Of a stretch of DNA of 64,000 bases, positions 1 through 64,000 are shown one piece after another; the stretch's first letter is position 1; every line of letters begins with the position of its first letter. The notes below the pieces were generated by a model. The model saw nothing but the letters and a program-made list of their open reading frames with translations. It was not told the DNA's origin and did no database searches. Source of the DNA: Utricularia gibba (Eukaryota > Plantae > Magnoliophyta). The DNA lies in contig NEEC01000020.1 in NCBI GenBank assembly GCA_002189035.1, positions 1 through 64,000 on the forward strand. The letters are read 5' to 3'. Position numbers and translations under genes: made by a program.

Positions 1-13611: not shown

Positions 13612-15107
13612 TCAGATGGCATCACCAAGAGTCGAAAGAGAAAATGGGGCGATTAGTACATTGAATGTACGGGCACCAACTTTATCGATGTGCTTCATCT
13701 CGTAATCTCCTTCCTGCAATCAACAACAAAAAAAAGAAAATCAACAACAGAAGTCGATTGTGATATATGTGATGAAACTATCTATGCATCTTTGACTTCA
13801 TCACAAATTTCATGCATAATCAAATGTAACGAATGAAGCCTTTGACACTTTTTCTCCAACTCAAATTCTATAAAAAGGATCAGAGATCTCAGTCTCACCA
13901 TTCTTCCACTCGGTGTTCTCAAAGGACAGGCAGACGAGTACTCAAAACTTGTATCGGGTAGTATAACTGGTTGTTCTCCAATAACTCCAATCCCACTGAA
14001 AACAATTAATGTTTCACATTTAGCATCCGTCCAACAAAAGGAACATATTAAAGAAGAGGGTACAAGTGGCAACTCACTAGACATTCTCTATCTTGCCATT
14101 GGCATCGGTGATAATCCAGTGTCTTCGGAGAAGCTGTATAGGGCGATCTGAGTTGTTGGTGATGCGAATCCTATATGCGAAAAAATAGAGCCCTTTTGAA
14201 GGCTGGCTCCGACCTTCAATGTATATACTAGTAACTTGAACTCTTACACCCTAAAACGAGGTATACTGATCATGTTGTCTTCCACGGGATGCAGTTTCAT
14301 GAAATACATAAAAAATTAAGGACAAAACACTCACCAAGGTAGTTGCATCACTAGCGCACTTCAGAATGCTGTAGGGAGCTATTTCCTTTAGTTCATCACG
14401 ATACTTAGCAGCATCCTGATAATAAAAAAATAGAATGAAGAAATAAAGCACCGCCTCTCTAACAAAATACAAAACAAAACATCATCCCGCTAAGCAATAA
14501 TAAGGTCGTGATGCAATAGTGACGAAGGAAGACATGGTGCCATGAATTTAATGAGAAAAAAATACGAACATTCTAGCAGGCAGTTTGTAAATAGGGAAGA
14601 CCTATTGTACCCTAAATCCAATGTTTGATCACTTGTTCCTCATCTCCTCGTTTGAGGCTAAAATCACTACTTATATGAAAAATCACACCTGAAATCTTTC
14701 ATCCGCAATAGCTTCCTTCAACAATCTCTGAACGCGCAAAACTGGCTCTTCTGCCTCAAATACTTTTAACGAATCACGAAGTCTAGCTGCCTCTTCGTAA
14801 TCCTAAAGGAAAATCACAGAGCATATCCAGTCTAATTTTGCGAAAGAATGATAATGAAGATGCACTAAATTACCTCGGACTTGGCAGCTACTTCAAGTTG
14901 CTGTTTCAATAATGCGTAAGTCTGGGGTCGAGAAAATGAGGAAACTTGTCTGGAGTCCTGTGAACCCGAAGTTGGGTTTTTTTCAGAACAGCAGTTAACT
15001 AGTCTATTGACGCGCAGGCTACAGCTTTTATCCAGGCGAGGACTGAATGGAGGAGGCAAGGATAGGGAGATGAAATCCGAAAACAGCTTGGTGCTCATAA
15101 AATACAT
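13612..15107 (-). CDS. UvrB/UvrC-motif plus ApaG (DUF525) domain plastid protein, At2g03390-like
   Basis: Transit peptide, [10 protein letters not shown] and [12 protein letters not shown] motifs, then ApaG segments [43 protein letters not shown] and EGDYEM. Confidence 0.9.
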
Positions 15108-16869
15108 TTTCCGTCAATCTCCTTGTGAAAGGCTGCGGGTTCTCTCCTCGGGGTCCCCAATGAAGCTTCACGCGGTTCTTTCCGCGAACTTGGGATGGAT
15201 TAGGGATGCGTACTGCGAGCAACAGGGAAAAAAGGCATTAAGCGAACCACCGAGTTCAGGGAAATGATATGTGGAAGCTGACGATGAAAAGGACGGAGAT
15301 ACTTGGGAGAGGTTGGATGGAGGACAAGGGTTCCACGTATTAGATTCTTGTGGGCTGTAGAATATGGACGGGCCATTTCATCGCCTTGTAGGCCCATGAA
15401 ATGAGCATACTTGGGTAAGTGCTATTCCATTACGTTTTGATGATAAAACAATATCCACGACGTCAGTCCCATTTTATTTTGTGTCTTGTGCATTGTGTTT
15501 CTTTCTAGTTGTTGGGACTTGTGTGACAAAAAAATATATTTATATATCCCATTTTTGTGGAAGGGGAGGGGCGTATTCAAAGACGTGATGGTGATACTGA
15601 TATTCAAGTCCAGCCGCACACCCTACCGTACCGCGGCGAAGGTGAGTTACCAGCTCGCTGGCGCATTCATGCCGTAAATATATAGGAAGGTGAGGAGTTG
15701 GCAGGTATGGAGGCACCGACCTCAGCAGGGGTGCCGTTTTCGACATAAAACACTACCAGAGGACGTTTGTCGCCAGCCCTGTTTAGTTTGGTTTTGAGGA
15801 TGAAGAAATGGGCGTCTAACTATTATTCCTTAGTTTTTTATTTCCGAAAGTAGTGTGATCAGAGTAACAGTATTATCTTCTTGATCCTCCCTAAAGTTTG
15901 TGTTACGTGTTACCTATCTAGTTCTCGTTTTTTCAACAACTCAACCAAACAAGTTTGTGTTGTGGGACAGCTGATACGTTGAACGAGACTTGAGTAGTTT
16001 CAGCAGACGTGTCCCCCGACTACGTGAGGAATAAGGCAACACAACACACATGCGTTGCTTCATCTAGGAGGGAGGATTGCACCCAAAACCTTAGCTGATC
16101 CGCATGTACAACGAGTACAATGAATACATCTCCACTGGAGCCTTGGTCAATGAAATTCCATGATTGCTACTACAAATAAAATGACAATAATAATAATAAA
16201 CAAGGTACATGGATTTTAAAAGCAAACCCTCCAATGATGGATCACTCAGCCTTGGCCCGCTGGCTTGCAAGCACTGAGCAAGAGAGAAAGAAATGCTCCA
16301 AGGACATGAACCCGTGCGGCATACAGCCACGCCACGTATTACTTTTATTTTCCAATTCATTATTCAGTTATTTTACTTCTTTTCCGTATGCCATGCCATA
16401 CTCCGTCGGATCTTCCATGAAAAATAAAAGAATTAGGTGGGTGAAAGATCATAACAGGGATTTACAAATAGAGGGAAATTTCCAAAAGCCAGGAGGGGCA
16501 GTACATGGTTCTCTGCTTTCGTTGTGTGTGATTGGTTAATGAAACACTCGATCCTAGCAAGTGGAGCAGTTACAATTTATGAGCCGGCATACTGTTCCCT
16601 ACCTTATTTTTTTCTACTTTTGTTAGCCAGTTGTTGATGAGTAAGGAGTTGGTGATCATGTGTAATGTTCTCAGTGTTAATCGTACAAAAATAGCTAGCT
16701 GGTCACTACTGAGAAGGTGGTTTTTGTCTGGTTTATATCTGTAGACAGATTCTCCAATGCATGTGGCTATAAACCGCTCGCTCAGGGCTCTCCTGTCGAT
16801 ACCTTCCAAGAGCAGCTTCAAAACACTGTGCTCTCTTTCTTTCTGTGTGTGTAGGTGAGTGTGGCAGTG

Positions 16870-17733
16870 ATGGGAAATTGCCAAGCCATTGACAATGCAA
16901 CCGTAATGATTCAGCATCCATGTGGAAGAGTTGAGAAGCTTTACTCCTCAGTTTCAGCCACTGAAATAATGAAGCTCAACCCCGGCCACCAAGTCGCTCT
17001 CCTCCTCACCTCTTCCCTCTGCACCACCGATTCCTCCTCAGGAAACAGCAACTGCGGGGGTGGCGTTCCCGTTCGTGTAACGAGGATTAAGCTTCTTAAG
17101 CCCACTGATGCTCTTCTGCTTGGCCATGCCTACCGCTTAGTCACTTGTCAAGGTTTTCAACTTTTCAATCCTCCTCGGGGTCCTGGTGTATGGTCGTGTG
17201 ATGATATTCGTTTTGAGTTTGGTTTTCAGAAATATGATTATTATTATTATTTTTCTAGAAGTTACGAGGGCCAAGAAGCAAGCCAAAATGCAGAAGAAAC
17301 ATGAAAGGGCTAGAGAAGAAAGAAGCAGCTCGGAACCAGAACCCCTCGTCCAGATGAATAACGAGGTAAACGCTGAACACAAGCTTCCTTTGGTAACTTT
17401 AGATTACAGAGTACTGGACTTAAGAATTGATGCGTATCGATTGTTGGAACAGAAACAAGGAAACTAGATTAGATGGTGGGTGAATGAGGAACTATTTTAG
17501 TTTATCTGGTTGATGATGCGTAGCGTAGTGTTTCTACAGAGGGGAGTTGGTCCAGGTACAGCTAATAGGGCATGAAAAAGAGTTTTGTCTGCTGTGAGGT
17601 GCATTTGTATTTTATTCCAGAAAACAAAATGCAGGTGGTGACCGAAGAAGAAAGAAGCCCTGCAGGGCCACGTAAATCCCGAGCAGGGGCATGGCACCCA
17701 GCACTCTGCACCATCTCAGAATCCGGAACATGA
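16870..17733 (+). CDS. DUF4228 (PADRE) family protein, 3 exons
   Basis: MGNCQAIDNATVMIQHPCGRVE (myristoylation-type MGNC start), MKLNPGHQVAL, LLKPTDALLLGHAYRLV, and C-terminal WHPALCTISE. Confidence 0.9.
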
Positions 17734-18614
17734 TCTTCATTTTTCGCCAGGGGGCTCGAGGGATTTGGTAGTTGGTACTGTGTTCACATCGATTGTCCAT
17801 AGATTGTTGTTTCTTAATATTAAATATGTGGAGATGGGGTGAAAACTCCACAGCAATCAAGAGTTGACCCGAGGACTAGTTCACTTCCAAGATGGGGATT
17901 GACCGCATATCTTCTTCAGAAAAAAAAAAAAAAAAACTGCTTGGTAAAACTACTCATTTATTAATACACAAAGCTGATATATAAAATAGAAAAGGTTATT
18001 CTGAAGAAGCCTACCTATTGATAATACATTTGCATTCCTATCCATTCCTACCACACTCCCTACTCATATCATAATTAAATGTGCTATAATCTTGTTCAGT
18101 GTATTCCACAACTTGGTGTGAATCCAATTTGCATAACACGTTGACTGTTTGGGTGATTGAACAGAACCACGACCCCTGTAATAGTGGGGTGCAATGTAAA
18201 AACGTGTTACAACAACAGTCAGCCCTGGTGGCAAAGTTCTGCTGAGATAGAACCACTGCACTGCTGGAATATGTCCTACTCCAAGTTTGAAGAACAAATT
18301 GATTTCTCTCGCTAGGCATTTAATTATAATTAGAGGGCGACGATTCATTTGTATTTGGGGACATTAAATACAGCATTAATATGGAAACGATAAAAAAAAA
18401 AGATTGAAACAAATAATCGTGAGAATGAGACATTAATAATATGGAAATGGTTGAAAAACATAAAACAAACTTCTCTTGATGTTGATTATTAAAATCTGTT
18501 GAATTTCCGTAACGCCCATAAAATTGGCACATTCCATTCCATTGCGATACCTATCTGCTGGTGCTGTATAAGGTGGTATCTCTCCACAGATTCCTGGGAC
18601 TGAAACCACGATCC

Positions 18615-21606
18615 ATGGCAACTCCTACAATTCCCTCTCGCCAGCTATTCATCAACGGTGACTGGCAAGAACCAATTCACCGGAAGCGCTTGCCCGTCAT
18701 CAATCCCGCCACCGAAGAAATTATTGGTTCAGATAACAACTTTCATTGCCCCTTCTAATTATTTCCTGCTCTGCGGCACTCGCTCACTTGTTTCTGTCAT
18801 ACACAGACAGAGTTGTTTGTTCCTGGAGTTTTTCAATCAATTGCCTGTCTCATTTTTCAGGGTATATCCCCGCAGCTACGGCAGAAGATGTGGATCTTGC
18901 CGTTGAAGCTGCTCGTGTGGCTTTTTTTCGTGACGGCGGAAAAGAATGGTCCTCGGCCACCGGGGCTCTTCGTGCCAAGTATTTAAGAGCTATTGCTGCC
19001 AAGGTTTCACTTCTATGCTCTTCCTTTTGCTGCCTTCGCTCAGTTAAATGGGTCTGCCTTCTGGATGCTTAGTTTTTTTGCTGTTTGAAAATGTAGATCA
19101 CAGAAAGGAAGTTACAACTGGCAAAACTTGAATCACTCGATTGTGGGAAACCTTTCGATGAAGCTGCTTGGGACATGGTCCGTCTGGAATTCATCACTAG
19201 TTTGTTTTTAATCAGTAGAAGGTTACTTATTATCTGTGTCGTCTAGGATGACGTGTCCGGGTGTTTTGAGTACTTTGCTGATGTTGCTGAAAGATTGGAT
19301 TCAGAGCAGAGAAAACCTGTGCCCCTCCCGATGGAAACATTCAAATGCCATATCCTCAAAGAACCACTTGGAGTAGTTGGTCTTATTACACCATGGTCAG
19401 GCTTCTATCCTGATTATTTCACTTCAGCGCTGCACCTTTTTTTATAAGTCGTATCGCACACTTTGACGGTGGGGGAATTAACGGATATATAGTTCATTGT
19501 TAGTGCTTTATTAGAACCTTTTATCATGTTCTGACTGCATTTTCATGTCTCAGGAATTACCCCTTGTTGATGGCTGCATGGAAGGTGGCTCCATCTCTGG
19601 CGGCTGGATGCACCATCATCCTGAAACCTTCTGAGCTAGCATCCGTGTAGGTTTACAAGTGACTGCCTTTCTGTCTCATTTTTCTGTTCCTTTACCTCAT
19701 AATTTCTTTTGATTCAGGTGCATAATTAACACTAACATTCTCAATTGAAATGGATGAGCCACATTGAATGCATGGAAATCTACTAAATGCTCAAACCTCT
19801 GTATTTGTTAGTATGCTCTCAATTAATAATCTTTGGGTATGCAAAATGTTATGGCAGCACTTGCTTGGAGTTAGCTGATATCTGCAGAGAAGTTGGTGTT
19901 CCACCAGGTGTTGTGAATGTTTTGACTGGTTTGGGGCCAGAAGCTGGCGCTCCTTTGACAACGCATCCTCATGTTGATAAGGTAAATGTCGATGCACCAA
20001 GCATTTGTAATTGTGATGGGTAGATGAGAACTTGGCGCAAAATCATCTTAACAGATAGCATTCACTGGGAGCAGTGCTACAGGAAGCAAAATTATGGCTT
20101 CTGCTGCTCAACTTGTCAAGGTACACGTTATAAGCGCTTCTAATTTTGAAGTATTAGTTTTATTTCATAGGTAGAAGAAAATTTATCGATCTTTCATTGA
20201 AAAGGGGTGCTTCTGAGTGCAGCCAGTTACGCTTGAACTTGGAGGGAAAAGCCCAATTATAGTTTTTAATGATATTGATCTGGACAAAGGTATGATCATC
20301 CAACATTGGAATGTGAGGATATCATTACTCTGGTTCTTGTTATCACTAAAAAGTTTGCTAACTAATTGCATTCTTTTTTCCATTCTGCAGCCGTGGAATG
20401 GACCCTCTTTGGATGCTTTTGGACTAATGGCCAGATATGCAGCGCTACTTCTCGACTTTTGGTGCATGTAAGTTTGGACAGTCGCTGTTGGCTTTCATTT
20501 ACCCTCTCCTTTGAATGAAACCAAGCTAGCTATAGCCCATTGTCGTTTTTTTTTTGAATATTACTATTTCCATGGGCCATATATATGTAGGAAAGCATTG
20601 CAGCAGTATTCTTGGAGAAACTTGTACAGTGGTGCGAGAATATTAAAATCTCAGACCCTCTGGAGGAGGGTTGCCGTCTTGGCCCTGTTGTTAGTAGTGG
20701 ACAGGTACACAGACTTTGAAAGTAAATATGAAGGTTGTTTTTTTTCCAATTTTCTTGCTGCTCATTTTTTTACTGTGCAGTATGAAAAGGTGTTGAAGTT
20801 CGTAAAAACGGCCAGAGAAGAGGGTGCCACAATCTTGTATGGTGGTGTGCGACCTCAGGTAGAATTTTGCTTTATGAAGCTGCAAATGAATGGGAAAGTT
20901 ATTTTGTGCAGTGTAGGTCAGCATCTTGTATATTTTGCAGCACTTGAAAAGGGGTTTCTTTGTTGAGCCAACCGTTATCACAGATGTGACCACCTCAATG
21001 CAAATCTGGAGAGAAGAGGTGTTTGGGCCAGTTCTTTGTGTCAAGACCTTCAGTACCGAAGAAGAAGCCGTTGAATTGGCTAACGACACCCAGTATGTTC
21101 ATATACTCAGCCTGCTCACGTTCATCTGCTGCTTGAATTTTATTGAAAATGAAAACATGAACATACTCCTTACCTTTTCTAGCTACGGCTTGGCTGCTGC
21201 TGTACTATCAAAAGATCTTGAAAGGTGTGATCGACTGAGTAAGGTAGTAATAATGAAAATCATCAACCATTTCCTCCAAAATGTCCCTGTTTTGCTTGGA
21301 AATTCTCTGCATCTTATTAAAAAATTTCACAGGCACTCCAAGCAGGAATCGTTTGGTTCAACTGCTCACAGCCTACCTTCACCCAGGCCCCCTGGGGTGG
21401 CAAAAAGCGCAGTGGATTTGGGCGTGAACTCGGGAGTGGTAACTGGCTACATATTTTATAAGCCATGACGTGAATTTATTTTACTCCATGCTGAGTTTTA
21501 TTCATACCGAAACAGGGGAATCGACAACTATGTGAACATAAAGCAGGTCACCCAGTACCTAGCGGATGATGCATGGGGCTGGTACAAGTCTCCGTCCAGG
21601 CTCTGA
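18615..21606 (+). CDS. ALDH10A: ALDH10A aminoaldehyde/betaine-aldehyde dehydrogenase, peroxisomal, about 15 exons
   Basis: [54 protein letters not shown]-terminal SRL PTS1 signal. One missing G at about 21433 (probable assembly error). Confidence 0.95.
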
Positions 21607-22223
21607 ACTATGAGATTTTACGTATGTCAACGTCCTGGCACCTGAGACCTGATCTTTGTGTGCATGCGTTCCTTCTCAATAAGCATAAAAGTTGGCCTTG
21701 TACTTTGATTCATGTCTCGTGCAAAGTATCCCGTATATACTCATGCTCCGGAATACAGAAATCGAGCAACAAGGTTGGCCTGCGTATTTCATTCATTGTT
21801 GTCTTGCTCATTCCAATATATACCAACTAAGCTACACCTCATGGAAGATGGCCAACAGCTGCAAGATTATATCCAAGTGTGCAATGTTTTTTTTTTTTTT
21901 TGTTTATTTATGGCTGTATTGGACTACTAATATGACTTTCACTGCGTCCTTGATTTCAAGGGTGCAAAAAACGTCAATACTACACAATGTATCCGCTCCA
22001 GCGCGTTAAAAAGGACTAGGCATTCAAAACATCCAGTATAATGATGATACAAATCTCAATTGTAATATCCGACCTTCGACTGCAATATTGAGACGCAACC
22101 CAAGTAAAGGTAAAAGCTTTGCTAGCGAACATGTTCTATACCATAACTACTCAAAGTCTCTACCTTCTATCCCCAGATTTAGCTTCAGCACTATACAGAA
22201 AGTGCCATTTTTGTTGTGCAAAA

Positions 22224-23416
22224 TTATAACGCCGGCATCTCCAAAACTTTTAAAACATCCTTGAACTCAAATTTGCGCGTTTCTTTGTTAAAACGCTCCA
22301 CTAAGCTGTACCTCAAATCATTCAAGTAAAACGTGTGTGCAGTTTCCAACAGCCATTTAGCTTCTTCATCGGTCAGCTTGCTAGGGAACACAATATCGCC
22401 ACGAATAAGTACTAGATCCTTGCTATCTGCAAATTCTTTGTAGTAGGTTGTTGTGAAATAAGGGGCAGCTTGTGTTCCTCTGGCTTTGTAGTCTTCAAGA
22501 CCAGTGAAAAGCATGTGCGGTATCTCAACTGTACAAAAGCAGGATGTTTGCCACAATTTAAGGAGAAGGTTTAAGCAACAGCAGAACAAGTCGAATTATC
22601 ATCATATTCGTGTCCACAGGAGAAACAATTCATATTCATAAAAAGACAGCATAGATAATGCAAATCAGCAACCAACGGCTCCTTCCATAATGAGTCATCC
22701 GATCTCATAATTATTATGTATATTAACACTACTCAGCTAAAAAAAAAAATGACACTTTATTTTTCATTGCAAGAGAAGAGGTTCAGTTGACTACTATAAA
22801 CCGTCCACATGGAAAATTTGAGGAGCGTCGTCACCTTGCAGAAACATCGTGGTATATCCACTCCCCTTCCATAAAGGAATAACAAAATGGCGGCTGCAGG
22901 AAAAAAGAAAAGTTGTTGACTTGTGAATAGCAAACGAGATACAGGAAAAAAAAAAAAAAACCCAATAATCAGGCTGAAAATAACCAATTTATCACTCTTT
23001 GTTCCAAAAGGTGATATAATTTTGCCGGAATTGATGCACCAATGTGCCCCCTTCCTAAGTGATACTGAAAAGGAAAGGCAATCAGGTAAACAAGAAAAAA
23101 TGAGCAAGTGAAGGGACTCGGTTGAGTCCAGCGATACTAACATCATCCCAGATATCAGCAAGCTCTTCAGGGGATTTGCTCTTGGCCCTATCGATATCCA
23201 GGATCGAGTTTAAGGGTTTTGGTTTCAGTGGAGAGAACCCTGTTGCGAAGCTCAAATTGCGAAAGAATCCCCCATACCCCTTTTCAAGAAATTCCAACCG
23301 GAATTACTTCTTGGGGGCGATATGCATTCATTTTCAATTTTAATCGGACATGAAGAATTACAACCGGCAGTGAGAAAAGCCCTTCTTGAACCCGTGGAGA
23401 TCAAATGACGCAACAT
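22224..23416 (-). CDS. ATP11: Mitochondrial F1 ATP synthase assembly factor ATP11, 4 exons
   Basis: KPKPLNSILDIDRAK...IWDD / YHLGRGHIGA / CRHFVIPLWKGSGY / PHMLFTGLEDYKARGTQAAPY...FYLND. One-base frameshift in a G run at about 23278. Confidence 0.92.
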
Positions 23417-24054
23417 ACTCGCCTCCTGAAAAGATTGTACATCACTGAATATAAACACAGCACAAAATAACGAAGCTACATGAAATCATAGCAACAGAAG
23501 AGTAAACAACTCGAAACGCCAGGTCTGAGAAGGGAAAACGCTGAAAGTACCCCGTCGGGGTTGTTGGACAGATTAAGGAATATGAAGAGAGATTTTGGGG
23601 GTGCGCCGAGAGCAGGGAGTGGCGATCCAAGGTTCCAACGGAAAACTAGGTAAAGGACAATCTCTGGGTTTTAAGTCATATCAATGCACATCCCTTCCAT
23701 TATGCAAAACATATAGCCTATTTTCTTTATAAATTTACACGCGTTTTCTCTTGTGTTGCTGGTCCATGAAATACTCTACTCTTGAGATTTTAAGCAAAAG
23801 GAAAGTGATTTTCTGCCAATGGACTGGGGGGTATCGCCAAGTCCTCCTTTCCGTCTTTCACAAGCACCCTCGCCTTACCCCTGGAGCAGGGTACGGCGAA
23901 TGGTGAGTAGGCCAACTCCGCAGTCCTCGAGCGCATGCTGTTATTCAATTTCCCCTGCGCTTTCTCAAAATTATCACGCAAAATGCAGCATATCATATGG
24001 TTTCTGAGCAGAAGTTGATGTATTTATGTAAAACATCTAAGATATTTCGCTAGT

Positions 24055-25254
24055 TTAGTTGAAGGAGGATCTGTGGCACTTGTCAGCAACTTGCACAGGC
24101 TTGAGGTTTCTGGATCCTAGCACCCAGATGTTTCCAGTTTCTAGCCTTGGACTACCCACAGCTTTGTCTCTCACACCAGCAACGCAAGCAGTCATCATAT
24201 TCTCCTCGTTATCGTAGTATTCAGAGAAATCTGCAACGCTGGCAGTCACGACACTCCACTGAATGCTGGCCTCGCTTGGTGGGCAGTTAGATGTTGCACT
24301 GGGCCTGGGGCTGATCATCGTCATGGCGGACAATTCCGAAAATGTGGGCGGTTGTAAGGGTCCTGTTAAGTTGTCTATTTCGAACAAATCCGAACTTGCC
24401 TCGCTGCCAATTTCATCACAGGGGATGATGGCAGGGGAAATGGCGTGCTTTAAGCCTTTGTTGGGCATGGTATCATCCCATGATAGCAAGCATTGTGTGC
24501 TCTCGCCAACATGAACATCATAACCATCATCTCGTTTTGACCCGAAAACTGGTTGCGAGTTCCTCTGTGGCTCATCAGACGCGGATTCATCATGTTTCTG
24601 AAATGGTGGGAAAATCTCCTGCTTTTTGGGCAGTTTTGGGGAAAGGGGCTGAAGCGGAGAGTTTGCATCAACAACATCAACAGCTCTCTTGTTGAAACAA
24701 GATGCTCCGCAGCCGAAACCTGGAAAAAGTGACTGTCTCCTCCAACCCCAAACGGAGGGGGAGGGCTTTTTTGTAACGGGGATTGTCTGAAGCTGAACAT
24801 GGGTTGTTTGCAAAGGAGAAAAAAGCGGATCATGGCTGGCGGCATAGGAGCACGCGGTAGAAGTAAGAGTTGTTGCCTTTGTGCCATGTCTGGGTTTAGA
24901 AGCCGCGGCGTTTTGCTCCGTGTGGATGGCATGGTCCAGGTTCATGCTGAAGTACCTATCAGCAGCAAACACTTTAATTTCTCCATCTTGAAGGTTGCCG
25001 AATCTTGATCTGGAAGCTGTATCCTTGGTGGGTGCAGGGAAAGTTGTTTGAAAGACGAAGCTGCTACTGCCGTGTTTGGGATTGGATCTGAGGAAAGATT
25101 TTTTGGTGTGAGAGGCGGCGTTTTGCGCATCATCATCTTTTTCTTTGTGCTGTTGCCGCAGCAAAAGATTGTCTTTTGCAGTGTCCAGATAGTATGAGAA
25201 AGAAGCAACACGCAGACTGAGACTGTTCCCTGCATCATCGGCTTCCAATGCCAT
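24055..25254 (-). CDS. PKS: PHYTOCHROME KINASE SUBSTRATE family protein, intronless
   Basis: 399-aa ORF with PKS motifs LRVASFSYYL, DGEIKVFAADRYF, ASSDLFEID and PSEASIQWSVVTASVADFS. Confidence 0.88.
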   Translation of the reverse strand: MALEADDAGNSLSLRVASFSYYLDTAKDNLLLRQQHKEKDDDAQNAASHTKKSFLRSNPKHGSSSFVFQTTFPAPTKDTASRSRFGNLQDGEIKVFAADRYFSMNLDHAIHTEQNAAASKPRHGTKATTLTSTACSYAASHDPLFSPLQTTHVQLQTIPVTKKPSPSVWGWRRQSLFPGFGCGASCFNKRAVDVVDANSPLQPLSPKLPKKQEIFPPFQKHDESASDEPQRNSQPVFGSKRDDGYDVHVGESTQCLLSWDDTMPNKGLKHAISPAIIPCDEIGSEASSDLFEIDNLTGPLQPPTFSELSAMTMISPRPSATSNCPPSEASIQWSVVTASVADFSEYYDNEENMMTACVAGVRDKAVGSPRLETGNIWVLGSRNLKPVQVADKCHRSSFN

Positions 25255-26566
25255 AGGAATTTCCTAGGGCCGCTATCAATGTTGGCGAGCACGCGAAGGA
25301 TGCTTGAGCAAACTGAGGAATACGATTGTAGACTAGACTAGAGATATATAGAGGGAGGGAAGGGGAATCACAGAAATGCAATGAGCACTGACGGCACAAC
25401 TCCCAATGGTTCTTCGGTTGCCGCACCTTGGGTCCGTCCGCGGCTTATACAAACAAACACACGGATGACAGGCACTTGTAGTGTATCTAGTGTGAGTGCA
25501 GCTGATTTCAACAATGATTCTCACTCAATCGATCGCCAAGTGATAGTGCGAATAAAGAAGGGGAATGTAACTCTGCCTGCCTGCCTACAGTTGAAAACAA
25601 AGTTAGGAATTGCAATTGCAATTAATTAAGTGGCAGGACAGCCGCTATCCTTGATGATTTGGTTGTATTATTTGCAAGTCAGTGCCGCCCCCCTCGGCAT
25701 TTATTTCCTGCATTATGCTGTCGACTCCACTCCACTCATCACCACACACCCATTCATTTTCAATTTGGCCCTCCTCTCCGCCTTCACGCGGTCTGCATCC
25801 ACCTTCTCCAAGTCTGTGCATTTGCATTGAAGAAATAGTCAGGAGTCAGCTTCATTCAAACCAGAGCACTGCTGCTGCTGCAGGAGTGTGTGGCATAGCG
25901 TACGCTTTCCTTTTCTTACCGAAACCGAGGGAAGGTGCGGTGGATGGATCCATCAATCAACGTGGCTGGCCGGGCTGTGGATGGCCAAAAGCATTTATTG
26001 ACGATAACATAATGTGTGGATTGGAAAGCCGGGATTTATGAGATGCCACGAGTGGTGCCTGAGAATGAAGCTCCTCCATTCGTTGGCAAATCTCCGCCAA
26101 CTCTTTTTGCTGCCCCACGCCAACCAAATGTCTATTTTCATCCGAATCTTGGATTACATCCATTTATCATGTAATTCCTGTTGTGCAACACGCGGACATT
26201 GATTGGGAGCTGGCGATGCTGTAAGTTCAGAACACAGATTACCATGACACAGCTTGTATGTAAGTGAATGGGAACTCGCGTTCCGGTGATGATGGATCTC
26301 CAGAGCCCACGGACGCACACTGCTACATCAACCAAGGAAGCCCAATGGGTTACCCTCAAATACGGCGGGAAAGCCCAGTGGGTAATCCCCACCCCACCAA
26401 ACCAAATTTCGGGGAACACGAAAGTCATCGGTCAAATTCTAATGCAACTTTCATCCAAAAAATCAACACCTGCTCCCCAGGATCTCCGGCTGAGCAAACC
26501 CAGTCGCATAAATCCGACCAGTTTCCCTTGGGTTGCCCCGCTTGTATTTCTCCGCCGTCCTCGTTA

Positions 26567-28221
26567 ATGTTGACCTCTCCGTTGGTTCACCTTCGATGTT
26601 CATCTTTCGCCGCCCCAGTCAAATCGGGGCAAACTTGGAGAGGTGTGGGGATTACGACCCTCACCGTCTCCGCGTCGGTTGATTACCCGGCGCCATCGAA
26701 GCTTCTTTCAGTCCCCGAAGTCAAATCCAGTTACTGGAAATGGAAATTCGAGGGTAAGTCTGTGAATATATACTTCGAGAGGCTTCAGAGAGATGGGTCT
26801 GCTGACCAACAGCGTAAGAATATTCTTATGGTGCCCACCATCTCGGATGTCAGCACGGTGGAGGAATGGAGATCCGTCGCAGAAGCAATTGTTGGTAAAG
26901 ATGATGGTGGGATCAATTGGAGCACGACAATTGTGGATTGGCCGGGCTTGGGATACTCGGATCGGCCGAAACTGGAATACAACGCTGATGTGATGGAGAG
27001 GTTTCTTGTTGATTTTGTCACTTCTCCAGATAGTCCTATTGCGAGCTTTGTTGCAGGTTAGGTGGTCTTATGTTTGCCGCCTTTTCCTTCTAGCTTTCAA
27101 CTCGGACTCATTGGTTAGGCTGATCCGTTAAAGTATTGTTTCTGAAGTAAACCCATTTGATGCTTGCTTAAAAATTCCAAGACATGAAAAGAGAAATAGT
27201 TGTTGTTAGTTAAAATCGATAAATGTAGTCACCTCCAAAGCTGTACAGTCTGGATTATGGAATGCCATCCAAAAGTGGACCTGTAACCTTCTTTGCTGTT
27301 TGATTACCAGAGAAGGAATATGTAATTTTTGGTGGAGGGCACGCTGCAACCATTGCCGTCCGGGCAGCAAAAAATGCTATGTTGATTCCTAGGGCCATTG
27401 CCGCTGTTGCCCCTACCTGGTCTGGTCCTCTTCCTATTGTCTTTGGCAAAGACTCCAGTATGGAAACCAGGTACCCCCGGTATACCTTTTCAGTGTTTTT
27501 TTATGTGAGAAACATGTAACTCATGTGATGGCTTCGGATCAATCCAGTTTTCCTGATTGTTGAGATAGACTGCCACTTTTTTTTCTCTTACTTGATGGGT
27601 ATACATGAGCGTGTGTATGTATATCTCCATGCCATTTCTAGGGTTCTAACCAGTTGTAACCCTTTTCGGTGTCGGGGCTTTACGCTCTTTCCTTCCCTTT
27701 TTTTCATTTTTTGTCATTTCCAAAGGCCAACTGTTGATGTATTATTTTGATAAATTTGCAGGTATGGTCTTCTACGGGGAACCTTGAGGGCTCCTGCGCT
27801 AGGTTGGATGATGTACAACGTGCTTGTCAGCAATGAAAAGGCAATTGAATCGCAATACAAATCCCACGTTTACTCAGATCCGACTAATGTGACTCCCAGA
27901 CTCGTCGAAACCAGATATGCACTCACCAAACGCGAAGGGGCTCGGTATGTGCCAGCAGCCTTCTTGACAGGATTACTGGATCCAGTATGTTCGAGGGAGG
28001 AGTTTGTGCAACTGTTTTCAGGAATGGAAGGGAAGCTACCGCTCCTTGTGATTCAGAGCTCCAGCGCTCCGAAGAGATCAAAAGCTGAAATGGAAGCTCT
28101 CAGAGGTGCGAAAGGTGTAAGCAAGTTTGTTGAAGTTCCCGGAGCCCTTTTGCCGCATGAAGAATACCCAAATGTTGTTGCAGACCAGCTTTACAGGTTC
28201 CTGGTTGAGAACTTCCACTAG
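26567..28221 (+). CDS. Plastid alpha/beta-hydrolase, At1g74640-like, 3 exons
   Basis: ILMVPTISDVSTVEEWR, VDWPGLGYSDRP / GGGHAATIAV...APTWSGPLPIVFG / GARYVPAAFLTGLLDPV...GALLPHEEYP. Confidence 0.9.
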
Positions 28222-28490
28222 CTGAGCGGACGCATGCATCAACCACTCGTATGCTTCACAACCAGCCCATCCCTTACAGGAGGCAAAGTAGAATTCCATA
28301 GATACATAAACAGTTCATATGTTTCGACTCTCATTCCATAGTCGATCAAGTATCGACTTCACTGCCAAGTAGCAGCATAAGAAAGATTCTAATGGGGCAC
28401 AATTGGGTCGTTTTTCTGTCTGTGTGTAAGCGCGACACTAGATGGACCGGCGAGTTTGGGCCTACATAAACCATGGAGGCCCATCTAGTT

Positions 28491-28706
28491 GGTAATCCCT
28501 ACCAAATTTCGCGTCAAACCTCCAATAAATCTCGACAAAACCCACTCCAGCTGCTGATGATGCTCTGCGCAGCGAAATCCCCGTCCGTGTTAGCGTCTCC
28601 TCCGGGCTCATCACTCGCTTCCCCAGTCAAATCGGGGTTCCGCTTTCTGGAGAGCTGTTGGTTCTCACCGCTATCCGCATCTGTCGATTGTCCGGCGCCG
28701 TGGTGA
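28491..28706 (+). pseudogene. Degenerate copy of the promoter and first codons of the upstream alpha/beta-hydrolase gene
   Basis: Shares GGTAATCCC..ACCAAATTTC, CCCCAGTCAAATCGGGG and CCGGCGCC with 26371-26695. Translation SPVKSG...LSASVDCPAP* compares with APVKSG...VSASVDYPAP in the intact gene. Confidence 0.8.
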
Positions 28707-29152
28707 ATTTATTGGCAGGGCCTTTTTTGCATAAAATTTCCATTTAGATTGTAACTTGAAGGAAATAGTGGTCAGTATTCTGGTTTTTTAGTGTCTCCAA
28801 CACTTTGTTTGGCTAGTCATTCAAAATCCCGCAAATTTAGAGGATTTTCCCTGGGATATCCATTTCGCGCTGTTGGAATTTCCGTTTCCCTTGTCCTCTT
28901 TGACTTCGGGCCTTCTTTTTTATTTGTCTGATGAGTTCATGAAGTCAGAGCTTCGTCTGAGAGATTCATTCATCGTTCATCTCAGGATATATAATTAGGG
29001 TTTTTGGCTATGGTGCATAGATGGATATTATAGCTAGTCTAATGTAGGGGTCCGAGGAACAGACACAGCGTATGATGTGGAGTATCGCCTGCGTAGTTTT
29101 GATAAGTATTTAGGCGTCTTCTTGACAGCTTAGCTCCTTTTCTGTTTTAGCC

Positions 29153-31940
29153 ATGGCAGCTATAGGTCGTTACTTTGTGGAGTGGAAAGAACAATATGTG
29201 TCCAAAGAGAGGGGTTGCCGTGTCGTTCACTATTTCCTGAAAGACAATTCAGGGGATTTAGTTCTTGCAGTTTTGGGAACTGAGAAGAGTGTCCGACACA
29301 TGTTTTACGTTGTATCTGATGAGTTTTTGAGCGTCCTTGGAGCAGATAACTCCAGTCATTCTAGCTTCAGGTGGAGATCAAGGAGAGAGGTTGTCAATTG
29401 GCTGACTTCCATGTTGTCCATACGACACCGGAGACAGGACCATGCTTGTATGTCTTCTCCTCCCTATAAATTGCAAACACTGTTTTTTTCAATGATTTTT
29501 CCTAGTCTGATGATCTTGTCCTTGGTGTGGAAGTTTCCATAATTGAACCAATTTGTTGGTAGAATGGTAGAATCTGTTACGCCATCTGCAGAATACTAAC
29601 TGTCTATTTGTGTCAACCAAGCACATTCTTGATAAATCAAATGCTATTATCCTCTTGAATAACCTGTAGATCATGTCTAAAGGGACATTTCATAACTTTA
29701 GATCTTGGTTGATCACTCCGAATTGTTGTTGCAGTGTTCCCTGAAGATTGCTTAGTTTCAGAAGCGAATGCACAATTGCTGCATATGCCGCCTTACAAGG
29801 TGAATCTTCCTTCTCTCTTATTCAGGGACTTTTGTAGCTTGAATTACGTGGTTGGCATATCATGCTAGCTGCATTCATCAGGGGTGCCTGGAAAAGAAAT
29901 TGAAAAGCCATCAATTGGATATTGCTTGGTCAGGGTCGCCATGGGCTTGTGGTAAACAACTGAAGCATTATCCTTCCTTCCGTAGAAATGGTATTTCCAT
30001 TCCGGTAAGCATTCATCAATGTAGCCCATTCCTTGACTTGGTTCAATATTATTCCTCAATTTTAATGCCTTTGTCAGATCAATGGAAAATCCATGAAAAC
30101 AGTCTAAAGGGCAGCATAAGTATTTCCTTGAGTCAATGAGATATGACTGTTGTTAATTTTTTACGTCTGACCATGTTAGGCTCTCACTCTTTAAGGAGTA
30201 ACTTTCCACATTCAAAATATTCAAGGGAACTTCAGTTGTTTCTGTCTTTAGGATTCTGATTCCACTTCATGTTGCTATTCAGGTACACTCTTTTGTCTTT
30301 GTAATGGCCGAAAAAGAAAATCATTACATTGCATACCTGGAAGATATGTATGAGGATAGAAAGTTCCAGAAAAAGGTCAAAGTGAGATGGTTTCATAACA
30401 ATAAGGAAGTCGAAGGGGTTGTCTCCTTACGGAATCCTCATCCAAGAGAAGTATTCATCACCTCGTACATACAGGTTATCAGTGTGGAATGCATAGATGG
30501 TCCTGCCATCGTATTGACTCGTGAACATTACGAGAAATGCCATTCATTTTTACCCCAGAATTTGTCAAGTGGAGTTCACTTTTGCTCCAGGCAGTTCAAG
30601 AGTAACAGATTAAAGCCTTTCAAGTTAAGTAGATTGCACGGGTACTTTAGTCAGCCAATTTTCTACTGCTTCAGTACTGGTTTTTCGTTTGAAGAAGAGC
30701 TTAGCTCCGATGAGGATATAAAGGTGGGGGCAAAAAGGAACAGAAAATCTTGGGAACATCACAAACTGGCGTTCAGTTCGCCACATAAGCGACTCAACAG
30801 ATTAAATGAGAAGGCAGATTTCCTTATGAATGAAGAAATTCATCTTCAGTGGGCGCCACGTTTTGCAGTCAATGACAAAGTGGAGTTTCTTTGTCAAGAC
30901 AGTGGTATGCGTGGCTGTTGGTTCAGATGCACTGTACTGGAAGTCGCTGGTAGTAAGTTGAGAATACAATATGATGACATAAAAGATGAAGAGAACGGCA
31001 ATCACGTTAAGGTAGTTGTCCTTTTTTTTTTTATGGTCATCAATGATTTCACGGGAGGTGCAAGTATTTCAAAAAGCTATGTTCGTGCCTTCAACTGTAG
31101 GAGTGGGTTCACTCGTGTAGAGTGGCCAAGGCTGATAAGCTGAAGATGAGGCGTGTTGGCCGGCCAGCCATCCGGCCCTCTTATCCATGTAAAGAGGAAA
31201 TCCCGCCTTAGAGGTAGGTGTTCCTGTGGATGGTTGGTGGTGCGAGGGCTGGTGGGAAGGCATCATCGCTAGTAGAAGTGATGCTGAGAATGGCTTTTAT
31301 AGAATTTACATCCCAGGTGTGCTCACTACTCTTCTCACTTGTCGCAAACATGCATTAATCCTTTGGGGTACAAAAATCCTGTGATCTCGGATGTCTGGAG
31401 CCTTTTTGATCATGGGCTTGCTTACTTGTTTCTTATGTGTATACCTTTCTCCTCAGGTGAAAATTTGTATATAAATGTTGAGCCAGAGAATATTCGAGTT
31501 TCCAGAGATTGGGTGGGTGAACAATGGGTGGATGTTGAGCCGAACCCAGATTTTATGTCTCTAGTATCCAAAAGAAGTGCCGATACGAAGCCCTCAAACT
31601 TGACGTCTGTTTCCAAGACGGACTCTGATATCCCAAGCTGCCCACTTCAATTTGTCATGTCGATGATACTCTCAAACAGGATGCGGTTGGAGAGGGACTT
31701 CAGGAGTTGGCAGGCATGGCACTGACCAATGTCCCCTTGCGAGAGGTATGCATTGACAATGAGCATACACCTGGCCTTTCCGATCAAGGAGAAGACCAGC
31801 ATGCGCAGTTTAAAACAATCAATATCCGGCCCGAGGACAATCCAACCCCTAGGTACACCTTGAAGGAAAATGAACCTTGTGTTCAAGATGACGATGAGAA
31901 CAACTTGGTGGATTGCGAGATCTCTGAGCTGATATGTTGA
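29153..31940 (+). CDS. BAH plus Agenet (Tudor-like) domain chromatin protein, At5g55600-like
   Basis: FVEWKEQYVSKERGCRVVHYFL, BAH segment YIAYLEDMYED...VRWFH, Agenet segments VEFLCQDSGMRGCWFRC and VDGWWCEGWWEG. One-base frameshifts in A runs at about 31199 and 31636. Confidence 0.88.
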
Positions 31941-32109
31941 CTGACCTCGATAGAAATGAGCTTTGTTGTCTTATTGAGGATGCAGCAATTTCATCTCACT
32001 AAAATAGTGGGAAACGGTAAAGTTCTGGCTGCGTATTGCATGTGTTATTTTGTTATTTGAATTGTCGTAGATGCTTTGTGGTAGAAAGACACGAGTTTCT
32101 TCCCACTCA

Positions 32110-32600
32110 TAGGGTCGTGCACATGGGCCGAGGCCTAACCGGACCTGGCGTATGGTGGATTCGGTCCAGGTGCACCGAATGGGGTCAGGCCCCGATATAC
32201 CGGGCCCAGACGCACCGGGTGCACGATGGACCATGTACACCGCCTACATCGGGTCCGGGTCCACCGTGCACCCACATGGGGCCCACCATAAACTCCCTGC
32301 ACCGGGTCCATCGTGCACCGGATGCATTAAGACCCCGTGCCCGCATGTGGTCCACCGGGTTCACTGTGCACGCTGTGAACCCGGTGCATGGGGGAACTTG
32401 CACCGGACGCATTGCCACCGTGCACCCGCATGTGGGTTGTGCGGGTGCATGGGGAACACCGTACGCCCGGTGAAGTCCACCTTGGCCCCATGTACCCCTG
32501 GCGCATTCGGTGTGCCTGGACCAACTCCACCATACACACTGGTGCACCTGGGCCTTGCGTAGCTGGGCCCGATGCACTGGGCCCAGTGCGTTTGAACCTA
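32110..32600. mobile_element. GC-rich nested foldback element, probable non-autonomous DNA transposon (MITE/hAT-like)
   Basis: Inverted arms 32150-32181 and 32504-32535 match at 28 of 32 bases. Perfect 15-bp inverted repeat 32218-32232 / 32305-32319. Many GTGCAC/GGGCCC palindromes. Imperfect terminal repeats TAGGGTCGTGCACATGGGCC versus reverse-complement TAGGTTCAAACGCACTGGGCC. No target-site duplication found. Confidence 0.55.
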
Positions 32601-32967
32601 GTGAGACTGTACCAGGTGCGTGGACGAAGAATTTTTTTTTCTCCTCGGAAAAAGGGGAAACTAGGAAAAGTGCATCGGTTGCAATTACTCAAAATTTTTT
32701 TCCACATCTTTACATGTCTAGATCCTAACTAGTTTCCACGTGGAAGGAAAGCTACAGCAGAACATTCCAGTGCATGAAAAAAAAATAGTTTGCAGGTGGA
32801 AGGAAATTATCACCAACTGACCGCTGCAATGATGCAGAAGCATTATGATCACAATACTGTTCTCAAATTCTATTCGAATAACTCAAAAAGAAGCCAAAAG
32901 CCGATAGCTAATACAAAGAACATGCATAGTCAGGTGGCACCTCTAGAGTTCCGGTCACCTGGCAAAA

Positions 32968-34171
32968 TCAAGCAGCCACGGTTTGCTTCTGGACAAAAGC
33001 TATTCCCTTGTCGATACTGGCCTTGAGCTCAGGCTTAAGAGCCTCAAGTGCCTTCTGCTCATATGCCGTCAATCCATCCAGCTCTGATGAAATCACAGTC
33101 TCGATACCCTTTCTCCCAAGCTTAACCCTCGAAGCAAAAAATGGAAGATCCGATAAACTGGACTGAACATAGGAGCACTCGTACACATCAGTGTCACCAT
33201 CAATAGCGCGGAGAGATGACTCCACGAATCGAGCTGCAGCATAGGCCATTGAAAGTGTGGCAGATCCTGCTCCTGCTTTGGCATCAACCACCTCAGTTCC
33301 AGCATTCTGAATCCTGGCAGTCAGTTCCTGCACTTCTTCTTCAGTAAAACTAACAGAGGGTTTTGCCTTTGACAACAATGGCAAAATAGTAATTCCTGCA
33401 TGCCCTCCAACCACCGGGACATCCACATCAATGAGCTTAAGGTTCTTCTTCTGAGCAACAAATGTATTTGCTCTGACAACGTCCAGAGTTGTGACACCAA
33501 AAAGTTTATTTGGATCATACACACCCTTCTGTTTTAAAACCTCAGCAGCAATTGGCACGGTTGAATTCACTGGATTACTGATAATGTGAATGAATGCATC
33601 GGGGCAATTATCGGCAATGGCCTCCACCAATGATTTAACTATGCTGGCATTAATATTAAAGAGGTCATCACGAGTCATGCCAGGCTTCCTAGGTACTCCC
33701 GCAGGTATGACAACAACATCTGCATCTCTCAAGCTATTGTACAACTCCGATTCTCCAGTAAAATCCGCAACCACGGAAGGAGTGTTGCAGTGACTGAGGT
33801 CAGCAGCAACTCCTTCACATTCGCTACATCATAGAGATTCAACGAAGAAACAAGTGGCGACATCTTCACCAGAAGGGCTAATGGCTGACCTATACCACCA
33901 GCAGCTCCAAGAATAGCTACTTTGTATGACGCACAAATCTGAAAAGAACTAGAAGATCGTTGTTTATCTTTTCTGTGGGGAGCACGCTCAGGTCCGAAGG
34001 CCATCTCACCACCAAGAAACGAAGAATGTCCTGCCCGTAGGCCACTGAAACCCTACAATAACCATTCAGGTTCGATTTGACACAAAGGGGCCGTGTCTGA
34101 ATAGGTCCAGATTTGGAGCAGGTGCCAAGGGCCGATCCAATCAGCAAAGTGGATGCCGATGTTGCAGCCAT
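32968..34171 (-). CDS. pdNAD-MDH: Plastid NAD-dependent malate dehydrogenase, intronless CDS with 5'UTR intron
   Basis: [62 protein letters not shown]. Two one-base frameshifts in G runs at about 34052 and 33812. Confidence 0.94.
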
Positions 34172-35215
34172 TAGATAAGGACAAGAAGATCCCACCTAAA
34201 TACAATCGGGAAAATAGATGTAACACAGACATGCAAAATTGAACATGCGTAAAGAATCCCGAAAGCAGATTTTAGTTCTTCGGCAAAAGGTTTTTCAATG
34301 GATATCTCCGCCGACACACGACAGGGGAAAATCGAATCGATTAACAGTTACGCAAACATTTCCTTACAGATTGAATCAGCAACAGACAACTCGGGGGGAA
34401 ACAACTGCTGAAACGGGAAGTACAGAGCAAGATTGGAATAAATAGAAGGATCACCGCATTCTCATCAACGGACGAAGCAAGAAACTGACGGGAATGGAGA
34501 AGGAACGAGAGAGTAGGAAATGCGTACCTTGGGCGATAAACTCTAAGAAAAGGGTCTCGCACCCACAGCCCGGAGCCTGAAGCTGATAAAAGGGCGTGTG
34601 TGTTTTTGCCCTAATTTTCTCCGCCCACAAGCTTTGGCGAAAAGAAAAAGCCCACCAGCCACCACAGTCAGTCCTCTTGCTTCTTCTTGGGGAATAAAAA
34701 ATGAGGGATCCATAGGCTGCCAAGAGAGGGAGGCACCCGCGCCACGTGTCATCTTACGCTCAGTGGCTTGTGAATATATGGACACCTGATGATGATCTCA
34801 TCCCCAGCCCCGACCCCAACAACAAAAGGGTCAGAGATCTCGGCGGCGTTCCTTCACTCGTATCACCTGAAGAGACTGGACGACATTGCTTTTCCTCACT
34901 CCGCACCTCGGATCCCCCATGTCGCTCGTTTGGGAAGATTCAGTTGTTCATGACGTGCATCCACACTCACGTTTTTTGAGGCGAATACCACCCAGCTGAT
35001 CATGCTGATCAGCTCATACCCAGTGCGTTCATCACAAAAATGGATTTGCTGCTTTCTGGTACAAGTGTTCACGGGTGTATCATTGTTACCCCGGCGGTTC
35101 TTTGGTGATTGGTGCCTGCAATATTTCCATCCTCAAATGGGGTGCACCCAGGTGCGAAGAGATCACTAAAGAGGGCAACTTTTCCACCAAGTACGTCAAG
35201 AAAAAAACCATCCGT

Positions 35216-37185
35216 TTACCAGTAGTCGTTACAGGAGCAAGCTCCATCCTGAAAATGATGGTAGCGTATAGGATCCCTGATTACGATTGTTCGATTTTCC
35301 AACTTTGCTATCAATTTAGCAAAAACATGACAGTCGCCACATATCCTCAGATTTTTCCTAATTCTTATTGTCTTCTCCTTGGGCATGCTCATCAGACCAT
35401 AAACAATAGCCAGTTTCTCGCTGTGGTGTTCAAGTGAGCTCTCCATTTGTTCTCCTTCAAGATCTTGCAACACAAAATTGGTGTCTGGCACATACCCTAC
35501 TTCACGTAGTCTCCAGATCATTCGACTCAACTCACTGTAAATGGCATCCATATCTGGGTGGGATCTGTCACCTAAAATGAAAGCATGAACCTCTTTATTC
35601 ATTTCTATCCAACTACATCCAGGTTCTTTTTTAATTCCATCAATCTTCATGGACCTTCTCAAAATTTCAGCATCTCCCCATCTCTGAGTGTTGGCATACA
35701 TATTTGATAGCAAGATATAAGTTCCAGCATCATGTGGATCCAGGCTCAAAACCTTTTTAGCAGCATACTCCGCAAGATCCATGTTACGATAGATGCGGCA
35801 TGCACCGAGCAATGTTCTCCATGTCACAGCATCCGGTTCACATTTCATTTCATGAATTAGCTTAATCGCTTCTTCAAGCTTCCCTGCTCTACCAAAAAGA
35901 TCAACCATGCACCCGTAATGCTCCCTTCCAGGATCAATTCCAAAAAGACACTTCATTGATTCAAAGTAACGTTGTCCGTCTTCCACCAGTCCAGCATGGC
36001 TGCAGGCAAACAGAACACCCAGAAATGTGATATAATTAGGCTTGGCCCTGAAGATTTCATTGAATCAAATAATTCTAGAGCTTGACGGCTGTAACCATTT
36101 TGGGCAAAGCCTATTATCATTGTACTCCAGGATATTACATCTTTCAGGACCATTCTCAGGAAGACAGCATAGGCATCTTTCAAGCTACCAGACTTACAAT
36201 ACATGTCAACAAGCGCATTGTTCAAGGCCAAGTCCTTATTGAATTTGATGACATGCACATGGACTTGTCTTCCAAGCTCTAACAATGCTAAACTAGTGCA
36301 AGCTCGTAAAACACTAGTCAAAGTTGAATTATCAGCCCAAAAACCGGATCTCTTCATTCTTATATACAAATTCACCGACTCATCCCCATCATTGTTCTGA
36401 GCGAAGGCACCAATTAGTGAATTCCAAATAACCGGGTCTGAAGTAATCATTTCATCAAATATGCGAAGTGAGTCTTGAAGTTCTCCAAATTTAGCAGAGT
36501 TATCAATTAGAGCACTTCGTACAAAAACATCCAACTCCAAACCAACCTTGATTATCAAACTGTGAAGTTGACTAAGGTCAGAATAACACTCACAAGCTCT
36601 CAAAACAGAAGAATATGTATACATATTGGGCTGCACACCATCTCTAAGCATCATGATCAACATATTTAATGACCTAGAATTACTTCCACAGTTGGCATAT
36701 GCAGCGATCAATGTTGTCCAGGAAACAACATTCCTTTCATTCATTTGATCAAATAAGGTTTGTGCGTCATCCAATAAATTAAATTTCACATACATGTTCA
36801 AGAGGGAGTTTATGAGAAAAGTTTTGGGTTCATAGCTTCCGGAGAAAACATGAAAATGGACTCTTTTTCCATGTTCTACAGCACCATGAGATATACAACA
36901 CTTAATCAGCTCTGCATAGGTGACTGAATCAGCCCATAAATTATGTTTTTGCATTGAGTCCAGGACCAGCATTGCCCTGGGAAGATTCCTCTGATAGCAT
37001 TGTGCTCTGAATTCATTTACTACATCTAAGAGAGCGCAAGATGATTCAACGGTTACCGTCCCCGGCAGGGTTACTAACCCCGAGTAGAATGAGAGACGCC
37101 GAAGAGAAACTCTGGATACAGAAGTACTTAAATTTGCCAGATAGATGATCTTATAGCACTTTTGGTCTGATAGGCATCTCATCAT
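35216..37185 (-). CDS. REME1: PLS-class PPR protein with E-DYW deaminase domain, mitochondrial editing factor, At2g03880-like
   Basis: CYQRNLPRAM...LWADSVTYAELIKCC, PLS repeats, KKEPGCSWIE, HHSEKLA, KNLRICGDCH, C-terminal DYW. One-base frameshift at about 36042 (GPKPNYIT). Orthology is from recalled similarity. Confidence 0.9.
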
Positions 37186-38105
37186 GAAGAATCACAACAA
37201 GACACTGCAGCTCCGACATTTATAACAGAATAACTCCACACCCATTAGACAAGAGAAAAATGTAGTCAATCTTCGGGAACATCATTTTGATAGGCACGGG
37301 AACATAAGGTTTAGACAAAGAGTTGTCAAATTAACATGGAAGCCGAATGAAAATTGAAATATCCATCGTCTAATTCCACCATTAAACCCCACAGAACTGC
37401 ATCCAAATTCCAAATTGAACGGTACGGGGATGAAGGCGAACTAAGCAACGCGAAAACACTTGAAGGAAAGAAGCTTCAGAAAAAAAATCATCACAGGAAA
37501 TACAAGGTTGGCTTACGAGGTAACTCGAGGAACCGAATATCTGTTGAGCCGTCATGGGGAGTGGTTGCCAACTCCCTTCCGGATAGACAGAAAGAATGCC
37601 CTAATCCCGAGCTACTAGAAGCTGACGGGGTTCAATGGGAAAATGGGACTCGATTCTTGGACAAGTGATTGTTTGCTTTGCCCTCAATTCAATTTAAACC
37701 AGTATAATCCTTTATTTATGTCATTTTTTACAGAAATACCTCTACCCCCAGTAGCAACATCATTATGAAACAAACTGGGTTAGACTCCCCACCGCACCTA
37801 TGTTGCACAGGCACTTGGCAAGATGAATCCTCATAAGCAGAACCACAGAGTCTGAGATAGCTCAAAAAGGTACCCTCCCTGGTCGTTTGCATACGGATAC
37901 AGGCGTACGCTAGTAGGTATATTATTATATTGTAAGCCAATATTGAGGGAGCTCTGCTACAATTCCCAATCTTGCATTGATGCCAAATGAAAAAAAATTG
38001 AGCAACAACACTACAAGGGAGATAGATGCCAACGTTTTCACTTCACAATGGACTACAATATGTACATACTTATACGAGAAGAAGTGGGAATTTGCACCTT
38101 CTTCT

Positions 38106-39233
38106 CTAGTTCCCTGCCATCACAAAGTCATTGCTTTCTTTCAACCCAGTGGCATTGCTTTGTCTGTGGACATCTGCCTCTGAATATGTATGTTGTGTGT
38201 GAACCAATACAGCTTCCTTCTCTTCCTCTGCTGCGGATGGTAAAGATACATTTCTGGATATCAGACCCAGTGAAGCCAGCGCAAGAATCTCGGACTCATT
38301 TAATCCCCTGGTGGGGGCGATACTACATCGGTCGGTTCCATGTTTCGCAAGCGCATCCTTAAATTTCTTGATCTACAGGAGAAATAAGAGTGAGAGCTAT
38401 GCTTTGTATGAAAAAACACCCCTCCCCGCAAACAAAACAAAAAAAAAAGAGAGAGAAAAGAAAATGTGTTCTTCTTACTGTAGCATTGGTGCAGCTGAAA
38501 CTGCAAACTCGGCCCTCTGCACCTCTGTAGAATCTAAAGAAGGGTAAGACATGGACGTGGAGCGCATGGCACATTTTCCTATGTTCTTCGTAGTTAACCT
38601 TGAGAAAAAGGGCATTTGCGTTCAATTCGGCCAACTGGCATATCTGTTAACAAAAGGATAATGATCAGAGACGCAGAGAGTCTTTGATTGCAGCTTCTCT
38701 GAAACAAAAAAAAAAAAAAACCAAACTCCAATCCAAGAGAAATAATGAAAAATGCTTCACCTTTGGATGCAGAGCCTTGCAGCCTCCACAGCCCGGTGAG
38801 TAAAAGTCGATAATTACCAACTTATCACCAGCATTTAACAAAGAATCGATCAATTCTTGAGCCGAAGATATATCAATCATATTTGGTTGAGGGGACTTCT
38901 CCCACCACCTCAAAGATTTGCCGAATGTAATCGATGCCTGAGCCTGATGGCAGAAAGACTTATCAAAAAATGGCCACACACAGAATATAAATCGATCTAA
39001 CAAGGAAGCAAACCCACATGAACAGGCTCCAAATTCGGTGCCCGGATGCTGAAATTGGAGGCCCCTCTCGGATCTAATGACGACGAATCATAAGTTTTTC
39101 CCCATGAACTTTTTGAATCGGAGTCCGTAAATTGAAGAGTCCCAACCGAGGAACAAGGAGCAACAGAGCTTCTAAGCCTACTGTTGATGAAGGCATCTGG
39201 GAGAGAAAATCCAGGTTTCAAAGAAGAAGACAT
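38106..39233 (-). CDS. ACHT: Atypical Cys-His-rich (Lilium-type) plastid thioredoxin, 4 exons
   Basis: RWWEKS.QPNM, DFYSPGCGGCKALHPK (CGGC active site), VNYEEH..MC..LHVHVLPFFRFYRGAEGRVCSFSCTNAT / IKKFKDALAKH. Confidence 0.92.
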
Positions 39234-40791
39234 CGTATTAGGTATGTATCCCGAATTCTTCCAAGAGTTGAATAGAATCCCAGGTCAGGTCCCAAAATCC
39301 CTGAAGAGAAAGAAATGGGTTGGAAGAGTCGAGAAGAAGATTTGAAGCGGTGTCGTGATGGTGACGAAATATACACAACAGATAAGGGGATGGGGAGGGG
39401 GGGGATGAAGAAGGCAGCCAATATATGTAGTATGTGGCAAGGGAGGGAAGGGCAGGAAGCTGGGAATGTGGGGGTCCTGGGCCTTATCCAAATTCCCAGC
39501 TCCCTTTATCCCCAGTCCGAAGGAGACGGGGAATTGGATTAGGATAGGATGGTATGGTATGGTATGGTTCCACACCAGAAGGGTCCGATGCTTGCGCTCA
39601 TCCCCTTCCTTATCTCCGCTCACACTTACCAACAACTAACCCTACCTACGGACACACACTAACACGCAAATCTATGTCTTCTTTAGGTTGTTGAATAAAC
39701 AACAGCGCAAACCCACAGTGTCCCCATTCCCCTTGGCAAGTTGTGGCAGGCAGGCACGGAGAGAGCTAGATATTTTGACTGCAGGGACAAGGCTTCTGCG
39801 GTGGGAAAAAGCCACAATTTTGGGAGACGGGTAGATATTTTGTGATGGCCAAGGCTACAGCAACACACCCACCATTTTGTGGATGCCACGCCACACACAC
39901 ACACACACTCATCCACGTCTCTCACAATCTGGACCACTTATTATTAATGAAGCCAATGCCAGCCTAGCTAGCATGATGTATTTGGACTGGACTGGGTTTT
40001 TATACCGAATCCAAGTGCAGAATTCTCTTCAATTTGGTAACACAACACCCAGCCCAGCCCAGCCCAGTAGCATCCATTTCTCTCTGCGGAGGCGGCGACA
40101 AATCAAAGCCCCAGGCCCATAAAATAAAATCAACATTCGACAGTGAGTGAGTGAGCCGTCCCAACTCCCACCTGTCCGCCTTCTTTGACTGCCAAGATTT
40201 CCACAAAAACTTGGCCATGTCTACGTAACAGTGTCTATCTAGAGTGACGTGACACCCTCCCCTCCAGTATAATATTCCCAAAATATCACAAGATATCGTC
40301 TAGTGATTTCAAGGACTATCATGGCTCAAGTGTGAATCCAACCATCCGAATGCGATGCTGCATCAAATGAAGTGGGGCCAAGCCATTATTGCTCGTCTAT
40401 GCCCAAAGACAAGCACCCATATTTTATATTATTTCTCTGGACGGTGCGGCTGCGGAGTCGTTCGTTTCCTTGACCGTTTCCATGACTGGTTGGTTGCATT
40501 TTACTGTTGTCAAGTACCGAGTTGTATATGACCGTTACAATTCAACCCATTCGTTACAGACTACAGTTCCGTCATATCATTCACAGATTTTATCAACAGC
40601 TCTGAGAACACTAGCACTACTTTCAAGGCCGTGGCATGTATACTTGCACTTACAAGTGATGTCGAGTGATAAGATTATTCACATTCTTGCTTGCATACAA
40701 ATAGACAGACAGGCAAGATGACTTCAGCAAAGCAAATGGGTAATTGTACGGAGGCCACTAGTGAGAGCCTTGAGTCTATCAGGAAGCCAAG

Positions 40792-41566
40792 TCATACCCA
40801 AGGCTGATCTTCTTCTTCTTCTTCCTTCTTCTGAAGCCAGCGTTTTTGCTTGACCATTTTGATGAACTCCTCGATTTTGGTTCGAAGTTGTTCTCCTCCC
40901 ACCGAAAAATCCCTCTTCAGGACAATAGGTTTTTCCAAATTCCTATCTATGCACTGCAAACTCGACTCCATGTACTCATCCATTTTGAAGTTGAAGCTTC
41001 TTTGGAGTGTCTGGCCCCTGCTGTCTTCTCATTTATAACACAGGGGCTGGCTCCGCAAATCATCTCCCACACTGCCTCCATCGATGCTCCCCCGTTATCC
41101 TCATTACCACCTTCCATCTCCGGCTCTGATTCGTCAAGACTCTGTTGGGTAAAGACCCAGCGGAGCTCGTTATTTTCTCTTCCGTTTCCGACTCTGATTC
41201 GCCAAGACCGTGTTGGGTAGAGACGGCAAAGGAGCTCGTGATTTTCTCTTCCGTTTCCGACTCTGATTTGTGAAGACTCTGTCGGGTAAAGACCGCAGCG
41301 TAGCTCATAAATTTCTTTTCCGTTTCCGGCCCTGATTCATCAAAACTGTGTTGAGTGATGACTGCGGCAGAGCTCATAATTTGCTCATGAGGTAGCTGAA
41401 TGGGAGGAAGATGACAATGAAATGGTTGCGTTTCAATTCCTCCTTCATCATCTCCATCTCGGGGTCTGAGAAACAACTCCATGCAAACGTACACCACTAA
41501 AGCGCACACAAGACAAGAAAAAGGAAGTTGGTTAAACAAAGTACAGAGTGCACGGAAGCAACCCAT
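40792..41566 (-). CDS. DUF761 (cotton fibre-expressed)-like protein with internal acidic tandem repeat; two frameshifts
   Basis: N-terminal hydrophobic helix, then SMEAVWEMI and VGGEQLRTKIEEFIKMVKQKRWLQ, resembling the DUF761 motif ELNRRVEAFIxKFxxxxxLQ. One-base frameshifts at about 41157 and 41016. Confidence 0.55.
41124..41380. repeat. 69-bp coding minisatellite, about 3.7 units
   Basis: Units start at 41124 (68 bp), 41192, 41261 and 41330. They encode 23-aa repeats such as FAVSTQHGLGESESETEEKITSS. Confidence 0.93.
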
Positions 41567-42331
41567 GTGTATTTGCTTGACTTGAAACAAACAGAAGGGC
41601 CTTTTTATTGCTATTTGGTTAGGATTTCGTACTTTGCTTTTGATTATCCGTGCTGTGAGTGACTCGACTCGGGGCCACCTTGTTTGAATTCCACGCTCAC
41701 GTGGCTGTATGCTTGCTTTTGGTTGTAAGCAGTGACAAATGTCTGCAATTGGTGATTTCTAGATGCCTCCTTTGTGCTTGGATTCTAGAAGCGCGATGGG
41801 ATTCGGAGGATAATAAAAAAATTCCGGCTCACCTTTACTGGTTGCACAGTTGTACGGTGCACACCCTAAGCACTCGGCCGTCATCATGGAGTGCTCCCAT
41901 CACAACTATCGTCACTCAGTATAACAATATTCCATTTACACTGCTCTGAGCATGCTATAACCCCTTATCTTAGTTGGGCTTTCTGGATCGGATGAGCAGC
42001 GTTCACAGTCAAACGACTGTAGGTGTGTGTGTTGGCGCTTTGATAACTGTTGGTTGGGTCTCCATGATGAAGGGAGAAGTTCCTTTTTTTATGTTTGTTG
42101 CTTCAGCCCGGCGATGCTACACGACCTATGCCAGCATCATCATCACCATCGTTAATGGCCGATCGGTAACACATTCATACACAAACCGTGTCCACGCAAC
42201 AGAACACACGTACAATAAGCACAATGTTTTGATGATGGACATCAAAGGTGCCATTTTTTCCAATGTTTTTCAAATCTCCAAGGCTACATAATTGCTGCGT
42301 AACGAAAACTGAAAGGGGAGGACTGAGCTAC

Positions 42332-42649
42332 CTAATGGTTCTCATCCGAAGCAACGCCGACTTCTTGCGGGGTCTTGGCGGAGATGGAGAGGGCATGCAA
42401 TCCCGATTGGAGCTCATCGGCGAGGAGATCGTAGACTAAACGATGCCGTTTCAACAGGTTCAGACCTTGGAACTTGGTGGATACGATCCTCAAATTAAAA
42501 TGTGTCTCCTCGTTGCCGATGCTCCTCACAGCGGCGTGACCGGCGTGTTGGGACGAGACGTCCTCGATCTCCAACACCGCCACCTGTAGCGCAGCCTCCA
42601 GCTTAGCCCTTATTCGGCCCGCCCTTGACATCAGCGGCCGCGATGCCAT
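42332..42649 (-). CDS. BOLA: BolA-like protein (BolA1 type), intronless
   Basis: IEDVSSQHAGH, ETHFNLRIVS..FQGLNLLKRHRLVY..L..ELQSGLHALSI..KTP. Confidence 0.93.
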   Translation of the reverse strand: MASRPLMSRAGRIRAKLEAALQVAVLEIEDVSSQHAGHAAVRSIGNEETHFNLRIVSTKFQGLNLLKRHRLVYDLLADELQSGLHALSISAKTPQEVGVASDENH

Positions 42650-43014
42650 CCGAATGTAGAGCCGGAGAATCACCAATTTGGGGATTTAGGGCTTGCCAAC
42701 TTTCCACGGTCAATTCCTTGTATTTTATTAGTATTATTTCCAATTTTTATAAAATAAATTTTATACATTTCATTGCTTGGGTGAGACGCTGAATAGTGAG
42801 AAATAAATTCTTCAAAACTGGTCAGCATTTCAAGCATGCATCCAGTCTCAAGCTCAATCTGCAAATTTCTATTCATCTCCCTTCTTCTGTCATATGTACA
42901 TACGGAGGCAGGCTACGGCCACCACAAGAGAAGGACTACTGAACTACGGCGGAAATAACAGAGATTTGCGAGTCTCTTATTTGAAACCTAAATGCGGTAG
43001 CCTGATGAGAAACA

Positions 43015-46000
43015 TCATACTGTGTTTTGGGAATTCGCTGCAAGCTGCAGAGCCTCTATTTCCTCATCTTTCTTGGCTATGGTGTCCTTCAGAGATGAGA
43101 CCTACAAGGCATGTCCTCTGAAGTTATAGAGACGCATGACTTTGAGAGCACAGTAACAAAGCATGGTTTCGACAAGATAGAGTAATTTGGTGTCAAAGAG
43201 AAATGGGGGAAAAGATCATACCTGCTCCATCAGTTCCCTTACGTCTCTACCGTCTTTGCTGCTCCTAGCGGCACCTAACTCCACCCCAGACACCCTTTCA
43301 GCAAATTTAAGTGTACTCAAGGATTCACTGTATGACACTGCATCAGGATTGATCTGAACGAACATAAGCGTCTTTGCCTGTCCACCTGCAAGGCGAAGCA
43401 CACGGGAAGAGCCAGGACTGGACGATTCATAGGTTTAGTAGACTACAAATTCCTTTGACTGAATGACACCTTACTCCAACGCACAAGTATGTACTAAATT
43501 TGCTGAAAAGCTCAGCCAATAAGAAGGATTAGTATAGGAGAATACCTAAGGAGCTCTGGAGAACTTGAGTGAGCTTGCTATTTCTGTAGGGGATGTGAGA
43601 ACTTTTTTGTGCTAAAGCAAAAATGACATCACCGAGAGCAGCTAGTGATTTATTTATGTGTTGCGCCTCTTTTAGCCTGTCTCCAGTTACCTCTGAACGG
43701 TCTACCCTTTCACTTCCGGCAAGATCAACTAAATGAAGACTGCCTCGCAAAGATGAACCACTCTTCAGATCTGTTCCTCGAATGTGAATGGAGAGGACAC
43801 TGAACCAATGCATCATAAGTACAGTCAGTGTGGGTTTGATTCACCTATTTAAACGAACTCAACAGAAGGTAGCAAGAACCTGTGAGATCGGCTGCTTCTC
43901 TCGTTCATCGCAGTGGCACTTTTTGCTCTGTTATTTTGTCCAATATTGGTTAATTCCAATACATCTGAGGTTGAGCTCACAGGGTGAATGCTGGCATCTG
44001 GAACTGCCAACCCATTGGACTGACCGGATTGAGTAGCAGATGAAATCCCAAGTGTGTGCAAATCAAGGAAAACACAAAAATTGATTCAATCAACATAATA
44101 TGATGATTGTACGACAGAAATGGAAAATGGCTCAAAAGATTTTTGAATGGAAGCAGGATATCTTTTCTGTGCACCATCACTTGAGAGCAAGTCCCGAACT
44201 TGCTCGTTGTATATTTCAACCATCTGGACAGATATTTCATAAGTGAAGCTGCTCTCCCTGCCCTGCGATGTATTGAAAAGATTATTTAGGGCCCTGTAGT
44301 TGACTCCCCATTCTTCTTCAGTTCCACCGTCAGGGCCCATCTGCATAATATTTTCATGAGAATTCATGGAATATGGGAAATAGTTCATGTCTTCGTCATA
44401 CCATAGTGTAGGTTTTTCCAGAGCCAGTCTGGCCATATGCAAATATGCAAACGTTGTATCCATCCAAAACAGACTGTACTAACGGCTTTGTATCTGAAAA
44501 TACTTCAGCTGTAGACATTTTACATTAGCAAGCCAAAAAAAAAAAAAAAAAAAATGGGATTGAGTGAGAGTCAGATGGAGGAAAAAAATGGATATGAAAC
44601 CCCATCACTGAAAATAAACTACCTTGTGTAGCAGACGGACCATACACCTTATTGAACTTAAATGAGCGCCTCCCTTCCTTGCCTGGTTTAGAGGGATTCG
44701 AGATCACTAACTCTCCATTTTCCCCAATGTGCTCAGTAATTGATTGCTTTGACTTTTGACCGGGAAGAAATGGTCTTATCCTGCAGTACACCCTGATGTT
44801 TCCTGCAGCAAAAAAGAAGAAGATGGGGAACATGAAAAAAATCCATTCATTACACACCATTATGAGTTTACAGACATGCCTTTGAGGTCTTGAAGCTCAT
44901 TGTGTATCTTTTGATTCTCGGAAAGAAGTGAGTAATAGTTTTTTGCCGCATTATCAAGAACCTGGAATCTTGAACCTGTTATTAACAATGATCATCTTAT
45001 CACAATATACATGAGAGAAAAAAATCAGTACAACCACAGAAACATGCGTTTACCCAAAATGTTGAATTCTTCTGAATAGCTTTTTTTTGTTTTCACAATT
45101 TCTTGTTGAATGGACTGAGATGTAAATCGGAGTTCCTGTAAAAAAAAGAATCCATTCATACAGGACATGCTTAGAATCTGTTACATTAACTGAATATGGA
45201 ATATCCACATACAAAAATAAAGAAATGAAGCATACACGTAAGGCTCCAAGCTGATATTCCGTAAATAATTGGTAAAGGTGTTGCTTCTTTTTCCAGCGAT
45301 GAGAATTTGATTCAGATAAGGCCTCAAGTTCCTGAACTTTATTTTTTGTCTCTATAAATTGCCCTACGGTTTCCTTCAACTGCAGTTCGAGCTCTTGTTG
45401 TACGCCTTTGGCTTCTTCCTTTGTCTTTAAAGTTTCTTGTTCGTATGCTTGTTTAGTTGCTTCGAGCTCTTCCCTCAAATTCACAACGGCAATGTTGAGT
45501 TCCTCTTTTTCTTTTAACAATCTATGCATCACTTGCTCATTCTCTTGAACTAATCTCTGCATTTCTATTTTTTCTTCTTCCACTAATCTCTGCATATCTT
45601 GCTCTTTATGTTCCATCCTCTCTAGGTCCTGCGCCTTTTCCTTAACCAACTTTTCCAAGTCTTGTTCTTTTTCATGCACCACTCTTTGCATATCCTCCTC
45701 TTTTTGCTTCATCAGTCTTTGAAATTCCTCTTCTTTTTCCTTCATCAGTTTTGGCACATCGAACAAGTCCTGCTCTGTTCCCTGTTCCAGCCTGTTCTCT
45801 CTTCTCTGAGCCAGCTCCTGCAAGTCACACATTTTTTCCTTCAATAATCTATCCACTTCCTCATTCTTTTGTTTGATCGCTCTTTGAAATACTTCTTCTT
45901 TATCCTTCATCACTCTATGCACATCTAGCAAGTTCTGCTCTTTTTCCTGCACCAACTTCTGCAGTTCCACTACTTTTTCATGCAACAATCTCTGTGCATC

Positions 46001-47591
46001 CTCTTCTTTCTGTTTCGTCAATCCTTGAAAGTCTTCTTCTCTACCTTTCATCACTCTTTCCCCATCTATCACGTCCTTTTCTGTTGCCTGCAACAACCTC
46101 TGGTCTTTTTGCTGGGTCAACTTTTGCAGGACCTGCACTTCTTCACCCAACAATCTGCCTGCACCTTCCTCATTCTGTCTCCTCACTCTGAGAAATTCTT
46201 CTTCTCTATCCTTCATCAGTATTTGCGCATCTAGCAAGTTCTGCTCTTTTTCCTGCACCAACTTCTGCAATTCCTGAACTTTCTTTTCCAACAATCTCTG
46301 TGAATCCTCCTTCTGTCTCATCAGTCTGTGGAATTCTTCTTCCCTATCCTTCATCAGTCTTTGCACATCTAGAAAATCCTTCTCTTTCTCCTGCACCAAT
46401 CTCTGCAAATTGTCATCTTTGTGCTTCACTACTCTTTGTACATCTAGCATGTCCAGCTCTTTCTGCTGCAACAATCTCTGAGAATCGTCGTCTTTCTGCT
46501 TTATCACTGCTTGCACATCTAGCTCCTCCCCTGTCCTTTTTTCTTCTGTTTTGCTCTTCTCACTCTAAAGTTTGAGCCATGGAAAAAATACAAGAAAAAG
46601 CATGTAGCTTAAATTCTTTTCTCTAGAGTCTAAATCCGAATGAACAGAACTGATGAGAAACTACGACTGTTAAGGGCTGAAACTTGCCACACAGTTTTTA
46701 TCTTGAGGGGACAGGCAACTACGTAAATCATAACTATGTACCTTAAGATGCTGGAGCTGATTTGTTACAATATGCAACAAGAGAAATCTCCATTCGTGAA
46801 TGCATAAACACATGATTTTAGCTTCAATTCATACCTTTTCCTCTTCAGTAGTTCCAGCTGCCAGAGCTTCCAGAACCTTAATCCTCGATTGGTACTTCTC
46901 TTCGCGTGTTTTGAAGAGACTGCTTTGCTGCGCACGAGAAATGATGATAAGATGAGGTTGAAGCAAACATTTTACTCTCGACAAGGTGACAATTCGTAAC
47001 CTTTGTCAAATGTTCTCTTTGAGTGCATATTCGCCTCTCGATCTCCTGCACAAAGTTTCTCAATATGCCAGCAACACGCTGAGGTATTTCTCCATTCTTA
47101 CGCCCAATGCTTTCATCTAATATTCCATAGACCGCGCTCAACAAAGACTGCGTAGCAGCATTCTGCACAGGTAGCCATTCAAGCAGTGCATCCAGATCTT
47201 TAATGGATTGATTAAGGACTCACGTCGAGGCTGTTGGATTTCATGACTTCAGAAAGCTTCACACGGGAAAGGTCTATGCAGCTTCTTTCCTTGAGCTGAA
47301 ATACTGGAGGAGATCTTGTGCCAACATGACTCCCAATAGTAGACCATAATGCCTCTGCAGACAGACAGCAAATGATATATAACCGGAGTCGGATGATGGA
47401 TGCAATACCAGGACATGAAAAAGGTGCTATCATCTTAGCTGCAAAACAGGTATCAAGAGCTTCAGGAGATACCAAAATCAAGTTCATGCCTTTGTCTTAC
47501 CTGTATTGACTGAAGCTGGCTTATAAACGATGGTGTCATTGGCATTACTTGTGCCACTGAATTTCACGTGATCTTTTCCTTGGTGGTCCAT
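43015..47591 (-). CDS. Kinesin-14 (KIN-14O/P-like, no CH domain) with expanded coiled-coil stalk and short tail
   Basis: [49 protein letters not shown] (P-loop), [32 protein letters not shown], final exon [16 protein letters not shown]...TV*. Confidence 0.92.
44054..44161 (-). other. U12-type (minor spliceosome) AT-AC intron in the kinesin motor domain
   Basis: Donor AG|ATATCCTG, branch site TTCCTTGAT about 10 nt before the CAC| acceptor. Splicing restores the in-frame sequence QKR-LGI. Confidence 0.9.
45560..46520 (-). repeat. Coding quasi-tandem repeats (11- and 14-aa units, 306-bp higher-order duplication) in the kinesin stalk
   Basis: QRL-type units recur every 11 or 14 aa. The block ATCTAGCAAGTTCTGCTCTTTTTCCTGCACCAACTTCTGCA occurs at 45923 and 46229. 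Confidence 0.85.
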
Positions 47592-48764
47592 GTTGAAAAC
47601 TGGATCATAACCTGAAACTTACCCTTTAAGAATCAAGCAATTTTCTTAAGCCAAACAGCAATTTATCCCTGGCTACTTCCCATTTATCAATGGGAATTCA
47701 CTACAGATCCTTCATCTTGGATCCTAGTTTGCGTCACGAGTAGCAAGAGCGAAACTTTTTTAGCATGGATATCCCAGAAGCAAAGAGAAGCACAAAGGAT
47801 TCAATTTCTCTTCGCGTAGACGAACTAACCTGATATCCGATCATCAAAAACCGGTGGTAATCCAATCAATGAAAGATTTTGTTTTCCCTTGAATGCAAAA
47901 AAAGAAAGAAAGAAGTCAACATAGAATCACAGAGCCATTGAAGAGATTGCTGATGCTGAGGCATGCAACAAAATCAAACAGGGAAGGCCTCCCCGGCATG
48001 GCAGAAAATTCAGACATATATAACGTACAAGAAAAGAGAGGCATCCTGGTACACGAGGGAACCCAATGGGGAAAACGCCATTGCATCCCGCCTCATGCGT
48101 TGTTTAGTCTCAGGTCAAAGCCTGTCGTTCTTCCGAGAATCTAGGACAGGCGTTGTTTCATGAGGACGCCAAAACAAATCTCTCCAGGCCTCGTTCACAT
48201 AACATACATCACATGGCAGAATATCTTACTTCGTTTTATCCAACAACATAAGTATATATTTATATATACACATTTAATCCACCGGGAATCCAACAAAATA
48301 ACTATATATCTATTATTTCATTTTATCCAACAAAATTGCCTTCTGCCTAGAATTGCACAACGAAGCTGTCCATGCCCTACGCTTTCCACCAAACTCACCC
48401 AAGGAGAAGGAAAATGCGAAGAGAAGAGAAGAGAGAGACAGCAGCAAGAACAGGAGCTGGCCAAACACATCGCTGAGGAAGATGACGATGTTCCACCCCA
48501 TTGTTCCTTACGCATTGATTTCATGATATGGTAATTTCTGATGTTGAATCCACGAATAAATTGGATGGCAAAAAGGGGTTTTTGAGGCGAGAACAAAAAT
48601 GAGCTTCGAGCCAGCCAATAAACTCTGTAATGTCAGCTGAATCGGATACAAACTCAGAGTTGCACTTAGCAATGCGTCTGTATTGGTGCCAGTTCCATTA
48701 CTTGAAGGAACTTGGCTCATCTCTCTAGCAGCAGCAAGCAACAGTCCCACCACTGTGCTCCATG

Positions 48765-51062
48765 TCACAGAGGATCTGTTTGAGTTATCAGAAGCGGGCT
48801 TCTAACAACGTGCTTCCCATCCATCCAAGAAATCGAGCCAAACAAAGCCCCTGAATCGCCCAGCGAAAGATTTCCACTTTCAGCATTTACACTCACGATG
48901 TATGCTTGTTTCATCGCCTTGCCTGAAAACACCAACTTACGTGGCTTCACACTGACAATCACCCCTCTTGGTTGCTCGATTCTCACCCGGTAAACAGCAT
49001 TCACCTCCGCACCAACATTGGTCACCGTTCTAAAGAAGGTCTTTTTAGTAGCATTGTGTGGCAAGGAAACCGTGATTGATGGGTAGTTGAAGTTCTCCGA
49101 CAAGGGCTTCCTCGCTGGACAACGCACTGGCGAATGCGTGATCACCTCAATCGTCTTGGGGCTATATCCTACTGAACACAAAAAGTAGGAATAATCATCC
49201 TCCGAGAGGTCATAGACCAGCCCAGGGTCCATAGCTAATTCAAGATTCAAGTTGCCAGCACCAAAATCATACGGGGAAGCTGGTTTTTGGTTGGCTTCAT
49301 CCCACACTGGACTCAGGGAGTTGTCAAGTAAGCTTGCAGTAGTCATCATAGCGGACCTTAATGCTGCAGGGCTCCAATCAGGGTGAGCAGATTTCAGCAA
49401 GGCGGCTGCGCCACTAACATGTGGGCAAGCCATTGATGTACCGGATAAAATATTGAACTCGACTCTGCGAGCATCGGAATCCAAGCCAGTCGGACCAACA
49501 GCGTCTGTCCACGCCGCCAGGATGTTAACCCCTGGAGCAATCAAGTCCGGCTTGAGAATTTGTGGGTTCAATGCATTTGGACCCCTAGCAGAGAATGAAG
49601 CTACGACTGGCGCTGGTTTGATGCCGATTACAGTTCCTCCGAAGTTAATGGTAGCAGTTGCAGAAGGATTTGAGGCTAGATATGATTTCAACTCATCTCC
49701 TACATGATATCCAACAGAACAAGATGGAATCATGTGGGCGTCGCCGACGAGGCCTTCGCCGTTGGAGATTCCATTGGCGAGAATCATTCCGACGCCGCCA
49801 GCTTTCTTGACAACCAAACCTTTAGCTACACGCGGATTGCTCCCTCGATCACAGATAGCAATTCTGCCTTTGATGGAACTGGGGTCTAACGAGTTTTCCA
49901 TACACAAAGAAGCAGAGAGCATTCCTGACTCACCAGGGTAAACCAATGGGTACATCTTCCCGTTCAAAGGTTCGCCGGCGTATAAAGACACACCCGAGAA
50001 TTTTCTCCCGTCGCTAAGAACCACCTCTGCCGGGAAATTCCGGTCGATGGTACCAGCACCAACGGTTGTAAGCCATGGTGCAAGATTCGTGACAGACATA
50101 CCGTTGGGGCCGTCGTTGCCAGCGGAAGAAGAAACGAAAATCCCCCTTGAGACGGCCGAGTAGGCTCCGATTGCAATTGGATCTAGATAATAAGGAGAGG
50201 AGATTCCCTCACCCCCGCCAACAGAAATTGAAATGACGTCAACACCGTCTTTGACGGCGGCGTCGAACGCGGCCAGAATATCTGAATCCAAGCAGCCGGC
50301 GCCTCTCCAGCACACCTTGTAAACTGCAAGACGAGATTTGGGCGCCACTCCCTTCGCAATCCCCGAAGCGAAACCCTCCAAGCTGGCATTGAAAGAGTAT
50401 CTTCCGGCGGCGGTGGAGGCGGTATGAGTCCCGTGGCCATCGGCATCTCGCGGCGATTTGAACTCAATCGTGTCATTGATTCCACCAATTGCCCCAGCGA
50501 AACCCGAACCAGCTTCATGCCCTTTGGAGAAAAACCTCGCACCGATGATTTTTCTATTGCAATTCTCGTGTGTGAACTCGACACCAGTTTGACAAATTCC
50601 TCTCCAACGGTCCGGCACAGGACCCAGATTCAGATCCGAAAAACTCCTGCGCTCCGGCCAAATCCCGGTATCAAAAATTCCAATTATAACATCAGAGCCA
50701 TAATCCGACTCGGACCACAAGCCCTCCTGGTTCCGCAGACCAATAAACTGCGGCGACCGCGTTGTATGCAGCTGTCGCCGTCTGTCCGGGAACGCCGCTA
50801 AAACTGCCGAATGCTGGAGAGAAGACGCAGCCTCGTCCGCAGTGAGCAAAGCAGAAAATCCATGAAAAACAGTGTCGTAAACGTGGAGTATCTTAGTGGG
50901 CTCCGTGAACTCCGCAGTGTACCAATGGTAATGGGTTGGAAAAACCGACGGCTTGGAAAAAGCGTCTACCCTGAGAATGTACACCAACGGCGTCTGAGTT
51001 GAACCAATCAGCGCAACCTGCAGAAGAACAATAACAAGATACGGAAGAGTAGAAGAAGCCAT
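48765..51062 (-). CDS. SBT1.6: Subtilisin-like serine protease SBT1.6, intronless
   Basis: Signal peptide, I9 prodomain, LHTTRSPQFIGL, catalytic motifs DTGIWPE, DGHGTHTASTAAG and SGTSMACPHVSG, PA domain, Fn-III C-terminus. Confidence 0.95.
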   Translation of the reverse strand: MASSTLPYLVIVLLQVALIGSTQTPLVYILRVDAFSKPSVFPTHYHWYTAEFTEPTKILHVYDTVFHGFSALLTADEAASSLQHSAVLAAFPDRRRQLHTTRSPQFIGLRNQEGLWSESDYGSDVIIGIFDTGIWPERRSFSDLNLGPVPDRWRGICQTGVEFTHENCNRKIIGARFFSKGHEAGSGFAGAIGGINDTIEFKSPRDADGHGTHTASTAAGRYSFNASLEGFASGIAKGVAPKSRLAVYKVCWRGAGCLDSDILAAFDAAVKDGVDVISISVGGGEGISSPYYLDPIAIGAYSAVSRGIFVSSSAGNDGPNGMSVTNLAPWLTTVGAGTIDRNFPAEVVLSDGRKFSGVSLYAGEPLNGKMYPLVYPGESGMLSASLCMENSLDPSSIKGRIAICDRGSNPRVAKGLVVKKAGGVGMILANGISNGEGLVGDAHMIPSCSVGYHVGDELKSYLASNPSATATINFGGTVIGIKPAPVVASFSARGPNALNPQILKPDLIAPGVNILAAWTDAVGPTGLDSDARRVEFNILSGTSMACPHVSGAAALLKSAHPDWSPAALRSAMMTTASLLDNSLSPVWDEANQKPASPYDFGAGNLNLELAMDPGLVYDLSEDDYSYFLCSVGYSPKTIEVITHSPVRCPARKPLSENFNYPSITVSLPHNATKKTFFRTVTNVGAEVNAVYRVRIEQPRGVIVSVKPRKLVFSGKAMKQAYIVSVNAESGNLSLGDSGALFGSISWMDGKHVVRSPLLITQTDPL

Positions 51063-51823
51063 GGGAGATCCAGTAGGCCTGAAGAGAATGGAGTGACGAC
51101 AGCAGCAACAAAAGCCCCCATATGTATAAAACAAGAGTAGATCAGTCTTAATCCACGTCCTAATCATGTTTATGTGCCCTTCTTCACTTGAAAACATTTG
51201 TTGGGTCACAACTAAATGCCCACCGCCTTGCGAAATTAATAATTAACTAAATACGTTGTTATTAATTTCTGGGCAATTAACTGCGCTAATAATTGAGTCC
51301 GTCCTTGCAATTTGTATTGACAGAGGAAATGAATGCAGTTGTCGTATCTCACGGCGGCGGACGCATGAATCAAATGCCTCAACTACCCCCTAACGGCAAA
51401 AAAATCCACATCAGGTTCACTTCTGATGGATCAGAACCAGCGCTCCGGCATCTCCCGACCCCGAAAAATATGCTATCTAAGCCTTCCGCATTAACACAAC
51501 CATGTATTATTCTTACGGTTTCCCCGGAACCCTGGACTAGAGCAAGTTCTGTCTTTCACTGCTAAGCGTCCAGAATCCACCACTTCTAGAGTCTATGCCA
51601 AGGAGGTTGATTTATTGTGTGTATAATGCAGTCCAGAAGGTCAAATTGCCTATGGTTTACAGGGGGCTATTCGCTTTCCGAATTCTGTGAGACAATTTTC
51701 AATTTGTCAGAAGGTGGAATACAGAGATCATGGCAATGACATCTGGGGGGGCTCTTCGATCAGAGGTAGCTCCGAGGAACCGCAAGCTGGATTACAGGGG
51801 ATGTCAATGTGGGAGAAACGAGG

Positions 51824-52900
51824 CTAGTCGACATAGATGATTCCTTCATCATCAAAATCATCTCTTTCCCGGATTGAATAATCATTGGCTCCATCACGTG
51901 AATCTTCAAGATCATCATCGTCTTCATCGTCCCTGGAACCTTTCCGGGCGTTCTCTTCCTTTAGTCTATCCAAGATAGCAATCACCTGATACAAAAACAT
52001 GGAATGATATGGCGTTCCCATTGCGGGAATGCGGAGAAAGTAAGCAATAGTGAGATTAGTTCCTGAGAGGATGCAAAATCTCACCCTGCTTCCACGTTCC
52101 TGTGCTTCATCTTCTAGGAATCGGATCTCTGGTGTAAGCCGCAACTTCAGCCGCTTTCCCAACTCACTACGAACATACTTTGCCTTCGATTTAAGTCCTG
52201 CTAGAGCAACTTCCTTGCCTCTCTCGTCCCCAAAAACAGATACATACACCTTAACAACCTACGCATCAGCAGTAGAACAGGTGAATGAGATGCCGAATCA
52301 TTCAAAAGATCATTGGAAATGCAACAGAAAGATGGTGGGTTCAGACATCAAATTTTGAACTTCCAAGACATCGAATGATTTTGATAAGAACCACACTTCT
52401 GACATAAATTTCCTAAAGTCTTCTAAAAACACACCGCATTATACTTCAGAAACATTTTTATGTATGTGTTTCATTACCACGACATAGCTAAGGCTGGATC
52501 GTTGCAAACTGCTGATAATTTCATAGATTAAAGAGAAACCTTTTTGGCTATTCTTCAATTCCCTACTTCCCAAGTAAAATTTAAAGCGATTCTATCATAA
52601 GTCAAGTTAACCTGCAAATCAGAAGAGATTTCAACATCGCTGATAGTCGTGAGCGATGATAAGTATCGATCAGCACCCAAGGCAGCTTCTGGCAACACCG
52701 CATATTGCAAAACCTTATCCTTAAGCAGCATATCCGACAGCTCTCTCCGAATCTGCTTCGCTACCATCTTCACCCTCCTCGAATTGGCCATGCATTTTAT
52801 CCTCCCCTTTGAAGAGAAAGTCTGTCGCAATAGCCAATATGCTGCCGCCGGTGAATAACCATCGGAAATGTAAACGAACTCGGAGAAATGACATTGACAT
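51824..52900 (-). CDS. RBF1: Plastid ribosome-binding factor A, 3 exons; N-terminus uncertain or chimeric
   Basis: KCMANSRRVKMVAKQIRRELSDML...ISDVEISSDLQ / VVKVYVSVFGDERGK...LTPEIRF / VIAILDRLK...DEGIIYVD*. No in-frame ATG upstream of the transit-peptide end in this assembly. Confidence 0.9.
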
Positions 52901-53168
52901 GCTCTTCGAATATTTTCTGGAGTTGGTTGTTGGTGACGGCTCTAGGAATGTTACCGATATACAATCTTCTCGCAGCGGGGGAGGACGAGTTTGCGGTTGC
53001 GACAGAAACTGTTTCCGACAAAGCACGGCGTCTTCCGAAGGAAAGAGATTGGGGTTTTGCAAGCAGGAAATTGAGATTCGAGAGAGAAGGTTGGATTTGG
53101 AGGGATTTAGTGGGCTCTTGCTGGAAATTTACAGAAGTTAGGGATAGCGAGCAAGAAAGAGTGGCCAT
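52899..53168 (-). pseudogene. PSRP2: 5' fragment (90 codons) of plastid-specific ribosomal protein 2, joined to RbfA
   Basis: Transit peptide followed by SPAARRLYIGNIPRAVTNNQLQKIFEEH, which matches PSRP2 RRM1 start (AARRVYIGNIPRTVTNEQL...EEH). Nothing after EEH is present. Confidence 0.85.
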
Positions 53169-53404
53169 TGGAGGGAGAGGAGGGATGCGGAGCGGCGACT
53201 GTATTCTATCCGGTGCAGTGCCGGTTCTTCTTCTTCCGGCTCTAACACTGACCGAACCGGAAGGCCCAACAGGGTGAATTTAAAAAGTAACCATCCTACT
53301 GTAATTTTTTACCATTTTATTTCTTAAAGATTCCAGGTGCTCCTTCGCTCTTAGATGCATTTTAGTCCTTTTAACCCGAAAATTGGGGAGCATGTGTCAG
53401 TAAT

Positions 53405-54195
53405 GCATCCCCTTCTGGAGTTCAGCATATCTGAGGCATGTACATACATGGTCTTCAAATCCTTTTGAGGCAGACCAGATTCAATTGCCATCCCCCTGCT
53501 TTTTGGCACACCAAATATTTCAATCAGTTGCAAGCCCTTTCAATTCAAATATTTCATTATTTGGTGCTGCCTCGTATTTCACATACCTGCATTGCTCTTT
53601 TACCTTACTCTGCAGGAGCCTGAGACCAGAAAACAAATAAATGAATGTCCCCTGAGTTTAAGTGACTTGTGAAGCTTGATTGCCACAGCAGCCACTACAT
53701 AGCAAGTGTAGGAAATCAGTCAGCTGAAGTATGTGGAACAAAGATCAGCAGCTTCCTGTAGAAATTGAATATATTTTTGGAATAAGAGAGTGACTACATC
53801 TCCCTCTCACTGCAACTGCAACTGATGGTTCTGCAGTTGCAGGGTGCATGCATAAATTGAAAGTGCACCCTTGGAGTTTTTATGCCTGAGTTCCATCTCA
53901 GCCCATTCACACCAAACTCTGTTTTATAATTAACCTGCACAGCCTTGTCAAAGATCACCCCAGCATCAGCAACATCTCTCATGCAACTTAGTAAATGCAA
54001 CCACCCAAAGGGTATCTATCCTTCATGGGATCAACTGTCCTCACTGCTTCTGTGTAACTACTAATAATTTATTTGTTTGGTGGGATCTTCAAAAACCTTC
54101 ACCCTTCCATGCCACTCTGTGGATTCTGCCTCAAATGCACGCTGTTAGTGTTTGCCAACTCTGGCCTCCTTTCCTCTCCATCAACTCTAGTCATC
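53405..54195 (-). pseudogene. SYF1: Decayed SYF1/XAB2 (HAT-repeat splicing factor) pseudogene fragment
   Basis: Collinear across shifting frames: RPELAN..SV.LRQNP, EWHGRVKVFE, YTEAVRTVDPMK, TLWV.AF.KL.E, VIFDKAVQVNYKT, VWCEWAEMELRHKN.KGAL, KLHKSLKL, KRAMQV, EIFGVPK, AIESGLPQKD, YAEL. Contains stops and large internal deletions. Confidence 0.88.
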
Positions 54196-54549
54196 TTTCT
54201 ACCAAAAAATACATTTATCTTTTAAATATTTAAAATTTGTTAATTTAAATATCGGGGTTGACGTATGAAGCAACGAAACCCCTGAAAAGCGTAATTCGGC
54301 AGAGGACGAAATTCATTTCAGAAAAATAAGCAGTGGGTCACATGGCGGATGGCGTGGTTTAAACAGATAATGGTATTTATTAAGTGAGCGTGTGGGGCCC
54401 ATCTTAGGGGAATATTAATTAAATTCTGTGTTGAAAATGTTACCGTACAAGGTACTACTACTACTGCTCCTATTATTACTCGACTCGGTCACCCCCGCAC
54501 GGCAGTCAAGAATCGAACCTTTTTTTTATTTATTTTTTCGCCGGGAATC

Positions 54550-54926
54550 ATGGGAAGATCTATCAGGATCCCTCGTCATATCCTCCGTTTCCGGCGAGTT
54601 CTCTGCTCATGGCGGCGGATCCCCGATATGGGTCTCCCTCCCGACGTCCCCCAAGGCCACGTGGCGGTTTCTGTCGGGATCAGTTGCCGGCGTTTCGTAT
54701 TCCCGGCGACCCACCTCAACCACCCTGTTTTCCGGGACTTCTCCGCCTTGCGGAGGAAGAGTACGGGTTCGGTAGTTACTCCGGGCCGCTGGCGATCCCC
54801 TGCTGCGACGAGTCTCTCTTCGAAGAGATCCTGGTAGGCGTGTCCCGAGGGGAATCCTCGAACGTCCTCCTCCGACTGTGTCAGGCCGCCGGCGTGATGA
54901 ACGAGGAGGCGCAGGAGCAAAGGTAA
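54550..54926 (+). CDS. SAUR: SAUR auxin-responsive protein
   Basis: DVPQGHVAVSVG...RRFV.PATHLNHPVF, then (after a missing G at about 54735) LLRLAEEEYGF...GPLAIPC. Confidence 0.87.
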
Positions 54927-56340
54927 TGCGACGGCAGGTGTGGGGCCCTTGATTGGAGAGTGATGATGCGGTTTCCATTTTGATGATGCTGCGTTGGATT
55001 TCCATTTGTTCTTTTTTCTTTGGGTTTGCGACTGATGGATATCGACTATCGTCCAGTCCGCCGCGCGTCGTGTCTCCTGCTCCTGTAGAAGACGTGCTTT
55101 ATTTGTAAACGTCTTCTTCTACTACCATTTAAATGCTCCACTTCCAAAAAACTATCATCATACATAAACCCCAAACTTCAATTTTCAACACACTTGTTTG
55201 TTCTTTCAGAGGTTTGCAGGCATGACTGCTTGTGATATCCGCCCTTTATGGGCGGGCCTTTTATTTTCATCTGGATCTATACTGGGCCGCCAACCCAATG
55301 GGCTTCAGCTTCAATGATCCCTAATTCCTGTGACCTTGGTCCTCCTCATCCCACGCCCACGGTAATCGTTCCATCTCAGCTGGCATCAGAAAAACAACGC
55401 TGCTCGGACGTGACAGAAAGATAGCAACTTGGGGAAAAATAAAAGCAGTGCGCCATTTGCTCTTGGGCCTTTAGCAGTGGTACGGTAGAGGAGAAGAAGA
55501 TATGTTGGGATGAGGACAATGGGATGGGATGAGACCGGGAGGGAGGAAAGGGTAGGTAGCACATGGTAAAGCCAAAATTCCAGGTCATTTGTAGAGCAGA
55601 GCTGAGCTCTCCTCTGGGTTCTTGTTATGCTCGCGTTTGTGTGTGGCTGTGGAGATGATGGTGCCTGGGACCCCCTCCAAAATATCAGACTCGCTGACTA
55701 TTCAACGCGCTCGCACACCGGGTACTAAAAAAGTACACCAAAATGGTATCGTATTGGTGACCAGTGACGGGCGACCAGCGACCCCCTCCCTGCATTAAAA
55801 TTCACTTCCATATCACACGCAAATATCCGACACATGTTCGACGGATTGCCGAGGCGCTGGGGGGGAACCAGCGGGGCCCCTCATCCAGGCCATGTGGCCG
55901 TTGAGGTCTACCCATCATTGATACGACGCCGTATCATCATGGGGTACGTCCAGAAATCACCCGTCCGGATTGCTAGATATTATTTTCACCTCAGTTCTTC
56001 TCTTCCTGCTTCGTCACCCCGGGTGTATTCACACCGTTAAATAAATGCATGGGGTTGGTTGTTTGTATCTGGGTTGCCAGCTCTGGAGAAGCAATGCTCC
56101 GGGTTGTTATTGTGGAGATTATACCAAAAAAAATTCTTCAACTTCCGGGCACATTCCTTTAAGCTTCTGCCCTCCCTCTATATATACATACACCGCGCTC
56201 TTCTTCTCCACACTCACTTGAGACCATCATCTTCTTCCCCCACCCTGTCATCTCCTCAACACATTATCATCATCTTCATCTTCTTCTTCTTCATCACGCT
56301 GCCTTGCCCCTTCCAATTTTCCAGTTGTGTAAATCGGGAT

Positions 56341-56646
56341 ATGGGAATCAAGTTTGCTGGGATCAGGAAGAAGCTGCAGAGCCGAGTTTCCAACAATGCC
56401 AATCTCTCCGCAGCCGCGGAAGCCGCGGCATCCTCCATCGACGTCCCCAAGGGGCATTTCACGGTCTACGTCGGAGAAGCTCACCGGAGATTCGTGGTGC
56501 CCTTGTCGTTCTTGAGTCAGCCATCCTTCATGGAGCTACTGCATTTGGCCGAGGAAGAGTTCGGGTTCAATCACCCAATGGGGGGCATCACGATCCCATG
56601 CACCGAGGACTACTTCATAAACCTAACGCACTTGTTGAAATGCTGA
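56341..56646 (+). CDS. SAUR: SAUR auxin-responsive protein
   Basis: DVPKGHFTVYVGEAHRRFVVPLSFLSQPSFMELLHLAEEEFGFNHPMGGITIPC. Confidence 0.95.
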   Translation: MGIKFAGIRKKLQSRVSNNANLSAAAEAAASSIDVPKGHFTVYVGEAHRRFVVPLSFLSQPSFMELLHLAEEEFGFNHPMGGITIPCTEDYFINLTHLLKC

Positions 56647-57617
56647 TCCGAACTGCACCCCAAACAACTCAACAACCGAGATGGGAGAAAGGAAGCCATT
56701 CAACCCCATGGCTGGCATTGTGTGTTTCAGTGTGTCTATCTGCTGGGGGCAATGTAATTGATTCTTATCATCAAATCAATAAAAAATTATATTCGTTCAT
56801 TGTTCACTTCCAATTCCAACGAGATGGTGCAGTGCAGAGCACGTACAGTACAGCCCTCGCCCACAATGCATGGGAGGATGATTGCATACGACATCATCAC
56901 GCATGTCCTTGCGGGCACGAGAAACGGATATTTGTGAATGTTTGGTCCTCGTGCTTCGGTTAACAAACGTTCCAAAGTTTCTTTTTTTTTTTTTTTGTTG
57001 TAGAAGAGTGAGTGAGAGGATATTATTATGCAGCTGGAGAAGGATTGATTCTGTGGATACGGAATACGGAGCGGAGTTGTCGTGGACGAGAATGAATATC
57101 AAAAACCAGCAGAGCAAATAAATATCGAGAGCCACGAAAGATATTAAAGGAATAAATATCAAAGGCCAGAAGAAATATTAAAATAGGTAAATATCAAGGA
57201 CCACAAAAGATATTAATCCCCATAAATATCAAGGGCCAGAAATATCTTGTGGCGACAGACAACAGTGGTACGGTTGTGCGGCATTTAAAATCCCGCTGGT
57301 AAGGGAGCAGCGCACATGATGTCGCGCCACTGCCACAGCTAACAAGTCTTGTCACTCCCTTTCTTTTTTGTCCTTTAACGCATATATTCAAAATAAACTC
57401 ACAGGTCTTCGTCTCAATTTTTTTGGGCCTTCAATGGGTCTCTGATGTGACCGCCAGTTTTCGAGAATGAAACCTCGCTACATGGATCACGCGCAATGCA
57501 AAAAATAGAATGGCCACAGCCCACAGTCCGTGGGAATAGGAGTGGAGTTTGGGCTCTCATCTCACAACAAGCTGCATCTTGGTATTGGTTCCGAGTTGCA
57601 GGAAAGCCCTTGTCCAA

Positions 57618-58964
57618 TTCAACACCCGAAGGGAGGCCTTGTGCATCACCGCAGGCCTGTGGGATTTATCTTGGGATTTCATGTAGTGGTAGCAGAAGTC
57701 ATATCAGTTGAAGGCCAGAGTCCGTGGCCCAATGCTACAAGAAGATGGCCTCTGCTATTAAGAACCTGCAGCATTTGGATGCATGCACAAATACATGGTC
57801 TTTTATGATAAATCATCTCACGAGGACATTAAAATGATCTTTCATGACAAGCTTTGAATCAACAACAGTTCCCTGGAGAATGGCATAAATACATGATGAT
57901 GTTGTAGAAGAATAACATGAAGAACCCAGTGAGCACAGCTCAAGAACCTTGCAACTCCCAATGCAACTCACTATATGAGCTTGCTATGTTTCAAGCTTTT
58001 TTTCCAGGAAAGAGCACCTTTGTGTTTTGCATGATGGTAAAACAGAAATAGCTTCTAGATAGACACCGAAAGCCCATGCCACCCGGTTCGCAATACGATG
58101 ATGGGTCGACGGGTGGTGAATTAAGCTGGCCAAAACAGCACATGGAACAATCTGAAAACCAGCCTGCTTCCTTTTTGAATCATGACTGACACATGGAAGA
58201 ATAGTCAGATTTACCATGAATCAACACAGCGCATGAAAAAGGGTAAGGCAAAGAAAAGGAAGCTGACATACCACAAAATACGAGGCAAAATTATCCTTGT
58301 CCTTCATACAGCTTGAACGTAATTAAAATTGGATCATGTAAATGGTCCACAAGGTTGTTATCCTTGTCCCCAATTGGATGCATCCCATAAATATATGCGA
58401 TAATGAAACCCGGAAAGGATTCCAAACCTGTAGAGGGGGAATGAATAGTTGAATTTACTCAGAAAGTAGAGCCAGAGCAAAGAAAGAAAAAGAAAAAAAT
58501 GAGCCGGGTGAATACCAGAGTCACCTAAACTTCACCCCGGGGATCGAAAACGTTACCGAAAAGGATAAATGTTTTTAACATCAGTTGGATAAAGCATCAA
58601 AATATGGACCCAACAGCCGTAGATGGAGGGCATTACAATAATTGAGCAATTTCAAAGCCACCCAATTCCCAATCTTGCAACGGCAAATTCGGAAGATATA
58701 ATATACCGCACAACGAGAAGCATTTTATCAACCACGACCTACCCGCGCAGGTCTTCTTCTTCATCAGTTTGTAAATAAGAAGAGATATTCCAAAGGAGTG
58801 CACAATCTCCGCAACTACGAAGAGATCGTCATGATCGTGAGCGATGCCTCATAGAAGCACAAGCGTAGGCATGCCGCTGATAATGGCGAGAAATGCCTTC
58901 CCTTGGGCGACTGCCGCTTCACCCACGCCGTTACAGGACGGACCGGTTTCCTCAATGAGCTCAT
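57618..58964 (-). pseudogene. Intron-containing ERD2-like (ER lumen protein-retaining receptor family) pseudogene
   Basis: MSSLRKPV..VTAWVKRQSPK, AHDHDDLFV.AE.VHSFGIS.LIYKLMK.KTCA, TTLW.IYMI.F*LRSS.M.DKDNF, IVPCAVLA.LIH.PSTHH.I.NR..WAF.VYLEAISVLP, ALGVARFLSCAHWVL, GHGLWPS, DFCYHYMKS, LPSGV. Premature TGA at 58849-58851 and TAA at 58323-58325, plus frameshifts and deletions. Confidence 0.9.
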
Positions 58965-60412
58965 GGCGTAAACCCAGCGTTTCGCGAAAGAACACAAAAA
59001 ACGCGGTACGATTTGCCTTGCCATGAATGGCAGCTCCAAAATTTGAAAAAGGCCAGGATTCTTCTCCTCCACCAGAAACAAACCCCCAAGGCCCATTTCA
59101 AAGCTGCCCCCGACGGGCCCGGGTGAATCTCACAAGCCCGAGCAGGCCCAAATTAATTGAACAACTGAATTGTGTTGCTCCTCCTCCCTCCCTCCGCAGC
59201 AGGCCTTTCTTTGCCTTTTGGGGCGTTGACAAGTTGAGTCCCGCTTTTCTAATCAGCACGTGTGCCTCCTCCGCCATAGTTCATACTATCTGGTCAAGAA
59301 GTCGAAGGTAGAAGGGTCATGGGCATGCATGCATATCAGAGTCTTACTATTCTTCATTGTGGACGCCAAGGGAGTCTTAGAATCCAGTTGAATTGGGAGG
59401 ACAGGCGTGCCCAGGAATCAATGGTGGGCGGGGGACTCTCTGCCTTTCGCGTTGGGCCCACGTGTCCCATTCCTTTGTACCATGCCTCCTCGCCCCGCCC
59501 CGCCTGCTTAGAGTTGGTGGCTAGTAAATTCTCATGCATTTCTTTCTTTTCATCTGTTTCTTTCTAATGTTGTCTGATACAGCACGGCACGTATGCCATT
59601 CTGATTAGGAGGGAGGGAGGGAGGGAGTGACTGGGAGGTATCATCATCATCATCATCTTCTTGTTATTGTTGGGAAACTCTTAATTCCCACTTCGCCCCC
59701 TTTCCCTTCTCACCTGAATCCCATAAACAGCAAAACAAAACAGTTGGAGATACGGAGTTAATCGGTTGAAGCGGGCATCCAAGATGTTGCAGAGCGGCGG
59801 AGTATGCAATAAATGGCACATGGCGTCTGCGTTCAGCACACCACCGGATCTGCAGAGTTGGTGGCGAGTCGAATCCGACGGTTTGGAATGGATCTCTTGA
59901 AATCTCAACCCCAACAACCCCGCATCCCCATTCGGACCCCGAATCGAATCAAACGGATGGCCACCGAAATAAATAAATAAATAATAATGCTAAAAAGATG
60001 ATGATACCCTTCACGGGGCATGCCACGCGGCGACTAGACGCTGTGGCACCCAACCCCACCGCTTTCCAGCCCTTGCGTTTCCAACCTCTCCAACTCCAAG
60101 CCAACTACGTCAACACACCCGCAACTTGGCACTTCCTTTGGATGGAGAATTCACTGGAGATAAGGAGGGAGGGTTACGTGCCCAACTTGCCACTTCCTTG
60201 TTGGTGGAAAGGTCCAAACTGCCCTCCTCCCCCCCTCTTTACGTTTCTACGACCACCTCCAACGCTGCTCTGCTTTGGGCGCCGCGGTCCAGGTCCGGGT
60301 CCGAGAAGGCGTGTAAAATGAGATGGCACGAAATTGGGAAATTAGGGTACCGAGGTGGATCCCACAGGGGATGCCTCGCCCTCGCACTCCACCGCCCCAC
60401 CCCCACCCCGGG

Positions 60413-60419
60413 TATAAAA
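60413..60419 (+). promoter_or_regulatory. TATA box of ADC
   Basis: TATAAAA in a GC-rich context, about 460 bp upstream of the ADC ATG and followed by a pyrimidine-rich leader. Confidence 0.65.
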
Positions 60420-60545
60420 CGGCGGCGTGGCCTCATGCAAATCTCGCTCTCTTTCTTTCCATCCCTAAAACCAGCCGCTGCTGCATCTCCGCCTCTTCTT
60501 CTTCCTCCATTCCTCTCTCCCTTTCTCTAGGTCTCCGAGATCTGC

Positions 60546-60584
60546 ATGGTCGGATTCCTCTTCCTCTCTGGGAATTGGTGCTGA
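60546..60584 (+). promoter_or_regulatory. Short uORF (MVGFLFLSGNWC*) in the ADC 5' leader
   Basis: ATG at 60546 to TGA at 60582-60584, between the TATA box and the main ATG. Confidence 0.45.
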
Positions 60585-60723
60585 TTCAGGTTACTCCGGC
60601 TTTTCCCACGCTTCCTTTCAATACCATTTCTTCTGAAGGGTAGGTGTGGGGATTTCGGGTTCCTGTATTCGTGGTTGTGGCTGCTCACTTGCTGTGACTT
60701 GGATCTATTCCTGCTTCTTTTGA

Positions 60724-60766
60724 GGGGGTAGCCGGGGCTCCGGCCTCGGCGGGTTTCAAAGCCCCC
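60724..60766 (+). promoter_or_regulatory. GC-rich structured element in the ADC 5' leader
   Basis: GGGGGU (60724-60729) can pair with GCCCCC (60761-60766). It encloses the hairpin GCCGG-GGCU-CCGGC (60731-60744). Confidence 0.55.
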
Positions 60767-60877
60767 ACCTATACAGCCGTCGTTCAAATTTCGACTCTTT
60801 TTGCTCCTATCATTCTTTTGATTCTTTGTTTCACCCCTATCGAGACAAGAATAGGTAGATCCTAGATCAGGGAAGAA

Positions 60878-62998
60878 ATGTCTGCCCCCGCTTGCTGCGT
60901 AGATTCTGCCGTTCCGCCTCCTCCCTACGCTTTCGCGAGTTGGGATAGCGCTCTTCCCGCTCCAGCGCAGGCCGCCGCCTGGTCGACCCTCCATTCTTCG
61001 TTACTCTACCGTGTTGATGGCTGGGGTGCGCCATACTTCACCATTAACTCCACCGGTAATGTCTCCGTTCGCCCTTATGGCGTTAAAAGCTTAGCCCACC
61101 AAGAAATTGATCTTCTCAAGGTCGTGAAGAAGGCCTCCGGCCCCAAGTCTTCTGGCGGTTTAGGGCTGCAGTTTCCCATTGTTGTTCGATTCCCAGATGT
61201 TCTAAGGAACCGCCTTGAGTCTCTCCAATCTTCTTTTGACTATGCCATCCAGTCCCAAGGTTACGGGTCTCACTACCAGGGTGTTTTTCCTGTGAAATGC
61301 AATCAAGATAAATTTTTGGTCGAAGATATTGTTAATTTTGGTTCCAGTTTTCGTTTCGGGCTTGAAGCTGGATCCAAGCCCGAGCTCCTTTTGGCCATGA
61401 GTTGTTTATGCAATGGCAGCCCTGAAGCTCTGTTGGTGTGCAATGGTTTCAAGGATATGGAATACATTTCTCTCGCTTTAGTCGGTCGGAAGCTGCATCT
61501 CAATACAGTCATTGTTCTTGAGCAAGAGGAGGAACTCGATACCGTGATCATGGCAAGTAAGAACCTTGGCATCCGCCCCGTGATTGGTATGCGTGCTAAA
61601 CTCAGGACCAACCATTCGGGGCATTTTGGTTCTACATCCGGTGAAAAAGGCAAATTTGGCCTGACGACAACACAAATTCTTCGAGTTGTTAAAAAGTTGC
61701 AGCAGTACGAAATGTTGGATTGCTTGCAGCTGCTGCATTTTCACATTGGATCGCAGATCCCTGATACGGCTCTACTCTCAGCTGCTGTTGTCGAAGCTGC
61801 CCAAATTTACTCCGAGCTTGTTCGTCTTGGTGCTTCTATGAAAATCATTGATATCGGTGGAGGCCTTGGGATTGATTACGATGGCTCAAAATCTGTTGAT
61901 TCTGAAATCTCCGTTGGGTACACCCTGCAGCAATACGCTTCTGCTGTTGTGCAAGCTGTTCGGGCTGTTTGTGATACCAAGAGTATCAAGCATCCAATAA
62001 TTTGCAGCGAAAGCGGTCGTGCAATCGTGTCTCATCATTCTATCTTGGTGTTCGAGGCTTTTTCAGCAAACCAAGTACATTCCTCGCAAATTTCCCCACA
62101 TGAGCTTACGCATTTTCTGGGAAATCTCACCGATGATCTGCATTCTGACTACGAGAGTATGTCGGCTGCTGCGTTTCACGGTGAATGGGATAAATGTTTG
62201 ATCCATGCAGAGCAGCTGAAGCAACGATGCATTGATCAGTTCAGAGAAGGGCGTCTGGGGATCGAAGAACTTGCTGCTGCTGACGGCCTTTCTGAGGTGT
62301 TTTCCAAGGCCATGGGTGTTTCTGATGCAGTTGCCACGTACCACGTAAACCTGTCGATTTTCACTTCAATCCCAGACTTCTGGGCGATCGAGCAGTTGTT
62401 CCCCATCATCCCTATCCACAGGCTGAACGAAAAGCCTTCTGTTAGAGGAATTTTATCAGATTTGACATGTGACAGTGATGGGAAAATCGACAAGTTCATT
62501 GGCGGTGAATCGAGCTTGCCGTTGCATGAACTGAGGGGCAGCGACAGTGGGGGTTATTATCTTGGAATGTTCTTAGGTGGGGCTTACGAGGAGGCCATTG
62601 GAGGGCTCCACAACCTGTTCGGTGGTCCAAGCGTGGTGCGCGTCACCCAGAGCGATGGACCACAAGGCTTCGCAGTGATCGGCGCCCTTCCAGGTGCGTG
62701 TTGCAGTGACGTCCTCCGTGTGATGCAGTATGAGCCCCAGCTGATGTTCCAGACCCTGAAGCACCGGTTGGAGGAGTGCTCCGATGACAGTGATGACGAC
62801 TCCCTGATCGCCGACGGCATCGCCCGCTGTTTCAACAAGATGCCTTATTTAACCTCAGCAGACTCCTGCAGCCTGACAGCTGCTTCTTGCGGTGGTATTA
62901 GCAATGGTTACTACGACTTCAGCGACGATGGGTTCCAGTCATCATCCCCGGGTGATGCCGCCGATGAAGAGCAGTGGTCGGCGTTCTGCGTCGCTTGA
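60878..62998 (+). CDS. ADC: Arginine decarboxylase, intronless
   Basis: 706 aa. [15 protein letters not shown]-lysine motif [60 protein letters not shown]. Confidence 0.98.
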
Positions 62999-64000
62999 TC
63001 TCGCTTCCCTCCTGGGACGCGCGCCGCCTCCTTCCTCTCGTGCACTTTGGTTTTTTACTTGCTACTTTTCCCACTGAGTACTGATCCTTGTACTTGTGTG
63101 GCCTTTCGCCCTTTCCCCACAAACGAAATTCCCTTTTTCGATCTGATGGGAGACAACTGGGCCCTATCCCAGCCCAAATATTCATGCAGCAGTCCAAGCC
63201 CGGCCCAGGATGGAAATAATACGACTCATTATGTTGAAAATTAAAATTTGAAATGCGGGCGAGCGAGTGAATCTAGATTCTAGAGCCAGCGCCAATCAAT
63301 GGACTCGGACTTCGCCCCTACAGACTTCTGCCCCATCCTTTGACGCCGAAAGCCAGCAGCTACCTTTCTTGATTTGATTCATTCACGAGCAAGGAACAAG
63401 ATGGGCAAAAAATTTGTTACTCTGGGGGTAATTTTAAGAGTAAATCAGGATAACAGTAGGGGGAAAAAATGTTATCAAGAGACGCAGGAAATATCGATGA
63501 AAACTAGTGGGTGAGAAGCAAGGGAACGTCGCTTTCAGTACTCCAGCTTTAATGGTTGTGTGGCCGTGAATCCATCGCAGAATCCCAAGCCCCGGTGGGC
63601 TTGCGCTGATACCCAACTCAAAAATCAGGATTTCGATTTGGATTTTTTTTCTCTTCTCTCTGTTTGCTTGTGGCCATGACATGGAGTCAGAAGCCATGAC
63701 CAAATCTCGAGAACGCTCTTTTATTTATTTTCATTTTTTTTGAATCTCTAGTCATCATACATATTCCCCATATATATACACATCACATCTCATTCCATCG
63801 TATTCTCCAGTCACCCGAGCACAGCACTGAGGCTGAGTCATTCACTAGCAAGCACACCATGGGTTGCTTAAAGTCGGTTTCTTGAGTCGTTTGCTTTCTG
63901 GGTTTTGTTCCGGGTGTGCACTTGGTGAATACGGAGTGAGGTTGGTGTATGCGGGGAATTGGGGTTATTGATCCAACAGTTGAAATATGAGAACTTTGTG

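Follow-up and report, generated by a model that had tools for sequence, protein, structure and literature searches.

Results

A gene fused from PSRP2 and RbfA

We analysed a 64-kb stretch of DNA, which is called the window here. A gene that joins sequences of two plastid proteins lies entirely on its minus strand. Most probably it is a chimeric nuclear gene, specific to its lineage and 297 codons long, in which a partial 5' copy of PSRP2/cS22 stands in frame upstream of RbfA. Codons 1–90 (52899–53168) form the PSRP2/cS22-derived module. Its start codon and transit peptide are followed by the N-terminal tail of the mature protein and then by the opening strand and helix of RRM1 as far as FEEH. 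This assignment comes from Pfam, structure and protein matches, tblastn, and a DNA alignment to exon 1 of Sesamum PSRP2. A linker at 52792–52898 (VNVISPSSFTFPMVIHRRQHIGYCDRLSLQRGRIKC, 36 codons once a missing base has been corrected) leads to the conserved RbfA part of exon 1 at 52612–52791, which reads from MANSRRVKMVAKQ... to ...SSDLQ. Both introns are GT..AG introns in phase 0. Intron 1 (52259–52611, 353 nt) is defined by splice joints in runs X6 and X11, and intron 2 (51986–52084, 99 nt) by a joint in X6. Between them lies RbfA exon 2 (52085–52258, 58 codons), and the coding part of exon 3 (51824–51985) encodes the acidic C-terminal tail and ends with the stop codon. The 3' UTR occupies 51609–51823 and reaches at least to the end of an RNA contig, record 14 of X6.

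One base is missing from the assembly between the two parts

In the assembly as given, the PSRP2-type ATG at 53168 opens a frame of 123 codons, and this ATG is 377 nt away from the ATG of the conserved MANS motif (52791). The last His codon of the PSRP2-derived part (52901–52899) overlaps another ATG (52900–52898). These positions agree on recount with those reported in the first-pass annotation of this DNA, which had also proposed that one extra base would produce an in-frame PSRP2-RbfA fusion.

Contigs of four public runs from four samples were aligned to 51600–53400. X1 is DNA and may be the sample behind the window assembly, so it is not independent. X4 is DNA from another study and is about 1% different from the window. 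Two further studies supplied X6 and X11; their RNA label was guessed by the tool and is backed here by spliced joints only. All read evidence consists of assembled contigs, which are blind to transcript starts, strand and abundance.

All four runs inserted one C behind plus-strand position 52803, so that the homopolymer at 52804–52807, with 4 C in the window, has 5 C in every run. No other indel was found in the coding sequence in these contigs, and in record 14 of X6 the extra C is the sole difference from the window. Both the DNA and the RNA runs thus confirmed the in-frame fusion, and the frameshift between the PSRP2 and RbfA parts is an assembly error. With the extra C counted, the donor presequence is in frame with the recipient mature coding sequence. 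The corrected exon 1 (53168–52612) is 558 nt long without a stop and reads ...FEEH VNVISPSSFTFPMVIHRRQHIGYCDRLSLQRGRIKC MANSRRVKMVAKQ..., and exons 2 and 3 continue it in phase 0 to complete the 297 codons. The restored GRIKCMANS matches NRTIICMANP of Lamiales RbfA, which is an independent argument that the corrected frame is real.

Two other ways of dealing with the frameshift were rejected. The first-pass annotation had considered an RbfA start at 52900, with two restored bases and the PSRP2 part as an upstream ORF; exactly one base is missing. An intron that removes the frameshift does not exist, since the RNA contigs follow the DNA unbroken over 52609–53120.

The junction at 52899 is crossed unbroken by DNA contigs of two studies that span 51600–53120, those of X1 with 0 differences and that of X4 as a 6885-nt contig, and it is therefore no misassembly. 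RNA contigs of X6 (52609–53120) and X11 (52609–52990) cross it as well. An assembly artefact that wrongly joined PSRP2 and RbfA has a very small probability. The assembly does have single-base errors, and the contigs of all runs break at 53091–53173 because of a repeat. However, this repeat is 190 nt upstream of the junction, within the PSRP2-derived part, and the junction itself is spanned in both DNA studies and in both RNA runs. The first-pass annotation was prepared to give up the fusion if there were a misassembly at about 52900 or if RbfA transcripts started downstream of the PSRP2 segment; neither was found, as DNA and RNA contigs run across 52900.

The chimera is transcribed as one spliced mRNA

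Record 14 of X6 is one 1061-nt contig that covers 51609–51981, 52081–52255 and 52609–53120. It spans the 3' UTR and both spliced introns and extends into the PSRP2-derived part as far as codon 17. The intron 1 joint also occurs in X11, which has a contig over 52609–52990 as well. No intron was present within 52609–53120 in the RNA contigs. RNA depth ends at about 53173. Neither DNA run has a splice joint, and therefore no processed DNA copy explains the spliced form. Together, record 14 of X6 and records 4 and 6 of X11, being contigs in which transcript ends are not shown, demonstrate that the chimera yields a single mRNA from which both introns are spliced out, and further transcripts starting downstream are compatible with them.

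The 5' module is the start of a PSRP2 gene

The PSRP2-derived frame begins at 53168 with MATLSCSLSL... and runs to ...AARRLYIGNIPRAVTNNQLQKIFEEH at codon 90. Residues 69–90 (LYIGNIPRAVTNNQLQKIFEEH) matched positions 1–22 of the 70-position Pfam profile RRM_1. Among solved structures, the best matches to the chimera N-terminus were spinach PSRP2/cS22 (5mmj_v, E 4.7e-11; 5x8p_v, E 7.5e-11), while other RRM proteins matched with E 4e-3 or worse. The alignment to spinach cS22 stops at EEH.

The PSRP2-derived ORF was also scanned with HMMER against 1.84 billion representative sequences. PSRP2 precursors aligned from their own Met1 through the transit peptide, so the chimera contains a region homologous to the N-terminus of the PSRP2 precursor. 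The '30S ribosomal protein 2, chloroplastic' of Sesamum angustifolium showed 55% identity over chimera residues 1–93, and the second named match to these residues was the Macleaya 'small ribosomal subunit protein cS22'. The first 48 residues have a transit-peptide-like composition (25% Ser+Thr, 1 acidic and 5 basic residues), and alignment to mature spinach cS22 places the transit peptide at about residues 1–48. The top match of the scan (P0121, E 2e-27) was a 2029-residue protein with 8 stretches matching query residues 59–115, presumably a multi-RRM or repetitive protein.

When the window was searched by tblastn with three PSRP2 orthologues, two of them matched exactly 53168–52899, and the alignment of the third (Rumex) continued weakly to 52827. 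The remaining matches in the window were weak and lay at 36739–37056, in a putative different RRM gene. The PSRP2 signal is confined to the start of the chimera; therefore, by this search, the remainder of RRM1, the inter-RRM linker and RRM2 are absent from the 64-kb window. The first-pass annotation had claimed a PSRP2 start without the remaining PSRP2, and this was borne out by Pfam, by the cS22 matches and by the tblastn search. PSRP2/cS22 is defined by two complete RRM domains. With 22 of the 70 RRM_1 positions and no RRM2, the module is a PSRP2 fragment and cannot be the cS22 ribosomal protein.

The 3' part is an orthologous RbfA at its ancestral position

The Pfam domain RBFA (PF02033) was scanned on the exon 1 piece and on the exon 2–3 ORF separately. 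The exon 1 piece matched positions 1–43 with 22.4 bits, which is under the cut-off of 34.7 for this piece alone, and the exon 2–3 ORF matched positions 47–101 of 105 with 50 bits, over the cut-off. Taking both pieces, the domain is present in full length. The RbfA part of exon 1 has 84–88% identity to Lamiales RbfA, and the best database matches were chloroplast RbfA proteins of Lamiales (Sesamum, Andrographis, Penstemon, Paulownia, Erythranthe and a partial Genlisea protein). GKRLKLRL and ILDRLKEE are common to the window RbfA and the Genlisea fragment only, and these two details suggest a probable origin of the window in Lentibulariaceae. Intron 1 follows ..DLQ, which is also where Erythranthe and Sesamum RbfA have it. 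The best matches, the intron position and the neighbourhood all identify this part as an orthologue of plant RbfA.

In Erythranthe guttata and Sesamum, RbfA has divergently oriented SAUR genes on its upstream side, and no gene with an RRM separates the two. This SAUR-RbfA arrangement recurs in the window, with SAUR genes at 54550–54926 and about 56350–56646. Since these upstream neighbours are shared, RbfA has stayed at its ancestral place, and it was here that the PSRP2 piece was joined to it.

The first of these SAUR genes (54550–54926, plus strand) is split over two overlapping frames. Its N-terminal half is in the ORF 54550–54837, and positions 48–92 of Auxin_inducible are in the ORF 54609–54926. 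The frame shifts near 54735–54745, probably by another single-base loss of the assembly. On the other side, downstream synteny is broken in the window, where a subtilase gene (48765–51209, minus strand; S8, PA, fn3_6 and inhibitor I9 domains) directly follows. RbfA is followed by a rotamase, an amidophosphoribosyltransferase and a Dus gene in Erythranthe and Genlisea. The Sesamum locus has the rotamase and the amidophosphoribosyltransferase after RbfA and ends before Dus.

Origin of the PSRP2 piece and of the linker

As no RRM gene lies between SAUR and RbfA in Erythranthe and Sesamum, we infer that the PSRP2 piece arrived by partial duplication, and a fusion by deletion between an adjacent PSRP2 and RbfA was rejected on the same ground. 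The PSRP2 loci of Sesamum and Macleaya lie among other, unrelated genes, which also speaks against such a deletion. PSRP2-RbfA adjacency, which the first-pass annotation had suggested looking for in relatives, was found neither at the RbfA loci of Erythranthe and Sesamum nor at these two PSRP2 loci.

PSRP2 exon 1 in relatives extends about 8 codons past EEH, to ..GAVEKAEV, in gene models reading into intron 1. The break therefore falls inside PSRP2 exon 1 and not at an exon border, and classic exon shuffling at the exon 1/intron 1 boundary of PSRP2 was rejected because of these further codons.

The linker contains an in-frame ATG at 52862–52860. Its last ~20 nt align to RbfA orthologues, and DNA homology is clear only from about 52812 downstream. 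Two candidate sources of the linker were tried and found no support. As a remnant of the transit peptide of RbfA itself, it was compared with 17 Lamiales presequences, and 129 of 500 shuffles scored as high. As a diverged end of PSRP2 exon 1 or intron 1, its alignment to Sesamum was no better than expected for T-rich sequence. These comparisons speak neither for nor against the join by microhomology at the RbfA start codon that the first-pass annotation had suggested. Genlisea aurea was also considered for dating the fusion; its scaffold KE531072.1 begins about 50 bases before RbfA exon 2, and exon 1 is missing from it.

A second locus shares the start of the module

Positions 53091–53173, which hold 5 nt of leader and codons 1–26, are repeated exactly at a second locus. 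In all four runs this stretch forms a separate short contig. Its depth in the DNA runs was 16 in X1 (7–9 in the flanks) and 73 in X4 (35–45 in the flanks), and in X6 it was nearly five times that of the flanks. A 505-nt contig of X11 matches 53091–53166 and then continues into different sequence, in which a GCTCCGCATCC motif in common with the window leader is retained. The excess of depth and the diverging contig point to a second, more strongly represented locus with a related 5' leader, whose first 26 codons are identical to those of the chimera. This locus is probably the parent PSRP2.

The leaders of the chimera and the second copy resemble each other over only about 30 nt of 5' UTR. The second copy has no ATG at the homologous position, and its transcript extends more than 400 nt farther upstream. 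The second locus is the one observation that bears on the presumed capture of a PSRP2 promoter, as suggested in the first-pass annotation. On the reading preferred here, what was copied from PSRP2 includes a leader of at least about 30 nt, its start codon and transit peptide, and 22 residues from the beginning of RRM1.

The mature RbfA part is conserved between alleles

Over 51600–53300, X4 has 18 single-base changes relative to the window. It also lacks 12 nt of intron 1 (at 52297) and has one additional nucleotide at 53196. The 513 nt that encode mature RbfA have 0 changes, and the introns and flanks (about 800 nt) have about 10, i.e. about 1.25%. Seven changes (5 replacement, 2 silent) fall in the 378 nt of the N-terminal part, which includes the PSRP2-derived codons and the linker. 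There is no indel in this part, so the frame is kept in both alleles. X11 carries both window-like and X4-like variants over 52961–53073, and this sample is heterozygous or pooled. The distribution of changes indicates that mature RbfA is under purifying selection. The N-terminal extension appears to evolve about neutrally and yet stays open, which fits a transit peptide and would equally fit an untranslated leader.

These data also bear on whether the chimera is decaying or non-functional, with RbfA function supplied from another genomic copy. We regard this as very unlikely. The assembly as given is frameshifted, and two RbfA copies are often kept in Lamiales genomes, e.g. in Salvia splendens and Castilleja. 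However, the frameshift comes from the assembly, splicing is correct in the RNA contigs of two studies, and the gene is at the syntenic RbfA position. The absence of changes in the mature coding sequence, set against about 1.25% in the non-coding flanks, also argues against decay.

Discussion

How the chimera may work

If translation starts from the first AUG, the product would be a precursor whose PSRP2 transit peptide would carry RbfA into the stroma. Alignment to mature spinach cS22 would put the cleavage near residue 48, at FGRRR/ALSE. About 78 residues would thereby remain as an N-terminal tail on the mature protein. This tail is probably unstructured, and its 22-residue RRM stump would be too short to fold alone. 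By orthology, RbfA would act in late maturation of the 30S subunit and 16S rRNA, as in other plants. There was no indication of a retained cS22 function of the stump. cS22 itself is located at the foot of the 30S subunit, and Arabidopsis can do without it under standard conditions (PMC5737520).

The presequence ahead of MANS has 50–63 residues in Lamiales relatives. RbfA made from MANS alone would be without a presequence, which suggests a need for the extension.

Alternatively, the PSRP2 part could be mainly a leader, with RbfA made from the AUG at codon 103 (MVIHRR..., 24 residues ahead of MANS) or at codon 127 (MANS itself), and a remnant of its own presequence directing import. We consider this unlikely. 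The first AUG has a pyrimidine at -3; on the other hand, it has G at +4, the 120 nt upstream of it are without ATG, and the scanning model prefers a first AUG. The 5 replacement and 2 silent changes in the N-terminal 378 nt are about neutral between the alleles, but both alleles, despite their 7 differences in this region, keep the 126 upstream codons open and in frame. An Arabidopsis RbfA model (P0053) with only 18 residues ahead of MANP provides a precedent for a short presequence, although it may be a poor gene model, and 24 residues are far below the 50–63 found in all Lamiales RbfA examined.

It is also conceivable that the PSRP2 segment does more than deliver the protein. Since the break follows the first RRM1 strand and helix, mature RbfA would bear a PSRP2-type tail. 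With about 40 residues of the PSRP2 N-terminal tail on mature RbfA, together with a captured PSRP2 promoter, the level of RbfA and perhaps its 30S contacts could be tied to cS22. A further variant would make the chimera the remnant of PSRP2, which presumes that the second locus is not an intact PSRP2. We hold these ideas to be improbable, slightly more so than the internal start. If the tie to cS22 were true, it would slightly rewire the assembly of plastid ribosomes, in a plant whose genome is extremely streamlined.

Comparison with known systems

In its mature part the chimera is an ordinary chloroplast RbfA of the Arabidopsis RBF1 (At4g34730) type with the same three coding exons. At least the position of intron 1, the acidic tail ending in IIYV and the upstream SAUR neighbours are those of plant RbfA. 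It differs from Lamiales RbfA in that 126 residues (90 from PSRP2 and 36 of linker) replace the presequence of 50–63 residues. With PSRP2/cS22 (5MMJ chain v, 5X8P chain v), the chimera is collinear over its first 90 residues, from Met1 through the transit peptide to ARRLY(V/I)GNIPR...EEH at the beginning of RRM1.

The best 120 angiosperm RbfA clusters (125–399 residues, nearly all of them 205–245) contained no RRM Pfam hit. No fused form was present among these 120; the proteins of the source species are apparently missing there, so this result carries little weight. A word search with the 123-residue ORF gave no match, nor did an exact 34-nt pattern in metagenome contigs, and our literature search found no paper on a PSRP2-RbfA gene.

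Borrowing of a transit peptide from a duplicated plastid-protein gene is already known. The standard example is SOD1-rpl32 (with plastid Cu-Zn SOD as SOD1) in Populus and other Malpighiales, a presequence capture by partial duplication or exon shuffling, as summarised in PMC8018952. In such cases a nuclear gene of a plastid protein donates the transit peptide and a mature stub, and one fusion precursor is made, as proposed for our chimera. Import was demonstrated by GFP in Populus, whereas the import of the PSRP2-RbfA product would be expected from the composition of its presequence and from homology to a known transit peptide. The recipients in the known cases were newly moved from the organelle and were without a presequence. 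In contrast, RbfA has long been a nuclear gene and had a presequence of its own, so in the chimera the PSRP2 piece is a replacement or an extension. In addition, both the donor and the recipient protein work on the plastid 30S subunit.

The chimera would provide a clean, datable natural case in which the import signal of one plastid-targeted protein was taken over via partial duplication, and would show how easily transit peptides are exchanged. It would also be a natural test of how much foreign N-terminal sequence RbfA tolerates. As the frameshift is an assembly error, annotators should neither call this locus a pseudogene nor split it into two genes.
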